A stretch of 64,000 nucleotides of DNA. Origin: an uncultured Gemmatimonadales bacterium. Its GTDB lineage: Bacteria > Gemmatimonadota > Gemmatimonadetes > Longimicrobiales > RSA9. The notes below the pieces were generated by a model. The model searched no databases. It saw nothing but the letters and a program-made list of their open reading frames with translations, and was not told the origin of the DNA. The DNA is taken from contig CAVUKA010000003.1 in the NCBI GenBank assembly GCA_963741945.1, positions 659,998 through 723,997 of the forward strand, given 5' to 3'. The first letter of the stretch is position 1; every line of letters starts with the position of its first letter. The translations under genes were made by a program, and so were the position numbers. This document shows positions 1 through 64,000 of the stretch, piece by piece.

Positions 1-1609
1 GACCAGGCAGACCTCGCAATCGTTGCACACGGCGCAGTTCAGGCACCGCTTCGCCTCCGCCACGGCCGCGTCCAGGTCGAGCCCGAGGTTCACTTCGCTG
101 AAGTCGATCGGCCCCTGCCGCCAGCGATCCTCGGTCCGCTCCGCGTGGGCGTAATGGGCCAGCTGGAGCGCTTCGATGTTCACCACGTCGTTCGTGGGGT
201 TGGTGCGACGGACCGGGTCATCCTCCCGCCAGCGCGACATGCTGGGCGTACCCTGGCCCCAGCGCAGCGCGTCCATCTCCGGAGTGTCCGCGGCGTCTCC
301 CGTCCGCTGGCGGAGCCAGCGGTCGATCCCCATCGCGGCGCGCTTCCCCGAGCCGAGGGCGTCCGCCACCGTGCGATCGCCGCCCGCCAGGTCGCCGCCG
401 GCGAAGAACGCGGTCTTCCCGCCGCGCCCGGCGGCGCCCCACGCGTCCACGCGAACGGCGCCGGGCTGACGCTCCACCTCGCCCGGCAGGAGGTCCAGGT
501 CGGCATCCTCGCCGATGGCGGTCAGGACGGTGTCCACGGGGATGTGGAAGCCGTCGTCCTCGATCGGGATCGGGCGACGTCGCCCGCTGGCATCCGGCTC
601 CCCGAGCGCCATCCGGGTCACGTGCATGCGCACGAGCTTGCCGTTGTGATGATCGAAGCCCGCGGGGGCCGCGAGGAAGACGAACTCGATCCCCTCCCGC
701 ATCGCCTCTTCCACTTCCTGGGCGATCGCCGGCATCTCCTCCCGCGTGCGCCGGTACACCACGATGGGCGTCGAGCCCATGCGCAGCGCGGTGCGCGCGC
801 AGTCCATGGCGGTGTTGCCGCCGCCGATCACGGCCACCCGGCCCCCGATCTCCGGGCGCTCCCCCCGGTTCACGGCCTTCAGGAACTCCAGGCCGGCCAC
901 CACGCCCGCGCCATCCTCGCCCGGCACTCCCATGGGCTTGCCCCGGTGCGCGCCCGTGGCGAAGAACACGGCGTCGTAGCCGCCCAGCTCCTCGGCCACG
1001 GCGTCGCCATCCAGGCGGACGCCGAGCCGGAAGTCCACGCCCAGCGCTTCGATCCGGGCGATCTGCAGGTCCAGGATGTCGCGCGGCAGGCGGTAGCCCG
1101 GGATCCCCTGCCGCAGCATCCCGCCAGCCTGCTCCGCCTCGTCGTACACCACCGCACCGTAGCCCAGCCGGGCCAGGTGGTAGGCCGCCGCCAGCCCCGC
1201 CGGACCCGCGCCCACGATGGCCACGTTCTCGCGCCGGGTCCGCTCTTCCCGCGACGGGAGGGACCGCGTCAGGATCGCATCGCCCAGCGCCCGCTCCACG
1301 GCGTGCACGGACACCGCTTCATCGAAGTCGCGGCGATTGCAGCCGATCTCGCACGGGTGGTGGCACACGCGCCCGGTCACCGCGGGCATCGGGTTCTCCC
1401 GCAGCAGCAGGTCCAGCGCTTCGTCCAGCCGATCCTGCCGCAGGAGGTTCATGTAGCCTTCCACGTCCACGCCCGCCGGACACGCCTCGTTGCACGGGCG
1501 CCACCGCGTCGCGGTACATGGGGCGGATGTACTTCCACGACCCCGTTCGGTTCTCCAGCGTGGAGGCGTCGCTGACGGAGATCAGGGGTGCGCCGGGGAG
1601 CCTAGGCAT
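1..1609 (-). CDS. FAD/NAD(P)-dependent oxidoreductase with Fe-S clusters (GltD/SudA-like, 2-oxoacid:ferredoxin oxidoreductase-associated); 3' end outside window; apparent frameshift near 1497
   Basis: ATG at 1609 gives MPRLPGAPLISVSDASTLENRTGSWKYIRPMYRDAVAP. After a 1-nt shift it continues CNEACPAGVDVEGY...GRVCHHPCEIGCNR...VAIVGAGPAGLAAAYHL, and at the window edge AEAKRCLNCAVCNDCEVC. It overlaps the stop of the gamma-subunit gene. Confidence 0.85.
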
Positions 1610-2228
1610 TCGCCACCTCCTCCCGGCCGGCGTCGCCGGCCGCGACGTCGACGCCCGCCAGCCGTTCCGCACCGTCCGCCACCACCACCGCTTCCGCCGC
1701 TTCGCGCGCGGCGGCGCGGTTGTCCTCCGTACGGGTCGGCACTTCCTCGTCGATCGCCGCGCACACCGAGTCCAGGCTCACCAGGCCGGACCATGCCGCG
1801 AACGCTCCCAGAATGGCCGTGTTCACGATCGGCTGCGAGCGAGAGCCGATCCCGTGGGCGGTGGCGATCGCGCTCGCGTCCACCGTGGCCACCCGGAACC
1901 GCTCCACCAGCGATGGATACGACGACGGGGGGCGATCCGTGTTGATCAGGATCTCACCCCCCGGTTTCAGGCCGGCCGTGACGTCGATGGCGTCGACCAG
2001 CGTCGGGTCCAGTATGATCAGCCCGTCGGGGGCCGTGATCTCGCAGCGTAGCCGGATCGGCGCGTCGGAAACACGCAGGAACGCCGTCACGGGCGCACCC
2101 CGCCGCTCCACGCCGAAGGCCGGGAACGACTGCACCCAGCGGCCTTCCCGGAAGAGCGCGACCGCCAGCACCTTCGATGCGATGACCGCGCCCTGCCCAC
2201 CACGCCCGTGGATGCGCAACTCACGCAT
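1602..2228 (-). CDS. Pyruvate/2-oxoacid:ferredoxin oxidoreductase gamma subunit
   Basis: MRELRIHGRGGQGAVIAS, QSFPAFGVERRGAPV and PIVNTAILGA motifs; AAGGAG RBS upstream of ATG 2228. Confidence 0.92.
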   Translation of the reverse strand: MRELRIHGRGGQGAVIASKVLAVALFREGRWVQSFPAFGVERRGAPVTAFLRVSDAPIRLRCEITAPDGLIILDPTLVDAIDVTAGLKPGGEILINTDRPPSSYPSLVERFRVATVDASAIATAHGIGSRSQPIVNTAILGAFAAWSGLVSLDSVCAAIDEEVPTRTEDNRAAAREAAEAVVVADGAERLAGVDVAAGDAGREEVANA

Positions 2229-2499
2229 CGGGACTCCTTCCGAAGCAGGGATCTCGTGGAGCGGGCACGCGGCCCGCTCCGCACCATCCACCCTGAAGAT
2301 GTGGGGCCGCCGCACCCGACGACGTAGGGAGAGGCTTGAAAATCCTGTGGGAGAACGCAGGACGACTCCGCAGGGGTTTGCCGGAAATTGCTGATTGGCC
2401 GTCCGAAACGGAGCCGTCCGCATTGCCGCGCGCCCCCTGGCGCGGCTAGCTTGCACGTAGTCCCATCCAACCGGCGGCCAGGCCGCCCTGGAGGTCCCG

Positions 2500-2757
2500 A
2501 TGAAGGCCTCGCGGAAATCGCCAGCAGCCGCCGGGAAGGCGGAGATCCGACGCGCAGAGCTCGAGAAGGCCGGCATCAGGGACGGCGACCTCGACCGCGC
2601 CCTCGAATCGGCCCTCCCCCTGGGCGTCTGCTGCGCCGAGGCCCAGGCCGATGGCGTGCCGTGCGCCGAAATCGGCGGCGACTGCCTCGAGTGCGATCGC
2701 GCCGACCCGACCCGACAGCTCCTCCTCCGCCTGGCCGCCACCAGCCGCGTGCACTAG
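2500..2757 (+). CDS. Small Cys-rich hypothetical protein (85 aa)
   Basis: GGAGG RBS just upstream; CC-x9-C-x6-CxxC pattern; lies in an otherwise empty gap. Confidence 0.5.
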   Translation: MKASRKSPAAAGKAEIRRAELEKAGIRDGDLDRALESALPLGVCCAEAQADGVPCAEIGGDCLECDRADPTRQLLLRLAATSRVH

Positions 2758-2896
2758 AAGGCCGCGCCGACCCGGCGCCATTTTTGCCGACATCGGGCAA
2801 CGCGCCCGTGCCCGGCTGGCCGGCGTCGATGACCGCGCCGAGCCCGGCCGGGCTCGGCCGCGGAGAGCACCACGACACCCGGCACCCCATCGCTCC

Positions 2897-4894
2897 ATGC
2901 CAGCTCCAGACGACGCTTTCCTGCGCGCCATCTTCCTGGGCCCCCACGCCGAGAACGCCGGACTGTTCGAGCGGCTGATCATCGACGCGCTGCGCGACCA
3001 CGTGCGGTGGCGCCGGGATCACCACCCGGAGGATCCGGCCGTGGTGGACGAGCGGCAGCGGAACGATCCGGCGTTTCGCGCGACTGCGGAGCGGCTGACC
3101 AGCGAGCTGTCGGGGCTGCTGGAGGAGCTGAAGCGGGGCGTGCCCTTCTTCAGCGGGCGCTACAAGGGCCACATGAACTACGAGCAGACGCTGGCGAGCC
3201 AGGCGGCGTACTTCGCGGCGATGCTCTACAACCCCAACAACGTGGCCATCGAGGCGTCGCCCGTGACCACGCGCCTGGAGCTGGACGTGGCGCGACAGAT
3301 CGCGGAGATGATCGGATACCGCCCCGCCACGTCCTGGGGGCACCTCACGTCCGGTGGCACGGTGGCGAACTTCGAAGCACTCTGGATCGCCCGGAACATC
3401 CACTACCTGCCGGTCGCCGCGTCCGGCGCCGACGACGAGCTGGGGCTGCGGCTGGACGTGCGCACGCCCACGGGAGACACGGCGCCGCTGACGGAGCTGT
3501 CGCTGCGTGACCTGCTGAACATCCGCCCCACCGACGCGCTGGACCTGTGGGATGCGCTCTGGGCCTCCGGCGATCGGGCGGAGATCCACGCGGCGCTCCA
3601 GGACCATTCCCTCCAGGCCGTGGGCTACCAGGACTATGGTCGTCGCCTGGCGGCGGCGTATGGAGACCCGCTGCCGCCCGCCGTGGTGGTGGTGGCCGCC
3701 AGCGCGCACTACTCGTGGGAGAAGATCGTGCGCGCGCTCGGGATCGGGTCGAACCAGCTGCGCTTCATCCCCATTGACGACCACTACCGGATGGACCCGG
3801 ACGCGCTCTGGCGCATGGTTCGCGACCTGGACGCGGAGCGCACGCCGATCCTGGCGTGCATCAGCGTGTGCGGCACCACGGAGGAGAGCGCCGTGGACCG
3901 GCTCGACCGGGTGGTGGAAGTGAGGGAGCGTGCGGAGTCCGAGCTCGGGGTGGCGTTCCACCTCCACTCCGATGCGGCCTACGGCGGCTATGCGGCGGCC
4001 GTGACCTGGGATGGCGACGGGCGGCGCCGGAGCCTCGAGGCGATCCGCGCGTCCGCGGGCACTCCCGACTGGCCGGAGGCCGGCTGGGTCTCCTCCATGG
4101 AAGCACTGGCGGAAGCCGACTCCGTCACCATTGATCCGCACAAGCTGGGCTACATCCCCTATCCCGCGGGCGCCATCGCGGTGCGGGACCGGCGCGCCAG
4201 GGAGCTGGTGGCCATCGACCCGCCCTACCTCCTCCCCACGCGCGGCCTGGACTCCGCCGAAGACCTCTTCCTCGGCCGCTTCATCCTCGAAGGCTCCAAG
4301 CCCGGCGCCGCGGCGGCAGCGGTGTGGCTGAGTCACCGCGTCCTCCCGCTGGACGAGCGCGGCCACGGCCGCCTCGTCGAGCGCACCGCGGCCGGCGCCC
4401 GGAAGCTGCACGCGGCTCTCGCCTCCTCGCCCCTCACCCCGTTCCGCATGGTCCTGCTGCCGCCGCCCGACATCAACATCGTGTGCGGCGTGCTGACGCA
4501 CCCCGACCTCCACTCCCTGGCGGAGGTCAACGCGCTGAACGAGGGGATCTACGCGCGCATGAGCCTCACCCGGCCGGGCGCCGCCCCCGACTACATCATC
4601 ACCCGCACCCGCTTCCAGACGCCCATGTACGATGGCGCCGTGGACCCGCTCCTGCACGAGCTCGGGATTCCGACAGACGAGTGGCGCGAGAGCGGTCAGG
4701 ACGGACTCGTGGTCCTCCGGGCCACTGTCATGGACCCGTTCCTCGTCGACGACGACGGGTTCGACGCCGCCGCCGTCGACGCCGCCACCGACACCCGCCA
4801 TCCGGACGCCGACGCCACCGCCCGGGGTGGGCACATCAGAGGCTTCATCGCCGCCCTGAAAGCCGCCGCCGGTGCATGCATGACCGGGCCGTAG
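2897..4894 (+). CDS. PLP-dependent group II decarboxylase (tyrosine-decarboxylase-like)
   Basis: FLGPHAEN, RYKGHM, WGHLTSGGTVANFEALW, HSDAAYGGY, SVTIDPHKLGY (PLP lysine) and ILEGSKPGA motifs. Confidence 0.9.
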   Translation: MPAPDDAFLRAIFLGPHAENAGLFERLIIDALRDHVRWRRDHHPEDPAVVDERQRNDPAFRATAERLTSELSGLLEELKRGVPFFSGRYKGHMNYEQTLASQAAYFAAMLYNPNNVAIEASPVTTRLELDVARQIAEMIGYRPATSWGHLTSGGTVANFEALWIARNIHYLPVAASGADDELGLRLDVRTPTGDTAPLTELSLRDLLNIRPTDALDLWDALWASGDRAEIHAALQDHSLQAVGYQDYGRRLAAAYGDPLPPAVVVVAASAHYSWEKIVRALGIGSNQLRFIPIDDHYRMDPDALWRMVRDLDAERTPILACISVCGTTEESAVDRLDRVVEVRERAESELGVAFHLHSDAAYGGYAAAVTWDGDGRRRSLEAIRASAGTPDWPEAGWVSSMEALAEADSVTIDPHKLGYIPYPAGAIAVRDRRARELVAIDPPYLLPTRGLDSAEDLFLGRFILEGSKPGAAAAAVWLSHRVLPLDERGHGRLVERTAAGARKLHAALASSPLTPFRMVLLPPPDINIVCGVLTHPDLHSLAEVNALNEGIYARMSLTRPGAAPDYIITRTRFQTPMYDGAVDPLLHELGIPTDEWRESGQDGLVVLRATVMDPFLVDDDGFDAAAVDAATDTRHPDADATARGGHIRGFIAALKAAAGACMTGP

Positions 4895-5013
4895 GCGTTC
4901 GGGCCCCGCCCCGCCCCCGTTTCACACGACCGGCCCTCTCCTTGCCCGCGCCCTCTCCCCACCACAGCTTCCCTGGAATCCACCCGGACCGGGACCGCTC
5001 ACAACGCGACGCC

Positions 5014-6987
5014 ATGCGTACAAGTCACCGCTTCTCCACGACCCGGAAGACGGCCGCAGCGCCCTTCCTCGCCCTCGCCCTCCTCTTCGCCCCGGGGCTC
5101 CCCGGACCCGCGCGCGCCCCGGGCGCGCCGCTGGGACCCGCGCGCGGCGCCGCGCAGGCGCCGGAGGCGGTGGACACCGCCTGGGTCCGCGCCCACTACA
5201 GCAAGCGGGAGGTCTACATCCCGATGCGCGACGGCGCTCGCCTGTTCACGGCGATCTACACCCCCCGCGACACGACGCGCGCGTACCCGATGCTGATGAT
5301 GCGGACGCCGTACAGCGTGCGTCCCTACGGCGAGTCCGCCTACCCGGCGTCGCTGGGCCCGAACGCCTCGTTCACGCGCGACGGCTTCATCTTCGTCTAC
5401 CAGGACGTGCGCGGGCGGATGATGTCGGAGGGGAACTTCCTGAACATGACGCCGCACGTGGAGGAGAAGCGGGGCCCATCGGACGTGGACGAGAGCAGCG
5501 ACACGTACGACACGGTCGACTGGCTCCTGGCGAACGTCCCCGGCAACAACGGCCGCGTGGGCCAGTGGGGGATCAGCTACCCGGGCTTCTACAGCGCCGC
5601 GGGGATGATCGACCACCACCCGGCTCTGGTCGCCGTGTCGCCCCAGGCGCCGATCGCGGACTGGTGGTACGACGACTTCCACCACAATGGCGCGTTCTGG
5701 CTCCCCCACTTCTTCGGCTTCTTCTGGTTCTTCGGGCAGCCCCGCCCGGTGCCCACCACCCAGTTCCCCGCGCCGCTGGACTACGGCACAGTGGACGGGT
5801 ACGCGTTCTACCGCGACCTGGAGCCGCTGGCGGGCGTGGACCGGGACTGGTACCGCGGCCAGGTGGCGTTCTGGGACTCGATGGTGGCCCACCCGGACTA
5901 CGACGCGTTCTGGCAGCGGCGGAACCTGCGGCCGCACCTGAAGAACGTGGCGCCCCACGTCCTGACCGTCGGCGGCTGGTTCGACGCCGAGGACCTGTTC
6001 GGCGCGCTGGCCACGTACCGCTCCATCGAGGCACAGAACCCGGACGTCGACAACCGCATCGTCGAAGGCCCGTGGTTCCACGGCGGCTGGGAGCGGAGCA
6101 CCGGCCAGCAGCTGGGAGACGCCTGGTTCGAGCAGGCCACGTCGGAGTTCTTCCAGGACAGCATCGAGCTCCCCTGGTTCCGCCACTGGCTGAAGGGCGC
6201 GCCCGATCCAGGGCTCGCCGAAGCCACCATGTTCGACACGGGCGTCAACCGCTGGCGCCGCTTCGCCGAGTGGACGCCCCCCGCCGCCGCCGAGCGTGCG
6301 CTCTACTTCGAGCGCGATGGCGCGCTGGCCTGGTCGCCGCCCGGTGACGCGGACGCTTTCGATGAGTGGATCAGCGACCCGGCCCACCCGGTCCCGTTCA
6401 CGCGCGAAGTGACGTTCGGGATGAGCCGCGAGTACATGACGGAGGACCAGCGCTTCGCCGCCCGCCGTCCTGACGTGGTGGTGTATCGGACGGAGCCGCT
6501 GGAAGAGGACCTGACGCTGGCCGGGCCACTCGTCGCCGACCTCTGGGTCTCCACATCCGGCACGGCCTCCGACTGGATCGTGAAGCTGGTGGACGAGTTC
6601 CCCGGTGACGCCCCGGACACGCCGGCCGCACGCGAGCGCACCGGCTTCCACACGGGCGGCTACCAGATGATGGTGCGCAGCGAGGCCATCCGCGGGCGCT
6701 ACCGGGACGACCCGTCCCGCCCCGCGCCGTTCCGCCCGAGTGAGCCCACGCGCGTGTCCCTCCCGCTGCAGGACGTGCTGCACACGTTCCGGAAGGGGCA
6801 CCGTATCATGGTGCAGGTACAGAGCACGTGGTTCCCGCTCGTCGACCTGAACCCGCACACCTACGTGCCGAACCTCTACGCTCTCGAGGCGACCGGCCCG
6901 TTCGTGAAGGCGACGCAGCGCGTCTACCGGTCGCTCGAGCACCCATCGCGCCTGGTCCTCCACGTCCTTGCGCCCGAGGGGAGCTGA
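5014..6987 (+). CDS. CocE/NonD family hydrolase (alpha-amino acid ester hydrolase / glutaryl-7-ACA acylase-like), secreted
   Basis: Signal-peptide-like N-terminus; IPMRDGARLFT, RTPY, QDVRGR, GISYPG nucleophile motif, GWFDAED and GPWFHGGW. Confidence 0.92.
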   Translation: MRTSHRFSTTRKTAAAPFLALALLFAPGLPGPARAPGAPLGPARGAAQAPEAVDTAWVRAHYSKREVYIPMRDGARLFTAIYTPRDTTRAYPMLMMRTPYSVRPYGESAYPASLGPNASFTRDGFIFVYQDVRGRMMSEGNFLNMTPHVEEKRGPSDVDESSDTYDTVDWLLANVPGNNGRVGQWGISYPGFYSAAGMIDHHPALVAVSPQAPIADWWYDDFHHNGAFWLPHFFGFFWFFGQPRPVPTTQFPAPLDYGTVDGYAFYRDLEPLAGVDRDWYRGQVAFWDSMVAHPDYDAFWQRRNLRPHLKNVAPHVLTVGGWFDAEDLFGALATYRSIEAQNPDVDNRIVEGPWFHGGWERSTGQQLGDAWFEQATSEFFQDSIELPWFRHWLKGAPDPGLAEATMFDTGVNRWRRFAEWTPPAAAERALYFERDGALAWSPPGDADAFDEWISDPAHPVPFTREVTFGMSREYMTEDQRFAARRPDVVVYRTEPLEEDLTLAGPLVADLWVSTSGTASDWIVKLVDEFPGDAPDTPAARERTGFHTGGYQMMVRSEAIRGRYRDDPSRPAPFRPSEPTRVSLPLQDVLHTFRKGHRIMVQVQSTWFPLVDLNPHTYVPNLYALEATGPFVKATQRVYRSLEHPSRLVLHVLAPEGS

Positions 6988-6988
6988 T

Positions 6989-7615
6989 ATGCCCGGCGGG
7001 CTGATCGGAGGGCTGGAGCGGTTCCGCCGCGAGACGTTCCCCCGCTACCGGGACCACTACCGCCGGCTGGTGGAAGAGGGGCAGCGCCCGGGCACGCTGT
7101 TCATCGGCTGCGCCGACTCGCGCGTGGTTCCGGACCTGCTCGTGAGCGCGGAGCCGGGCGAGCTGTTCATCGTGCGCAACATCGGCGCGTTCGTGCCGCC
7201 GTGCGGGGAAGACCCGTGCTTCGACGGCACCGCCGCCGCCATCGAGTTCGCGCTCCTCGAGCTGGACGTCACGGACATCGTGGTGTGCGGCCACTCCCAC
7301 TGCGGCGCGGTCAAGGCCCTGTACCAGCCGCCCGGCGACGACGCGCCGCACCTCCGGAAGTGGCTCGAGCTCGGCGCCCGCGCCCGCCTCGGCAGCGACG
7401 CCCCGACGCCCACCCCACCATCCCGGGGGCTGCTTTCCCGCACCGAGCAGCGTTCCGTGGCCCTGCAGCTGGGGAACCTCCTGACGTACCCCGTGGTCCG
7501 GGAGCGCGCCGACGCCGGGACGCTGTCGCTGCATGGGTGGCTGTACGTGATCGAGGACGGACAGGTCCTGGCGCTCGACCTGGAGACGCGGCGGTTCACG
7601 CCCCTGGCGGAATAG
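6989..7615 (+). CDS. Beta-class carbonic anhydrase
   Basis: GCADSRV, LFIVRNIG and CGHSHCGAV zinc-binding motifs; starts 1 nt after the CocE stop. Confidence 0.93.
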   Translation: MPGGLIGGLERFRRETFPRYRDHYRRLVEEGQRPGTLFIGCADSRVVPDLLVSAEPGELFIVRNIGAFVPPCGEDPCFDGTAAAIEFALLELDVTDIVVCGHSHCGAVKALYQPPGDDAPHLRKWLELGARARLGSDAPTPTPPSRGLLSRTEQRSVALQLGNLLTYPVVRERADAGTLSLHGWLYVIEDGQVLALDLETRRFTPLAE

Positions 7616-7638
7616 GGACCGGCGCCCGGGCTGGTTTC

Positions 7639-10600
7639 CTAGGCGGCCGAGCCCTCCCGCAGCCCGCGCAGCGCGCGCAGCGCCGTGCCGCCACCCACCA
7701 CTTCCGCGCCATTCTGGACGTAGGCGCCGTCGGGCCTCAGCTCCCACAGGTCCGGCGCGTGGAGGACGCCATCGAGGATCTCCCGGAGACGCTCGCCGAG
7801 CTCGGGTCGCCGAACGGGCACCGCCACTTCGACGCGTCGGGACAGGTTCCGCGGCCGCCAGTCGGCGGAGCCGATGAAGTACTCCGGGGCCCCGCCATTG
7901 GCGAACTCGAAGATGCGCGCGTGCTGGAGCAATCGTCCGAGCAGGCTGACGATCCGGATGTTCTCCGACAGCCCGGGCACGCCGGGGCGCAGCGCGCAGA
8001 TCTCCCGCACCGCCAGCTCCACGGGGACGCCGGCATGGGATGCCTCGTACAGCTTGGCGATCATGCGACGATCGGCCAGCCCGTTCAGCTGCCCGCGCAG
8101 CCCCGCCGGCCGCCCGGCCCGCGCGTGGTCGATCTCGCGGTCGATGAGCCGCAGGAATCGCTGCCGCATGTTGAATGGAGAGACCAGGAGGTGGTCGAAG
8201 TCGCCCGTGGCCGAGTAGCCGGTGAGGATGTTGAACACGGCCTGCAGCTCTTCACCGATCTCCGGGTCGGACGTGAGCAGCGCCACGTCCGTATACGTGC
8301 GGGCCGTGGCCGCGTTGAGGTTGCCGGTGCCGATGTAGCTGTAGCGCACCAGCTCGTCGCCTTCCCGTCGCACCACCAGCCCCGCCTTCGCGTGCACCTT
8401 GTACTTCAGCGGGCTGAACACCACGTGGATCCCGGCCGCCGAAAGCGACTTGGCCCACGCGATGTTCTGCTGTTCGTCGAAGCTGGCCTTGATCTCGATC
8501 AGCGCCACGGCATCCTTCCCCATCTCCCTCGCCCGCGACAGCGCCTGCACGATCTCCGACGACGAGTCCGTCCGGTACAGCGTGACTTTCAGCGCCACCA
8601 CGTCCGGATCCTCCGCCGCCTCACGGACGAAGCGCTCCGCGCTGCTGGTGAAGTCGTCATCGGGGAAGTAGACCAGGCGGTCGGCCTCCCGCAGCAGGTC
8701 GAACACGGGACGCCGCGGCTCGAGCGGGACGGAGCGGTGCATGGGCGGGAAGCGGACGTCGTCGCCGATCTCCATTTCCGCGACCTCCTCCAGCGCGGCC
8801 AGGTCGATGAGCCCGTCCACCACGTACACGTCCTGCGGTCCCAGCCACCATGATTCGGTGGGCGACTCGTAGCGCAGCTCGTTCACGATCATCTGCCGCA
8901 GCGAACGCGGCATGCGCGCGTCCACCTCCAGCCGCACCGGCGAGCGGAACGGGCGACGAGCCACGTCCTCCTCCACCGCCTGCAGCACATCCCCCACCAG
9001 CGTCTCCTCCAGTTGCGTGCGCGCGCTCCGCGTCACGCGGAAGAGGTGCGCGCTCTGCACCGTGAGCCCGGAGTAGAGGTCCGGGAGGCGCGCCACCAGC
9101 AGCTCCTCCAGCGGGACCAGCCGGCGGCCGTCCTCCAGCGGCAGAAAGCGCGGAAGCTCGCCCGGCAGCTCCACGGCCGTGAAGTGCGCCCGGTCCGAGC
9201 CCGGGAGCCGCACCACGGCCCCGATCGCCGGACGCAGGTTCCGCATGTGCGGGAACGGATGGCTCGCGTCGGCGGCCATCGGCGTGAGCACCACTTCCGC
9301 GTCGGTGGCGTAGCGCTCCAGCAGGTACGCGCGGTCCTCCTCGCCCAGCTCCCGCCAGCGCAGGATCCGCACACCCCGCTCCGCCAGCGCGGGGAGAAGC
9401 CGCCGCTGCAGCAGTCGCTGCGCCCTCGCCGCCACCTGCCGTGCGCGGATGCCGATCAGGTCCAGCTGCTCCCGCGCGCTCAGACCGTCCATGGTCCGCC
9501 GGTTGCCGGGCGATGCGGCCTCCTCCTTGAACCCGGCCACACGGGTCATGAAGAAGTCGTCCTGCCGACTGCCGAACATGGACAGGAATCGCACCCGCTC
9601 GAGGAGCGGCGTATCGCCGGACTCGGCGAACGCGAGGATGCGCTCGTCGAAGCTCACACGGCTCAGCTCCGCGTTCAGCAGGTGCGCCGGCGGGACATCC
9701 TTTCCGGGCGCCGCCTCGGGCAGCGGGACCGGCGAGAGCGCGAGCTCCAGCGCTTCCGGGCCCGCATCCGCCTCTCCGAGCTCCGCCGCCCCATCGCCGC
9801 TCAGCAGGTCGGAGCGCGCGGCCACCTCGAGCGCCGCGAGGGTGCGCGCGCCGCGCAGCGCGGCGCTCCCCACCGCCCCCAGCGCTTCCGCCAGCGGCAC
9901 CCAGACAAGCTCCCCGTCCGCCGTGTCCGGCTGTACCTCATCCGTGGCCCACACCTCGAGCGCCGGCCGACCGGGTCCGCCGGGGTTCGTGCCCAGGAGC
10001 CGCACGCGCGCGCCCGCAGCCGCAAGCACTTTCGAGACGAGCCGCCGGGCGGCGGTCTCTCCGCTGCCGTCTCCGAACGGGATGCGCAGCCGCCCGCCAT
10101 CGCGGAGCAGGGCGATGCGGCCATGGGCGTGGGCGACGATCGCCAGCTCCCGCGCGGCCCGAACCTCCCGCTCGAGCGCCTCGATCTCGGCATCATCGAG
10201 GAGGTCCCGGGCGCGAGTGGCGGGATCGGAGAGCGTGATCCGGACCCCGGGCTCGCGCTCGAGCGATGTCACCAGCGCTTCCACGTCCGCGTCCACGGCC
10301 GCGGTCACCACGATCTCCCAGAGCGTTCCCGACAGGTCGTTCCTCCGCACGGTCAGCGCGTCGTAGGAGAGGGTGAGCGCCTGCCCGGAGCCGGGAGCGC
10401 GGCCCGAGAGGGAAACATGCCTCAGCCGGCACAGCGTCTCCACCTCGAACGCCTGCTCCAGGCGCGCGGGATCGATGAGCCCGCGAAGCAGCTCCGCGGC
10501 CTCGGAATCGCCGTGAAACACGCTCCCGGCATCGCCCGGCTCGACGTCCGACTCCGCGCTCCGCGCCGCTCCTTCGCCATCGCTCGCGCTCCGGATGTCC

Positions 10601-10824
10601 ACGCGCAGCGTACGCCGCCCGTCCGCGTGGTGCCGCAGCCGCACGGCCGCCGGCTTGAGCCCCAGCTCTCCGCCGGCGGTGTCGTAATACACGTCCCGGA
10701 ACACCTCGATGGAGCGGCCCTCCTCACGCCCGGGGACCGGGAGCGGCCGTACGGCCAGGCCATCGAGGAGCTCGCCGCTCGGGACCTGGAAGCGGATCGT
10801 CCGCCGCCCTCCCGCCGACCTCAC
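7639..10824 (-). CDS. ppk1: Polyphosphate kinase 1 with N-terminal CYTH-like and Nudix-like domains (~1061 aa)
   Basis: PPK1 motifs LLNAELS..PLLERVRFL, SHPFPHM, KVTLYRT, KVHAK, GTGNLN..TARTYTD and GSADWRPRNLSRRVE lie in 7639-9681. The N-terminus has CYTH-like DVYYDT..AVRLR. The GTG start overlaps the upstream TGA (GTGA). Confidence 0.88.
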   Translation of the reverse strand: MRSAGGRRTIRFQVPSGELLDGLAVRPLPVPGREEGRSIEVFRDVYYDTAGGELGLKPAAVRLRHHADGRRTLRVDIRSASDGEGAARSAESDVEPGDAGSVFHGDSEAAELLRGLIDPARLEQAFEVETLCRLRHVSLSGRAPGSGQALTLSYDALTVRRNDLSGTLWEIVVTAAVDADVEALVTSLEREPGVRITLSDPATRARDLLDDAEIEALEREVRAARELAIVAHAHGRIALLRDGGRLRIPFGDGSGETAARRLVSKVLAAAGARVRLLGTNPGGPGRPALEVWATDEVQPDTADGELVWVPLAEALGAVGSAALRGARTLAALEVAARSDLLSGDGAAELGEADAGPEALELALSPVPLPEAAPGKDVPPAHLLNAELSRVSFDERILAFAESGDTPLLERVRFLSMFGSRQDDFFMTRVAGFKEEAASPGNRRTMDGLSAREQLDLIGIRARQVAARAQRLLQRRLLPALAERGVRILRWRELGEEDRAYLLERYATDAEVVLTPMAADASHPFPHMRNLRPAIGAVVRLPGSDRAHFTAVELPGELPRFLPLEDGRRLVPLEELLVARLPDLYSGLTVQSAHLFRVTRSARTQLEETLVGDVLQAVEEDVARRPFRSPVRLEVDARMPRSLRQMIVNELRYESPTESWWLGPQDVYVVDGLIDLAALEEVAEMEIGDDVRFPPMHRSVPLEPRRPVFDLLREADRLVYFPDDDFTSSAERFVREAAEDPDVVALKVTLYRTDSSSEIVQALSRAREMGKDAVALIEIKASFDEQQNIAWAKSLSAAGIHVVFSPLKYKVHAKAGLVVRREGDELVRYSYIGTGNLNAATARTYTDVALLTSDPEIGEELQAVFNILTGYSATGDFDHLLVSPFNMRQRFLRLIDREIDHARAGRPAGLRGQLNGLADRRMIAKLYEASHAGVPVELAVREICALRPGVPGLSENIRIVSLLGRLLQHARIFEFANGGAPEYFIGSADWRPRNLSRRVEVAVPVRRPELGERLREILDGVLHAPDLWELRPDGAYVQNGAEVVGGGTALRALRGLREGSAA

Positions 10825-11876
10825 CCCTCGTCCTCCCTCGGGTGGTACGGTACGTACTCCGCCGCCGCCACGGTGGGCGACCAGCGGTCTTCCAGCTCGC
10901 CGAGGATGTCCACGGGCGTCTTCTTCTTTCGCAGCCGCACCGCCGCCTCCAGCGTGTAGACGCCGTTGCGCCCGAGCGGCGGCTCGTGGAACAGCCACTC
11001 CTTCCCGATCTCGCTCAGCACCACCTCCGCCACCTGCCTCGCCGAGCGCGGCTCCGTTGTGTGGATCAGCAGGATCCCGTCCGTCTTGATCTGGTCGGCC
11101 AGCTCCTCGAGCCGTTTCCGCACCCGGTCCTGCCCCTGTGGCGTCTGGGCGATCATCATGCTGGTGTCGCCCACCGACAGGAGCTCCGCGTCCTCGTCCA
11201 CGTACACCTCGAGGTCGTACTTCCAGAAGACCAGCACCATGACCGCGAAGGTCAGCGACAGGACGAGCGCGATGTCCACCGCCTGCACGCCGCACGCGAG
11301 CCCGATGGCCATGACCAGGAAGACGTGAACGGCATCCTTTGGATTCTTCACCGTGGTGCGGAAGCGCACTGCCGCCACGATCCCCGCCAGGCTGAATGCC
11401 AGCGCCAGGCTGTTCTTCACCACCATGACCGTCCCGGTCACCACGGGCGGCAGCATGATGAGCGTGTGCACCAGCGAGCGGTCGTAACGAAGTCGCTGCG
11501 CGAACGTGTATACCCACGCGATCGGCAGGACGAGCAGGATGGTGGCCGCGATGGCCAGCGCGGTGGTGAGCACCCGCGCGCTTTCCGTGCGCGCGGGGAC
11601 GATCAGCGCCTTCGGATTCACGATGTTCCCCGCATCCGCCACGTTCCCGCCCAGCGGCGACACCAGCGCCTTCTCCACGCCCGGGATGAAGTGCACGCCC
11701 AGGAGTCCGATCCCGATCAGCACGGCGTAATAGAAGAGAAGCCGCACAATCGGGATCTTCCGGGAATGCTCCGCATACCGGCGTCGGTCTCCGTTGCGGG
11801 ACCATCGCCCCCTGGCGGATCGACCCACGTCGGCAGCCTCGCCGCCGTTGTGTCCGGTATCCTGCCGCTCCGCCAC
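10821..11876 (-). CDS. DUF4956-like membrane protein with soluble C-terminal extension
   Basis: TLIMLPPVVTGTVMVVKNSLALAFSLAGIVAAVRFRTTVKNPKDAVHVF..AIGLACG signature; several TM segments; AAAGGAG RBS before GTG 11876. Confidence 0.85.
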   Translation of the reverse strand: MAERQDTGHNGGEAADVGRSARGRWSRNGDRRRYAEHSRKIPIVRLLFYYAVLIGIGLLGVHFIPGVEKALVSPLGGNVADAGNIVNPKALIVPARTESARVLTTALAIAATILLVLPIAWVYTFAQRLRYDRSLVHTLIMLPPVVTGTVMVVKNSLALAFSLAGIVAAVRFRTTVKNPKDAVHVFLVMAIGLACGVQAVDIALVLSLTFAVMVLVFWKYDLEVYVDEDAELLSVGDTSMMIAQTPQGQDRVRKRLEELADQIKTDGILLIHTTEPRSARQVAEVVLSEIGKEWLFHEPPLGRNGVYTLEAAVRLRKKKTPVDILGELEDRWSPTVAAAEYVPYHPREDEG

Positions 11877-12018
11877 GCGTTCTGCTCCTTTCAACCGCTG
11901 GTTCGCGGTCCGGAAGGGGCAAAAAGCGCGCCTTCACCGCGGCCGGGCGAGCCGCGGCCCCGACGCACGACGGCCCCGCCCGGCGAGCGCCGGACGGGGC
12001 CATCGTGTCCTGCTACAT

Positions 12019-12045
12019 CCGTTCCGCGGTGGGACCGCGGAACGG
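12019..12045 (-). terminator. Perfect 12-bp hairpin just after susD; likely terminator or stabilising stem
   Basis: CCGTTCCGCGGT-GGG-ACCGCGGAACGG lies 6 nt after the stop at 12052; no clear U-tract. Confidence 0.55.
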
Positions 12046-12051
12046 TTCGGC

Positions 12052-13413
12052 TCAGCCTTCGTAGCCCGGGTTCTGCGTCAGGTTCGGCGCAACGTCGAGC
12101 TCCGAGACCGGGAGCGGCCAGAGCGCCTTGTACGGCGCCCACCGGCTCCCGAACGCGGCCGCGCCCTCGCCCAGCCGGTTCAGGTCGAACCACCGGTCGC
12201 CCTCGAACGCCAGCTCCAGCCGGCGCTCCAGGTAGATGGCATCCAGTACGTCCGCCTGGCTGTTGTTGAGGTCCGCGGCGAGGTCGTACGTCGCAACGCC
12301 CGCCCGCTCGCGGATCATGTTCAGGTACTCCACCGCCGTGTCCAGGTCACCCTGCTCCGCCGCGGCCTCGGCCACGATCAGCAGGATCTCGCCATAGCGG
12401 ATCACGTTGAAATCTTCGGTCCCCGCCGTGGTCGGGAACTTCAGGACCTGGATCCCATCCGGCCGCGTCTCGCCGAAGTCCGCGGCGAAGCGCTGGTCGT
12501 TGGCCTGGTCGAAGAGGTAGTAGATCTCTTCCGTCGCCCCGATCTCGAAGCGTCCGGCGTACTGGTAATAGAAGCCGAAGTTGTTGTAGTCGACCGAGGT
12601 GAAGACGATCTTGAAGATGTCCTCGGGCGAGCCCTGGTCGGCCCACAGCGACGCGTAGTTCGAGGCGAGATCGTAGTCGCCCGAGTTCACCAGCCGCATG
12701 GCCGCGGCCTGCGCCTGCGACCACTTCTGCTGGTACAGCGACGCCTTCGCCAGCAGCGCGTCGGTGAAGCCCGGCGTCATGAAGCTGCGATCCGAGTTGT
12801 CGATCCCGGCCGACGTCATGAGCGTCTTCGCCTGCGCCAGGTCCGCCTCGATCTGGGCATACACCTCGGCGACCGACGCCCGCGCCACCTGCGACGCCTC
12901 ATCCAGCGACGCCGGCGGCTCCAGCACCAGCGGCACGCCGCCGTAGGCACGCACCAGCGAGAAGTAGTTGAGCGCCCGGAGCGCGTACGCCTGCCCGAGC
13001 AGCCAGTCCTTGTCCGACTGCTCGATGTTGTCCAGCTCCGGCACCTTCTGGATCAGGTGGTTGACCCGGTCGATCCCCCGGTAGGCGAGGTTCCAGATCC
13101 ACTCAATGGAGTAGTTGGCCGCCGTCGTGTTCAGGAGGTCCGCCTCGCCATAGCTGCCATACGTGCCGGTGTGCTCGGCGTTGTCCGACATGTTCTCCGA
13201 CCACAGGACGTAGTCGCCGCCGTAGTAGTCGCCGCTCTGGAGCGCGCTGTACCCGCCCATCAGCGCCGCCGTGGCGGACTCCATGTCGATGATCGCCACG
13301 CTGGATGCGATGGCGTCCTCGGGCAGCACTTCCAGCGGCCCCTGGTCGCACGCCGCCACGCCTGCCAGGAGCAGCAGCGCGGGCGCCATTCGGAATAGTT
13401 TCTTCATGGTCAT
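12052..13413 (-). CDS. RagB/SusD family outer-membrane lipoprotein
   Basis: Lipobox VAAC; GQAYALRALNYFSLVRAYGGVPL, IRYGEILLIVAEA, ERRLELAFEGDRWFDL and LTQNPGY. Confidence 0.93.
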   Translation of the reverse strand: MTMKKLFRMAPALLLLAGVAACDQGPLEVLPEDAIASSVAIIDMESATAALMGGYSALQSGDYYGGDYVLWSENMSDNAEHTGTYGSYGEADLLNTTAANYSIEWIWNLAYRGIDRVNHLIQKVPELDNIEQSDKDWLLGQAYALRALNYFSLVRAYGGVPLVLEPPASLDEASQVARASVAEVYAQIEADLAQAKTLMTSAGIDNSDRSFMTPGFTDALLAKASLYQQKWSQAQAAAMRLVNSGDYDLASNYASLWADQGSPEDIFKIVFTSVDYNNFGFYYQYAGRFEIGATEEIYYLFDQANDQRFAADFGETRPDGIQVLKFPTTAGTEDFNVIRYGEILLIVAEAAAEQGDLDTAVEYLNMIRERAGVATYDLAADLNNSQADVLDAIYLERRLELAFEGDRWFDLNRLGEGAAAFGSRWAPYKALWPLPVSELDVAPNLTQNPGYEG

Positions 13414-13426
13414 TTCCTTTCCGCGC

Positions 13427-16400
13427 TCACCAGTTCCCCTGGAACCCGAACGTGATCGTCCGGGCCAGCGGATAGGCGTAGAAGTCGGTCCCGAGCGTCG
13501 CGGCCGCGGCGCCGGAGCCGCCGTAGTTGTTCTCCGGGGCGTAGCCGGAATAATCCGTCCACGTCTTCAGGTTCTTGCCCGACACGAAGAACCGGCTGTT
13601 GCTCGCCCGGATCAGGTTGTTGATGGCGTCCGGCACCTTCACGCCGAGCGTGACCTCGCCGAGACGTACGTAGGACGCGTCCTCGAGGTAGCGGCTGGAC
13701 TCGACCCACGCGCCGGTCGAGCCGTACCAGCTCGGGCTCGGAGCGGTGCCGTCCGGGTTGTCCGGCGTCCAGTAGTTCTCCACGTGGACCTTGAACTTGT
13801 TGTCCAGGAAGTAGCCGCCATCATCGGAGTACTCGCGCATGGCGTTGTAGATCTTCGCGCCCTGGCTGAAGTCGAAGAACGCCATCAGGTCGAACGCGCC
13901 ATACGAGAACGTGTTGCGGATCCCGCCGTAGTAATCCGGGTGCGGGCTGCCCACGATCATGCGGTCGTCGGAGCCGGGGAAGGTGGTCCAGACGATGTCG
14001 CCGTTGGCGTCGTACTGCACGTTGCCGTCGGCATCCAGGTCCACGTACTTCGCCACGCCCGTCTCCCGGTCCACGCCGATGTACTTGGGCGTGTAGAAGA
14101 CACCGATCGGCTGTCCGACCTCGACCCAGTTGATGAACCCGGAGGGGAACGGCTCGTCCTTGTAGAGCGCGGTCACCTTGTTCCGGTTGCGGGTCAGGTT
14201 GAGCTCCGTGGTCCACTCGAACCCGTTGGCCCGGTTCGGCCGGACGTTCACCGTGTTGAGGCTGAGCTCCCATCCCTCGTTCCGGATCCCGCCCACGTTG
14301 GCGAGCACGGACGTGAAGCCGCTGGTGGCGGTGACCGGCCGGTTGAGCAGCAGGTCGTTCGTGTTCTTCCAGTAGCGCTCGACCACGAAGCCGAGTCGGT
14401 CATTGAAGAAGCTGAGGTCGAGCCCCAGGTTCGTCTCGCTGGTGGTCTCCCACTTCAGGTCGTTGTTGGCCAGGTTCGCCGGCGCGGTGCCCGGGATCGG
14501 TCCGTAGTTGGCCGTGCCGTAGAGGCCCAGATAGCGGAAGTCGCCGATGGCCTCGTTCCCCGTCTCGCCCCAGCTGGCGCGGAGCTTCATGTCGCTGATG
14601 AAGTCCAGCCCCTGCATGAACGGCTCGGCGCTGACTACCCAAGCCGCGGACGCGGCCCGGAAGACGCCGAACTTGTTGTTCTCACCGAAGCGCGACGAGC
14701 CGTCGGCCCGGATGCTGGCGTTGAGGATGTAGCGGTCGTTGTAGACGTAATTGGCGCGACCGAAGAACGACATGAGGTTGTGCGACCACCCGCTCCCGTC
14801 GTAGCCGGCCACGTCCGCCCCGTTGCCCGGCCAGTTGAGCTCCGGGCTCGTGAAGCTTTCCGTTCGGATGAAGCTCTCCTCGCGCTTGTCCCGTTCCGTC
14901 GACGCGCCCGCCGTCACCGACAGCTCGTGCGCACCGAAGTACTTGTTGCCGGTCAGGTAGCCTTCGAGCAGGTACTTGTTCCCGGATGCGTTGGCCACGC
15001 GCGAGACGCCGCCCACGCCCGACCCGTAGGTCAGCGGGGTCAGCGGTGAGTTCCAGCGATGCTCGCGCAGGTTGAGGATGTCGAAACCTGCGCGGCCCGT
15101 GGCCGTCAGCCAGCTGGTTGCCACGTAGTTCGCGGTGAGGCTGCCGAAGGTCCGGTTCGTGAGGGCGTTCGTGAAGTCCTCCACGCCCACCGCCACCGGG
15201 TTCGAGTACGAGGCCCAGTCGCTCCAGGCGCCCGTCGCGGGGTCCTTCACCGGCACCCACGGCTCGTTGGCGATGGCGTTCGTGACCGGGCTGACGATGG
15301 AGTTGTCCGACTCGATCCGGTCATTGTTCTCCCGGGACAGCGACAGGGACGTGCTGAAGCTCAGCTTGTCCGACGCCTGGAAGTCCAGGTTCGCCCGGCC
15401 GGAAGCCCGGTTGTACCCGGACCCGATGATGATCCCGGTCTGGTCGAAGTACGTGCCGGAGATGTAGTACTTGAACGCCTCGGTCCCGCCGCTCACGCTG
15501 AGCTGCGTGTTGCTGATCGGCGCGGTCCGCATGACTTCTTCCTGCCAGTCCGTATTGACGCTCGGGTCCACGCCGAACGAGTTCAGCTCGTCCTGGACGT
15601 CCGCCTCGGTGTAGCCGTCGTAGCGCATCCCGTCCGAGAAGTACTGGATCCACTCGGCCGTGCTCAGCATCGGGATCTTCTTCTGCGACTGCTGGAAGCC
15701 GCCCGACACGTTCACGCTCACCTGCGGCCGGCCGGCCGTCTGGGCGCCGCGCTTGGTCGTGATCATGATCACGCCGTTCGAGCCCCGCGAGCCGTAGATC
15801 GCTGCCGCGGCCGCGTCCTTCAGGATGTCGATGGACTCGATGTCGTCGGGGTTCAGCCCCGTGATGGACGACAGGTCCTGGCCGCCCAGCCCCAGCTGGC
15901 CGAAGTCCTCGCGGAAGATCGGCACGCCATCCACCACGTACAGCGGCTGGTTGCCCGCCGAGATCGACGAGCTGCCGCGCACGCGCACCGTGATTCCGTT
16001 GCCGGGGTTACCCGCGTTCTGGATCACCTGTACGCCCGCGGCCTTGCCCTGCAGCGCGGCGTCGAGACTCGCCACCACGCGATTTTCGACGTCCTGCGTC
16101 TGGACCGTGCTGATGGCGCTGCTCACTTCCCGCCGCGTCTGCTGCGCGTATCCGGTGGCCACCAGCTCCTCGAGCTGGATCGCCGTGACGCCCAGCTGGA
16201 AGTCCTCCGTGGCCGTGCCGCCCGCGGCGACCGTGATGGTGCGCGCCTGGGGGGAGTAGCCGATGTACTCCACGCGCACTTCCGCTCGACCGCTCGGCAC
16301 CCGCGTGAGGAGGTACCGTCCATCGTTGTTCGTGATCGTTCCGATTCCCGTGCCTCGAATCATCACCTGAGCGCCGGAGATCGGCTCTCCGGTCTGCGCG

Positions 16401-16519
16401 TCGGTGACGGTGCCACGGATCGCGCCCGGTTCCTGCGCGGCGAGACTCCGTGGTGCGCCGAAGGCGGTCAGCGCGATGGCGACCGCGAGCGACGCGAAGG
16501 CTGCGCACGATGTCTTCAT
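13427..16519 (-). CDS. SusC/RagA family TonB-dependent outer-membrane transporter
   Basis: Carboxypeptidase-regulatory-like N-domain; plug motif LNPDDIESIDILKDAAAAAIYGSRGSNGVIMITTKRG; NDLKWETT; C-terminal aromatic residue; AGGAGG RBS. Confidence 0.95.
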   Translation of the reverse strand: MKTSCAAFASLAVAIALTAFGAPRSLAAQEPGAIRGTVTDAQTGEPISGAQVMIRGTGIGTITNNDGRYLLTRVPSGRAEVRVEYIGYSPQARTITVAAGGTATEDFQLGVTAIQLEELVATGYAQQTRREVSSAISTVQTQDVENRVVASLDAALQGKAAGVQVIQNAGNPGNGITVRVRGSSSISAGNQPLYVVDGVPIFREDFGQLGLGGQDLSSITGLNPDDIESIDILKDAAAAAIYGSRGSNGVIMITTKRGAQTAGRPQVSVNVSGGFQQSQKKIPMLSTAEWIQYFSDGMRYDGYTEADVQDELNSFGVDPSVNTDWQEEVMRTAPISNTQLSVSGGTEAFKYYISGTYFDQTGIIIGSGYNRASGRANLDFQASDKLSFSTSLSLSRENNDRIESDNSIVSPVTNAIANEPWVPVKDPATGAWSDWASYSNPVAVGVEDFTNALTNRTFGSLTANYVATSWLTATGRAGFDILNLREHRWNSPLTPLTYGSGVGGVSRVANASGNKYLLEGYLTGNKYFGAHELSVTAGASTERDKREESFIRTESFTSPELNWPGNGADVAGYDGSGWSHNLMSFFGRANYVYNDRYILNASIRADGSSRFGENNKFGVFRAASAAWVVSAEPFMQGLDFISDMKLRASWGETGNEAIGDFRYLGLYGTANYGPIPGTAPANLANNDLKWETTSETNLGLDLSFFNDRLGFVVERYWKNTNDLLLNRPVTATSGFTSVLANVGGIRNEGWELSLNTVNVRPNRANGFEWTTELNLTRNRNKVTALYKDEPFPSGFINWVEVGQPIGVFYTPKYIGVDRETGVAKYVDLDADGNVQYDANGDIVWTTFPGSDDRMIVGSPHPDYYGGIRNTFSYGAFDLMAFFDFSQGAKIYNAMREYSDDGGYFLDNKFKVHVENYWTPDNPDGTAPSPSWYGSTGAWVESSRYLEDASYVRLGEVTLGVKVPDAINNLIRASNSRFFVSGKNLKTWTDYSGYAPENNYGGSGAAAATLGTDFYAYPLARTITFGFQGNW

Positions 16520-16580
16520 GCGAAGTGCCTCCTGGGTTGTTTGTGGAAGAAGGGTGCGATGCGGGTGAGGCATCGCCCGC

Positions 16581-16610
16581 ATTGTACCTTTCCATCAGGA
16601 ACGCTGTCAA
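16581..16610 (-). promoter_or_regulatory. Sigma70-like promoter of susC/susD
   Basis: Minus strand reads TTGACA-N18-TACAAT about 60 nt upstream of the ATG; near-consensus in a very GC-rich background. Confidence 0.7.
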
Positions 16611-16728
16611 ATCCGGGATTGTGACGAGCGACGGGGGCACCGTGCCTCCCGGACCCGAAATCCTTGCACTGGCACCCGCCTTCCCGCAGCTTCCCGGACC
16701 ACGAACCAACCTCAGCCCGGCCGGTGCC

Positions 16729-17823
16729 TTGACGGTCCTTCTATTTCTCCTCGGCCTCCTGCTCCTCGTGGGCGGGGCCGAGCTGCTCGTGCGCGGCGCT
16801 TCCGCCCTCGCCACCGCCGCCGGCATCGCCCCCCTGGTGGTGGGGCTCACCGTTGTGGCGTTCGGCACCAGCGCGCCCGAGCTCGCCGTCACGTTCGCGG
16901 CCACCCTCCGCGGCGAGCCCGACCTGGCCGTGGGTAACGTGGTGGGGAGCAACATCTCCAACATCCTGCTCATCCTGGGCCTCTCGGCGCTGGTCGCCCC
17001 GCTGGTGGTGCAGCGCAGTCTGGTGCGCGTGGAAGTGCCGCTCCTGGTGGGTGTATCCGCCGCTGTCTACCTCATGGCGGGCAATGGCCATGTCGGCCGC
17101 GCCGAGGGGCTCCTCCTCGTCCTCACCGGCGCCACGTACACCGCCCTGCTGGCGCGCCACGCGGTGCGCGCCGCGGCAGAGCCCATGGCCGGCGAGGCGC
17201 AGGCGCCCATGGACGGCGGGGCGTTCACGACCGCCGGCCGGTCGGGCCGGCTCCGCTCGGTGACGGCGAACGCGGGGTTCGTGCTGACGGGCCTGCTGCT
17301 GCTGGTGCTCGGCTCTCACTGGCTGGTGGACAGCGCCCGCGCCTTCGCCGCCGCGCTGGGCGTGTCCGAGCTGGTGATCGGGCTGACGATCGTCGCCGTG
17401 GGCACGTCGCTGCCCGAGCTGGCGACCTCGCTGGTGGCCGCCCTCCGGGGCGCCCGCGACCTCGCCGTCGGCAACATCGTGGGCAGCAACCTGTTCAACC
17501 TGCTCTTCATCCTGGGAGGCGCAGCCATGATCTCGCCGGCGGGCGTGCCGGTGCCCCCGGCCGCGCGGGCGTTCGACATTCCGGTGATGGTGGCGGTGGC
17601 GGCGGCGTGCCTGCCCATCTTCTTCACCGGCCACCGCATCGGCCGGCGGGAGGGGGCGCTCTTCCTGGGATACTTCCTGGCCTACGTGGCCTACGTGCTC
17701 CTGGCGGCCGCGGGACACGAGGCCGTGGTTCCGCTGCGAACCGCCATGATCTTCTTCGCCTTCCCGCTCACGGTGGTGATGCTGGGGGCGGTGGTGCTAC
17801 GGGAGCTCCGTTCCGGCCGCTGA
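16729..17823 (+). CDS. Calcium/sodium antiporter (YrbG/CaCA family)
   Basis: Two alpha repeats, GTSAPEL..GNVVGSNISN and GTSLPEL..GNIVGSNLFN. The TTG start at 16729 is uncertain. Confidence 0.9.
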   Translation: MTVLLFLLGLLLLVGGAELLVRGASALATAAGIAPLVVGLTVVAFGTSAPELAVTFAATLRGEPDLAVGNVVGSNISNILLILGLSALVAPLVVQRSLVRVEVPLLVGVSAAVYLMAGNGHVGRAEGLLLVLTGATYTALLARHAVRAAAEPMAGEAQAPMDGGAFTTAGRSGRLRSVTANAGFVLTGLLLLVLGSHWLVDSARAFAAALGVSELVIGLTIVAVGTSLPELATSLVAALRGARDLAVGNIVGSNLFNLLFILGGAAMISPAGVPVPPAARAFDIPVMVAVAAACLPIFFTGHRIGRREGALFLGYFLAYVAYVLLAAAGHEAVVPLRTAMIFFAFPLTVVMLGAVVLRELRSGR

Positions 17824-18162
17824 TGCGTTCTCCGGCACCACCCGGATCCGGCTCGCGAGCTCCCGGTCCAGTGCAAGCTCGGTCCGCCCAAGGCGCAGCA
17901 CGTAGGCCGGGAACCGCTGAACCAGCCGCAGCCGCACGCCGGGCAGGATTCCGAGCCCGGCCAGCTTGGCCGCCGCCGCCGTCCACGGCTCCTCCAGGCA
18001 GCTCACCGCCCCGACATCGCCCGGGGCCAGCGTGTCCAGCCGCACGGAGTGGCAGTCCACGCCATGGCAGCCGCCGGTCTCCGGCACCGGCGCTCCCGCG
18101 CGGCACGAATCCTTCCAGGCGACGCCGCCCAGCAGCGACGTGAGGCGTTCCACGAGCGTCAT
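17797..18162 (-). CDS. feoA: FeoA family protein
   Basis: LDTLAPGDVGAV..KLAGLGILPGVRLRLVQRFPAYVLRLGRTELALDRELASRIRV; located in the feoB operon. Confidence 0.85.
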   Translation of the reverse strand: MTLVERLTSLLGGVAWKDSCRAGAPVPETGGCHGVDCHSVRLDTLAPGDVGAVSCLEEPWTAAAAKLAGLGILPGVRLRLVQRFPAYVLRLGRTELALDRELASRIRVVPENASAAGTELP

Positions 18163-18332
18163 CGGCCCATCCATTTCCTCAGCGCCACCACCCACCCGGG
18201 CGGGCGCGGGTTCTCGTAGCCGCACTCAGGACAGCGCATCAACCCGCAGGCCTGCTTGATCGGGCACGCCTGGCACGTGGCCTGACCTGGATCCTCCACG
18301 AACTCGTGGCCGCAGAAGCCGCACGTCACCAT
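18159..18332 (-). CDS. Small Cys-rich zinc-ribbon/Fe-S-like protein in the feo operon
   Basis: MVTCGFCGHEF..TCQACPIKQACGLMRCPECGYENP has 7 Cys. Its stop overlaps the feoA ATG (ATGA). An alternative start at 18374 overlaps the feoB stop. Confidence 0.75.
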   Translation of the reverse strand: MVTCGFCGHEFVEDPGQATCQACPIKQACGLMRCPECGYENPRPPGWVVALRKWMGR

Positions 18333-18367
18333 CGCGGCCCCAGGCTCCGCCCGATGCGACACCGGCG

Positions 18368-20494
18368 CTACCATCCCAGCCCCCGCAGCACCACGTTCAG
18401 CGCCGCGCCCACGCCGAACGCGAACGGGACGGTGAACGCCAGGATCGCCAGCGCGGTCTTCACGCCGCGCTCCTTCAGCATCATGAGGAACTGGGCCACG
18501 CACGGCACGAAGAGCGTCAGCGTCACCGCGGCCACGGTGAGCTGCACCGGCGAGAGCAGCCCTTCCTGGTTCAGGTCGAACAGCCCGGCCGCGCCGTAGT
18601 CGCGACGGAAGAAGCCGAACAGGAACGCCTGCGCCGCCTCGTTCGGCAGCCCCAGCCACCCCATGACCGGCTCGAGCCCGTGCACCGTCGCCTGCAGCAC
18701 ACCCGTCAGGTCACCGATCCACAGCAGCACGCTGGCGAACAGGAAGAGCGGCAGCACTTCCATGAAGTACCACTGCATCCGCGACGCCGTCTTCGTCAGC
18801 ACGTTCGCCGCCGACGGCATCCGCAGCGGCGGCAGCTCCATGTGGAACGTGGGCCGCTCGCCCGGGAGCACTTTCGATGCCAGCCACCCCACCATCAGGA
18901 ACACCCCGCCCAGCACGAGGATCAGGACCAGCAGCGCCATGGGGCTCCCGGCCAGGATCGCGATCAGCACGCCCAGCTGGGCCGAGCACGGGATGGCCAG
19001 CGCCAGGAGCAGCGTGGCCAGCACGCGCTCGCGGCGGGTCTCCAGCGTGCGCGTCACCATGGTGGCCATGGTGTCGCACGCGAAGCCGAGCACCATCGGG
19101 ATCACCGCCCGCCCGCTCAGCCCGATCCGCTTGAACAGCCGGTCCACCAGGAGCGCCAGGCGAGGGAAGTAGCCGCTGTCCTCGAGCACGCTGAAGAACA
19201 GGAAGAAGGTGCCCACGATCGGCAGGATGATGGCCACGGCGTAGCGCACGCCGAGCGTGAGGACGCCGTAGTCGCCTACGAAGAGCCCCCGCAGCCACAC
19301 CCACGGCACCAGCCACGCGAACGCTCGCTCCAGCAGCGGGTTCAGCCCGTGCTCGAACAGCGTGGTCTCCAGCCAGTTCACCACCGTGCCCGCGCCGAAC
19401 ACGCCCACGAACTCGTACAGCCCCAGGTAGAGCACCAGCACGAGCGCCGGAATGCCCAGCAGCGGCCGCGCCAGCGCGGAGCCCAGCCACTCGCGGAACC
19501 CGCCCCGCCCCTCGTCGTCCGAACCGCCCCGGACCACACCTTCCAGCACCCGCTCCGCCGCACGGTGCCGCTCGTACGCCAGACGGTACACCGCCGCGTC
19601 CGCGAACTCCGCCGTGGCCTCTTCCAGCTCCCGGATCGCCGCCACCCCGCCATCCGGCTCCAGCGCCGCCACCCGCTCCGCCACTTCCGCGTCCCCCTGG
19701 ATCAGCAGCGCCGCGAACGCGCTCGCGTCCACCGGATACACGTCGGTCAGCCGCCCTCGCACCCGCGCCAGCGCCGCACCCACCCCGTTCTCGTACGACG
19801 GGCGCCCCGGGCACGGCGCCTTCGCGGCACGCAGCACCGCCGCCTCCAGCTCCTTCAGCCCCCACCCCTTCACCGCCGCCACCGGCACCACTTCCACGCC
19901 CAGACGCTCCGAGAGCAGCCGGTGATCCACTTCCAGTCCCAGCGACTGCGCCTCGTCCATCATGTTGACCGCCAACACCAGCGGTCGCCCCACTTCCAGG
20001 AGCTGGAACGTCATGGGAAGCGCGCGCTCCAGCGTCTTCGCATCCACCACCTGCACCAGCACGTCCGCGTCCGCGTCCAGCACCACCCAGCGCGCCACCC
20101 GCTCCTCTTCCGTGGTCGGCATGAGCGAGTACAGACCCGGCGTGTCCACCACTTCCACAACACGACCCTCGAACCGCCCGTGACCCCGGTCCACTCCCAC
20201 CGACGTTCCGGGATAGTTCGACACCGTCACGTACGTCCCCGTGAGCCGGTTGAACAGCGAGCTCTTGCCTACGTTCGGCGCACCCACCAGCGCCACCCTC
20301 AGCTCCGCGGCCGGCTCCCCCGCCGACGCGCTCCCGCCTCCGTGGCATCCGCACCCCGACCCTCCGGCGACGGCCGCACCCGACCCGGCGACGGCCGCGC
20401 CCGACCCGGCGGCGGCCGCTCCTCCCCGCCGCCCGGCCTCCTCCCCGGCGTGCCCGCCTCGCGTCCGCTCCGTGGTCTCCGTCGGCATCACCAT
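18368..20494 (-). CDS. feoB: Ferrous iron transport protein B
   Basis: G-domain GAPNVGKS, NYPGTSV, DTPG and NMMD; membrane domain LEDSGY, GFACD and IPCSAQ. Start placed downstream of the Fur-box-like site. Confidence 0.95.
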   Translation of the reverse strand: MVMPTETTERTRGGHAGEEAGRRGGAAAAGSGAAVAGSGAAVAGGSGCGCHGGGSASAGEPAAELRVALVGAPNVGKSSLFNRLTGTYVTVSNYPGTSVGVDRGHGRFEGRVVEVVDTPGLYSLMPTTEEERVARWVVLDADADVLVQVVDAKTLERALPMTFQLLEVGRPLVLAVNMMDEAQSLGLEVDHRLLSERLGVEVVPVAAVKGWGLKELEAAVLRAAKAPCPGRPSYENGVGAALARVRGRLTDVYPVDASAFAALLIQGDAEVAERVAALEPDGGVAAIRELEEATAEFADAAVYRLAYERHRAAERVLEGVVRGGSDDEGRGGFREWLGSALARPLLGIPALVLVLYLGLYEFVGVFGAGTVVNWLETTLFEHGLNPLLERAFAWLVPWVWLRGLFVGDYGVLTLGVRYAVAIILPIVGTFFLFFSVLEDSGYFPRLALLVDRLFKRIGLSGRAVIPMVLGFACDTMATMVTRTLETRRERVLATLLLALAIPCSAQLGVLIAILAGSPMALLVLILVLGGVFLMVGWLASKVLPGERPTFHMELPPLRMPSAANVLTKTASRMQWYFMEVLPLFLFASVLLWIGDLTGVLQATVHGLEPVMGWLGLPNEAAQAFLFGFFRRDYGAAGLFDLNQEGLLSPVQLTVAAVTLTLFVPCVAQFLMMLKERGVKTALAILAFTVPFAFGVGAALNVVLRGLGW
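20364..20419. repeat. 21-bp tandem repeat (~2.7 copies) encoding AAVAGSG-like units in the FeoB N-terminal extension
   Basis: ccggcgacggccgc(a/g)cccgac is repeated. Confidence 0.75.
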
Positions 20495-20520
20495 CCACGC
20501 CCCGTCGGCATCGCAGCTCG

Positions 20521-20539
20521 TTTGAGAATCGTTCTCAAA
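20521..20539. promoter_or_regulatory. Fur-box-like operator upstream of feoB
   Basis: TTTGAGAA-TCG-TTCTCAAA is a perfect 8-3-8 inverted repeat resembling the 7-1-7 Fur box (TGATAATnATTATCA), ~27 nt upstream of the feoB start. Confidence 0.8.
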
Positions 20540-20669
20540 ACTGCCCCCGCTGCCGTGGTGCGACAATCGGGAAAGGCTTGGGGAGGGGTGTGGGGGAAAA
20601 CCCCACAGGGGCAGACGGCAGCGCCGGTGCGCTGCGTCTGCGCTCTGCGGGGGTCAAAGCCGGTCTGGA

Positions 20670-22253
20670 TCACCAGTGATACGCCTCGAAGGACCGCATG
20701 GGCTGTTCGCACTGCGGCCAGGTCATGGACTCGCCCGTCCTGGGGTTGGTGGGCATCACGGTGCGCCGCTCGCGCTGTATGAAGTCCGGGTCCTCGGCGG
20801 CCATGTAGGTGAGCATGGCGACGAGGATGGCGTTGTCGCGGATGTTGTCGAACGCGAGCTTGTCGAGGGTATCGAGGTTGGTGTGCCAGGTGTAGCGGAA
20901 GTAGTCCCAGGAATGGGAGCCGAGGCCGAAGCTGGGTGCGCCGGAGCAGGTGAACGCGGCGTAGTCGCTGCCGCCGCCGCCGGGTGTCCCGGGGAAATCG
21001 ATGCGGAGCTCGCCGCGGAGCTCGCGTGGGATGGCGGTGATCCAGCGGGTGAAGTGGGGTCCTGCGTCCGTGAGCCCCTGCATGCCGACGCGTGTGATGC
21101 GGCCGGTGCCGTTGTCCTGGTTGAACGCGGCCTGGAGCCCGGCCACGATGTCGGGGTGGTCGGCGGCGAAAGCGCGGGAGCCGTTGAGCCCCTGCTCCTC
21201 GCTGGCCCAGTGTCCGGCGACGATGGTGCGCTTCGGGTTCGGGTAGGCCTTCTTCAGCAGGCGCATGGCCTCGGCCATGATGACGGTGCCCGTGCCATTG
21301 TCGGTGGCGCCCTGCCCTCCGTCCCAGGAGTCGAGGTGGGCGGAGAGGAGCACGTACTGGTCCGGGTGCTCGCTGCCGGGGATCGTGGCGACGGTGTTGA
21401 ACACGGGGACGGTGCCGAGGTCCTTCGAGCGGGCATCCACCCGCACGCGCGGTCCCTGCCCGTTGTCGGCGAGCCGGTAGAGGAGGCCGTAGTCCTCACA
21501 GCCGATGGAGATGACGGGCATGGCGCCATCGGTGTCGCCGAAGATGCGGCGGGAGCCGTACCCCTCGGACCAGAGCGAGACGAACGCCCCGGCCGCGCCG
21601 GTATCCTTCAGCCACGCGCCAATGTGCCGCTCGTTGATGCCGAGCGCCTGCATGCGGGCGCTCCACTGCGAGCGCGCGCTGTCGCGGGCGGCGACGAAGG
21701 CGTCGTAAGTGGGCGGGTCGGCGAAGCTCTGCCACTCGCCGAGCGGGCGGCAGGTGGGCTCGGGCGACGAGGCCAGCACCCACTTCCCCTTCGCCTGCTT
21801 CTTCCACGCGGCCACCGCCGCGGGGTCCGACGACGCGGGGAGCGTGACGACGTCGCCTTCCACCGGCTTCCCGGTCCCGCGGCTCCACGCCAGGAGCGTG
21901 GCTTCGACGGTGTGGACCCACGGCGCCAGCAGGTCCACGTGCGTGGTGCCCCGCTGCCACCCCTTCCACGTCCCGTACTGCTCGTTCTCCGCGTCGATTC
22001 CCCAGCTGCGGTAGAGCCGCACCAGCCAGTCGTTGGCCGCCGTGAGCTGCGGCGCGCCCGTCAGGCGCGGCCCGATGGAGTCCATCAGCGTCTGGGCAAG
22101 GGGGTAGACCTGCGAGTGGTCTCGTCCCTCCTGCCAGATGGCCTGGAGCACCGGGTCCCGGTTCGGGAAATCCTGCGCCCGCAGGGGCGCGAAAGCGAGC
22201 GGCAACGCCATCAGCACCGGCAGCACCGGCGCGAAACGCTTCAGCAGCGACAC
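20670..22253 (-). CDS. M28 family metallopeptidase, secreted
   Basis: Signal peptide; DSIGPRLTG, LSAHLDSWD..GATDNGTG, SEEQGLNGS, GGSDY and WHTNLDT. Confidence 0.9.
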   Translation of the reverse strand: MSLLKRFAPVLPVLMALPLAFAPLRAQDFPNRDPVLQAIWQEGRDHSQVYPLAQTLMDSIGPRLTGAPQLTAANDWLVRLYRSWGIDAENEQYGTWKGWQRGTTHVDLLAPWVHTVEATLLAWSRGTGKPVEGDVVTLPASSDPAAVAAWKKQAKGKWVLASSPEPTCRPLGEWQSFADPPTYDAFVAARDSARSQWSARMQALGINERHIGAWLKDTGAAGAFVSLWSEGYGSRRIFGDTDGAMPVISIGCEDYGLLYRLADNGQGPRVRVDARSKDLGTVPVFNTVATIPGSEHPDQYVLLSAHLDSWDGGQGATDNGTGTVIMAEAMRLLKKAYPNPKRTIVAGHWASEEQGLNGSRAFAADHPDIVAGLQAAFNQDNGTGRITRVGMQGLTDAGPHFTRWITAIPRELRGELRIDFPGTPGGGGSDYAAFTCSGAPSFGLGSHSWDYFRYTWHTNLDTLDKLAFDNIRDNAILVAMLTYMAAEDPDFIQRERRTVMPTNPRTGESMTWPQCEQPMRSFEAYHW

Positions 22254-22426
22254 GTGAGCCTCCTCTGTGGATCGGTGGGGCGCCGTGATGGTGCGCAGGG
22301 GCGCCCGTGCGGGTCAATCGGGAATCGCACGAATCCACGGCGGGGAAAAACCCGACGGCGGCAGTCCGCAGCGCGGGCGGGCGGCGGATGCCGTCGGTGA
22401 CGCGGTGCGGCCGCCGTTCGCCGGCC

Positions 22427-23209
22427 CTACCGCCCTCCGCCCACCCGCACCACCTCGCCCGTGATCCACGAGGCGAACTCCGACGCCAGGAACAGGACGG
22501 CGTTGGCGATGTCCGCGGGGGTGCCCAGGCGACGCAGCGGGATCCCCTCCACGAGGCGGCGCTGCCCCTCGTCGCCGTACGACGCCCACTGCTTCTCGGT
22601 GGTGGGATTCGAGCGGACGAAGCCCGGCGCCACGTTGTTGACGGTGATGCCGAAGGGGCCGAGCTCGTGGGCGAGCTGCCGCGTGAGGCCGATCTGCGCG
22701 GCCTTCGCCGACGCGTACCCCTGGATGCCGGTGAGGCTGACGCCGAGCCCTGCGCCGCTGGAGATGTTCACGATGCGGCCGCCGCCCGCCCGCTTCATCC
22801 CGGGCACCACCGCCTGCGCGAACAGGAACGCGCCCGTGACGTTCACGTCGAAAAGCGCCTGCCAGTCCGCCGGCGGCACATCCTCCAGCGGCCGCCCCAC
22901 CTGCCCGAGCACGCCGCCCGCGTTGTTCACCAGGATGTCGACGTGGCCACCTCCGTCCGCGACGCCGGCCGCTGGCCGCGACTCCGCCTCCGCCACGAGC
23001 GCCCGCACGGCCGCCGGTTCCGTCACGTCCACCACGCGGGCCACGGCGCCGCTGCCGCACAGCGCCGCCGTCTCCCCGACTTCGGCGGCGAGGATGTCAC
23101 ACGCCCAGACGTGGGCGCCCAGGCCGGCGAAGCGGCGCGCGATCTCCCGGCCGAAGCCGTGCGCGGCTCCCGTCACGATCACCGTCTTCCCGTCGAAGCG
23201 GATGTTCAC
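22427..23209 (-). CDS. SDR family NAD(P)-dependent oxidoreductase (FabG-like)
   Basis: TGAAHGFG, DILVNNAG and YASAK motifs; GTG overlaps the upstream TGA. Confidence 0.92.
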   Translation of the reverse strand: MNIRFDGKTVIVTGAAHGFGREIARRFAGLGAHVWACDILAAEVGETAALCGSGAVARVVDVTEPAAVRALVAEAESRPAAGVADGGGHVDILVNNAGGVLGQVGRPLEDVPPADWQALFDVNVTGAFLFAQAVVPGMKRAGGGRIVNISSGAGLGVSLTGIQGYASAKAAQIGLTRQLAHELGPFGITVNNVAPGFVRSNPTTEKQWASYGDEGQRRLVEGIPLRRLGTPADIANAVLFLASEFASWITGEVVRVGGGR

Positions 23210-24243
23210 GATCCCTCCTCCACCGTCGCGCGCAGCGCGTCCACGTTCTCCGGCGCACGCTCCCGGCGCCCGCCCTCCAGCGCGTGGATCATGGCGACCA
23301 GCGCGGCGTTCATGGGCGTCGGCACGCCGTGGTCGCGGCCGTGGGCCACCACGGGGCCGAGCTGCGCGTCCACTTCCGTGCGCCGCCTGCGCACGGCCAG
23401 GTCGCGCCAGATGCCGCTGTGCGTCTTCGCAGACTTCCGGTTGTGGGCCACGAGGCCGTCCAGCGACGCCGTCGCCTGCTCCGGCGCTGCGCCGGGGGCG
23501 AACGCGGCGGGGTCGAAGCCGTCGAACGGCTCTGGCCGGACGCCCTCGGCGGCGGCCACGCGCATGACCTCGCGGGCGAGATCCGCGTAGACGTCGCGGT
23601 GGGAGGGGCGCGCGAGGGCGTCGGCGATGGAGTCGTCCGTGGTGGCCGTGGCGAAGAGCATGGACGCGTACGCCAGCTTGGCCCACAGGTAGCCGAAGAT
23701 GTTGTCCGTGAGCACCGCGTCCGCGTCGAGCTCGCGGAAGAGGGCGTGGAGCCGCTCGATCCGCGGCGATCGCCGACCGTCCAGCTCGCCCACCACCACC
23801 GCGCCGCGCCCGCCGTAGTGGACCTCGCCGGGCTCCATGTAGTCCGCGCCGAAGTTGACGAAGCAGCCGATCGTGCGCTCCGGCCCCACGACGTCGGCGA
23901 CGACTTCCTCGTTCAGCCCGTTCTGCACCGAGACCACCGCACCGTCCGGCGCCAGCCGCGGCGCGATCGCTTCCGTGGCCGCGCGCGTGTGGTGCGCCTT
24001 CACGCACAGCAGCACGGTGCCCAGGCGCCCGCGGACGTCCCCCGGCAGCGACGCCGGGACGGGACCCACCCGGAGCGGCGACACCGGGCCCGTGATCTCC
24101 AGCCCCCGCGCCCGCATCGCAGCCACGTGCTCGGCGACGGTGTCCACGAACAGCACGTCGTGGCCCGCGCGGACCAGGTGCGCGCCGAGCGTTCCGCCGA
24201 TGGCGCCCGCGCCCCAGATCGTGATGCGATCACTCATGTCCAC
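23206..24243 (-). CDS. Ketopantoate reductase family protein
   Basis: IWGAGAIGG, LCVKAHHT, SVQNGL and LWAKL motifs. Confidence 0.88.
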   Translation of the reverse strand: MDMSDRITIWGAGAIGGTLGAHLVRAGHDVLFVDTVAEHVAAMRARGLEITGPVSPLRVGPVPASLPGDVRGRLGTVLLCVKAHHTRAATEAIAPRLAPDGAVVSVQNGLNEEVVADVVGPERTIGCFVNFGADYMEPGEVHYGGRGAVVVGELDGRRSPRIERLHALFRELDADAVLTDNIFGYLWAKLAYASMLFATATTDDSIADALARPSHRDVYADLAREVMRVAAAEGVRPEPFDGFDPAAFAPGAAPEQATASLDGLVAHNRKSAKTHSGIWRDLAVRRRRTEVDAQLGPVVAHGRDHGVPTPMNAALVAMIHALEGGRRERAPENVDALRATVEEGS

Positions 24244-24264
24244 GCCTCCCTGCCCTCCCGTTCA

Positions 24265-24990
24265 TCAGCGACCTCGCTCCCACGGCCGGAGCCCCCACGA
24301 CCCCTCCAGCGCGTCCCGCGTCTCCGACACCGCCACCTCCCAGAGCGCCAGCATGTCCTCGTCGGGGCGCTGATACAGGCCGGCGAAGTTGCCATCGCCG
24401 AGGAAGTCGCGGACCTCGCCGGGCGTCAGGAGCGACATCCGCTCCCGGTCGATCGGCGCCTTCGGGCCGTCGGGCAGCGCGACGCCCTCGAGGCGCGTCC
24501 ACGGGAAGTTCTCCATCCACGACGCGTGCGACGCCACCGGGTCGATCGCCTGGACCTTCGCCCACGTGCGCGGCGCGTTCCACCAGTTGTGCCACTTCAC
24601 CCGCACTCCGGGGTGCGACGCCAACCATTCCACCACGCGCGTGGCCCCCGGCGAGTTCCCGCCGTGCCCGTTCACCACCAGGATGCGGCGGAACCCGGCG
24701 CCGGCCAGGCTCTCCAGGATGTCCGACACCACGGCCAGGTAGGTCTCCAGCCGGAGCGCCACGGTCCCCGGGAAGCCCAGGAAATAGGGCGAGACGCCGT
24801 AGGGGAGCGCCGGGAACACGGGGACGCCGAGCGGCTCCGCCGCCTCCGTCGCCACGCGCTCGGGGAGGATGGAATCCACGAGCAGCGACAGGTAGCCGTG
24901 CTGCTCGGTGCTCCCCAGCGGGAGCACGCAGCGATCGTCGCGCTCGAGGTAGCTCTCGACCTGCATCCAGCTCATGTCACGGACGCGCAT
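24265..24990 (-). CDS. Creatininase family protein
   Basis: LPLGSTEQHG..D, FPGT, VNGHGGN and HASWME. Confidence 0.9.
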   Translation of the reverse strand: MRVRDMSWMQVESYLERDDRCVLPLGSTEQHGYLSLLVDSILPERVATEAAEPLGVPVFPALPYGVSPYFLGFPGTVALRLETYLAVVSDILESLAGAGFRRILVVNGHGGNSPGATRVVEWLASHPGVRVKWHNWWNAPRTWAKVQAIDPVASHASWMENFPWTRLEGVALPDGPKAPIDRERMSLLTPGEVRDFLGDGNFAGLYQRPDEDMLALWEVAVSETRDALEGSWGLRPWERGR

Positions 24991-26386
24991 TGCTTCCGCC
25001 TTCCTGGTTCTGCGTCAGCTCGTGATAGAGGCGCACCACCGTTTCGGCCCCGAGGGCGAGGTGCGGCTCGGGGAACCACTCGTTCGGGGCGTGCATGTTG
25101 GCGCCGGGGAGCGCGAAGCCCATGATCGCCACCGGGGCGCCGAGGGCCTCGGCGAGGACCGGGGCGATGGGGAGCGTGCCGCCGTGGCTCACGCGCACCG
25201 GCGCTACGCCGAACGTGGCCGCGAGGGCGCGGGCCGCCGCCCCGTACAGCGGGGCCTCCGGATCCTCGCGCCACGGCGGGTTGGCCTGGAGCGACCGGAC
25301 CTCGAAGCGCACGCCGGCGGGCGCCACCCGGGCCACGTGGGCGCGCAGCAGCTCGCCGATGCGCGCCGGGTCCTGCTCCGGGACCAGGCGCGTGCTCAGC
25401 TTGGCCAGCGCCTGCGACGGCAGCACGGTCTTCTTCCCCGCCCCCGTGTACCCGCTCACGAGCCCGTTCACGTCCAGGCTGGGCCGGATCCACAGCCGCT
25501 CGATCGTGCTGTAGCCCGGCTCGCCGGCGAGCGCGGCGCCGCCCGCGCTCCGGCGGAACGCCTCCTCGTCGAAGCCGAGCCCGCGCCAGCTCTCGCGGAC
25601 GGACGCGGGCGGCTCGGCGACGTCGTCGTAGAACCCGTCGATGGCCACGCGGCCGTCCCGGTGCATGGACGCGATCACGGCCGCCAGCGCGTTCGCCGGG
25701 TTCGGCACCGCGCCGCCGTACTGGCCGGAGTGGAGGTCGGTGGAGCCGATCGTCGCCTCGACCTCGAAGTAGGCGATGCCGCGCATGCCGAAGATCAGCG
25801 ACGGCCGCCCGGGCGCGAACATCATGGAGTCGGCGACGAGGGCGTGGTCCGCCGCCAGCTCCGCCGCCCGCTCCCGGACGAAGCGCACCAGCCCCGGCGA
25901 CCCGATCTCCTCCTCTCCCTCGAACAGCAGCACCAGGTTCACAGGCAGCCCGCCGGCGGACAGCGCCGCTTCCGCCGCCATCACGTGGAGCAGCACCTGC
26001 GACTTGTCGTCCGCCGCGCCCCGGCCCCAGACCCGGCCGTCGCGCACTTCCGGCTCGAACGGCGGCGACGTCCACGGCGCGAGCGGCTCCGGCGGCTGGA
26101 CGTCGTAGTGGCCGTAGACCAGGAGCGTGGGCGCATCCGGGCCCGCGTCGTGGCGGCCGATGACCACCGGGTGCCCCGGCTCGCCCTGGTCGCGCGTGGT
26201 CTCCTCCACGGTGGCCGTGAGGCCGGCTGCGCGGATGCGGTCCGCCAGCCACGCCGCGGCCAGGCGGACATCTCCCGCGTGCTCCGGGGTGGTGCTGATG
26301 CTCGGGATGCGGAGAAAATCGAAGACCTCGGAGCGGAGGCGGTCCCGCTCGCGGCGGATGTGGGCAATGGCGCTGTCGACGTTCAT
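24977..26386 (-). CDS. M20 family dipeptidase
   Basis: YGHYDVQP, GRGAADDK, EGEEEIGS, DLHSG and HAPNE. Confidence 0.92.
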   Translation of the reverse strand: MNVDSAIAHIRRERDRLRSEVFDFLRIPSISTTPEHAGDVRLAAAWLADRIRAAGLTATVEETTRDQGEPGHPVVIGRHDAGPDAPTLLVYGHYDVQPPEPLAPWTSPPFEPEVRDGRVWGRGAADDKSQVLLHVMAAEAALSAGGLPVNLVLLFEGEEEIGSPGLVRFVRERAAELAADHALVADSMMFAPGRPSLIFGMRGIAYFEVEATIGSTDLHSGQYGGAVPNPANALAAVIASMHRDGRVAIDGFYDDVAEPPASVRESWRGLGFDEEAFRRSAGGAALAGEPGYSTIERLWIRPSLDVNGLVSGYTGAGKKTVLPSQALAKLSTRLVPEQDPARIGELLRAHVARVAPAGVRFEVRSLQANPPWREDPEAPLYGAAARALAATFGVAPVRVSHGGTLPIAPVLAEALGAPVAIMGFALPGANMHAPNEWFPEPHLALGAETVVRLYHELTQNQEGGSNARP

Positions 26387-26485
26387 GCGGCTACCGGATC
26401 GGTCAGGGCGAAGGGAGCGCCCACGGCGCTTCCCGCGCGCAACGTCGGGCGACGCGCCTCCGCCGGCAAGCGGTTACCTTCCGGC

Positions 26486-27010
26486 ATGTGTACGACCCCG
26501 TCCCGCGCCGCCTGCGCCGCCCTCCTGGTTGCTGCGGCGATTGCCGCTCCGCGCCCGGTCGTCGCCCAGGATGGCGGGCTCGCCCCCGGCGACGTCCCCG
26601 GCAGCGCCGTCGTCCAGACACTCGCCGGCGATTCCGTGGCCATCGCCGCCCTCACGCACGGCCGACCGGCCCTCGTGGAGTTCTGGGCGACGTGGTGCCC
26701 GATATGCCGCGCGCTCCAGCCGCGGATGGACTCCGCATTCGCCCGGGTCCGGGACCGCGTGGCGTTCGTCGTGGTGGCCGTGGGCGTGGCCCAGACCCGC
26801 GACCAGGTGCGCGCGTTCGTGGCGCGCCAGCCGCTCCCGGGAACCGTCGTGTGGGACGGCGCCGGTGAAGCCGTGCGCGCGTTCGACGCCCCGGGCACCG
26901 GCTACGTCGTCATCCTGGACGAGGCAGGGAAAGTAGTGTACGCCGGGACTGGCTCGGACCAGCACCTGCTCCGTGCGCTCCGCCGCGTCCTCGCCGACGG
27001 CGACGCCTGA
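26486..27010 (+). CDS. TlpA-like thioredoxin/disulfide reductase, secreted
   Basis: Signal peptide; VEFWATWCPIC. Confidence 0.85.
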   Translation: MCTTPSRAACAALLVAAAIAAPRPVVAQDGGLAPGDVPGSAVVQTLAGDSVAIAALTHGRPALVEFWATWCPICRALQPRMDSAFARVRDRVAFVVVAVGVAQTRDQVRAFVARQPLPGTVVWDGAGEAVRAFDAPGTGYVVILDEAGKVVYAGTGSDQHLLRALRRVLADGDA

Positions 27011-27133
27011 CACCGGCGCAGGACACGACCGCGGGTGCCCCTGCGTATCGCCCGCCGAACTCTCTCCAGGTGGAGCGATCCCGCCGATCGACGCCCACAC
27101 GTCCGGACTTCGGTCTGCGGTCCGGGCTCCGAC

Positions 27134-27739
27134 CTACGGCGCCGGCTCCGCCACCCGGTCGATGGCCTCCCCGAGCTTCGTGTACGCCGCCGGGTCGATC
27201 TCCCGGAACGGCGCGTCCACGTAGGCGACCTTTCCGTCCGGGCCGATGACGAACACCTCGCGGGCGCTCACGTGCGTCCCCGGCCGGTCGAACACGGCCC
27301 CGAACTTCGACGCGGCGACGAGCCCGGTGTCACTCACCATGAGGAACGGGAACTCGTCATCGCGGGCCCAGGAGGCCAAAGCGTCGATGGGGTCGGCACT
27401 GATCGCCATCAGGACCACGTTGCGGCCGCCGTTGAAGAGCTGCGCGTACTGATCACGGTACGCGTGCATTTGAACCGTTCAGCCCTTCGTCCTCGCCTTG
27501 AAGAAGAACGCCAGGACAACCGTCTTGCCGGGATAGTCACTCAGCGAAACCGGCTCCTCGAGGATGCCATAGCGCGTGGCGCCCGGGAGGGTGAAATTGG
27601 GGGCGTCGTCGCCCACCTTCAGCGGAGTAGTGCCCTGCGCCGCGGCGGGCGCCGGGCTCCCGGCCAGCGCGGCGAGGAGAGCCGCGGCCAGGGCAACGGT
27701 GCCGGCGAGGGGCAGGGTTCGGCCGTGGTTTCGTCGCAT
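27134..27739 (-). CDS. Peroxiredoxin (AhpC/TSA, BCP-like) selenoprotein with signal peptide; in-frame TGA at 27479-27481
   Basis: Two in-frame ORFs join through a TGA: LKVGDDAPNFTLP..VVLAFFFKARTKG-U-TVQMHAYRD..AISAD..FLMVSD..REVFVIGPDGKV. The TGA sits at the peroxidatic Cys position (TxxC). GGAGG RBS. Confidence 0.85.
27441..27468 (-). promoter_or_regulatory. Candidate bacterial SECIS hairpin
   Basis: After UGA the sequence reads ACGGUUCAAAUGCA-CGCGUAC-CGUGAUCA-GUACGCG-CA: a 7-bp perfect stem with its loop 21 nt after UGA and G at loop position 2. Confidence 0.7.
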
Positions 27740-27815
27740 GAAATGCCTCCGATGGGGGTACGGCTCCCAAGGTAGGCCAAGCGCGTCCCCGATGCACGCC
27801 AGCCGACTGTCGGGT

Positions 27816-28065
27816 TCTGTCACCGGGAACTGTTGGTCGCCAAGGCGCCGATCGGGGAAACGCACGCCATCCCCTGCTCACGGCCCCAACCGCCTGTCGC
27901 CCAACCGGTTCCGGTGCGGACCATCGGCGTCCGTCGCGGCACGACGGTGGCTCGGACGGGGCGCCTGGATGACTCATCCGCGTATGCCGCCCCCACCCGG
28001 ACCGCTCCTCCATGCGGCCCGGCTCTCCAGCTCTCGCATACCGACCAACAGTTCCTGGTGACAGA
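27816..28065. mobile_element. MITE-like non-coding element (~250 bp) bounded by 24-bp inverted repeats
   Basis: tctgtcaccgggaactgttggtcg (27816-27839) pairs with cgaccaacagttcctggtgacaga (28042-28065), 23/24 match. No transposase and no clear target-site duplication. Confidence 0.5.
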
Positions 28066-28145
28066 GACCGATGGTGTTCCGGGTCCATGCGCAGCACGGC
28101 GGCGAACCCGGTTCGGATCGGTTTGAAACGTCGGCGTCCCCAGGC

Positions 28146-28220
28146 GCTTCCACCTGGTGCGCAGCGCCGGCGGTGAAGCCGCTTCCACCTGGTGAGCAGC
28201 GCCGGCGGCAAAGCCGCTTC
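28146..28220. repeat. 35-bp tandem direct repeat (2 copies plus 5 nt)
   Basis: gcttccacctggtg(c/a)gcagcgccggcgg(tg/ca)aagcc occurs twice, upstream of the M16 operon. Confidence 0.85.
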
Positions 28221-28296
28221 GACCCTCGCCCCTCCGCCGCTGACGCCCTAGCTTGCGCCCCCGAAGCCCTACCGACTCGACCAAAGGCGAGGACGC

Positions 28297-29658
28297 ATGA
28301 GGAAATTCGTGATCCCGGGGCTGCTCCTGGGGCTGGTCGCTGTGGCGGCCGCCTGGGCCCGGCCGGGGGAGTGGGCGGCGCGCGCGGCGCAGGACGCCAA
28401 GATCTTCCCGTTCGGATACGAGAAAGTGGTGTTGGACAACGGCTTCACGGCGTACCTGGTGGAGGGCGGGGCGCCCGGCCAGATCGCGTACGTGAGCATG
28501 GTGCGCACCGGGAGCCGCGACGAGGTGGAGCCGGGGCGCAGCGGCTACGCCCACTTCTTCGAGCACATGATGTTCCGGGGCACGGAGAAGTACCCGCAGT
28601 ACGACGCGGTGACGGCGTCCATGGGCGCGGCCCGGAACGCGTTCACGAGCGACGACATGACCGTCTTCTATCTGGTGCTCGCGAACGAGTACCTGGAGAA
28701 GGTGATGGACCTGGAGAGCGACCGTTTCCGGAACCTCGCGTATTCGGAGGCGGACTTCCGGACGGAAGCGGGCTCCATCCTCGGCGAGCAGCAGCAGGGC
28801 AAGCTGAGCCCGTTCCGGTTCCTGGAGGAAGCGATCCGGGCGAAAGCGTACGACGTCCACACCTACCGGCACACGACGATCGGCTTCGAGGAGGATGTCC
28901 GCAACATGCCGGAAGGATACGACTACAGCCGGTCATTCTACCACCGGTTCTACCGCCCCGAGAACGTGGTGCTGGTGATCGCCGGCGACTTCGACCCGGG
29001 TCGGGCGAAGCAGCTGATCGAGCAGTACTACGGCGGCTGGCAGGCCGGCTACGAGGCGCCGAAGATCCAGCCGGAGCCGGAGCAGACGGCGGCGCGGGAC
29101 ACCGTCGTCAGGTATCCCGGCCGCACGCTTCCCATCCTCTCCGTCAACTACAAGGCGCCTGCCTGGAGCCCGACGAACAGGGATGCGGTTGCGCTGGAAG
29201 TCCTCGGCCGCGCGGCGTTCGGCCCGAACTCCGACCTGTACCGCGAACTGGTGCTCCAGAAGCGCCAGGTCCAGTACCTGTCCGCCGGCTTCGGCCTCGC
29301 GCGCGACCCGGCGCTGGTCAGTCTCACCACGATGGTGAACGACCCGGCGGCGGTGGACGCCATCGAGCAGCGGGTGCTCCAGGAAGTGGAGCGGTTCCGC
29401 ACCGAGCTGGTGGACCGGAAAGTCCTTGCGGACACCAAGAGCAACATGAAGTACAGCTTCCTCATGGGGCTCGAGAACGCGCAGGACATCGCGTTCAGCC
29501 TGGTCCCGTTCGTCATCAACACGGGCGGGCTGGAGGCGGTGGAGACGTACTACCAGACGCTCGAGGGCGTGACGGCGGAAGACCTGCGCCAGGCCGCCGA
29601 GGCCTACCTGGTCCCGAGCGGGCGCACCACGGTCACCATGATCCAGGCGGAGGGGTGA
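28297..29658 (+). CDS. M16 family zinc peptidase (catalytic subunit)
   Basis: GYAHFFEHMMFRGT (HxxEH), NAFTS and FYRPEN. Confidence 0.93.
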   Translation: MRKFVIPGLLLGLVAVAAAWARPGEWAARAAQDAKIFPFGYEKVVLDNGFTAYLVEGGAPGQIAYVSMVRTGSRDEVEPGRSGYAHFFEHMMFRGTEKYPQYDAVTASMGAARNAFTSDDMTVFYLVLANEYLEKVMDLESDRFRNLAYSEADFRTEAGSILGEQQQGKLSPFRFLEEAIRAKAYDVHTYRHTTIGFEEDVRNMPEGYDYSRSFYHRFYRPENVVLVIAGDFDPGRAKQLIEQYYGGWQAGYEAPKIQPEPEQTAARDTVVRYPGRTLPILSVNYKAPAWSPTNRDAVALEVLGRAAFGPNSDLYRELVLQKRQVQYLSAGFGLARDPALVSLTTMVNDPAAVDAIEQRVLQEVERFRTELVDRKVLADTKSNMKYSFLMGLENAQDIAFSLVPFVINTGGLEAVETYYQTLEGVTAEDLRQAAEAYLVPSGRTTVTMIQAEG

Positions 29659-29663
29659 GCACC

Positions 29664-31199
29664 ATGCGACGCACCATCATTCTGGCCGCCCTCGCCCTCG
29701 CCGGCTGCGCGGCCGGCCCCAACCTCGACCAGGAGAGCGACCCCGGGCTGGTGACGATGAAGGAAGAGTCGCCGTTCGTCGCCTTCGACGTCTGGGTGAA
29801 GGCGGGCTCGCAGAACGACCCGGAGGGGAAGGAAGGGCTGGCGGCGCTCACGGCCGAGGTGATCTCGAACGGCGCCACCGCGAACCGCAGCTACCAGGAG
29901 ATCCTGGAAGCGCTCTATCCCATGGCCGCGGGCTACGGCTCCGGCGTGGACAAGGAGATGACCATGTTCACGGGGCGCGTCCACCGGGACAACCTGGACG
30001 CGTACTACGACCTTTTCCAGGACGCGGTCCTGCACCCGGCGTTCGATCCGGAGGACTTCGAGCGGATCAAGTCGCAGACGCTGAACCAGCTGGAGCGCGG
30101 CCGCCGCTATTCCCGCGACGAGGAGCTCTCGAAGGAGCTGCTCTTCTGGATGGCCTACGAGGGGACGCCCTACGCGCACCCGGAGGAAGGCTACGTCCAG
30201 TCGGTGAAGTCCATCACGCTGGATGACGTGGAGGCGTTCTACCGCGACCACTACCTGCGCAACAACATCGTGGTGGGCGTGGGCGGCGGGTACCCGGACG
30301 GCTTCGCGACCCGGGTCCGTGCCGACTTCGACGCGGCGCTGCCGGAAGGCCAGGTCGCCGCGGTCCCGCGGCCGGAGCCCAAGATGCCGGACGGCGCGAA
30401 GGTCGTCATCGTCGAGAAGCCCACGGATGCGACGGCGATCTCCGTCGGCTTCCCCATCGACCTGCTCCGGGGCGACAGCGACTTCGTCGCCATGATGACC
30501 GCCAACTCCTGGTTCGGCGAGCACCGGAACTCGTTCAGCCACCTGTACAACGTGATCCGCGAAGTGCGCGGCATGAACTACGGGGACTACTCCTACATCG
30601 AGGCGTTCCCCGCCGGCTACGCCACGCAGCAGCCGCGCACCAACGTGGCGCGGCGGAGCCAGCTGTTCGAGATCTGGATCCGTCCCATCGCCCGGACGGA
30701 GCCCGGGACGCTGCACGACCGCGCCCTCTTCGCCACGCGCGCCGCGCTGCGTGAGCTGCGCACGCTGGTGGACACGGGGATGCCGCAGCAGACCGTGGAC
30801 GAGACCACGGGCTTCCTGCGCAACTACACCGTCAACTGGGGCAACACCATCGGGCGACGCCTGGCGTACAAGGTGGACGACGCCTTCTACGGCATCGGCC
30901 AGCCCGGCTTCCTCGCCTCCATCCGGCCGGGGCTGGCGGAGCTGGACGCCGACAAGGTGAACGGCGCCATCCGTCGCCACCTGCAGGCGGACAACCTCTA
31001 CATCGTCCTGATCACGAAGGACGCGCAGGGGATGAAGGAGAAGCTGCTGAGCGGCGGCGCCAGCCCCATCACCTACGCCGGGCCGCAGCCGGCAAGCGTG
31101 CTGGAGGAGGACAGTGCGATCGCCCGCTACCCGATCCCGGTGGACGAGGACGACATCAAAATCCTCCCCATCGAGCAGGTGTTCGAGTCGGGCGACTGA
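29664..31199 (+). CDS. M16 family peptidase-like lipoprotein (non-catalytic partner subunit)
   Basis: Lipobox LAGC; GSQNDPEGKEGLAALT; IREVRGMNYGDYSY (R/Y pair); no HxxEH. Confidence 0.88.
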   Translation: MRRTIILAALALAGCAAGPNLDQESDPGLVTMKEESPFVAFDVWVKAGSQNDPEGKEGLAALTAEVISNGATANRSYQEILEALYPMAAGYGSGVDKEMTMFTGRVHRDNLDAYYDLFQDAVLHPAFDPEDFERIKSQTLNQLERGRRYSRDEELSKELLFWMAYEGTPYAHPEEGYVQSVKSITLDDVEAFYRDHYLRNNIVVGVGGGYPDGFATRVRADFDAALPEGQVAAVPRPEPKMPDGAKVVIVEKPTDATAISVGFPIDLLRGDSDFVAMMTANSWFGEHRNSFSHLYNVIREVRGMNYGDYSYIEAFPAGYATQQPRTNVARRSQLFEIWIRPIARTEPGTLHDRALFATRAALRELRTLVDTGMPQQTVDETTGFLRNYTVNWGNTIGRRLAYKVDDAFYGIGQPGFLASIRPGLAELDADKVNGAIRRHLQADNLYIVLITKDAQGMKEKLLSGGASPITYAGPQPASVLEEDSAIARYPIPVDEDDIKILPIEQVFESGD

Positions 31200-31216
31200 C
31201 CCGGACCGCCTAGGCG

Positions 31217-31843
31217 TCACCCCCGTGCCGGGCTCTCCACGAGGGCCCGGCCGGCGGTGGCCTCCGCCACGGCCCGGGCGAACGCTTCCTCGCCGCCCAC
31301 CGGCACCGCAACATCCAGCCGCACGTCCACCTCGAACTCCTCGCCTTCCACCACGCCGTCGGCCTCCTCCACGACGCGTCGCACCGCGTCGAGCCCGCCG
31401 TACTCCACCACCACCACCAGCGGCATCCGCTCCACCCGCTCGATCCGCGGCAGCGCCTCGAGCGCCCGCTGCACGCCGCCCGAGTACGCGCGCTGGAGAC
31501 CGCCCGTCCCCAGCTTCACGCCGCCGTAATAGCGGGTCACCACCGCCACGATCTCGCCCACGCCCGAGTGCAGCAGCGCTTCCAGCATGGGCCGCCCCGC
31601 GGTGCCGTGCGGCTCGCCCGCGTCGCTCATTCCCACGTCCGCCGTCGATCCCGGCGGCCCCGCCACCCACGCCCAGCAGTTGTGCGTGGCGTCGGCGAAC
31701 TCCGCGCGCACGGCGCCGATGAACGCGCGCGCGGCGTCGCCATCCGGCGCGCGGCCGACGGTGGTGATGAACCGGCTGCGCCGGATCGTCTGCTCCACCC
31801 GGTGGCGTTTCGCGGGAACGGGATAGCGCGTCGCGTCGCTCAC
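31217..31843 (-). CDS. yigZ: YigZ/IMPACT family protein
   Basis: RSRFI, ATHNCWA, SDAGEPHGTAGRPM and VTRYYGGVKLGTGGL. Confidence 0.92.
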   Translation of the reverse strand: MSDATRYPVPAKRHRVEQTIRRSRFITTVGRAPDGDAARAFIGAVRAEFADATHNCWAWVAGPPGSTADVGMSDAGEPHGTAGRPMLEALLHSGVGEIVAVVTRYYGGVKLGTGGLQRAYSGGVQRALEALPRIERVERMPLVVVVEYGGLDAVRRVVEEADGVVEGEEFEVDVRLDVAVPVGGEEAFARAVAEATAGRALVESPARG

Positions 31844-31901
31844 GTCTTCGTGGTTCGGGGCCGTTGCGTTCGCTCTCGCCGACCGGGTCAGAAGCGCACC
31901 G

Positions 31902-32877
31902 CTACTCCACGGCTTCCGGCGTCGCTCCGCCGATCTCGATCCGGTCCTCCGTGAGCTCCTCGATGTCCAGCAGCTCGTCGTCGTCGAGCGAGCTCCCCGG
32001 CGTACGCCGTGCCCTCGATCTGTTCAGGCGTGCGTGCGCCCACAATGGCCACGTCCACGGAAGGGTGGGCCAGCACCCACGCCACGGCCAGCTGGGCCAC
32101 GGTGAGGTCCCGCTCGTCGGCGTACTCCTTAAGCCGATCCACGATGCCCAGGTTGTGCGCGAACACCTCGCCCGTGAACGCGCTGCTCTGGCTCCGCCAG
32201 TCGCCATCCGGGAACGTGGTGTCCTCGTCGTACTTCCCGCCCAGCAGCCCATGGGCGAGCGGGCCATAGACGAGCGTGCCGACGCCGTGGGCCTCGCAAT
32301 ACGGCAGGATGTGCTTCTCGATGTCGCGCCGGAAGAGGTGGTACGGCGGCTGGAGCGTGTCCAGATCGTGGAACCGCTCGAACGCCAGCATCTGCTTGGC
32401 GCTGTAGTTCGACACGCCCACGTACCTCGCCTTCCCCTCGGCAACGAGCTCCGCCAGCGCGTCCGCGGTCTCTTCCGGCGCCACTTCGTCGTCCGGCCAG
32501 TGCACCTGGTAGAGGTCGACGTAATCGGTGCCCAGGTGGCGCAGGCTCTCCTCGATCCCCTGCCGCAGCCAGTCGCGGCCCGCGTCGCGGATCATGCCGC
32601 CATCCCCCGGCCGCAGCCCCCCCTTCGTGGCGATCACCAGCTCGTCCCGGTGGTTCCGGATCTCAGGCCGGAGCGCATCGGCCAGCAGCGACTCCGACTT
32701 CCCGAAGCCGTACGCCTGCGCCGTGTCGAAGAAGTTGATCCCCAGGTCCAGCGCCCGCCGCACGGCCGCCTTCGCGTCGTCCGTGTCCAGGCTGCCCCAG
32801 TCGCCGCCGAACTGCCAGCTGCCGAAGCAGATCCGGGAAACCTCGAGGTCCGTCTCGCCCAGCCGAGTGTATTCCAT
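31902..32877 (-). CDS. Aldo/keto reductase (apparent frameshift near 31990)
   Basis: GINFFDTAQAYG, IATKGG, DLYQVHWP, GVSNY and YGPLAHGLL. The natural-looking C-terminus LDDDELLDIEEL..GGATPEAVE* is in a different frame. Confidence 0.88.
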
Positions 32878-33099
32878 CGCCGCCGTTCCTTTCGTTCCGT
32901 TCAGGCACCGTTCGACCATTCGACACCGGGAACGCACGCCCCGCGCCGCCCGAGCATCCTCCGCCCGCCCGCATCCTGCGCCGCCGGCGGCCATTCCACA
33001 ACGGTCGGCCCCGATTCGAGCGATGATTCGGGAAACTGCGACCCGCCCCGACGACCCCCGAGCGCGATCTGCATCCCAACGCCCCTTGGCGGAACCGGA

Positions 33100-33196
33100 T
33101 GCCTATCGATCCCGGATCGCGAGCCCAATGTGCATCCGGACCCCACGCCGGCGATGTCCCGATGCACATTTGTCTCGCAATCCGATCGAAAAGGCA
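33100..33196. other. Long imperfect intergenic inverted repeat (~97-nt hairpin)
   Basis: tgcctatcgatcccggatcgcgagcccaatgtgcatccggac pairs with gtcccgatgcacatttgtctcgcaatccgatcgaaaaggca around a 14-nt loop. Confidence 0.7.
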
Positions 33197-33311
33197 CACG
33201 CGACCGATCCAGGCGCGTCCAGAAGCACGTTCGTCTCGGACGCTGGCCGGCCGACGATGATTCCCGGGCTCCCACACCCTCCGCGCCCTGCGGCCCGGGC
33301 TTCGGGGCGCG

Positions 33312-34652
33312 TCAGGCCCCCGCCGGCTCCCCACGACCGCGCCGGACCCCGCGGAGCGTCACCCCCAGGTAGCTCACGCCCGCGAGCCGCCCGGCGACGA
33401 ACGCGGCGAACGCTGCCGTCGCCCCCACCAGTCCGACGCCCCAGCCGAGCGCCACGAACAGCGTCGCCACGCCGGTCACCTCGATGGCTGTGGCGACCGT
33501 AATGGGCCTCGTGCGCCGTTCCTGCACGAGCAGCGCCCGCTGGAAGGAGAGCAGGACCGTGAGCGCGGGCAGGGCGACGACGATGCGGGTCGGGACGATT
33601 GCGAACGCCGCCAGCTCGGGAGTGAGTCCGGACACGGTCACGAACCAGACGTGCGCGAGCGGGGTGAACGCCACCACGGCCATGCCGGCAGTGGCGACGA
33701 TGCCGAGCACCGTCGCGAACCGGGCCAGCTCCGGGAAGTGCTCGTTGCGCCGCCCGAGCAGCGCGATGGCGGCCTCCTGGAAGCTGAGCCCCAGCGCGCG
33801 GAAGAGGAACGAGAGTGAGTGCACCACCGGGAATACGGCGAGCGATTCGATGGGCGAAGGAGCGCGCCCCATGAAGAACGTGAGCATCGGCTGGACGGTC
33901 AGCCCGATGAGCGACGTCAGCGCCAGCGGATAGTAGAACCGGGCGACGTCGTCGTACCCGAGCGCGGGCGCCGCCGGATCCAGGCGGTCGGGCCCCTCGA
34001 GGATCTCCACCACGGTCCGCCGCGCATACAGGAACGCCGCGACCGCCTCGCTCGTCACCCCCATCGACAGCGCCCCCGCGCCCACCCACGCCCCCGGAAA
34101 GCCGGTGAGCGTCGCCAGCAGGAGGGCCGTGACCCCCATTGCCGCCACGCGGATCACCGTGCCGTACGCCACAAGCCGCGTGCGGCCCGAGCGGATGAGC
34201 AGCCCGTGCCGAAAGCGCCGGAATCCGATCGCCCCCGGCCACGGAAGCAGCAGCCAGAGCGCGCCGTACGTGATCGAAGTGATCTCCGGCGGAAGCCCCA
34301 GCCCGCGGCTCATGATCTCATCGTAGACCGGCGGGATCAGCACCAGGACCAGCAGCGCGGTGGCCCCCACGTTCAATGCGTTGGCGAAGTTGCGCAGCTT
34401 GAAATAGCTGTGGCGATCCTCCACCAGCGCCGTGGACGCGCTCATCAGCATGATGACCGGCGACTCCGTCAGCAGCGCGAACGCGAACGCCACGCCGTAC
34501 GCCGCCAGGTTGAACTTCGGGTCCGGGTGCCGCGCGATCACCGCGGCCAGGAACGGCCCCTCCACCCCCATCATGATCCACGTGGCGGCGAGGGGGAGCC
34601 AGAAGAGGAGGATGGAGCGGGCGGAGCGGGGGCGAAGCTGGGAGCGGCTCAC
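33312..34652 (-). CDS. MATE/MOP-superfamily-like polytopic membrane protein (ANKH-like)
   Basis: About 12 hydrophobic segments with an internal two-fold repeat (FWLPLAAT..IAR..LAAYGVA versus FYYPLALT..MGR..LAVFPVV). Confidence 0.65.
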   Translation of the reverse strand: MSRSQLRPRSARSILLFWLPLAATWIMMGVEGPFLAAVIARHPDPKFNLAAYGVAFAFALLTESPVIMLMSASTALVEDRHSYFKLRNFANALNVGATALLVLVLIPPVYDEIMSRGLGLPPEITSITYGALWLLLPWPGAIGFRRFRHGLLIRSGRTRLVAYGTVIRVAAMGVTALLLATLTGFPGAWVGAGALSMGVTSEAVAAFLYARRTVVEILEGPDRLDPAAPALGYDDVARFYYPLALTSLIGLTVQPMLTFFMGRAPSPIESLAVFPVVHSLSFLFRALGLSFQEAAIALLGRRNEHFPELARFATVLGIVATAGMAVVAFTPLAHVWFVTVSGLTPELAAFAIVPTRIVVALPALTVLLSFQRALLVQERRTRPITVATAIEVTGVATLFVALGWGVGLVGATAAFAAFVAGRLAGVSYLGVTLRGVRRGRGEPAGA

Positions 34653-34907
34653 GTTCGTTGGAGGCCTGGCATTCGTTTGGGGCCTGGCACCAAAATCCAG
34701 ATTCGGCGGATTTCGCTAGCTTCCGATTTCCGGATCGGCCTCGCCGAGGACGTCGGCGGCTGCCGAAGCGGCTGAGGCGTGGCATAATGGGACGTCAGAG
34801 ACACGCGCGCAGGGGGGCAGGGCGAGAATGTGGAATTTGGAGCCAGGTCCGCGAGGGTGTGAACCAGGTCCGGGACGGTGTCCGCGAGGGTATGGGGGGA
34901 GGGCGGG

Positions 34908-35681
34908 ATGACCAGCAGCCAGCTGCTCCCGCGCGAGCACGGCGCCTATGCCCAGCTCGCGTTCCCCCTCCTCACCGGCCTCGCCCTCGCGCGGTTCGCC
35001 CCCGGCGCCCTCGCTTTCGCGGTCGGGGTGGTGTCCGTCTTCCTGGCTCATGAGCCGGTGGCGATCCTGGCGGGCGTCCGCGGCCCGAGGCTCCGCGACA
35101 AGCTCGCCGCCGCCGCGCACAAGCGCCTGGCATTTCTCGGCGGGGCGGCCATCCTGGCGTTGGTGGCCGCCGCGGGCCTCGCCCCCGGGCGCGCGTGGCT
35201 CGCGGCCGGCGCCCCGGCAGTGCTCGCGGCACCGCTGGCCTCCTTTTTCGGCCGCCGGGCAATCAAGTCCGTGGCGGGGGAAATGCTGGTCGCGGGCGCG
35301 CTGTCCGCGCTGGTGCTCCCGCTGGCTCTCACGACGCCGGTGACTTGGGCGCGCGCGGGCACGGCCGCGCTGGTCTGGATGGGCGCCTACCTGCCTGCCG
35401 TTCTGGCGGTGCACGCCGTCAAAGCCAGGCACCTGCGCCGGGCGCGGCACCCATGGACGCTGTGGGCGACGCCGGTCGCCGCCGCGATCGTGGTCGTGGC
35501 CGCGCTCGTCGCCGCCGCGCTGCTACCGTGGCCCGCGCTGACGACACTGGCCGTCCTGCCGCCCGCGCTGGCCGTCCTCGCCATCGGACTGGCCCCGCCG
35601 CACCCCCGGCACCTGAAGCGGATCGGCTGGGCCATGGTGGCCGCCGACACCCTCGCGCTCGTCCTCGTGCTGGCGCTGTAG
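34908..35681 (+). CDS. YwiC-like membrane protein
   Basis: N-terminal LLPREHGAY motif, hydrophobic body and C-terminal LKRIGW. Confidence 0.75.
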   Translation: MTSSQLLPREHGAYAQLAFPLLTGLALARFAPGALAFAVGVVSVFLAHEPVAILAGVRGPRLRDKLAAAAHKRLAFLGGAAILALVAAAGLAPGRAWLAAGAPAVLAAPLASFFGRRAIKSVAGEMLVAGALSALVLPLALTTPVTWARAGTAALVWMGAYLPAVLAVHAVKARHLRRARHPWTLWATPVAAAIVVVAALVAAALLPWPALTTLAVLPPALAVLAIGLAPPHPRHLKRIGWAMVAADTLALVLVLAL

Positions 35682-35690
35682 CCGCGGGCC

Positions 35691-35810
35691 GCCCATCCAC
35701 GCCCATCCACGCCCATCGGCGCCCCCGGCGCCCCCGGCGCCCCCGGCGCCCCCGGCGCCCCCGGCGCCCCCGGCGCCCCCGGCGCCCCCCGCCCCCGGCG
35801 CCCCCCGCCC
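35691..35810. repeat. Intergenic simple repeats: gcccatccac (~2.5 copies), then (cggcgcccc)x8
   Basis: Eight perfect 9-mers at 35717-35788 between convergent genes. Confidence 0.9.
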
Positions 35811-35831
35811 CCTGCCTGACCGCCCTGCCCG

Positions 35832-36596
35832 TCAGTGCAGGCCGAGCGTATACGTACCGACCTCGAAGTTGTAGTAGCTGGTCGCTTCCACGCGGTAGCA
35901 GCCGGGGTCCAGCGTGGTCTGGATCTCCGCGTTGCTCGTGGTGTCGCTGGCGTCGTCGTTGGAGTCGAGCAGGTTCCCGGCCTCGTCGTACAGGGCCAGG
36001 TAGGCGTCGAACTGGCTGGACGCGAGCGTCAGGTCCACTTGCCGGGACTCCGCGAGCGTGAAGTGGTACGGCGCGAAGAAGGCGTAGCCGAGCCACTCGT
36101 CCGAGGAGTCGAGCACGCCGGAGATGTCCTCACCCACCTGGATTTCCGGCAGGTCGGCGCACGTGTACTGGGCATCACCCGCGCCGGTGGGGCAGATCTC
36201 CAGCTGCGACAGGTCCGTGTCCGTGCGGTCCATGGAGATCGTGGAGCCGCCCTCACCCACGGTCAGCTGGTCGGTGGTGGCGCTCAGTGTGATCACGAAC
36301 GTGTCGGCGGCCGTGCCACCGTGCGACTGCAGGGTGTAGCTGTTCCCCGTCTGGCTCACGATATCGTACGCGAATCGGCCAAAGCAGTGGGCGGGGTCTC
36401 CCTGGTAGGTGACGAGCATGTCCTGCGTGATGTCGAAGTAGAGCGTCAGCCCACCGGTCGTGCCCTGCCAGGTGCCGATGATGGACTCGTTGCCGGGCGA
36501 TGGCGACGTGCCGTTGTCGCACGCTCCCAGCGCCAGCGCCGGAACCAGCAGCATGCCCAGGGCCAGCCGCCGGGCGTGGATGTATGGGTTCCTCAA
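35832..36596 (-). CDS. Lipoprotein with C-terminal PPC (pre-peptidase C-terminal)-like domain
   Basis: Lipobox LGAC; FDAYLALYD..LDSNDD..NAEI..PGCYRVEATSY..GTYTL; GGAGG RBS before TTG 36596. Confidence 0.8.
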   Translation of the reverse strand: MRNPYIHARRLALGMLLVPALALGACDNGTSPSPGNESIIGTWQGTTGGLTLYFDITQDMLVTYQGDPAHCFGRFAYDIVSQTGNSYTLQSHGGTAADTFVITLSATTDQLTVGEGGSTISMDRTDTDLSQLEICPTGAGDAQYTCADLPEIQVGEDISGVLDSSDEWLGYAFFAPYHFTLAESRQVDLTLASSQFDAYLALYDEAGNLLDSNDDASDTTSNAEIQTTLDPGCYRVEATSYYNFEVGTYTLGLH

Positions 36597-36767
36597 GGGG
36601 CCCTCCGGTGCATTGGGGAGTCGAGAGTCGGTGGGCGCTGGGCCACGCAAGCTCCGGTCCCCGCCCCTGTCAACGGTTGATGCGACGGGCCCCTCCCGCC
36701 ACCTTCAGGCGGCGCGACGCGCGGACGGCGTGCGCCGGCCGCAGAAACCGAAGCCGGTGAAGTAGAT

Positions 36768-39074
36768 ATGACGCAGAACATCTCCGCCCGGGTGGCCTCC
36801 GAGCTCGGCCTCTCCACCACGCAGGTGAGCGCTACGCTCCGCCTCTTCGACGAGGGGAGCACCCTCCCGTTCATCGCACGCTACCGGAAGGAGGCCACCG
36901 GGGGTCTCGATGAAGTTCAGCTCCGGGATGTGCGTGACCGCGCGGCCTACCTGACGGAGCTGGAGGAGCGCCGGGCGACGATCCTCGCGTCCATCGAGGA
37001 GCAGGGTAAGCTGGACGCCGTGTTGCGCGCCCGCATCGAGGCGGCGGAGACGAAGCAGGAGCTGGAAGACCTGTACCTGCCGTACAAGCCGAAGCGGCGA
37101 ACGCGCGCGACCATCGCAAGGGAGAAGGGGCTCGAGCCGCTGGCCGACGCGCTCTGGGAGAGCGAGCTGGATGACGACGCTGCCGCGGCCGCCGCCGAGG
37201 GCTACGTCGACGCGGAGAAGGGGGTCGAGACTGCGGCCGACGCCCTCCAGGGGGCGCGCGACATCCTGGCCGAGCGCGTGGCGGAGGACGCCGACCTGCG
37301 CGGCTGGCTGCGGGACGAGACGCGGGCGAAGGGCCTCGTCGTTTCGAAGGTGATCCAGGGCAAGGAGTCCACCACGGAGGCGGCGCGCTTCCGCGACTAC
37401 TTCGACTTCAGCCAGAAGGCCACGGACATCCCGAGCCACCGCATGCTCGCCATCCGGCGGGGCGAGGCGGAGGAAGTGCTGACGTGGTCCATCGAGGCGC
37501 CCGGGGAAGAGCTGCTGGCGGGGGTCGTCGCCCGCGTGGTGCGGGACCGCCCGGCGCGCGCCCAGATGACGCGGGTGGCGGAGGACGCGTTCAGGCGCCT
37601 GCTGACCACGTCGATCCAGACGGAGCTGCGCCTCGAGCTGAAGGACCGCGCCAATGTGGACGCCATTGACATCTTCGGCCGGAACCTCGAGCAGCTCCTG
37701 CTGGCACCGCCCGCCGGCGAGCGTGCGGTGATCGGGCTCGATCCCGGCTTCCGCACGGGCGTGAAAGTGGCCGTGGTGTCGCGCACGGGCGCGCTCCTGG
37801 ACACGGACACGCTCTACCTCCACCAGTCCGACCGCTTCGCCGCCGGGCTGAAAGCGCTCGTCCACAAGCACTCGCCCGACCTCATCGCCATCGGCAACGG
37901 CACGGCTTCCCGCGAGACGGACGAGGCCGTTCGCGGAGCGCTCGACGGCCTCGATGCGTGCCCCGGCATCGTTGTGGTGAACGAGTCCGGCGCCAGCGTC
38001 TATTCCGCTTCCGACATCGCCCGCGACGAGCTCCCGGAGCTGGACGTCTCCCTGCGCGGCGCCGTCTCCATCGCGCGTCGCCTGCAGGACCCGCTGGCGG
38101 AGCTGGTGAAGATCGACCCCAAGTCCATCGGCGTGGGGCAGTACCAGCACGACGTGGATCAGCCGGAGCTGAAGCGCCGCCTCGACGAAGTGGTCCAGAT
38201 CTGCGTGAACCGCGTGGGCGTCGAAGTGAACACCGCGTCCCCATCACTCCTCGCCTACATCGCCGGGCTCGGCCCCACGCTCGCCCGCAACATTGTGGCG
38301 TACCGCGACTCCAAGGGGGGGCTCGGCTCCCGCCGCGAGCTGCTGCAGGTCACGCGTCTCGGGCCCAAGGCCTTCGAGCAGGCCGCCGGCTTCCTGCGCA
38401 TCCGCGCCGCCGAGAACCCGCTCGACCGCACTGCCGTCCATCCCGAGCGCTACGACCTGGTCCAGCGCATGGCTGCGGATGTCGGCGTCGCGCTTGACGA
38501 CCTGGTGGAGAACGAGGCCGCCGTGTCGCAGATCCGGCTCGACCGCTACGTCTCCGACGACGTGGGGCGCCCCACCCTCGAGGACATCCTCGACGAGCTC
38601 CGCCGCCCCGGCCGCGACCCCCGGGCCACGTTCGAAGCGCCCTCCTTCCGCGAGGACGTCAAGGAGGTGAAGGACCTGCAGAAGGGGATGCAGCTCGACG
38701 GTGTGGTCACCAACGTCGTGGCATTCGGCGCGTTCGTGGACATCGGCGTCCACCAGGACGGCCTCGTCCACGTCTCCCAGCTCGCCGACCGCTTCATCAA
38801 GGACCCCGCCGACGTGGTCCACGTGGGCGACCGGGTGAAAGTCACCGTCATCTCCGTCGACCTGGAGCGGAACCGGATCGGGCTCTCCATGAAGTCCGAC
38901 CCCTTCGCAGAACCCGGCCAGCGGACGGGCGGCAGCGCCGGCACCGACGCCGGCGGCAGGAACGAAGGCAAGGGCGCCCGCTCCGGTCGGGGTCGCTCCG
39001 GCCGGGGGCGCGGGAAGAAGCCGGCGGTGCCGAAGCCGGGCACGGTGGCGCCGAACGGGATCCGCTTCACCTGA
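36768..39074 (+). CDS. tex: Tex family RNA-binding transcription accessory protein
   Basis: PFIARYRKEATG, LEDLYLPYKPKRRT, GLDPGFRTG, IGVGQYQHDV and a C-terminal S1 domain. Confidence 0.96.
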   Translation: MTQNISARVASELGLSTTQVSATLRLFDEGSTLPFIARYRKEATGGLDEVQLRDVRDRAAYLTELEERRATILASIEEQGKLDAVLRARIEAAETKQELEDLYLPYKPKRRTRATIAREKGLEPLADALWESELDDDAAAAAAEGYVDAEKGVETAADALQGARDILAERVAEDADLRGWLRDETRAKGLVVSKVIQGKESTTEAARFRDYFDFSQKATDIPSHRMLAIRRGEAEEVLTWSIEAPGEELLAGVVARVVRDRPARAQMTRVAEDAFRRLLTTSIQTELRLELKDRANVDAIDIFGRNLEQLLLAPPAGERAVIGLDPGFRTGVKVAVVSRTGALLDTDTLYLHQSDRFAAGLKALVHKHSPDLIAIGNGTASRETDEAVRGALDGLDACPGIVVVNESGASVYSASDIARDELPELDVSLRGAVSIARRLQDPLAELVKIDPKSIGVGQYQHDVDQPELKRRLDEVVQICVNRVGVEVNTASPSLLAYIAGLGPTLARNIVAYRDSKGGLGSRRELLQVTRLGPKAFEQAAGFLRIRAAENPLDRTAVHPERYDLVQRMAADVGVALDDLVENEAAVSQIRLDRYVSDDVGRPTLEDILDELRRPGRDPRATFEAPSFREDVKEVKDLQKGMQLDGVVTNVVAFGAFVDIGVHQDGLVHVSQLADRFIKDPADVVHVGDRVKVTVISVDLERNRIGLSMKSDPFAEPGQRTGGSAGTDAGGRNEGKGARSGRGRSGRGRGKKPAVPKPGTVAPNGIRFT

Positions 39075-39169
39075 CGCGCGATCGGGTGGGGCGCGGGATT
39101 GACCGGGGGCGCGCGGGCGCGTAGCCTGGACGGAGCAGGCGTCCGCTCCCCTTCGATCCGGCTGCTACC

Positions 39170-39583
39170 ATGAAAGTGCTCCGACTCACCCGCCGCCCCG
39201 GGTCCCTGGCCGTGGTCACCGCCGCGCTCCTCCTGGCCGCATGCAACCCGCTGGACCTGGGTCACAACACCGTGACTCTCGAGGTCGACAGCGAGGACGG
39301 CTCCGCCGTCCGCCTCATCACGTCCTACGACTTCAGCATCTACTACGAGCAGACCGGGCAGGAGCAGTTCGTCCTGAGCGACGCGGACACCACGTGGGTC
39401 GATACGCCGTTCAGTCACGATTACGAGCTTTCCCGCACCGGCCGCTTCTACGCCCGCGCCATGGAAGCCGAGAACCCGCAAGCGAGCGTGTCGCTGCGCG
39501 CGCTCGTGGATGGGAATGAGATCTTCTTCCGGGATGTGGTCCTTACTGGCGACGGAACCCAGTTCTACTACCGGCAGCGCTGA
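39170..39583 (+). CDS. Hypothetical lipoprotein
   Basis: Lipobox LAAC; composition typical of a real protein. Confidence 0.7.
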   Translation: MKVLRLTRRPGSLAVVTAALLLAACNPLDLGHNTVTLEVDSEDGSAVRLITSYDFSIYYEQTGQEQFVLSDADTTWVDTPFSHDYELSRTGRFYARAMEAENPQASVSLRALVDGNEIFFRDVVLTGDGTQFYYRQR

Positions 39584-39620
39584 CCCCCCCCACCTGCGTC
39601 CGGGACACGCTCCACATTGC

Positions 39621-39650
39621 TTGACAGGCCTTCCGTCCGGCTCATATCTT
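39621..39650 (+). promoter_or_regulatory. Sigma70-like promoter for the second susC operon
   Basis: TTGACA-N18-TATCTT, the same spacing as the promoter of the first susC. Confidence 0.55.
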
Positions 39651-39790
39651 GGGCCTCAACCTGCCGAAATCGATGACCAAAGGGCCGGTTCACCTTCCCC
39701 CCGCCGTCGGGCGCGAGCCAGCGGCGTGCGTGGCCCGCCCTCATAGCAGCTCTAAATAGAAAGCGTTCTCTCCCGGCCAAGGAGGTCACC

Positions 39791-39817
39791 ATGCGTGGCG
39801 TTCTCGTCCCGCCTTAG
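39791..39817 (+). CDS. Candidate leader peptide/uORF MRGVLVPP*
   Basis: Perfect AAGGAGGT Shine-Dalgarno (39779-39786) 4 nt before the ATG; ends Pro-Pro-stop; 84 nt upstream of susC. Confidence 0.4.
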   Translation: MRGVLVPP

Positions 39818-39901
39818 TCGTTGTGTATCGTCCCGGCACACGGATGTCCCCTGCCCCGCCCCTGGGTAGGTCCGGAGCATCATCCCCCATTGGAGGCGTT
39901 T

Positions 39902-42900
39902 ATGAACAGGAGATTTGGTTCGGTTGTGCTCCTGCTTGCGGCGCTGTTCCTGCCGGCAGCGGTTGCCGCGCAGGGTGCAGTCATCACCGGCACGGTCCAC
40001 AATCAGTCGATGGAGCCCGTGCGCGGCGCGGCCGTGTCCGTACAGGGCATGCGCCTGTCGACGGTGAGCAACGAGCAGGGTTTCTACCGCCTGCAGCTGC
40101 CCGAGGGCGCGCGCGGGCAGGTCACCCTGGCCGTGGAAATCATCGGGTATCGCCCGGCCACCGTGGAAGTGACGGTCACGGGAGGCACGGTCCGCCAGGA
40201 CATTTCCCTCGTGGAGCAGGCCATTGCCCTCGACGAGATCGTGGTCACCGGCACGGCGGGGCGGCAGTCCCGGCGAGCCCAGTCGGCCGTGGTCTCAACG
40301 GTGGACGCGGCGCAGGTCGCGCAGGTCGCCCCCGTCTCGTCCATCACGCAGCTGCTTCAGTCGCGCGTCCCCGGCATGGACGTGCAGGTCTCGGGCGGGA
40401 ACCTGGGCGGCACGCAGGTGATCCGCATGCGTGGCCAGGCCTCGCTCACGTTGTCCAACGAGCCGCTCATCTTCATTGATGGCGTGCGTGCGGACCAGCG
40501 GAACGGCGCCAACTACTACGCGGTAGGCGGTCAGGAGACGAGCCGTTTGAACGACCTCCGTCCCGAGGACATCGCGGACATCGAGGTGATCAAGGGCCCC
40601 GCGGCCGCCGCGCTCTACGGTGCGGACGCGTCGGCGGGCGTGATCCAGATCATCACGAAGCAGGGCCAGCAGAATTCGTCATTCTCGCAGACGCTCTCCG
40701 CCGAGTACCAGGCGCTCGACTGGGGCTACTGGACACCGCCGGACAACTGGGCCGCGTGCACCACCTCCGCAGTGGCGAACGCGGACAATCCGTGCTACGG
40801 CCAGTCGGTGGGCGCGCTGGTGCACGACAACCCGCTGGTGCGGACCGGTGCGATCCAGCAGGGCTACCGCCAGTCGCTGAACTGGTCGGGGACCGGCGGC
40901 GGCTCGAACTACGGCTACTACCTCTCGCTGGGTGGTGACAAGGGCGAGGGCGCCTTCGTCAACAACAAGCAGAACACGCAGTCGGCCCGCGGCAACTTCA
41001 ACTTCCAGCCGTCGCCCAAGCTGCGCATCGAGATGGGGATGGGCGTGGTGCGCTCGGATATCCAGCTGCCGCGCAACGACAACGACATCTACGGCTGGCT
41101 GGGCGGCGCCATGCTGGGCAACCCGACCAGCGTGGGCACGTCACGGGACGGCTGGTACGCGCCGAACCGGCAGAACGCCGCCATCGCGGCGTACGAGAAC
41201 ATCAACACGACCATGCGGACCACGCCGCGTCTCCAGGTCAACTACAGTCCGTATCAGTGGATGACGAACCGGCTGACCATGGGGCTGGACGCCAGCCGGT
41301 CCGAGCAGCACTACTTCTACCCGAAGAACGACAACGGGTGGTACTCGGGCGTGTACAACACCGGGCAGATCGGGCAGGCGCGTCAGAACTATGACCGCTA
41401 CACCTTCGACTACCTGGGCAACATCGCGAACGCGCTGACGAGCACCATCAGTTCGGACCTGTCGCTCGGGACGCAGCTCCTGTACACCCGCTACGACCGG
41501 ACCAGCGCCACGGGGATCGGGCTGACCACGAACGCGGCCAACGCCATCGACCAGGCGGCGCAGACCACGGGCGGGCAGACGTTCAACGAGGAAGCGCAGG
41601 TCGGGTTCTTCGGACAGTGGCAGGTCGGCTTCTCCGAGCGGCTCTACCTCCAGATGGCCGGCCGGATGGACCAGCACTCGGCGTTCGGCGTGAACGCGGA
41701 CTGGTTCTTCAGCCCGAAGATCGGCGCCTCCTGGGTGCTGTCCGAGGAGCCTTTCTTCCAGGCACACATGCCGGATCTGATCAGCACGCTGCGCCTGCGG
41801 GCCGCGTACGGGACCACCGGCCGCTCGCCCACGCAGGGCGCGCTGGCCACCTACACCGCGTCCCCGTTCGCCTTCGTCGACCGCAGCGTGGGCTCGGGCG
41901 TGCAGGCGGAGGACATGGGCAACCCCGATCTCAAGCCGGAGCGCGGGACCGAGATCGAGGCGGGCTTCGAGGCCGGTCTCTTCGATGAGCGCCTGGGCCT
42001 CGAGCTGACCTACTTCAACAAGGTCGGCACGGACGTGATCCTGCGGCGGCCGCTGCCGCCGTCGGCGGGCTTCACGGACAACCAGCTGGTCAACATCGGC
42101 AAGGTGCTGAACAGCGGCTTCGAGATCTCGGCGAACGCCCGCGTCCTGACCGCGAGCGACCTGTCCTGGGATGTCCGCGTGGGCATGAACACCCTCCACA
42201 GCGAGATCCAGGACCTGGGCGGCGTGGAGCCGTACTGGACTGGCTGGGCGCAGCAGAACAAGGAAGGGTACGAGGCGCACGCGTTCTTCACCCGCCAGGT
42301 GGAGCACTTCGTCGTCGACGCCAGCGACCCGCAGGCTTCCATCTGCGGCACGAGCGGCGGCGAGTTCCAGCAGTGCGCCATCGTGACGGCGGAGGAGACG
42401 TACAAGGGGCACTACATGCCCACCTTCGAGGGCAACCTGTCCTCCACTCTCACGTTCCTGCGCAACTTCCGGGTCTATGCGCTGCTGGACTGGAAGAACA
42501 ACTTCATGATCTACAACAACACGGACCAGTTCCGTGAGCGGCAGTTCGGGCAGGGCGAGCGCTGGGTCCGCCGTAACGACCCCACGTTCAACCAGAGCGA
42601 CGAGGAGCGCCTCCGCCGCTTCGGGCCGTTCTACTACCTGGACGACCAGGGCAATTACCAGCCCATTTCGGCCGGCAACGTCGACGACGCATACGTGGAG
42701 CCGGGTGACTTCACCCGTCTGCGCGAGGTGTCGCTGCACTACACCATCCCCGACCAGGTCGCGGCCCTGGCCCACGTCTCCGGCGCAACGCTCTCCGTCG
42801 GCGGACGCAACCTGGCGCTGTGGACGAAGTACTCGGGCCCGGACCCGGAGGTGTCGCTGTATCTCACCACCGACGAGCGCTCCGACTTCCTGACGCTGCC

Positions 42901-42943
42901 GTCAGCGCGGAGCGGGTTCGTCAAGCTCACCTTCCGGTTCTGA
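39902..42943 (+). CDS. SusC/RagA family TonB-dependent transporter
   Basis: LNDLRPEDIADIEVIKGPAAAALYGADASAGVIQIITK, GNPDLKPE and C-terminal Phe; GGAGG RBS. Confidence 0.94.
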   Translation: MNRRFGSVVLLLAALFLPAAVAAQGAVITGTVHNQSMEPVRGAAVSVQGMRLSTVSNEQGFYRLQLPEGARGQVTLAVEIIGYRPATVEVTVTGGTVRQDISLVEQAIALDEIVVTGTAGRQSRRAQSAVVSTVDAAQVAQVAPVSSITQLLQSRVPGMDVQVSGGNLGGTQVIRMRGQASLTLSNEPLIFIDGVRADQRNGANYYAVGGQETSRLNDLRPEDIADIEVIKGPAAAALYGADASAGVIQIITKQGQQNSSFSQTLSAEYQALDWGYWTPPDNWAACTTSAVANADNPCYGQSVGALVHDNPLVRTGAIQQGYRQSLNWSGTGGGSNYGYYLSLGGDKGEGAFVNNKQNTQSARGNFNFQPSPKLRIEMGMGVVRSDIQLPRNDNDIYGWLGGAMLGNPTSVGTSRDGWYAPNRQNAAIAAYENINTTMRTTPRLQVNYSPYQWMTNRLTMGLDASRSEQHYFYPKNDNGWYSGVYNTGQIGQARQNYDRYTFDYLGNIANALTSTISSDLSLGTQLLYTRYDRTSATGIGLTTNAANAIDQAAQTTGGQTFNEEAQVGFFGQWQVGFSERLYLQMAGRMDQHSAFGVNADWFFSPKIGASWVLSEEPFFQAHMPDLISTLRLRAAYGTTGRSPTQGALATYTASPFAFVDRSVGSGVQAEDMGNPDLKPERGTEIEAGFEAGLFDERLGLELTYFNKVGTDVILRRPLPPSAGFTDNQLVNIGKVLNSGFEISANARVLTASDLSWDVRVGMNTLHSEIQDLGGVEPYWTGWAQQNKEGYEAHAFFTRQVEHFVVDASDPQASICGTSGGEFQQCAIVTAEETYKGHYMPTFEGNLSSTLTFLRNFRVYALLDWKNNFMIYNNTDQFRERQFGQGERWVRRNDPTFNQSDEERLRRFGPFYYLDDQGNYQPISAGNVDDAYVEPGDFTRLREVSLHYTIPDQVAALAHVSGATLSVGGRNLALWTKYSGPDPEVSLYLTTDERSDFLTLPSARSGFVKLTFRF

Positions 42944-42952
42944 GGAGGAGCC

Positions 42953-44299
42953 ATGAACACGACGATCCGAAGCGGTTTCGCCGTCGCGCTCCTCGCCGCC
43001 GCAAGTGTGGCGGTCACGGGGTGCGACAACTTCCTGGATGTGAAGACTCCCTACACGATCGCGGCAGCGAGCGTCGATCCGGTGAACGACGCACTCGCGT
43101 TCTCGAGCTCCTCGTGGCAGAACTACGTGGAGGCGCTGGGCGATTTCGCGGTCTACGAGGCGTGGTTCACCAACTCGCTGCGCGTGGGCGACACGTTCCC
43201 TACGCGGAACGAGTTCGGCCGCCGATTCATCGATGACCGTACCAACGGCACGCTTAACACCGAGCTGTGGACGCCCATCTCCACGGCAGTGGCTTCGGCC
43301 GAGGACGGCCTGGTCCTGCTCGAGGAGCTGGATGACAGCAACATCAACCGGACCCGCCTGTACCTGACCTCGGCTTTCGGGTCGCTGACCATGGCCGAGA
43401 GCTTCTGCACGGGCGTGATCCGCGAGGGACCCGGCGCACCGTCGCCGGAGCTGACGAAGTCGCAGATGCTGGAGCACGCCATCGAGCGCTTCCAGCAGAC
43501 CATCTCCTCCGGCACGGCCAATGGCACGGCCGACGGGGTGGCGATGGCGAACGCGGCGCGCGTGGGCCTGGCCCGGGCGCACCTGTTCCACGGCGACCTG
43601 TCCGCCGTGGCGGGTGACGTGAGCGCGGTACCGGCCGGTTTCCAGTACAACGCCACGTATGTCGACGACCCGGGCAACCGGGGTCGGCTGGGCAACACGG
43701 TGTTCGCGTTCTCCGGGCGCACGGCCAACCGCGAAAGTGGCGTGGTGGGTCCTGAGTGGCGGGCGCTCGGCCAGGGGGTGGACGTTTCCAGCACGCAGCC
43801 GTTCGCCGGCGAGGTCGACGGCGATGCACGGGTGAGCTGGCGCTACGAGGGTCGCACGGCGCAGGACGGCGTGCACGCCTTCGTGTTCCAGACCACGCAT
43901 GACGGCTGGGATGCCCCGCTGGTGGTGGCCAGTGAGCTCGAGGCGAGATACCTCGTGCAGCAGGCCAGCGGCACGGAAGCGAGCCGGATCGCGCTCATCA
44001 ACGAGCGACGGGCGGCCAACGGCCAGCCCACGATGGACGCCGGTGACTTCACCGGCCCGGACGCCGTCCTGGAGGAGCTGCTCTTCCAGAAGAGCCTCGA
44101 TTTCTGGCTCACGGCCCGCCGCATGGCGGACTGGCGCTGGTACACCGGTGACGGTGCCACCGCGCGCGGCACGCATTTCCGGTACGTTCTCGAGCCCACC
44201 GATGCCTACTACAAGCCGGAAGTGGGCGGCATGGGGGACCAGGTGTGTTTCCCGCTGCCGTACAACGAGTACTCGCGGAACACGGACATCAACCGGTAG
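42953..44299 (+). CDS. RagB/SusD-like lipoprotein
   Basis: Lipobox VTGC; AESFC, ARVGLARAHL, FWLTARRMAD and CFPLP; directly after susC. Confidence 0.85.
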   Translation: MNTTIRSGFAVALLAAASVAVTGCDNFLDVKTPYTIAAASVDPVNDALAFSSSSWQNYVEALGDFAVYEAWFTNSLRVGDTFPTRNEFGRRFIDDRTNGTLNTELWTPISTAVASAEDGLVLLEELDDSNINRTRLYLTSAFGSLTMAESFCTGVIREGPGAPSPELTKSQMLEHAIERFQQTISSGTANGTADGVAMANAARVGLARAHLFHGDLSAVAGDVSAVPAGFQYNATYVDDPGNRGRLGNTVFAFSGRTANRESGVVGPEWRALGQGVDVSSTQPFAGEVDGDARVSWRYEGRTAQDGVHAFVFQTTHDGWDAPLVVASELEARYLVQQASGTEASRIALINERRAANGQPTMDAGDFTGPDAVLEELLFQKSLDFWLTARRMADWRWYTGDGATARGTHFRYVLEPTDAYYKPEVGGMGDQVCFPLPYNEYSRNTDINR

Positions 44300-44311
44300 T
44301 CACGACAACCA

Positions 44312-44337
44312 GGCGGGGCGGCGAGCGCCGCCCCGCC
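44312..44337 (+). terminator. GC-rich hairpin after susD (a second hairpin follows at 44347-44380)
   Basis: ggcggggcggcg-ag-cgccgccccgcc inverted repeat. Confidence 0.45.
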
Positions 44338-44397
44338 GCTGCCCGGGTGCCCGGCGCGAGCCTCGTCTTGTGCCGGGCACGCCTTTTGGGAGGCGTC

Positions 44398-46442
44398 ATG
44401 CACCGAACTCCGTTGTTCGCGCTCCTGGTCGCGCTGGCCACCCTCACCCCCCGCTCCGTTCCCGCACAGCAGCCGGGCGACCGGCTCCAGCTGGGCTCCT
44501 ACCTCGAGTGGGAGACCGTGTCCGGACCCCGCCTTTCGCCCGATGGGCGGCAGGTCCTCTTCACCCGGCGGCACGTGGACAAGATCAACGACCGCTGGAC
44601 CGGGTCGCTCTGGCTGATGAACGCCGACGGCACGAAGCTCCGCTTCCTGGCCGACGGCGGTGCCGCCGAATGGTCACCCGACGGCGCGCGCATCGCCTAC
44701 ACGGCCCGCGGGGAGCCCGTGGGGAGCCAGCTCTTCGTCCGCTGGATGGACGCGGAGGGCGCCACAACGCAGGTCACCCACGTGACGGAATCGCCGTCGG
44801 ACGTGGCGTGGAGCCCGGACGGGGAGTGGCTCGCCTTCTCCATGCTGGTGCCGAAGTCGGAGAGCTGGAAGATCGCCATGCCCGCGAAGCCGGAGGGGGC
44901 GAAGTGGACGGAAGCGCCACGCATCGTCCAGAGCCTGGACTACCGCCAGGATCGCCGCGGCTTCAACGAGGAGGGGCACCGGCACATCTTCGTGGTCCCC
45001 GCCACCGGCGGCACGCCGCGGCAGGTCACCAGCGGCGACTGGGACCACACCGGCCCGGAATGGACCCCCGACGGCCGCGCCATCCTCTTCTCCACCCTGC
45101 GTACCGAGGATTCGGAGTACGCCTGGCGCGAGTCCGAGATCTACGGCGTGGACGTGGCCACCGGGAAGATCACGCAGCTCACAGACCGGAAAGGCCCGGA
45201 CTATGCCCCGCGTGTGTCCCCCGACGGCCGGCGCGTCGCGTACGTGGGCTATGACTGGAGCGATGACACGTTCCGCGAGTCCGTCCTCTACGTCATGGAC
45301 GCGGACGGCTCCAACCCGCGGGCGCTCACGGCGTCGCTGGACCGCTCGCCCAGCGGGCACCAATGGGCGCCTGACGGCAGCGGCGTGTACTTCAACGTGA
45401 GTCGCGAAGGCGTGCGCGATCTGTACTTCGCATCCCTGGACGGGAACGTGCGCCGGGTCACGGAAGGGAACCACGTCCTGGACGTGGCGGACATCCGGGG
45501 GCGTACGGCGGTGGGCGTGCTGGAGGGGCCGCAGGCGCCCGGCGACATCGTCGCCTTCGACCTCCGTCGCCCGAAGGAGATGCGGCAGCTGACCGCGGTG
45601 AACGCGGACGTGCTGCACGGCGTGGCGCTGGGCGAGGTGGAGGAGATCTGGTATCCATCGCTGGACGGCTTCCGGATCCAGGGGTGGGTGGTCAAGCCGC
45701 CGGACTTCGACCCGGCGAGGAAGTACCCGCTCATGCTCAATATCCACGGGGGGCCGCACGCCATGTACGACGTGGGCTTCAACTTCGGCTGGCAGGAGCA
45801 CGCGGCGCACGACTACGTGGTGCTCTACCTCAACCCCCGCGGCAGCTCCGGCTACGGCAGCGCGTTCGGCAATGCCATCAAGAACGACTACCCGAACAAG
45901 GATTACGAGGACCTGATGGCGGGCGTGGACACGGTCATCGCCCGCGGGTACATCGACAGCGACAACATGTTCGTGTACGGGTGCAGCGGCGGGGGAGTCC
46001 TCACGGCGTGGACGGTGGGGCACACGGACCGCTTCCGCGCGGCGTCGGCCAACTGCCCCGTCATCGACTGGATCAGCTTCGTGGGCAACACGGACTCGCC
46101 GGGCTGGTATCGCAATTTCGCGAACTACCCGTGGGAGGACCCGAGCGAGCACCTGCGCCGCTCACCGCTGATGTACGCGGGCAACGTGAAGACCCCCACC
46201 ATGCTCATGACCGGCGTGCTGGACCTGCGCACGCCGATCCCGCAGACGGAGGAGTTCTACGAAGCGCTCAAAGTCCTGAAGGTGCCCACCGCCATGGTCC
46301 GCTTCAACAACGAGTGGCACGGCACCAGCTCCACTCCGTCGAACTTCCTGCGCACGCAGCTCTACCTTCGCTACTGGTTCGAGAAGTGGGGGACCCACGA
46401 CGACGGGGCGAGGGGGCGCTGGGCGACCAGGGCAGCCACTGA
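44398..46442 (+). CDS. S9 family peptidase (acylaminoacyl/dipeptidyl peptidase) with beta-propeller, secreted; C-terminus uncertain (as assembled the frame runs to 46635)
   Basis: PD40-like WSPDG repeats; IHGGPH, NPRGSSGYG, GCSGGG nucleophile, DLRTP and EWHG. Confidence 0.9.
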
Positions 46443-46480
46443 GCCGGCCCCCCGTTCATGGCATTCCACGAGGAGGATCG

Positions 46481-46885
46481 ATGAAGAAGATGATGCTGGG
46501 CCTGACGCTCGCGCTCGCGGTCACCGGCGCCTGTGCCACATCGGGTGCACCGGGCGGGCAGAGCGGGACCTCCCGCGACACGATCGAGCGCGACGAGATC
46601 GCCGCGGAAGGCGGGCAGATCCGCACCGCCTATGACGCGGTGGAGCAGCTCCGGCCCCAGTTCCTGCGCAACCGCACGAACGCGACGGCCGGCGTGGGGG
46701 CGGCCACGGTCGAGCCGGTGGTGGTCTACGTGGACGGGGTGCGCCGGGGCGGCGTGGACGAGCTGCGGAACATCCCCATCGAGTACGTGGTGCGGATCCA
46801 CTACGTTCGGCCTACGGACGCGCAGACACTGTACGGGATGGGTCACGGCAGCGGTGTCATCCAGGTGGCCACCACCACCGGCTGA
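46481..46885 (+). CDS. Small lipoprotein resembling a stand-alone TonB-receptor plug domain
   Basis: Lipobox TGAC; AYDAVEQLRPQFL..PVVYVDG..LRNIP..A..LYG..GVIQVATT; AGGAGG RBS. Confidence 0.8.
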   Translation: MKKMMLGLTLALAVTGACATSGAPGGQSGTSRDTIERDEIAAEGGQIRTAYDAVEQLRPQFLRNRTNATAGVGAATVEPVVVYVDGVRRGGVDELRNIPIEYVVRIHYVRPTDAQTLYGMGHGSGVIQVATTTG

Positions 46886-46888
46886 GGG

Positions 46889-49387
46889 TCAGCGGGACAC
46901 CGTGTCCGGCAGCAGCACCGAATCGGGGCGCAGCAGCGAATCAGCGCCCGGGACACTCCCGGCCGGAATCACCGGCCGGGGCGCCGGCAGTGAGTCCGGG
47001 AATCCGAACGAGTCCACGGGCACACCCAGCGGCGCCTCCGCGGTGTCACGCGGGCTGATGGGCGCGGCAGCGGGCTCGCCCTCACGCGGGAGACGCGGCC
47101 GCCCCAGGTAGCGCTCCCGCTCCTGCTCCGTCCGCGCCTTCTCCCCACCCCCGCCGAACAGGCCGGCCACCCACCGCCCGGCGGCGGCGAACGCGCCGCG
47201 CACCCCGTCCCATGCCCGGGCGAGGACGCCTTCCTCCGTCTCGCCCGCGGGGCAGATGGTGGCGGGAAGCTCCGATTCGAGGAAGAGTTCGCTGCGGGCG
47301 CGCCCCTGCGCCGGACGGCACCCGTGGGCGAGCACCAGTCCGCTCGCCGGGTCGATCTTCCGCTCCACCACGGACTCCGGCCGCTCCCACGCGTCCGGCG
47401 CCTTCCGGTCCCGGTAGGCCGCGCGCATGATCCGTCCCCACACGGGCGCGGCCAGCTCGCCGCCCGTCGCGCCCGCGGCGATGGGCTGTGGCCGGTCCAT
47501 CCCGATCCAGACGCCGCCGGCCAGGTCCGGCGTGTAGCCCACGAACCAGGCGTCGAACCCCTCGTTCGTCGTCCCCGTCTTCCCGGCGGCCGGGACGCGC
47601 AGCCCCACATCGCGCACTTCGTGCCCGGTCCCGCGGTCCACCACGTCACGCAACAGGCTCGTGACCAGGTATGCGACGCCGGCCGAGAACGCCCGGTGCC
47701 GATGGACGTTCGAGCGCCATACCACCTTCCCGGCCGTATCCTCCACGGTGGTGACCAGCCGCGGCGCCACGCCGCGACCCCCTTCGGCGAACGGCGTGTA
47801 GGCCGCAGTGAGCTGGAGCAGCGGGATCCCGATCGCACCCAGCGCCAGCGACGGCAGGACCACCATCCGCTCGTCGATCCCCGCGTCCCTCGCCGCACGC
47901 ACCACGTTGTCCAGTCCCACCGCCAGCGCCAGACGCGCGGTGGCGATGTTCACGGAGTGGACGGCCGCCTCGCGCAGCGTCACTTCCCCGCCCGAGCGAC
48001 CGCTGAAGTTCTCCGGTTCCCACACTTCGCCGCCCGGCAGCTTCACGACCAGCGGCTCGTCGCTCAGCTCCTGGCTGGGAGCGTAGCCGCTCTCCAGCGC
48101 GGCGGCGAAAACGAACGGCTTGAACGCGCTCCCGACCTGCCGCCTCGCCTGCGTGGCGCGGTCGTACGGCGAGTCGGCGTAGTCGCGACCGCCCACGAGC
48201 GCCAGCACGTCCCCGCTGTCCGCCCGCATCACCACCGCCGCCCCCTGGACGTAGCGCGTCCCCGCGGAGTCCACCGCGTCCTCGTCACCGTGGCGTCGGT
48301 CGCCGCGATACCGGCCATACACGCCGGCCTCGATGGCCGACAGCTGCCGATCGATCGCCCGCTCCGCCGCGTGCTGCACCACCGGGTCGAGCGTCGTGTG
48401 GACGCGGAGCGGGGCGGCGTAGAGCCCGTCGCCGAGCTCGTGCTCGAGCATGCGACGCACGGCCCGCACGAAGTACGGCGCCGGCGGCGGCTTGGCTTCG
48501 GGCAGCGGCCGCTCGGGCACGACGTGGAGGCGCGTGGACTGCGCCCGCTCGGCCGAGTCGGCCGACACGCGCCCCTGCGCGGCCATCAGCGAGAGTACCA
48601 GGTCCCGCCGCTGGCGGGCCCGGTCGGGGTGCTCGCGCGGGTCGTAGGCGTTCGGCGCTTTCGGCATGGCGGCCAGCGTGGCCGCCTGGGCGAGGCTCAG
48701 GTGCGTGGCCGGGCGCCCGAAATAGGCCCGGCTGGCCGCCTGGATCCCGTAAACGGAGCCGCCGAAGTAGATGTGGTTGAGATAGAGCTCGAGGACCTCG
48801 TTCTTGCTGAAGCGGTCTTCGATGGCGCCCGCCACGCGCATCTCCAGCAGCTTCCTGTCGAGCGTCCGCTGCTGACCGGGGAGCCGGTCCGGGAAGACGT
48901 TCCGGGCCAGCTGCATCGTGATCGTGCTCCCACCCTGCGCCACCCCACCCGCCCTCACGTTGGCCAGCAGCGACCCGGCCATCCGGCGCCAGTCCACGCC
49001 CCCATGGTGGTAGAAACGGCGGTCCTCGATTGCGACGAAGGCGGCCGGCACGTACGCCGGCAGAGAGTCGAGCCGCACGAGCGTTTGGGGCGACGGCGTC
49101 AGCCGGGCCAGCTGGTCGCCATTCCGGTCCAGCAGCACGGGCGCACCCCCCGGCTGGAGCGCCGACAGCCGCTCCACGGCCGGACAGCCACGCAGCCCGC
49201 AGCTCTGCCACGTCAGCCACCCGAGCAGGAGCGATGCCGCGGCGGCCACCAGCAGCCAGCGCAGCGGCGGCAGCCACCAGGCCCGGCCCCGCCGCCCCCG
49301 TCCCGTGGGGTCGCGGCGCCAGAGCGCGAGCACCGCGGATCGCGCGCGTGCGGGAATGGTTCGTGCACTTTTCGGCATGGGATTCAT
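46889..49387 (-). CDS. Class A penicillin-binding protein (PBP1A family)
   Basis: Transglycosylase motifs EDRRFY..QGGSTITMQL..YLNHIYFG; transpeptidase motifs GSAFK, SVN and GKTGT. Confidence 0.94.
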   Translation of the reverse strand: MNPMPKSARTIPARARSAVLALWRRDPTGRGRRGRAWWLPPLRWLLVAAAASLLLGWLTWQSCGLRGCPAVERLSALQPGGAPVLLDRNGDQLARLTPSPQTLVRLDSLPAYVPAAFVAIEDRRFYHHGGVDWRRMAGSLLANVRAGGVAQGGSTITMQLARNVFPDRLPGQQRTLDRKLLEMRVAGAIEDRFSKNEVLELYLNHIYFGGSVYGIQAASRAYFGRPATHLSLAQAATLAAMPKAPNAYDPREHPDRARQRRDLVLSLMAAQGRVSADSAERAQSTRLHVVPERPLPEAKPPPAPYFVRAVRRMLEHELGDGLYAAPLRVHTTLDPVVQHAAERAIDRQLSAIEAGVYGRYRGDRRHGDEDAVDSAGTRYVQGAAVVMRADSGDVLALVGGRDYADSPYDRATQARRQVGSAFKPFVFAAALESGYAPSQELSDEPLVVKLPGGEVWEPENFSGRSGGEVTLREAAVHSVNIATARLALAVGLDNVVRAARDAGIDERMVVLPSLALGAIGIPLLQLTAAYTPFAEGGRGVAPRLVTTVEDTAGKVVWRSNVHRHRAFSAGVAYLVTSLLRDVVDRGTGHEVRDVGLRVPAAGKTGTTNEGFDAWFVGYTPDLAGGVWIGMDRPQPIAAGATGGELAAPVWGRIMRAAYRDRKAPDAWERPESVVERKIDPASGLVLAHGCRPAQGRARSELFLESELPATICPAGETEEGVLARAWDGVRGAFAAAGRWVAGLFGGGGEKARTEQERERYLGRPRLPREGEPAAAPISPRDTAEAPLGVPVDSFGFPDSLPAPRPVIPAGSVPGADSLLRPDSVLLPDTVSR

Positions 49388-49407
49388 TCTAAGCAGAGGA
49401 GCCCACA

Positions 49408-49779
49408 ATGAAGAAGGCATACATGCCCCGTGCCGCCGCTCTGGTGGCCCTGCTCGCCGCCCTCACTCTCGGCGGCTGCGGCATCATGGGAGGCAGCAAG
49501 GAGCCCGAGCCCGCGTACGCCACCGTCACGGTGAACAACGACAGCCCCACAACGGTCACGGCGTTCGCGGTCCGCCCGAACGGCGTCCGCTACCGCCTCG
49601 GTACTGTACCCGGACTGACCGAGAAGCACTTCGATCTCCGCGCCGACATGGTCGGCCAGACCGGCGAGATGCAGCTGGTGGTGGACGTCCTCGGCACGTC
49701 GCGCCTCTACACGTCCGACCAGGTGTTCATCGACCAGGGCGACAGCGTGGAGTTCACGGTAAGCCACATGGTGCGCTAG
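49408..49779 (+). CDS. Hypothetical lipoprotein
   Basis: Lipobox LGGC; AGAGGAG RBS. Confidence 0.7.
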   Translation: MKKAYMPRAAALVALLAALTLGGCGIMGGSKEPEPAYATVTVNNDSPTTVTAFAVRPNGVRYRLGTVPGLTEKHFDLRADMVGQTGEMQLVVDVLGTSRLYTSDQVFIDQGDSVEFTVSHMVR

Positions 49780-49900
49780 CTGCGGCGGCGAGTCCAGGCC
49801 GAAGCGGGCTTCGTGGCGAGCGGGCCTCCGGTTGCCGTTCGGAGTGCGACGGCCGAAACTGGCCACGACGGCTGCACTGCGCCCTCGAACCCTGGAAACC

Positions 49901-50470
49901 ATGAGCGACGCCGGAACCGATGCCCCGATCACGCCCGACCCCTCTTCCGGGCCGCCCGCGCCACCCCCGCCGCTGGACCTTCGCGTGGCCGCGGTCACGG
50001 AGGCGGGCGAGCACCCGAACGCGGACCGCCTGCTCGTCCTCCGCATCGACCTCGGCTTCGAGCACCGGCAGCTGGTCGCGGGGCTGGCCGGCATCTACGA
50101 GCCGGCGGAGCTGGTGGGGAAGCGCATCGTGGTCGTGGCGAACCTGAAGCCGGCAAAGCTGCGCGGCGAGATCAGCCAGGGGATGCTTCTCGCGGCCCAC
50201 GGCCAGGAGAACGTGGGGCTGATCCTGGCGCCGGACGCCCCATCCGGGACGCGGCTGGAAACGGCGGCGGCTACCGGAGCGATCCAGTCCCGGGCCGCGT
50301 CGGCAGGTGAGCCGGAGACGGGGCCCGGTGACGTGGCCGCGGAGATCACGATCGACGACTTCGCCCGCCACGCCATCGTCGCCCGGCCCGACGCGGTGAC
50401 GCTGGATGGCCGCCCGATCGAGCGCCCGCGGCTGGTCGTGGACCGCGACGCCTGGGGGCCCGTGAAGTAG
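49901..50470 (+). CDS. tRNA-binding OB-fold protein (Trbp111/CsaA/MetRS C-terminal-like)
   Basis: LDLRVAAV..HPNADRLLVLRIDLG..RQLVAG..VANLKPAKLRGEISQGMLLAA. Confidence 0.88.
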   Translation: MSDAGTDAPITPDPSSGPPAPPPPLDLRVAAVTEAGEHPNADRLLVLRIDLGFEHRQLVAGLAGIYEPAELVGKRIVVVANLKPAKLRGEISQGMLLAAHGQENVGLILAPDAPSGTRLETAAATGAIQSRAASAGEPETGPGDVAAEITIDDFARHAIVARPDAVTLDGRPIERPRLVVDRDAWGPVK

Positions 50471-50559
50471 CCCTCGCCCAACGAACCCCTTGCCGACCGC
50501 ACCGTTCGTCGCCATCAAGGGAGGAAGCGGGGATGTTCTTCCGAATGGCGGCGACGAGG

Positions 50560-50856
50560 ATGAACCGGATGATCGCCTACTGCGGGTCCGACTGCGACGC
50601 CTGTCCCATCTACCTGGCCACGCCCGACGCCTGGGGCATCGAATCCGTCGCCGCGGCCATAACCGACTGCGACGGCTGCCGCGCCGGCGAGCGCCTCTTC
50701 GCCGAGTGCGAGGAGTGTGAGATCCGCACATGCGCCGTGGCCAGCGGCCTGGACGGCTGCGCCGCGTGCGACGAGTATCCCTGCGACTTCCTCCGCCCCC
50801 ACCTCGCCTGCGATCCCGACGCTCGCGCACGACTGGAGCAGATCCGGGTCGGCTGA
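50560..50856 (+). CDS. DUF3795-like Cys-rich protein
   Basis: IAYCGSDCDACP..CDGC..CEIRTCA..CAACDEYPC. Confidence 0.8.
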   Translation: MNRMIAYCGSDCDACPIYLATPDAWGIESVAAAITDCDGCRAGERLFAECEECEIRTCAVASGLDGCAACDEYPCDFLRPHLACDPDARARLEQIRVG

Positions 50857-50901
50857 GGACTGCCGCCGGGCCGCCGCGGCCGCCCGCGCCCCCCCGCCGG
50901 C

Positions 50902-51294
50902 TCAGGGGGCGAACAACCCCACCACGGCGAAGCAGAGGGCGAGGACCGTCGCCAGCGGCGTCATCACCCATCGCTCCACCCGCGACCGCGACGACGCGTT
51001 CCCCACCGCGTTCAGCGCGAAGAACACCGCCGAGACCCACGTGGCCGCGTGCACCGACACCGGCTCCGGCCCCGGCCGTACCAGTCCCGCCCGCGCCAGG
51101 ACCACCCACCCCGCCACCGCCAGCATGAACACCGCCGCGACACTCCCCAGCCGCAGCCTCGGAGGCAGCACGCGGTGCTCACCCCCCCATGCCGCGCGCC
51201 CGAGCGGGAACCCCGCGGCAAGGAGGGCCTGGAGGAGGATGACCCCGGCCAGCACGGCCGCGGCCACCAACGCTGCGATTTCTGGAAGTGTCAT
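50902..51294 (-). CDS. Hypothetical membrane protein
   Basis: Four hydrophobic segments; LAAGFPLGRAAWGG..LP..NASSRSRVER. Confidence 0.7.
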   Translation of the reverse strand: MTLPEIAALVAAAVLAGVILLQALLAAGFPLGRAAWGGEHRVLPPRLRLGSVAAVFMLAVAGWVVLARAGLVRPGPEPVSVHAATWVSAVFFALNAVGNASSRSRVERWVMTPLATVLALCFAVVGLFAP

Positions 51295-51391
51295 GCGTCC
51301 GTCCCGGGTCCGGGCGCAACCTATGCCGCGCCCGCCCATGGCGCACGGCCGGCCCCATCGCCCCCCCGGGGCGGGGTCGGCGCCATTGTGC

Positions 51392-51420
51392 TTGAAAATG
51401 TGACGATCGTTGAACATATT
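51392..51420 (+). promoter_or_regulatory. Possible sigma70 promoter in an AT-rich island
   Basis: TTGAAA-N17-CATATT in a divergent intergenic region. Confidence 0.35.
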
Positions 51421-51620
51421 GCGTCATTGACCGGGCGGCCCGCTGGATGGGCAGCCGGAGACTCACACGTCGGCCTGTGCGATCCGCGTCGTTTTCCCCA
51501 CCCCCTGGGCGCACCACCCGATCGCGGGCGGACCTGAAATGCTGGAGCATCCAGCCCACGCCCGGTCCGCGACACGTGCTCGCGCCAGGTGGAGGGCCCG
51601 GAGACTCCCGGGGTGGGAGC

Positions 51621-51866
51621 ATGCGACTCACGCGGTACCGAACCGTACTCTCTCTTCTGCTCGCACTCGTCGCGGGCGCGACCTCACTGTTCATCACGCT
51701 GCGGTTCACGGACTGGCAGCGGATCACCTGCGTGGCGGTGTCGGCGCTGGTGTTCGCGGCTCCACTGCTGCTGCGCAGTGAAATCGAGCTGCGCAGGAAG
51801 CGCGCGCGATCCGAGCGGTTCATGCGGGAGATCATGGGGGAGGCCGACGACGGTCGCGAGATGTGA
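51621..51866 (+). CDS. Small 2-TM hypothetical protein
   Basis: MRLTRYRTVLSLLLALVAG..; two hydrophobic segments and a charged tail. Confidence 0.5.
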   Translation: MRLTRYRTVLSLLLALVAGATSLFITLRFTDWQRITCVAVSALVFAAPLLLRSEIELRRKRARSERFMREIMGEADDGREM

Positions 51867-51998
51867 AGCGCGGCCCCGGTGGGCGGCGGAGTGCTGCGCC
51901 GGGGTGGTCGGTGCGCCACCCGCTTGCCCGCCGCCCCGGCCGCCGGTAGCGTTCGGGGCTCACGCACGACAACACGGGACGCACGGCGGGAGAAGCGG

Positions 51999-52616
51999 TT
52001 GGACGCGCTCACGGTACGGGGGCTGACCCGGAGCTTCGGTCCGCTCCGGGTGCTGGACGACATCGATTTCACGGTCCCGCGGGGCAGCGTGGCCGTGCTG
52101 CTGGGACCGAACGGGTCGGGCAAGACCACGCTGCTGCGCTGTGTTGTGGGTGCGGAGCACCCGGACGCGGGGGAGGTGCACCTCGAAGGACACCGCATGG
52201 ACGAGACGGATCCATGGGTCCGGGCTGCCGTGGCCGCGGTGCTGGACGACATGGATTTCTTCCCCGACCTTTCGGTGGTCGAGCACCTGGAGTTGCTGGC
52301 GCTTGCCCACGGCGGGGATCCTGCGGCCGTCGCGGGAGTGGTGACGGAGCTGGGTCTCGACCCGGCGCGGGATCAGCTGCCGGCGACGTTGTCCAGCGGC
52401 CAGCGTCGCCGGCTGGCGCTGGCCTCGTGCTTCGTCCGCCCTCGTCGCCTGCTCGTGCTGGACGAGCCCGAACAGCGCCTCGATGTGGGCGGCAGGGCGT
52501 GGCTGCGGGACCGGCTCCTCCGCGAGAAGGCCAGCGGCACGGCCGTGCTGATGGCGTCCCACGACCCCGAGCTCGTGGACGCCGTGGCCGATGTCCGGAT
52601 CGAGCTGGGCGCGTGA
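51999..52616 (+). CDS. ABC transporter ATP-binding protein
   Basis: GPNGSGKT, LSSGQ, LLVLDEP and SHD. Confidence 0.92.
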   Translation: MDALTVRGLTRSFGPLRVLDDIDFTVPRGSVAVLLGPNGSGKTTLLRCVVGAEHPDAGEVHLEGHRMDETDPWVRAAVAAVLDDMDFFPDLSVVEHLELLALAHGGDPAAVAGVVTELGLDPARDQLPATLSSGQRRRLALASCFVRPRRLLVLDEPEQRLDVGGRAWLRDRLLREKASGTAVLMASHDPELVDAVADVRIELGA

Positions 52617-54049
52617 GCGCCACGGCGCTGGACGCCGGGCGGATCCCCGCGCCTTCCACCTGGCGACGACGGCTCCGGCGCGCGCGTCGCACCCACCACC
52701 CTCGCTCCACCGGCGACCTCCTCACGGACCTGTACATGCTGCTCTGGGTCCTGGTGGTGTACGGGGGCGCGCTGGTGTCCGTCGTGCGGGAGCACCTGCG
52801 CACTCCGGTGGGCGTTCCGGGTGTGGCGGTGGAGCGACTGTGGATTGCCAGCGCGGTGCTGCTGGCGGGCGCCGGCCTGACCTGGCGCGGCCTGCGCGCG
52901 GTGGGCCCCATCGTCGCCTCTCCGTCCGAGCAGTCGTGGGGCGTGGCCACGCCCATGGACCGGCGACGCTGGCTCCTGCCGCGCTTCCTGATCCTGCTGC
53001 TGGCCGGGCTGCTGGGCGGCGCGGCGGCCGCGGGGCTGGTGGTGGTGCTCGGGATGCAGGGCCACGGCTTCCGCGCGGCCCTGATCGCCGGCGGCGTCTG
53101 GGGGCTGGGAAGCGTCGCGGCCGCCGTGGCGGCGCAGGCGAGTGCACGACCGCGGGGCCATGGGCGCCGGCGCCGCCGGGTCGCGCTCGCCGGCCCGGTC
53201 CTGACGCTCGCCGGGGCCGCCGCCGCGGGCGCGGTGGTGGCGGCGCATTACGGCGGCCGCCTCCTCCCGCGACCGCCAGCCGCGCTCGTGCCGGGGCTCG
53301 TTGCCATGGGCGCCGTTTTCGCCACCGTAGCTCTGGCCGCGGCCATTCTCGCGCTGCGGCGCATCGACCGCGCCGCCCTCGGCGCCGGCGCTGACATCGC
53401 GGCGGCCGCGCTCAGCGCCACCGCCTGGACCGATCCCACGCTCCTCACCCGTGTTCTCGAAGTCCGCCGCTGGCGACGCGTGGGCCGGGTGCGCAGCCGA
53501 CACTTCCTCCCTGCCGTGCCCGGGCTGTCGCCCCGCGTGTGGGCCCTGCTGCAGGGCGATGCCCGGCGGGTGGCGAGGCGCCCGATGTCGCTCGTGGTGT
53601 GGGCCGCGCTGGGGCTGGCGCAGTACGCCATCGCGGTGGTGGCGCCACCGGTGGCGGGCGTGGCCCACGTGATCGCCGCGTACGTGGCGGCGGGCCGCCT
53701 GACGAGCGGACTTCGCACCGTGGCCGGCTCGGCGGGGCTGCGGCGCTCGATCGGCGGCGGGGAGGCGGAGCTCCGGCTCGTGCACCTGGTCGTGCCCGCC
53801 GTGGGCACGGCCCTCTGGTGGGTCCTGACCTGGCCCGCCGGCGGGCCGCCACTGGGGTCCGCCGAAGTGTTCCTGGTCCTCGGCATCGTGGCGGCTGCGT
53901 ACCGCTCCGCAACGCGTCCTCCCATGCGGTATGGCGCGTCCACCATGGACTCCCCCGTGGGCCTCTTCCCCACGGACCTGCTGCTGCAGATCGCGCGAGG
54001 GCCGGATCTCCTGGGCGTGGTGCTGATCGTGCGACTGATCCTCCGTTGA
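52613..54049 (+). CDS. Polytopic membrane protein, DUF6297-like (probable ABC permease partner)
   Basis: GTG overlaps the ATPase TGA; many TM segments; C-terminal RPPMRY..SPVGLFP..RGPD. Confidence 0.65.
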   Translation: MSATALDAGRIPAPSTWRRRLRRARRTHHPRSTGDLLTDLYMLLWVLVVYGGALVSVVREHLRTPVGVPGVAVERLWIASAVLLAGAGLTWRGLRAVGPIVASPSEQSWGVATPMDRRRWLLPRFLILLLAGLLGGAAAAGLVVVLGMQGHGFRAALIAGGVWGLGSVAAAVAAQASARPRGHGRRRRRVALAGPVLTLAGAAAAGAVVAAHYGGRLLPRPPAALVPGLVAMGAVFATVALAAAILALRRIDRAALGAGADIAAAALSATAWTDPTLLTRVLEVRRWRRVGRVRSRHFLPAVPGLSPRVWALLQGDARRVARRPMSLVVWAALGLAQYAIAVVAPPVAGVAHVIAAYVAAGRLTSGLRTVAGSAGLRRSIGGGEAELRLVHLVVPAVGTALWWVLTWPAGGPPLGSAEVFLVLGIVAAAYRSATRPPMRYGASTMDSPVGLFPTDLLLQIARGPDLLGVVLIVRLILR

Positions 54050-54185
54050 GCGGACCGGGAGACCGCGACCGGAGAGACGGTGGCGGCGGACGCCGGGCAT
54101 TGCCACGGCCCCGTGTCCCTCACCACTCTACTTCCCGCAGCGTGCGCGGACCGGGCGCACCACGACTCTCGGCCGGAGGACGGAG

Positions 54186-55049
54186 ATGAGGAGGACGGGG
54201 GCCGCGTTTCTCGTGGCCGGCCTCGCGTGGATGGCCATCTCGGGATGCGACGATGGCACTTCACCCGGCAGCGACCTGATCGGGGAGTACACGGCCGTCG
54301 AAGTCGACGGGGGCTCGCTCCCGACCCGGTGGCGCCCCGCGGTCGACCTGACCGGCGCCCTCCTCACCATCGGAGACGCCCCTACCCGGCAGTTCGCCAT
54401 CGCGTATCTGCTCGCGGTGCACGACACCACCCCACCCCCACCCCCGGACACCACGACGCCGCCCGACACCACCGGCTCGCCGCCGGACACGAGCGCGGCC
54501 AGCCCGGCGGAGGCGCGGCTCGCCCGTGCGCTCCGCGGGGCCGGGGCCCCCGCGGCCCCCGCTGACCGCATCACCACCGACACCTGCTTCGTCCACGGCA
54601 GCTGGAAGATGGAGGGCGGCTCGTTCGTGGTGCTGGACAGCACCATCGCTGTGGCGGGGAGCATGTGCGGTCCCGAGATCGCACTGTCCGAAGCGTCGGG
54701 CGCCATCGCCGCCGACGTGGACGCGACGGAAGAGGAGGGGGGACCCTACCACGCTCTCCGGTTCGAGCCCCGGCGAGTGGCGCAACTGGCGGCCTCGCCG
54801 GACTCGCTGCTCTTCGGCGCGCTCCAGCAGACCCGGACGTTCCACGTCCTGCTCACGGACCAGGCGGGCGTCGCCTACGACGCGCGCACCGAGCTCGGCC
54901 TCGCGCTCCAGGGCGCGCCCATCGTGGCGCTGGTGCAGAGCGGTGCCCCCGACTCGCTGTCGCTCATGTCCATCGGCACCGGGCGGGCGCAGCTGATCCT
55001 CTTCGGTGGAGCGCGCGCCGACACCATCGGGATCACGGTGATCCAGTAG
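54186..55049 (+). CDS. Hypothetical lipoprotein with Pro/Thr-rich insert
   Basis: Lipobox ISGC; DTTPPPPPDTTTPPDTTGSPPDT. Confidence 0.65.
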   Translation: MRRTGAAFLVAGLAWMAISGCDDGTSPGSDLIGEYTAVEVDGGSLPTRWRPAVDLTGALLTIGDAPTRQFAIAYLLAVHDTTPPPPPDTTTPPDTTGSPPDTSAASPAEARLARALRGAGAPAAPADRITTDTCFVHGSWKMEGGSFVVLDSTIAVAGSMCGPEIALSEASGAIAADVDATEEEGGPYHALRFEPRRVAQLAASPDSLLFGALQQTRTFHVLLTDQAGVAYDARTELGLALQGAPIVALVQSGAPDSLSLMSIGTGRAQLILFGGARADTIGITVIQ

Positions 55050-55126
55050 CGAGGCCACCCCCTTCCCACGCGTCCCGCGCCCCGCCATACTCCCCACGTT
55101 CACGCAACCGAATCAGGGCGAAGGTG

Positions 55127-56038
55127 ATGAAGCAGGCACGGACGATCGGTGGCGCCGCGGCGCTGCTGGCAATGGTGGTGGGAACGGCCAGCGCGGCCAT
55201 GTGGGGAGCGACCGGTCACGAGATCGTGGGCGAAGTGGCAGCGGCGGGGCTGCCCGGCGACATGCCCGCCTTCTTCCGGGACGCCGCGCCCCAGCTCCGC
55301 TGGCTCGACCCGGAGCCGGACCGGTGGCGCGACCGTCAGGCCACGGCGATGGACGAGGCGTTCAAGTACGACCACTTCATCGACCTGGAGAACGTCCCTG
55401 CCGCGGCGCTCGCGGCGCCCGACCGGTACACGTACCTGGAAGCGCTCTTCGCCGCGGGGCTGAAGAACCCGCAGCAGTCGGCCGGGTTCCTGCCCTTCCG
55501 CATCCTGGAGCTGCAGGAGCGGGTGACGAACGGCTTCGCCCGCTGGCGGCGAGCCGGTAGCGAGCAGGAGCGGCGCTGGATCGAGGCGAGGGTCATCAAC
55601 GACGCCGGAATCCTCGGGCACTACGTGGCCGACGGCTCCAACCCGCACCACACCACCATCCACTACAACGGCTGGGCCGAGGAGGCCCCGAACCCGCGGG
55701 GGTTCACCACGGCCCACGACATCCACTGGCGCTTCGAGAGCCTGTTCGTGGACGCACACGTGAACGTCACGGACGTGGCCGCGGCGGTCCCGGCCGGCAC
55801 GCACGTCGTGCCGGACGTGCGGCAGGGGATCATGGACTACCTCATGGCCACGCACGCGCAGGTGGTCCCGCTCTACGAGATCGAGCAGAACGTGGGCTTT
55901 CCCGGCGACTCCGCCACCGCCGCGCCGGCCGCGCAGGCGTTCGTCGTCGACCGCCTCGCCGCGGGCGCCGAGATGCTGCGCGCACTCTGGTACACGGCCT
56001 GGGTCGACAGCGACGCCGTGGCGAAGCGCCTCCGCTGA
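55127..56038 (+). CDS. S1/P1 nuclease family protein, secreted
   Basis: Signal peptide then WGATGH, PDRWR, HFIDLE, LGHYVADGSNPHH and IHWRFES. Confidence 0.85.
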   Translation: MKQARTIGGAAALLAMVVGTASAAMWGATGHEIVGEVAAAGLPGDMPAFFRDAAPQLRWLDPEPDRWRDRQATAMDEAFKYDHFIDLENVPAAALAAPDRYTYLEALFAAGLKNPQQSAGFLPFRILELQERVTNGFARWRRAGSEQERRWIEARVINDAGILGHYVADGSNPHHTTIHYNGWAEEAPNPRGFTTAHDIHWRFESLFVDAHVNVTDVAAAVPAGTHVVPDVRQGIMDYLMATHAQVVPLYEIEQNVGFPGDSATAAPAAQAFVVDRLAAGAEMLRALWYTAWVDSDAVAKRLR

Positions 56039-56044
56039 GGGGAC

Positions 56045-57274
56045 ATGGACATGATCGATCGCATACGCGCGCAGTTCCCCGCCCTGGCCCGGCAGGTGAA
56101 CGGGCACCCCGTCGCCTATTTCGACGGCCCGGGCGGCACACAGGTGCCCGCGGCCGTGGCGGACGCGGTGCGCTCCTACCTGCTGGAGCACAACGCTAAC
56201 GAAGGGTGGAACTATCCCACCAGTCAGGAGACCGACGCGCTGCTGTCGGAGGGGCGCGCGGCCATGGCCGACCTTTTCGGCGCGCTGCCTGACGAGATCG
56301 CGTTCGGTCAGAACATGACCACGCTCACGCTGCGGCTGTCACGGGCGCTCGGGCGCGAGCTGGAGCCGGGCGACCGGGTGGTGGTGACCGAGCTGGACCA
56401 CCACGCCAACGTGGACCCGTGGAAAGCGCTGGCGGATGAGCGCGGGGCCGAGATCCGGGTGGTGCGCATGAATCCCGGCTCCGGCACGCTGGACCTGGAC
56501 GACCTCCACAGCGCCCTGGCCGAGCCCACGAGCCTCGTCGCCATCGGGGCCGCATCGAACGCGCTGGGCACCATCTCCAATGTGGCCGAGGCGGCCGCCC
56601 TCGCGCACGACGCCGGCGCCACGGTGTTCGTGGACGCCGTCCATTACGCGCCCCACGAGCTGGTGGACGTCCACGCCCTCGGTGCTGACTTCCTGGCGGC
56701 CTCCCCGTACAAGTTCTACGGCCCCCACCTGGGCGTCCTCTGGGGGCCCGGCGAGGCCATGGAGCGGCTGCGTCTCCCCCGCGTGGCATCCGCGCCGGAC
56801 CACGCGCCGGAGCGGTTCGAGACGGGGACCATCAGCTTCGAGGCCGTGGCCGGCGCCACCGCGGCCGTGGATTTCCTCGCCTCATTCGGTGATGACGCCG
56901 CGGCCGGCGACAACCGCCGCGCCCGTCTGCGGCGGGCCTACGAAGCGCTGAAGGAGCGTGGAGAGGGTCTGTTCCGGGCACTGTGGGACGGGATGAACGA
57001 GATCCCCGGCGTCGCCACCTACGGCCCGCCTCCGGGCGCCCGCCGCACGCCCACACTGGGCTTCGCCATTGCGGACCGGGATCCCCGGGATGCCGTGGCC
57101 GCTTACGCAGCGGAAGGGATCTTCGTCACGCACGGCGACTTCTACGCCACCACGGTCATCCAGCGCCTCGGACGCGGGGGGCCCGGGATCCTGCGCGCGG
57201 GGTGCGTCGCGTACACGTCGGACGAGGAAGTCCAGCGGCTCGTGGACGCCACGGCGAGGATCGCCGCCGGCTGA
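56045..57274 (+). CDS. Cysteine desulfurase-like aminotransferase class V (VC1184-type)
   Basis: YFDGPGGTQVP, LDHHAN, VDAVHYAPH, SPYKFYGPH and FETGT. Confidence 0.9.
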   Translation: MDMIDRIRAQFPALARQVNGHPVAYFDGPGGTQVPAAVADAVRSYLLEHNANEGWNYPTSQETDALLSEGRAAMADLFGALPDEIAFGQNMTTLTLRLSRALGRELEPGDRVVVTELDHHANVDPWKALADERGAEIRVVRMNPGSGTLDLDDLHSALAEPTSLVAIGAASNALGTISNVAEAAALAHDAGATVFVDAVHYAPHELVDVHALGADFLAASPYKFYGPHLGVLWGPGEAMERLRLPRVASAPDHAPERFETGTISFEAVAGATAAVDFLASFGDDAAAGDNRRARLRRAYEALKERGEGLFRALWDGMNEIPGVATYGPPPGARRTPTLGFAIADRDPRDAVAAYAAEGIFVTHGDFYATTVIQRLGRGGPGILRAGCVAYTSDEEVQRLVDATARIAAG

Positions 57275-57316
57275 CGACCGGGGACGGCCGGTCTCTCTCC
57301 TCCCGGCCCGCCCGTC

Positions 57317-58429
57317 TCAGAGCCGAACCGCCGCGCCTCCCCGGGAGACCGTGTCAGCGGCCGACCCCTCCGGCTCGAGCCACGCCTCCAGCTGCTCGGC
57401 GCGCCGCTCCTTCGTGTGTTCGGCCAGTACCCGCGCCCTCGCCGCCTCGCCGATGGACCGGCGGTCCGCCGCGTGCATCGTCAGCGCTTCCAGCACGCCG
57501 TCCGGCCCGCCGGGGAGCACGATCTCACGGCCGGGCGTGAACAGCTCTTCCAGCCCCTCCCACCGATCCGACAGCATCGGCGCGCCGCACGCCGCCGCTT
57601 CGAACAAACGCACGGAAGGTGACCATCCGGCCCGCTTCATGTCCGCTCGTGTCAGGTTCAGCTGCCACGCCGAGCTGGAATAGAACGCGGCGTGACGGGC
57701 GGGCGGGACGTGGTCGATGTGACGGACGTTCCGCGGCCAGCTCCCGGGATCGGGATACTGGGGCCCGCCCACGACGAAGCTCGCCGCCGCGCGTCGGCGC
57801 GCCGGCTCCAGCAGCAGCCGCTCCATCCCGGGAGCGCGGTCGTCGCTGTACGTGCCCATGTACGCCAGGTCGGCCACGAACTCGGGATCCGGATCCACCG
57901 GTCGATACAGCTCGGCGTCCACGGAGCAGTAGAGCGGCCTGGCGTCGCGGGCCCCCAGCTCCGCTTCCAGCACTTCGGACAGGAACGGGCCCCCGGTGAA
58001 CGAGAAATAGCGGTGGAAGAGCGGTACCTGGTCCGGCCGCAGCGACACGGTCTCCCCCCGGCGCAGCTGCGCCACCGTGACGGGCGTGTCAATGTCATAG
58101 AAGCAGAGCCGCTGGGCGCCCGCGCCGGCCAGGGCATCGATCACTCTCGGCCCTTCGTGGACGTACGACCCCACGATCGTGGCATCGGCCTCCCGCGCTT
58201 CGGCCAGCGCCCGCCCGGCCACGGCGTCCCACGACGCGTACAGCTCCAGCCGGCAGAAGTCGGGGTCCGGCAGGTCACGATGCTCGCCCCAGTACCACGG
58301 CGCGTCCCACTCGTAGAACACCACCTCGTGGCCCCGGGCCGAGAACGCACGGAGCAGCGCCCGGTACGTGGTGGCGTGACCGTTCCCCCAGCTCGAGCTC
58401 AATGACAGTCCGACCACCACGACCTTCAT
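57317..58429 (-). CDS. CgeB family glycosyltransferase
   Basis: SLSSSWGNGHATTYR, FYDIDTP and GWSPSVRLFEAAACG. Confidence 0.9.
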   Translation of the reverse strand: MKVVVVGLSLSSSWGNGHATTYRALLRAFSARGHEVVFYEWDAPWYWGEHRDLPDPDFCRLELYASWDAVAGRALAEAREADATIVGSYVHEGPRVIDALAGAGAQRLCFYDIDTPVTVAQLRRGETVSLRPDQVPLFHRYFSFTGGPFLSEVLEAELGARDARPLYCSVDAELYRPVDPDPEFVADLAYMGTYSDDRAPGMERLLLEPARRRAAASFVVGGPQYPDPGSWPRNVRHIDHVPPARHAAFYSSSAWQLNLTRADMKRAGWSPSVRLFEAAACGAPMLSDRWEGLEELFTPGREIVLPGGPDGVLEALTMHAADRRSIGEAARARVLAEHTKERRAEQLEAWLEPEGSAADTVSRGGAAVRL

Positions 58430-59547
58430 CGGCTCGCCCCCTCCCGGAGGATCGCGTCCACCTGCTCCGCCCGGCTCGCGTACGTGTGATCGCGCAGCGC
58501 GCGGCGTCGCCCGGCGTCGCCCACCTCGCGCGCCCGCTCGAGCCCCACGTCCCGGACCATCCCGGCCACGTCGTCGGGCGTCCGCGCCACCAGGATCTCC
58601 CGTCCCGGCTCGAAGAACGCTTCGATCCCCGTCCAGGCGTCGCTCACCTGGCACGCGGCGGCGCCGGCCGCTTCGAACATGCGCGTGGCGGGCGAGTACC
58701 CGTTCTCCACCATTGAATCCCGGTGGATGTTCAGCACCAGCCGGGCGGCACCGTTCAGCTCGTTGTGCCTCGCCGTGGGCACATGCCCGAGGTAATCGAC
58801 ATTCCCGGGCATGGCGCGATCGCCCCAGCCGCTCCCGCCCAGCGCGAACGAGTGGTGCGGGCACGCCGCCGCCACGTCGAAGAAGAACGCGTCGACCCTC
58901 GCCTCACGGTCCGGGAGGCGGTTCCCCATGAAGAACGCATCCCAGCGCGGGGGTCCGCCGTTCCGCTCCGGCCGGTGCTCGGCCGGGTCCAGCCCGTTGT
59001 AGACGGGGGTGCACGCCCGAGCCCCCAGCCGCTCGTACTCCCGCACCACCGGCGGGCCGCCGCCGTACGTGAACACGTGGTCGAAGAGCGGGAGGTGGCG
59101 GTGGAAGGGGTCGTCCGGGTCCACGCGCAGCCGGGCGAGCGTGGCCGGAGCGTCCACGTCCCAGAACGCGGTCCTTGCGACGCCGGGCGCCCGCGCCGCT
59201 CCGGCCGATCCGGCGGCGCGGGATTCCACGGCCCCGCCGGCGGCGATGGCACGCTCCAGCGCGGCGTCCCACACGCCCACGCCGCTGCACTTGATGACCC
59301 AGTCGCTGTGGCGGAGGGCCTCGGCCACCAGCCGGTCCCGCTCCTCCTCCGAATCGTAGACCACGACACGTGCGTAGTCCGGGTCCTCGGTCAGGTCGCG
59401 GTTCGCCTGGCGGTCGAACGCATCGGGCTCGCAGAACGTGATGTCGAACCCGCGCTCCGCCAGCGCGCGCAGGAGGCCGCGGTAGTAGGTGGCCGCGCCG
59501 TTCCAGTACGCGGAAACCAGGGAAGATCCGAAGAAGGTGAGCTTCAT
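58426..59547 (-). CDS. CgeB family glycosyltransferase
   Basis: SSLVSAYWNGAATYYRG, FWDVDAPAT, GNRLPDRE and SPATRMFEAAG. Confidence 0.9.
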   Translation of the reverse strand: MKLTFFGSSLVSAYWNGAATYYRGLLRALAERGFDITFCEPDAFDRQANRDLTEDPDYARVVVYDSEEERDRLVAEALRHSDWVIKCSGVGVWDAALERAIAAGGAVESRAAGSAGAARAPGVARTAFWDVDAPATLARLRVDPDDPFHRHLPLFDHVFTYGGGPPVVREYERLGARACTPVYNGLDPAEHRPERNGGPPRWDAFFMGNRLPDREARVDAFFFDVAAACPHHSFALGGSGWGDRAMPGNVDYLGHVPTARHNELNGAARLVLNIHRDSMVENGYSPATRMFEAAGAAACQVSDAWTGIEAFFEPGREILVARTPDDVAGMVRDVGLERAREVGDAGRRRALRDHTYASRAEQVDAILREGASR

Positions 59548-59561
59548 CGCGTTCCGGGCGT

Positions 59562-60686
59562 TCAGGATACCGCGCGCAGCGCGGCCTTGCCCGGGTTGTT
59601 CCGGCCACCACGGCCGGTGAGCTCGAAATAGAGCGCCTCGTAGCGATCGGCCATGTGCGCGGCCGTGTAGTCGGTCCGGGCGCGGATCCTGGCCTGCCAC
59701 GCCTGCTCGTTCAGCTGCTGCGCATCCTCGAGCAGGTTCTCCAGGCGCACCGCCAGGTCCGCGGCGCTCCCCGGCTCGAAGAAGGAGGCCGCGTCCGTCC
59801 ACAGCTCCCGGAAGGAGCCGATCCCACTCAGCAGGAGCGCGCAGCCGTGCGCGGCCGCCTCCAGCGGGGAAAGCCCGAACGGCTCGTACAGTGACGACCC
59901 GATATAGACGCGCGTGTTCTGGTAGAAACGGTCCATGGCCGCGCCCGGGACTTCCCCGTGGGCAATGAGGCGGTTCACCACCGCCCGCTCGCCCGCCGGC
60001 CCCTCCAGCGGACCCACCAGGTGGACCGACGGCGCCTGGTCCCCCATACGCTCGAGCGCCTGTTCCACCACGGCCACGCCCTTGGCCTCGTCCCACGCCC
60101 GCCCGGCCAGCAGCACCATGGGACGGTGCGACGCCCGCACTTCGTCGCGCGGCACGTCCGGTGGACGGATGCCGTTGTGGATCACGCGCGCGGCCGTTCG
60201 ACCGTAGTGCTGCGCCAGCCGCCCCGACTGGTACGCCGTGGGCGCCACCACGGCGCTCGCCGCGGTCAGGGCGGCGCGCACCAGCTTCGTGTACGCATCC
60301 CAGGCGGGGGGCGGGTCGACGCCTTGGACATCGACGAACCAGGAGCGCACATCGCTGTGGGCCGTGACCAGGACCGGGGCGTCGAACCGGCCCACGGCGT
60401 ACGCGAACTGATTCAGGTGAATGACGTCGGGCCGCCAGCGTGCGGCCACCCGCTCCAGCCACTCCGTCCCCCGCTCCAGGTCCTGACCGGGGTCGGGCAT
60501 CCATTCGAGCGCCAGCGCCTGGCTGACCACTTCCACGTCCGTCGGGAGCGACGCCGCGCGCTCGTCCGACAGCTCGCCGAGCACCGCGATGGCGCAGCTG
60601 TGCCCGCGCTCGAGAAGCTCGCGCACGAGCGTGTCCGTGTACCGCCAGACTCCGCCGACAGTATCCGTCGTGAGAAGAATCCTCAT
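59562..60686 (-). CDS. GT4 family glycosyltransferase
   Basis: TTDTVGGVW, GRAWDEAKG and YEPFGLSPLEAA. Confidence 0.9.
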   Translation of the reverse strand: MRILLTTDTVGGVWRYTDTLVRELLERGHSCAIAVLGELSDERAASLPTDVEVVSQALALEWMPDPGQDLERGTEWLERVAARWRPDVIHLNQFAYAVGRFDAPVLVTAHSDVRSWFVDVQGVDPPPAWDAYTKLVRAALTAASAVVAPTAYQSGRLAQHYGRTAARVIHNGIRPPDVPRDEVRASHRPMVLLAGRAWDEAKGVAVVEQALERMGDQAPSVHLVGPLEGPAGERAVVNRLIAHGEVPGAAMDRFYQNTRVYIGSSLYEPFGLSPLEAAAHGCALLLSGIGSFRELWTDAASFFEPGSAADLAVRLENLLEDAQQLNEQAWQARIRARTDYTAAHMADRYEALYFELTGRGGRNNPGKAALRAVS

Positions 60687-61714
60687 GGTCCGTATATGCG
60701 GTCAATGACCTCCGCGACGGCCACCAGCTCCTCTGCCGCCGCATCATACGACGGATCGTCCGAGACCCGTCCGGCCCACGCGATCGCCGCCCGCCCGCCC
60801 CAGCTGTCCGGCGGCTCCACGAGCGTTTCCGCCCCGGTCCCACGGTACAGCTCCGCCCGGAAGTCGTAGAACGAGCCATCCACGTTCAGCATGGCCGCGC
60901 CCCCGTCCGTGCCATGGAAGCGCGCTTCGATCACCGCGTCCCGGCCCGCGTCGAGGTTCCAGGAGCAGGAGAGCCGCACCACGCGGCCGCCATCCAGCTC
61001 CAGTTGAACTTCCGCGTGGTCCTCCACTTCGGCAACATCGCGCGCGCGAACGCCACCGGCGAACAGGGCGGCGTCCACCGCTTCGACGCGCCCGCCCATG
61101 ACCCAGAGCGCCAGGTCCACGAGGTGGATGCCGAGATCCATCACGCACCCGCCACCGGAGAGCGCGCGGTCGTAGAACCACTCCTTGTCGGGGCCGTACG
61201 CGTTGTGGAAGACGAGGTCGGCCGCGTACACGTCACCCAGGTCGCCGGCCCGGATCCGCTCCCGCAGCGCCCGCATGGCGGCAGTGTGCCGGTACGACAT
61301 GTCGACCCCGAGCAGCCGGTCCGCCCGCCGCGCGGCATGCACCACCCTTCGCACTTCGTCGGCCGTGCGGCCCAGCGGCTTCTGGCAGAACACCGGGAGC
61401 CCACGCTCCAGCGCCGCCCTGGCCTGCGGGGCGTGGAGCGCGCTGGGCGTCGCGATCACCACGCCATCGATGTCGGCGTCCAGAACGTCGTCCAGCCCCG
61501 CGCCGTAGCGGGCGCCCGGGTACGCGCGGCGGAGCGCCGCGAGAGCGTCGTCCGACGGATCGGCCACGGCCGCCACCGTGGCCGCGCCCGCCTCGACCAG
61601 CGCGTCCATCCGGTTGCGGCCGATCCAGCCCACGCCCACGAACGCCAGCGCCGGGGAGCGGGAGAGCGCCCGCGGCGGTCGGCTCTCGGGCGTCCTGGAG
61701 GCGACGGTGGTCAT
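60683..61714 (-). CDS. Gfo/Idh/MocA family oxidoreductase
   Basis: GVGWIG, IATPSALH, FCQKP and GGGCVMDLGIH. Confidence 0.9.
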   Translation of the reverse strand: MTTVASRTPESRPPRALSRSPALAFVGVGWIGRNRMDALVEAGAATVAAVADPSDDALAALRRAYPGARYGAGLDDVLDADIDGVVIATPSALHAPQARAALERGLPVFCQKPLGRTADEVRRVVHAARRADRLLGVDMSYRHTAAMRALRERIRAGDLGDVYAADLVFHNAYGPDKEWFYDRALSGGGCVMDLGIHLVDLALWVMGGRVEAVDAALFAGGVRARDVAEVEDHAEVQLELDGGRVVRLSCSWNLDAGRDAVIEARFHGTDGGAAMLNVDGSFYDFRAELYRGTGAETLVEPPDSWGGRAAIAWAGRVSDDPSYDAAAEELVAVAEVIDRIYGP

Positions 61715-62715
61715 GACCGGACGATCGCTTTAAGGAAGCCATCGGGGCGGTCGCGGGTGGCGTCCAGGGCGTCGCCGAGCCGCTCCAGCGCGAAGGCATC
61801 CGTGATGAGCGGCTCGGGGTCGAGCCGACCGTCCACCGTGGCCTCGACCGCCTGGCGCACACCGCCCAGGTACTGGGACGGATCGCGCTCGTGGGCATTG
61901 ATGACGTCCAGCCCGCGCCAGTTCCACAGCTGCATGTCCACCTGCCGCGTACCATCCTGATGGTACCCGGCAATGACCAGACGACCGCGCACCCGCGTCA
62001 GCCGCCCCGCCAGATCCAGCGGGCCCTGCTTCCCGGTGGCTTCCACGACGACGTCGCACAGCATGCCGCCCGTCTCTTCCTCGATTGCCGCCACCGCCGC
62101 GTCGTGGTTCGTGACGTCCAGCGTGCGGTACGCACCCGCGCGCGCGGCCACGTCCCGGGCGAACGGCCGCCTGGACAGGCCGATCACCCGCGCGCCCGCG
62201 GCCACCGCGAGCTGCGTCACCAGCGCGCCGAGGAAGCCGATCCCCACCACGGCCACGGTCCGCCCCTCTTCGATCCCGCTCCGCTGGAACACGTTCATTG
62301 CGCAGCCCAGCGGCTCACCGGGAAACGGGATCGCGTCGAGCTCGGGCGGGAGCGGAACGACCTCCGCCGCCGGCACCGTCATGTAGTCGGCAAACGCCCG
62401 GTCGCCCAGCGTCGCCACCCGGTCGCCTTCGCGGACGTTGTGCACGTCCGCACCGATCACTTCGACCAGGCCCCACCCTTCGTGGCCGGGGCTCCCCGGC
62501 GGGAACGGGTAGTCGAACCAGGGCGCGCCCTTCCACGGGCCCAGGTTCGAGCCGCACACTCCGCACCCCTGCAGCCGCACGACCACGTCCGTGGGGCCCG
62601 GATCCGGAAGCGGAATCTCCCCCACCTCGATTCGGCCGGGCTGCGCGAGCACCGCCGCCCGGGTGGTCTCCGGCGCCGCACGCGCTGCGGCTTCCTTCGC
62701 GACCCCCACCTTCAC
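61711..62715 (-). CDS. Zinc-binding (MDR) dehydrogenase
   Basis: GVCGS, PGHEGWG, EPLGC and GIGFLG; GTG overlaps the upstream TGA. Confidence 0.88.
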   Translation of the reverse strand: MKVGVAKEAAARAAPETTRAAVLAQPGRIEVGEIPLPDPGPTDVVVRLQGCGVCGSNLGPWKGAPWFDYPFPPGSPGHEGWGLVEVIGADVHNVREGDRVATLGDRAFADYMTVPAAEVVPLPPELDAIPFPGEPLGCAMNVFQRSGIEEGRTVAVVGIGFLGALVTQLAVAAGARVIGLSRRPFARDVAARAGAYRTLDVTNHDAAVAAIEEETGGMLCDVVVEATGKQGPLDLAGRLTRVRGRLVIAGYHQDGTRQVDMQLWNWRGLDVINAHERDPSQYLGGVRQAVEATVDGRLDPEPLITDAFALERLGDALDATRDRPDGFLKAIVRS

Positions 62716-63788
62716 GACACCGCCTTGAGGCGACTGGCGCGGCGAACTGCGGCAGGACGAGGAAGGTCCGCCGCCTCCGCCGACTCCAGCCATTGTACCA
62801 GCCGCCCCAGCCCCTCGTCCACGCCCACGCGCGGGCGCCAGTCCAGCCGCTCGCGGATCTTGCGCGTGTCGGAGATGTACACGCGCTGGTCGCCCGGACG
62901 CCACCCGGCCATGCGCACCGGGACGTCCCTCCCGGTGATCCGGCTCAGCCGGTCCACCACCTCGCGGACGGACACGGCATTCGACGGACCGCCGCCCACG
63001 TTGAACACTTCGCCGGCGACCTCATGGGACCGATCGAGCGCCGACCGCATCACGCGGACGAGATCCTCCACCCAGAGGATGTCGCGGACCTGGTGGCCGT
63101 CGCCGTAGATCGTGATCGGGTCGCCCGCCAGGATCGCCCGGGCGAAATGGGCCACCCACCCCTGGTCCTCCGTGCCCCACTGCCGGTGCCCGAAGATGCA
63201 GCTCATGCGCAGCACCACGGTGGGAATGTCGAAGATGCGCGCGTAGTCGTGGACGTACTGGTCCGCCGCGCCTTTCGAACAGCCGTAGGGCGAGTGGAAA
63301 TCCAGCGGCGTGTCCTCGCCCACGCCCTCACGCCCGCCCGCGAAGACGTAGCGGTCGCGGTCGTGCTCCACCCCCACGCCATCGAGCGCGCCATACACCT
63401 TGTTGGTGGACGTGAACAGGATCGCCGGCGGGCGGTCCAGCTTCCGCGCGGCCTCCAGGATGTTGAACGTCCCCACCAGGTTCGTGCGCAGGTCGTCCGC
63501 CGGATCCTCCAACGACGTCGTCACCGCCACCTGCGCCGCCAGGTGGAAGACCCGGTCGGCGCCGCTCACGAGCCGCTTCACCAGGTCCGCGTCTCCCACG
63601 TCGCCTACCTCGAGGCGGGCGGCGCCATTGTAGCGGCGCTTCAGCCATTCCGCGTTCCGGACCACGCCCGGACGGGAGAGGTTGTCCAGCAGCACCACGC
63701 CCTCGCCGTTCCGCAGATGCGCGTCGGCGAGGTTGGAGCCGATGAACCCGGCGCCCCCCGTGATCAGTGTATAGCCGTTTCCCTTCAT
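62712..63788 (-). CDS. NAD-dependent epimerase/dehydratase (CDP-paratose 2-epimerase-like)
   Basis: TGGAGFIG, HLAAQVAV, STNKVYG, SPYGCSK and QVRD. Confidence 0.92.
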   Translation of the reverse strand: MKGNGYTLITGGAGFIGSNLADAHLRNGEGVVLLDNLSRPGVVRNAEWLKRRYNGAARLEVGDVGDADLVKRLVSGADRVFHLAAQVAVTTSLEDPADDLRTNLVGTFNILEAARKLDRPPAILFTSTNKVYGALDGVGVEHDRDRYVFAGGREGVGEDTPLDFHSPYGCSKGAADQYVHDYARIFDIPTVVLRMSCIFGHRQWGTEDQGWVAHFARAILAGDPITIYGDGHQVRDILWVEDLVRVMRSALDRSHEVAGEVFNVGGGPSNAVSVREVVDRLSRITGRDVPVRMAGWRPGDQRVYISDTRKIRERLDWRPRVGVDEGLGRLVQWLESAEAADLPRPAAVRRASRLKAVS

Positions 63789-63799
63789 TCTTCCCTCAC

Positions 63800-64000
63800 T
63801 CAGAATGCGAGACCGCGAGCGGCCAGGTCGGCTGCGTGTTCGCCCGCTTTCGAATCGGGACGATCCTGCGTCCGCAGCCACCCCAGCAGCTCCGTCATTC
63901 CGTCCTCCAGCATCACCTGCGGCTCGTAGCCCAGCAGTTCCCTCGCACGACCAATGTCCGCCGTGCAGTGCCGGACATCACCGACGCGGTACCGCCCGGT
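63800..64000 (-). CDS. C-terminal part of another NAD-dependent epimerase/dehydratase (5' end outside window)
   Basis: TGRYRVGDVRHCTADIGRARELLGYEPQVMLEDGMTELLGWL..RGLAF*. Confidence 0.8.
   Translation of the reverse strand, partial: TGRYRVGDVRHCTADIGRARELLGYEPQVMLEDGMTELLGWLRTQDRPDSKAGEHAADLAARGLAF

What the first reader, a model, noticed from the sequence alone, without database searches (positions are those of the whole stretch)
7639..11876. DUF4956 membrane protein coupled to a CYTH-like/Nudix-like/PPK1 fusion: candidate membrane-linked polyphosphate system
Seen: a DUF4956-type membrane gene whose TGA overlaps the GTG of a ~1061-aa protein. That protein carries ~380 extra N-terminal residues: a CYTH-like segment (~10200-10824: DVYYDT, AVRLR, LSYD, LWEI) and a segment resembling a degenerate Nudix fold (~9800-10160), followed by a complete PPK1 body. 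Known: canonical PPK1 is ~690 aa without these domains. DUF4956 genes usually neighbour VTC-domain (CYTH/TTM-fold) genes, and in yeast the VTC complex makes polyP and moves it across a membrane. Inference: the TTM-fold partner has lost its catalytic ExExK motif (it reads RRTIRF) and fused to a different polyP synthase. The pair may be a PPK1-driven analogue of VTC that docks polyP synthesis on a membrane protein, or a polyP/PPPi-sensing PPK1. I know of no description of this architecture.
Basis: partly seen in the sequence, partly recalled or inferred. Interest (0 to 1): 0.85.

Follow-up and report, generated by a model that had tools for sequence, protein, structure and literature searches.

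The report
Membrane-coupled polyphosphate kinase with dead tunnel domains
This bacterium's only polyphosphate-making enzyme carries two extra, apparently inactive phosphate-handling domains and is encoded back-to-back with a membrane protein to which related bacteria fuse it outright, which points to an undescribed way of tying polyphosphate synthesis to the cell membrane.

Summary
On the minus strand a long-form DUF4956 membrane gene (10821-11876) ends in a TGA that overlaps the GTG of a 1061-aa PPK1 (7639-10824).

Residues 6-214 are a CYTH/TTM tunnel (Z 15.9 to YgiF). Residues 224-346 are a Nudix fold (Z 12.8). Both lack their catalytic motifs. It is the genome's only PPK1; no PPK2 or VTC-domain gene was found.

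The extended PPK1 occurs in 69 of 401 sampled Gemmatimonadota genomes. DUF4956 lies upstream on the same strand in 48 of 67 loci examined. Six genomes encode DUF4956 fused directly to PPK1, and two contigs encode DUF4956::CYTH-Nudix::PPK1.

I read this as a membrane-docked PPK1 whose dead domains bind ligand or act as adaptors (confidence 0.6). VTC-like polyphosphate export is unproven. The DUF4956 membrane part matched no VTC structure, and relatives' envelope partners (an Omp85-like barrel, a possible CotH-like protein) are unlinked or not found here.

Four literature searches found no description of this architecture. This scan has reported the same operon family before, in other Gemmatimonadota genomes.

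Verdict: a new variant of a known kind, interest 0.62.

The parts
10821..11876 (-). Long-form DUF4956 gene (351 aa plus stop). It has six predicted membrane helices and a cytoplasmic C-terminal domain.
   Evidence: ORF and translation. Pfam PF16316 E 8e-13, above the cut-off. It is the only DUF4956 in the genome. The GTG at 11876 is preceded by AAGGAG. AlphaFold2 model from 31 sequences, pLDDT 81.6.
11885..11890 (-). Shine-Dalgarno-like AAGGAG, 8 nt before the DUF4956 GTG.
   Evidence: Read directly from the sequence.
11220..11753 (-). Membrane part of DUF4956. It comprises an N-terminal helix with the conserved YY motif and five further helices, with the invariant A-V-R-F-R...D-x-K-D stretch between helices 4 and 5.
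   Evidence: Alignment A2 invariant columns. Helices in the model. Coordinates were converted from model residues 4-181.
10848..11180 (-). C-terminal ferredoxin/ACT-like domain of DUF4956 (beta-alpha-beta-beta-alpha-beta).
   Evidence: Model strands and helices at residues 195-305. VIA-align gives SerB ACT domain Z 8.4 (rmsd 2.0, 80 aligned) and MgtC C-terminal domains Z 7.6 and 7.5. These Z values lie in the range where a common fold is all that can be said.
10821..10838 (-). Translational coupling site. AGGGAGGA is followed by GTGA, where the DUF4956 stop overlaps the PPK1 start.
7639..10824 (-). CYTH-Nudix-PPK1 fusion gene (1061 aa plus stop). It is the only PPK1 in the genome.
10183..10809 (-). 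CYTH/triphosphate-tunnel fold (residues 6-214) without the ExExK motif.
   Evidence: Model pLDDT 88.3. Foldseek gives YgiF E 1.1e-9. VIA-align gives YgiF Z 15.9 (rmsd 3.3, 187 aligned) and Vtc4 Z 12.8. The profile matches YgiF at E 1.4e-4. Pfam CYTH scores only 18.6 bits against a cut-off of 23.2.
9787..10155 (-). Nudix fold (residues 224-346) without the catalytic Nudix-box glutamates.
   Evidence: VIA-align gives 1vhg Z 12.8 (rmsd 2.6, 120 aligned), 2w4e Z 12.8 and NrtR Z 11.8. The weak profile alignment to Thermus ADP-ribose pyrophosphatase (E 0.13) sets the register.
9685..9786 (-). Low-confidence, Ala/Pro/Glu-rich linker between the Nudix fold and the PPK1 body.
   Evidence: pLDDT 60-75 over residues 341-380. 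This region is poorly conserved and of variable length in alignment A1.
7705..9684 (-). Complete PPK1 body (N, head, C1 and C2 domains).
   Evidence: Pfam and NCBIfam. phmmer to solved PPK1 structures, E 1e-100 to 1e-104. The His of KVHAK and of LQHARIF are kept.

Best explanation
The two genes encode one working unit: a polyphosphate kinase 1 held at, and probably controlled from, the inner membrane by a DUF4956 protein.

Shown:
- The genes are translationally coupled.
- The PPK1 body is complete and is the cell's only recognisable polyphosphate synthase.
- Its N-terminal 350 residues fold as a triphosphate-tunnel (CYTH) domain plus a Nudix domain, and both have lost their catalytic motifs.
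- The pairing with DUF4956 is conserved across a bacterial class.
- Some relatives make DUF4956 and PPK1 as one polypeptide.

Inferred:
- DUF4956 has its C-terminus in the cytoplasm, because the fused PPK1 needs ATP.
- PPK1 is docked to it.
- The dead tunnel, which still carries a set of conserved arginines, and the dead Nudix fold act as binding modules. They could bind the growing polyphosphate chain, or a small phosphate-rich signal such as triphosphate or a nucleotide derivative. They would tune or position the kinase rather than hydrolyse anything.

Whether the polymer stays inside the cell or is passed outwards is left open here; see the novel case.
For: 1. Coupling. The GTGA overlap with a strong ribosome-binding site.

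2. Sole synthase. One PPK1. No PPK2, no VTC domain and no other CYTH in a genome that is 96.7% complete.

3. Folds. CYTH Z 15.9 and Nudix Z 12.8 on a model with pLDDT 88.3.

4. Lost catalysis.
- The first Glu position of ExExK is R or K in 22 of 24 sequences with a residue there. The Lys position is Pro in 20 of 29 rows.
- At the Nudix-box Glu positions, in the register, the counts are 0 of 29, 9 of 29 (E or D) and 0 of 29 acidic. With E256 taken as box position 7, the paired Glu positions are Gly (27 of 29) and Ser/Thr.

5. Retained basic residues in the CYTH domain: R43 29/29, R62 23/29, R64 27/29, R114 27/29, R132 28/29, R135 28/29, R204 28/29.

6. Conservation. The module is found in 69 of 401 genomes and 32 of 148 genera, nearly always in open frames of about 1050-1100 aa. 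There are 173 representative clusters at E<=1e-30.

7. Linkage. DUF4956 lies upstream on the same strand in 48 of 67 loci, despite three different inserted genes and two positions of the Omp85-like gene.

8. Fusions.
- Six genomes in two genera encode DUF4956 membrane part::60-aa linker::PPK1 in one frame without stops.
- A 1317-aa DUF4956::CYTH-Nudix::PPK1 protein has 4 cluster members on 2 contigs.

9. PPK1 residues. The His residues that PMC6537752 mutated to inactivate E. coli PPK1 (H435, H592; methods passage) are kept.
Against: 1. In 19 of 67 loci no DUF4956 was found upstream. Nine of these have under 5 kb of upstream sequence available; ten have more.

2. Long-form DUF4956, with its C-terminal domain, also occurs in genomes without the CYTH module. 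It is more than 8 kb from any PPK1 in 18 of 20 such loci. There its steady neighbour is another protein family. So DUF4956 has a role that does not need PPK1.

3. The window's own CYTH domain departs from its family at three otherwise conserved sites. It has Q13 where 23 of 29 have D/E, C132 where 28 of 29 have R, and T174 where 21 of 29 have R. Ligand binding may therefore be weakened here.

4. The position of E. coli H454 is Tyr in this clade (25 of 25 close relatives), while 17 of 21 PPK1 genes in the wider loci keep His. That H454 matters in E. coli is recalled, not checked here.

5. No physical interaction, ligand or activity has been measured. Related genomes are not independent, so the linkage counts overstate the evidence.
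Confidence: 0.6

Rival explanations
1. VTC-like export. PPK1 makes polyphosphate at the membrane. The chain is threaded through the dead tunnel domain and passed by DUF4956 across the inner membrane. There, envelope enzymes (a kinase-like protein, a metallophosphoesterase, an Omp85-type barrel) use or process it.
For: - DUF4956 is the membrane partner of VTC-domain (tunnel-fold) proteins in the canonical CotH-VTC-DUF4956 operon. This is seen in the same phylum and is published as a gene set (PMC7112168 passages). The S. intermedius preprint calls the CotH-like member secreted (passages).
- In relatives the PPK1-DUF4956 pair is joined by an Omp85-like outer-membrane gene in 26 of 67 loci, in two different gene orders.
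- It is also joined by a calcineurin-like phosphoesterase gene in 13 loci, and by a roughly 330-425-aa family with weak CotH leads in 24 loci.
- The tunnel domain matches Vtc4 at Z 12.8.
Against: - The DUF4956 membrane part matched no VTC chain or any channel. Foldseek gave nothing at E<=0.001. The VIA-align top rows are the C-terminal domain or generic helices.
- In this genome the Omp85-like gene is 64 kb away with unrelated neighbours. The CotH-like candidate family and Pfam CotH were not found.
- The kinase-like nature of the envelope partners is not supported by sequence tests here.
- The tunnel domain of the window protein has lost conserved arginines.
Confidence: 0.2
2. Sensor only. The CYTH-Nudix module is an allosteric sensor that adjusts PPK1 to a small phosphate-rich metabolite. 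DUF4956 is merely co-regulated, for example in phosphate or magnesium homeostasis as for MgtC-type proteins, and does not touch PPK1.
For: - Non-catalytic Nudix folds that bind effectors are among the matches (NrtR Z 11.8, AraR Z 11.6).
- The conserved arginines suit a small anionic ligand.
- DUF4956 has an ACT-like C-terminal domain, as MgtC does (Z 7.5-7.6; hhalign probability 26% over 64 columns).
- Long DUF4956 exists without a nearby PPK1.
Against: - Natural single-polypeptide fusions of DUF4956 with PPK1, in two forms, argue for physical proximity.
- The start/stop overlap favours stoichiometric co-production.
- The MgtC Pfam model does not hit the protein at E<=0.1, and the membrane parts do not align.
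Confidence: 0.15
3. Bifunctional enzyme. The CYTH or Nudix domain is still an active triphosphatase, polyphosphatase or nucleotide pyrophosphatase that trims or primes the polymer.
For: - Many TTM proteins are short-chain polyphosphatases (statement in PMC6537752, discussion passage).
- One acidic residue of the first strand survives in 23 of 29 relatives, and E170 in 25 of 29.
Against: - The ExExK motif is absent in all 29 sequences, and the window has Gln at the one surviving acidic site.
- The Nudix-box glutamates are absent under both possible registers.
Confidence: 0.04
4. Artefact. The long gene is an assembly or gene-calling error that joins separate genes.
For: None found. The only caution is that a 4-nt overlap means a single indel could fuse neighbouring genes. 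This matters for the rare triple fusion, not for the window.
Against: The same architecture occurs without internal stops in 25 other proteins and in 69 of 401 genomes. The domains are joined by a folded helix in a confident model.
Confidence: 0.01

Closest known systems
Canonical bacterial PPK1 (E. coli PPK, PDB 1XDO/1XDP)
   Same: All four PPK1 domains are present. phmmer gives E 1.5e-100 over residues 384-1019. The autophosphorylated His and the C2-domain His are kept.
   Different: It has 380 extra N-terminal residues (dead CYTH plus dead Nudix). It has a translationally coupled membrane partner. There is Tyr at the E. coli H454 position in this clade.
Eukaryotic VTC polyphosphate polymerase complex (Vtc4/Vtc3/Vtc1; PDB 3G3Q, 7YTJ, 8I6V)
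   Same: A tunnel-fold domain (Z 12.8 to Vtc4) is tied to a polyphosphate synthase and to an integral membrane protein. In Vtc2/3 the tunnel domain is also regarded as non-catalytic (recalled).
   Different: Synthesis here is by PPK1, not by the tunnel domain. The membrane partner is DUF4956 and showed no fold match to VTC membrane subunits. Translocation is unproven. There is no SPX domain.
CotH / VTC-domain 'poly-phosphate polymerase' / DUF4956 accessory gene set (Gram-positive pel loci, PMC7112168; also seen here in a Gemmatimonadota genome)
   Same: DUF4956 is paired with a tunnel-fold protein. In relatives a third, possibly CotH-like, exported partner is also present.
   Different: DUF4956 is a long form (351 aa against 220 aa) with an extra N-terminal helix and an ACT-like tail. 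The tunnel domain is dead and fused to PPK1. No VTC-domain or CotH gene is present in this genome. None of these systems has a tested function.
YgiF-type TTM proteins (TTM-CHAD, PDB 5A60/5A61)
   Same: This is the best structural and sequence match of the N-terminal domain (Z 15.9; profile E 1.4e-4). YgiF is a tunnel domain fused to a polyphosphate-related module.
   Different: YgiF is an active triphosphatase with ExExK and is fused to CHAD. Here ExExK is missing, and the fusion partners are Nudix and PPK1.
Non-catalytic Nudix domains (NrtR, AraR, MutY C-terminal domain)
   Same: They have the Nudix fold without a working Nudix box, used for binding rather than hydrolysis. All are among the matches (Z 11-11.8).
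   Different: Those are attached to DNA-binding or glycosylase domains. No ligand is known here.
MgtC family
   Same: A membrane helical part followed by a cytoplasmic ACT-like domain (Z 7.5-7.6).
   Different: The Pfam MgtC model does not hit. Profile comparison aligns only the C-terminal 64 columns, at 26% probability. The genome has a separate true MgtC.

Membership tests
PPK1 (TIGR03705; Pfam PF13089, PF02503, PF17941, PF13090) | Curated family models are matched above their cut-offs over the whole enzyme body. | tested here: met
   TIGR03705 scores 624.5 bits against a cut-off of 465.85. All four Pfam domains are above their cut-offs.
PPK1 | Catalytic histidines (E. coli H435 and H592, the pair mutated to inactivate EcPPK1 in PMC6537752). 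| tested here: met
   KVHAK and LQHARIF are aligned to the solved PPK1 and kept in 24-25 relatives.
CYTH / triphosphate tunnel metalloenzymes (PF01928) | Eight-stranded tunnel fold. | tested here: met
   VIA-align Z 15.9 to YgiF (rmsd 3.3, 187 aligned). Foldseek E 1.1e-9.
CYTH / triphosphate tunnel metalloenzymes (PF01928) | Pfam model above its gathering score. | tested here: not met
   18.6 bits against a cut-off of 23.2 for the window protein. 17 of 25 relatives carry a precomputed PF01928 hit.
CYTH / triphosphate tunnel metalloenzymes (PF01928) | N-terminal ExExK metal- and substrate-binding motif (motif recalled). | tested here: not met
   The family reads [R/K]-x-[D/E]-V-P and the window reads R-F-Q-V-P.
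Nudix hydrolases (PF00293) | Alpha/beta/alpha Nudix fold. | tested here: met
   Z 12.8 to 1vhg and 2w4e, with dozens of Nudix entries at Z 10-12.
Nudix hydrolases (PF00293) | Nudix box GX5EX7REUXEEXGU with its catalytic glutamates (motif recalled). | tested here: not met
   There is no Pfam Nudix hit at E<=0.1. The box Glu positions are not conserved under either register.
DUF4956 (PF16316) | Pfam model above its gathering score. | tested here: met
   48.9 bits against a cut-off of 30.6. Only profile positions 9-146 of 169 are matched. hhalign to a canonical 220-aa member gives 56% probability over the core 66 columns.
VTC-type coupled synthase and translocase | The tunnel domain is the polyphosphate polymerase. 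| tested here: not met
   The catalytic motif is absent. There is no PF09359 match in the genome. PPK1 is the synthase.
VTC-type coupled synthase and translocase | Membrane subunits form a polyphosphate channel. | tested here: inconclusive
   No VTC chain appears among the fold matches of the DUF4956 model. The membrane part was barely tested by those lists.
VTC-type coupled synthase and translocase | The polymer is delivered across the membrane. | not testable with these tools
   This needs localisation or transport assays.
CotH / VTC-domain / DUF4956 gene set | All three genes are present and adjacent. | tested here: not met
   Only DUF4956 is present in this genome. A canonical set exists in another genome of the phylum.
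MgtC (PF02308) | MgtC membrane-domain model. | tested here: not met
   There is no hit at E<=0.1. hhalign aligns only the C-terminal domain, at 26% probability.

The most novel reading that the evidence does not exclude
Gemmatimonadota have rebuilt a VTC-like machine around PPK1. The kinase sits on DUF4956, and the nascent chain is guided by the retired tunnel domain and handed across the inner membrane. This would supply phosphoanhydride energy or phosphate to envelope enzymes (a kinase-like protein, a metallophosphoesterase, an Omp85-type barrel) where there is no ATP. The window shows the minimal two-gene core of that system.
Probability: 0.18. Interest if true: 0.9.

Novelty: new variant of a known kind. 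Interest (0 to 1): 0.62.

Why it matters
PPK1 is the main bacterial polyphosphate synthase. Where and how it is positioned and controlled in the cell is poorly understood. DUF4956 is a widespread membrane protein with no tested function.

Natural DUF4956::PPK1 fusions, together with a class-wide operon, give a concrete and testable link between the two. They also link the PPK1 world to the VTC-type (tunnel-fold) world of polyphosphate synthesis.

If DUF4956 proves to be a polyphosphate conduit, it would be the first bacterial route for taking the polymer out of the cytoplasm. It would also explain the unexplained CotH-VTC-DUF4956 gene sets of many Gram-positive bacteria. If it is only an anchor or regulator, the dead CYTH and Nudix domains are still a clear case of enzymes retired into binding modules.

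Gemmatimonadota include a polyphosphate-accumulating isolate from phosphorus-removal sludge (recalled), so the system may bear on that trait.

Tried and rejected
1. Complex prediction. I tested the DUF4956 C-terminal domain (alignment A2, residues 186-313) against the CYTH-Nudix module (A1, residues 1-350). The score was 0.00 in both runs, with no verdict. This says nothing either way. My idea that these two parts are the docking surfaces rests only on both being absent from the direct fusions. It is weakened because the ACT-like domain also occurs in genomes without the module.

2. Search of species genomes. The search for related loci over genome contigs found nothing with the single N-terminal protein. 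It could not run with alignment A1. The range outside Gemmatimonadota is therefore untested. One partial record is binned as Thermoanaerobaculia.

3. Kinase-like N-terminal domain of the Omp85-like partner (a claim in earlier notes of this scan). The tests were:
- profile against PDB sequences, which matched only a POTRA/barrel protein;
- Pfam on 15 members, which gave only Omp85/ShlB;
- Atlas, which gave unnamed clusters;
- Pfam CotH over the own genome, which gave no match even at E<=10.
The claim is not supported by sequence here.

4. The roughly 330-425-aa neighbour family (A4) as CotH-like. Pfam CotH hit at E 0.041 in 1 of 10 members. One Atlas cluster has CotH on 11% of its members. There was no PDB sequence hit and no profile similarity to the Omp85-like N-domain. 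This remains a lead only.

5. DUF4956 as an MgtC relative. Only the C-terminal domain aligned, at 26% probability.

6. DUF4956 membrane part against solved structures. Foldseek gave nothing at E<=0.001. The best VIA-align helical row is a designed protein at Z 8.7.

7. Descent of the dead CYTH from a VTC-domain protein. hhalign gave 1.5% probability, with only the YxDT stretch aligned.

8. Promoter and terminator scan of 7300-12300. It found no promoter-like site and one terminator-like site on the wrong strand, no more than expected by chance.

9. First linkage check. With 1.5-kb flanks, DUF4956 was found in only 6 of 29 loci. This was superseded by the wider fetch.

10. Supplements of papers were not opened. 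S4 and S5 Figs of PMC7112168, which draw the cotH/PPP/DUF4956 operons, were seen only as legends.

Full report
WHAT IS THERE

The window is about 72% G+C. It lies at C3:659998-723997 of a 4.09-Mb genome in 8 contigs that is 96.7% complete.

On the minus strand a 351-aa gene runs from GTG at 11876 to TGA at 10823-10821. AAGGAG lies at 11885-11890, ahead of that start. The stop overlaps the GTG at 10824-10822 of a 1061-aa gene that ends at 7639. AGGGAGGA lies about 8 nt upstream of that GTG.

Pfam calls the first protein DUF4956 (E 8e-13, 48.9 bits against a cut-off of 30.6). It finds the four PPK1 domains at residues 383-1037 of the second. A CYTH match at residues 38-142 is below threshold (18.6 bits against 23.2). 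NCBIfam TIGR03705 is passed clearly.

Upstream on the same strand lie a SusD-like gene (12052-13413) and a TonB-dependent receptor gene (13427-16582). Downstream, converging on the pair, lie a carbonic anhydrase gene (6968-7615) and an S15 peptidase gene (4324-6987). About 175 nt with GC-rich hairpins separate SusD from DUF4956. A simple promoter and terminator scan gave nothing useful.

THE EXTRA N-TERMINUS

I aligned the window's first 380 residues with 28 relatives taken from genomes of the same phylum (alignment A1). AlphaFold2 gave a confident model: pLDDT 88.3, pTM 0.71.

Foldseek and VIA-align agree on two domains:
- Residues 6-214 are a triphosphate-tunnel (CYTH) fold. The matches are YgiF at Z 15.9 (rmsd 3.3, 187 aligned; Foldseek E 1.1e-9), plant and archaeal TTMs at Z 14-15, and Vtc4 at Z 12.8.
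- Residues 224-346 are a Nudix fold. The matches are 1vhg and 2w4e at Z 12.8, NrtR at 11.8, and Rv2985 at 10.7.

A long helix (201-223) joins the two domains. A low-confidence linker (about 347-380) leads into PPK1. The A1 profile also finds YgiF by sequence (E 1.4e-4) and, weakly, a Thermus ADP-ribose pyrophosphatase (E 0.13).

BOTH DOMAINS LOOK RETIRED

Where CYTH enzymes have ExExK, the family has [R/K]-x-[D/E]-V-P and the window has R-F-Q-V-P.

The Nudix helix keeps G253, G255, E256 and R260. The glutamates of REUxEE are not conserved under the register of the HMM alignment (0, 9 and 0 acidic residues of 29). They are also not conserved under the register that takes E256 as box position 7, which gives Gly and Ser/Thr at the paired Glu positions.

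Several arginines that should line the tunnel are nearly invariant: R43, R62, R64, R114, R132, R135. This suits binding of an anionic phosphate chain or a small polyphosphate-like ligand. The window protein itself has lost three family-conserved residues (Q13, C132, T174).

PPK1 ITSELF

The body aligns end to end with solved PPK1 structures (E about 1e-100). The histidines equivalent to E. coli H435 and H592 are kept. These are the two that PMC6537752 mutated to kill the enzyme (methods passage).

The position of E. coli H454 is Tyr (xYIGTGNLN) in all 25 close relatives. In contrast, 17 of 21 PPK1 genes in the wider set of loci keep His. I recall H454 as important in E. coli but did not check this.

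The genome has no second PPK1, no PPK2, no VTC-domain gene and no other CYTH.

CONSERVATION AND LINKAGE

The word-indexed protein search found 25 relatives, nearly all 1030-1080 aa. The few that carry names are Gemmatimonadota or Longimicrobiales.

In 401 sampled genomes of the phylum the module is present in 69 (32 of 148 genera), mostly in one family (52 of 166). DUF4956 is present in 194 of 401. A profile search of 1.84 billion representatives found 173 clusters at E<=1e-30. Nine short hits that I looked up are labelled partial or sit on short contigs, so I see no evidence of a free-standing module.

I then fetched up to 9 kb on each side of one module-bearing gene per genome. This gave 67 genomes; the window's own genome and one unpublished genome were left out. 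For one genome with two copies, the copy without DUF4956 was the one fetched. I mapped the neighbours with tblastn. The results were:
- DUF4956 lies upstream on the same strand in 48 of 67 loci.
- Of these, 15 are within 150 nt, 9 are at 0.8-1.2 kb, and 24 are at 2.4-4.6 kb.
- Three more loci have DUF4956 nearby in another orientation.
- Nineteen have none. Nine of these have under 5 kb of upstream sequence.

The inserted genes differ. An Omp85-like outer-membrane gene of about 850-980 aa sits between in 13 loci, and a Ser/Thr kinase-TPR gene in 11. A calcineurin-like phosphoesterase and a family of about 330-425 aa sit in the shorter gaps. The Omp85-like gene is next to the pair in 26 of 67 loci, either between the two genes or just after PPK1. 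Linkage that survives such rearrangement argues for function. Even so, related genomes are not independent.

FUSIONS

Six genomes from two genera encode one frame of 928-973 aa, counted from the first start codon. In it the DUF4956 membrane part is followed by a linker of about 60 residues and then a complete PPK1 body. There are no stops, no CYTH-Nudix module and no DUF4956 C-terminal domain.

The representative search also turned up a 1317-aa DUF4956::CYTH-Nudix::PPK1 protein. Its cluster has 4 members on 2 contigs, and it too lacks the DUF4956 C-terminal domain. This form could arise from a single indel at an overlap like the window's, so I give it less weight than the six direct fusions.

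Together these fusions are the strongest evidence that the two proteins act side by side at the membrane. They also place the DUF4956 C-terminus in the cytoplasm.

DUF4956

A model from 31 sequences (pLDDT 81.6) has three parts:
- an N-terminal helix;
- five more helices that carry the invariant AVRFR...DxKD stretch;
- a C-terminal beta-alpha-beta-beta-alpha-beta domain that resembles ACT and ferredoxin-like domains, including the MgtC C-terminal domain (Z 7.5-8.4).

These Z values are in the range where only a common fold can be claimed. The membrane part matched nothing informative. A profile comparison with true MgtC proteins of this and related genomes aligned only the C-terminal domain, at 26% probability.

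WIDER SETTING

A genome of the same phylum has a textbook operon: CotH, VTC domain, 220-aa DUF4956 and DUF2490. This matches the accessory gene set described beside Gram-positive pel loci (PMC7112168, passages; S. intermedius preprint, passages).

In 20 loci with long DUF4956 from genomes that lack the module, PPK1 is not within 8 kb in 18. In 13-14 of them the roughly 330-425-aa family follows DUF4956 directly, and in four an Omp85-like gene is adjacent.

That family has only weak CotH leads. The claimed kinase-like nature of the Omp85-like N-domain could not be confirmed by sequence methods.

In the window's genome the Omp85-like gene is 64 kb away among unrelated genes. The other family was not found. 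The window therefore shows a stripped-down two-gene core.

READING

The best-supported explanation is a membrane-docked PPK1 with retired CYTH and Nudix domains that serve as binding or adaptor modules (0.6). Export of polyphosphate in the manner of VTC is attractive, because it would tie the envelope partners together, but it is unproven (about 0.2). A pure sensor role without contact with DUF4956 fits less well with the fusions (0.15). Residual hydrolase activity (0.04) and an artefact (0.01) are unlikely.

A complex prediction between the DUF4956 tail and the module returned no verdict and is not used as evidence.

NOVELTY

Four full-text searches found no paper that describes a CYTH- or Nudix-extended PPK1, or a function for DUF4956. 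I read only the listings, plus passages of three papers. Public records name the long protein simply polyphosphate kinase, and its fragments CYTH domain-containing protein.

Earlier reports of this same scan describe the same operon family in other Gemmatimonadota genomes. I used them as leads and tested two of their claims. The fusions are confirmed. The kinase-like barrel domain is not confirmed by sequence.

I class the finding as a new variant of a known kind.

Noticed in passing
window 7705-9684 (PPK1 body); relatives P0005-P0027: The position of E. coli PPK1 His454 is Tyr (xYIGTGNLN) in the window and in all 25 close relatives. More distant module-bearing PPK1s keep His with GNYN (17 His against 4 Tyr in the loci). 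The His-to-Tyr change goes with a Tyr-to-Leu change four residues later.
   Followed up: partly
L054 (G103:C1:4630000-4646000), locus 6928-10700, minus strand: A canonical start/stop-overlapped operon: CotH (492 aa), VTC domain (271 aa), DUF4956 (220 aa) and DUF2490. An S15 X-Pro dipeptidyl-peptidase gene sits next to it. An S15 peptidase gene also sits next to the window's pair (4324-6987).
   Followed up: partly
L044:1905-3182 and 23 further loci (alignment A4): A conserved protein family of about 330-425 aa with no Pfam family. Its invariant motifs are IGNTDWS...LHN and YDFDWSG. It lies directly beside long DUF4956 in many genomes, with or without PPK1 nearby. There are only weak CotH leads, and it was not found in the window's genome.
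   Followed up: partly
G000:C3:734860-737505 (outside the window; L081:5834-8536): The genome's ortholog of the Omp85-like protein that sits in the PPK1 operon of relatives. It has a signal-peptide-like start and a 500-aa N-terminal domain with no known family, which carries the invariant motifs IGDWDRHxDQWRW and PIPRDRDQAF. This is followed by a C-terminal Omp85 barrel. Here it is 64 kb from ppk1.
   Followed up: partly
L074, L075, L077, L078, L079: In five of the six genomes with the direct DUF4956::PPK1 fusion, a second PPK1 gene without extensions lies about 2 kb downstream on the opposite strand. In L089 a second plain PPK1 is followed by a DUF4956 gene.
   Followed up: no
L044, L126, L129, L130 (family f5): A shorter variant of the fusion, with open frames of about 926-942 aa, in which tblastn finds the CYTH part but not the Nudix part.
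   Followed up: no
window 11895-12051: The spacer between the SusD-like gene and DUF4956 holds a perfect 11-bp inverted repeat (CCGTTCCGCGG...CCGCGGAACGG). It also holds further GC-rich palindromes that end in CTTTTTG. These may terminate the SusCD unit, so that the DUF4956-PPK1 pair is transcribed on its own.
   Followed up: no
L035:1858-4329 and 10 further loci: In one genus group an 823-aa Ser/Thr protein kinase with TPR repeats is inserted between DUF4956 and the extended PPK1. Ser/Thr kinase genes recur around the cluster in many loci.
   Followed up: no
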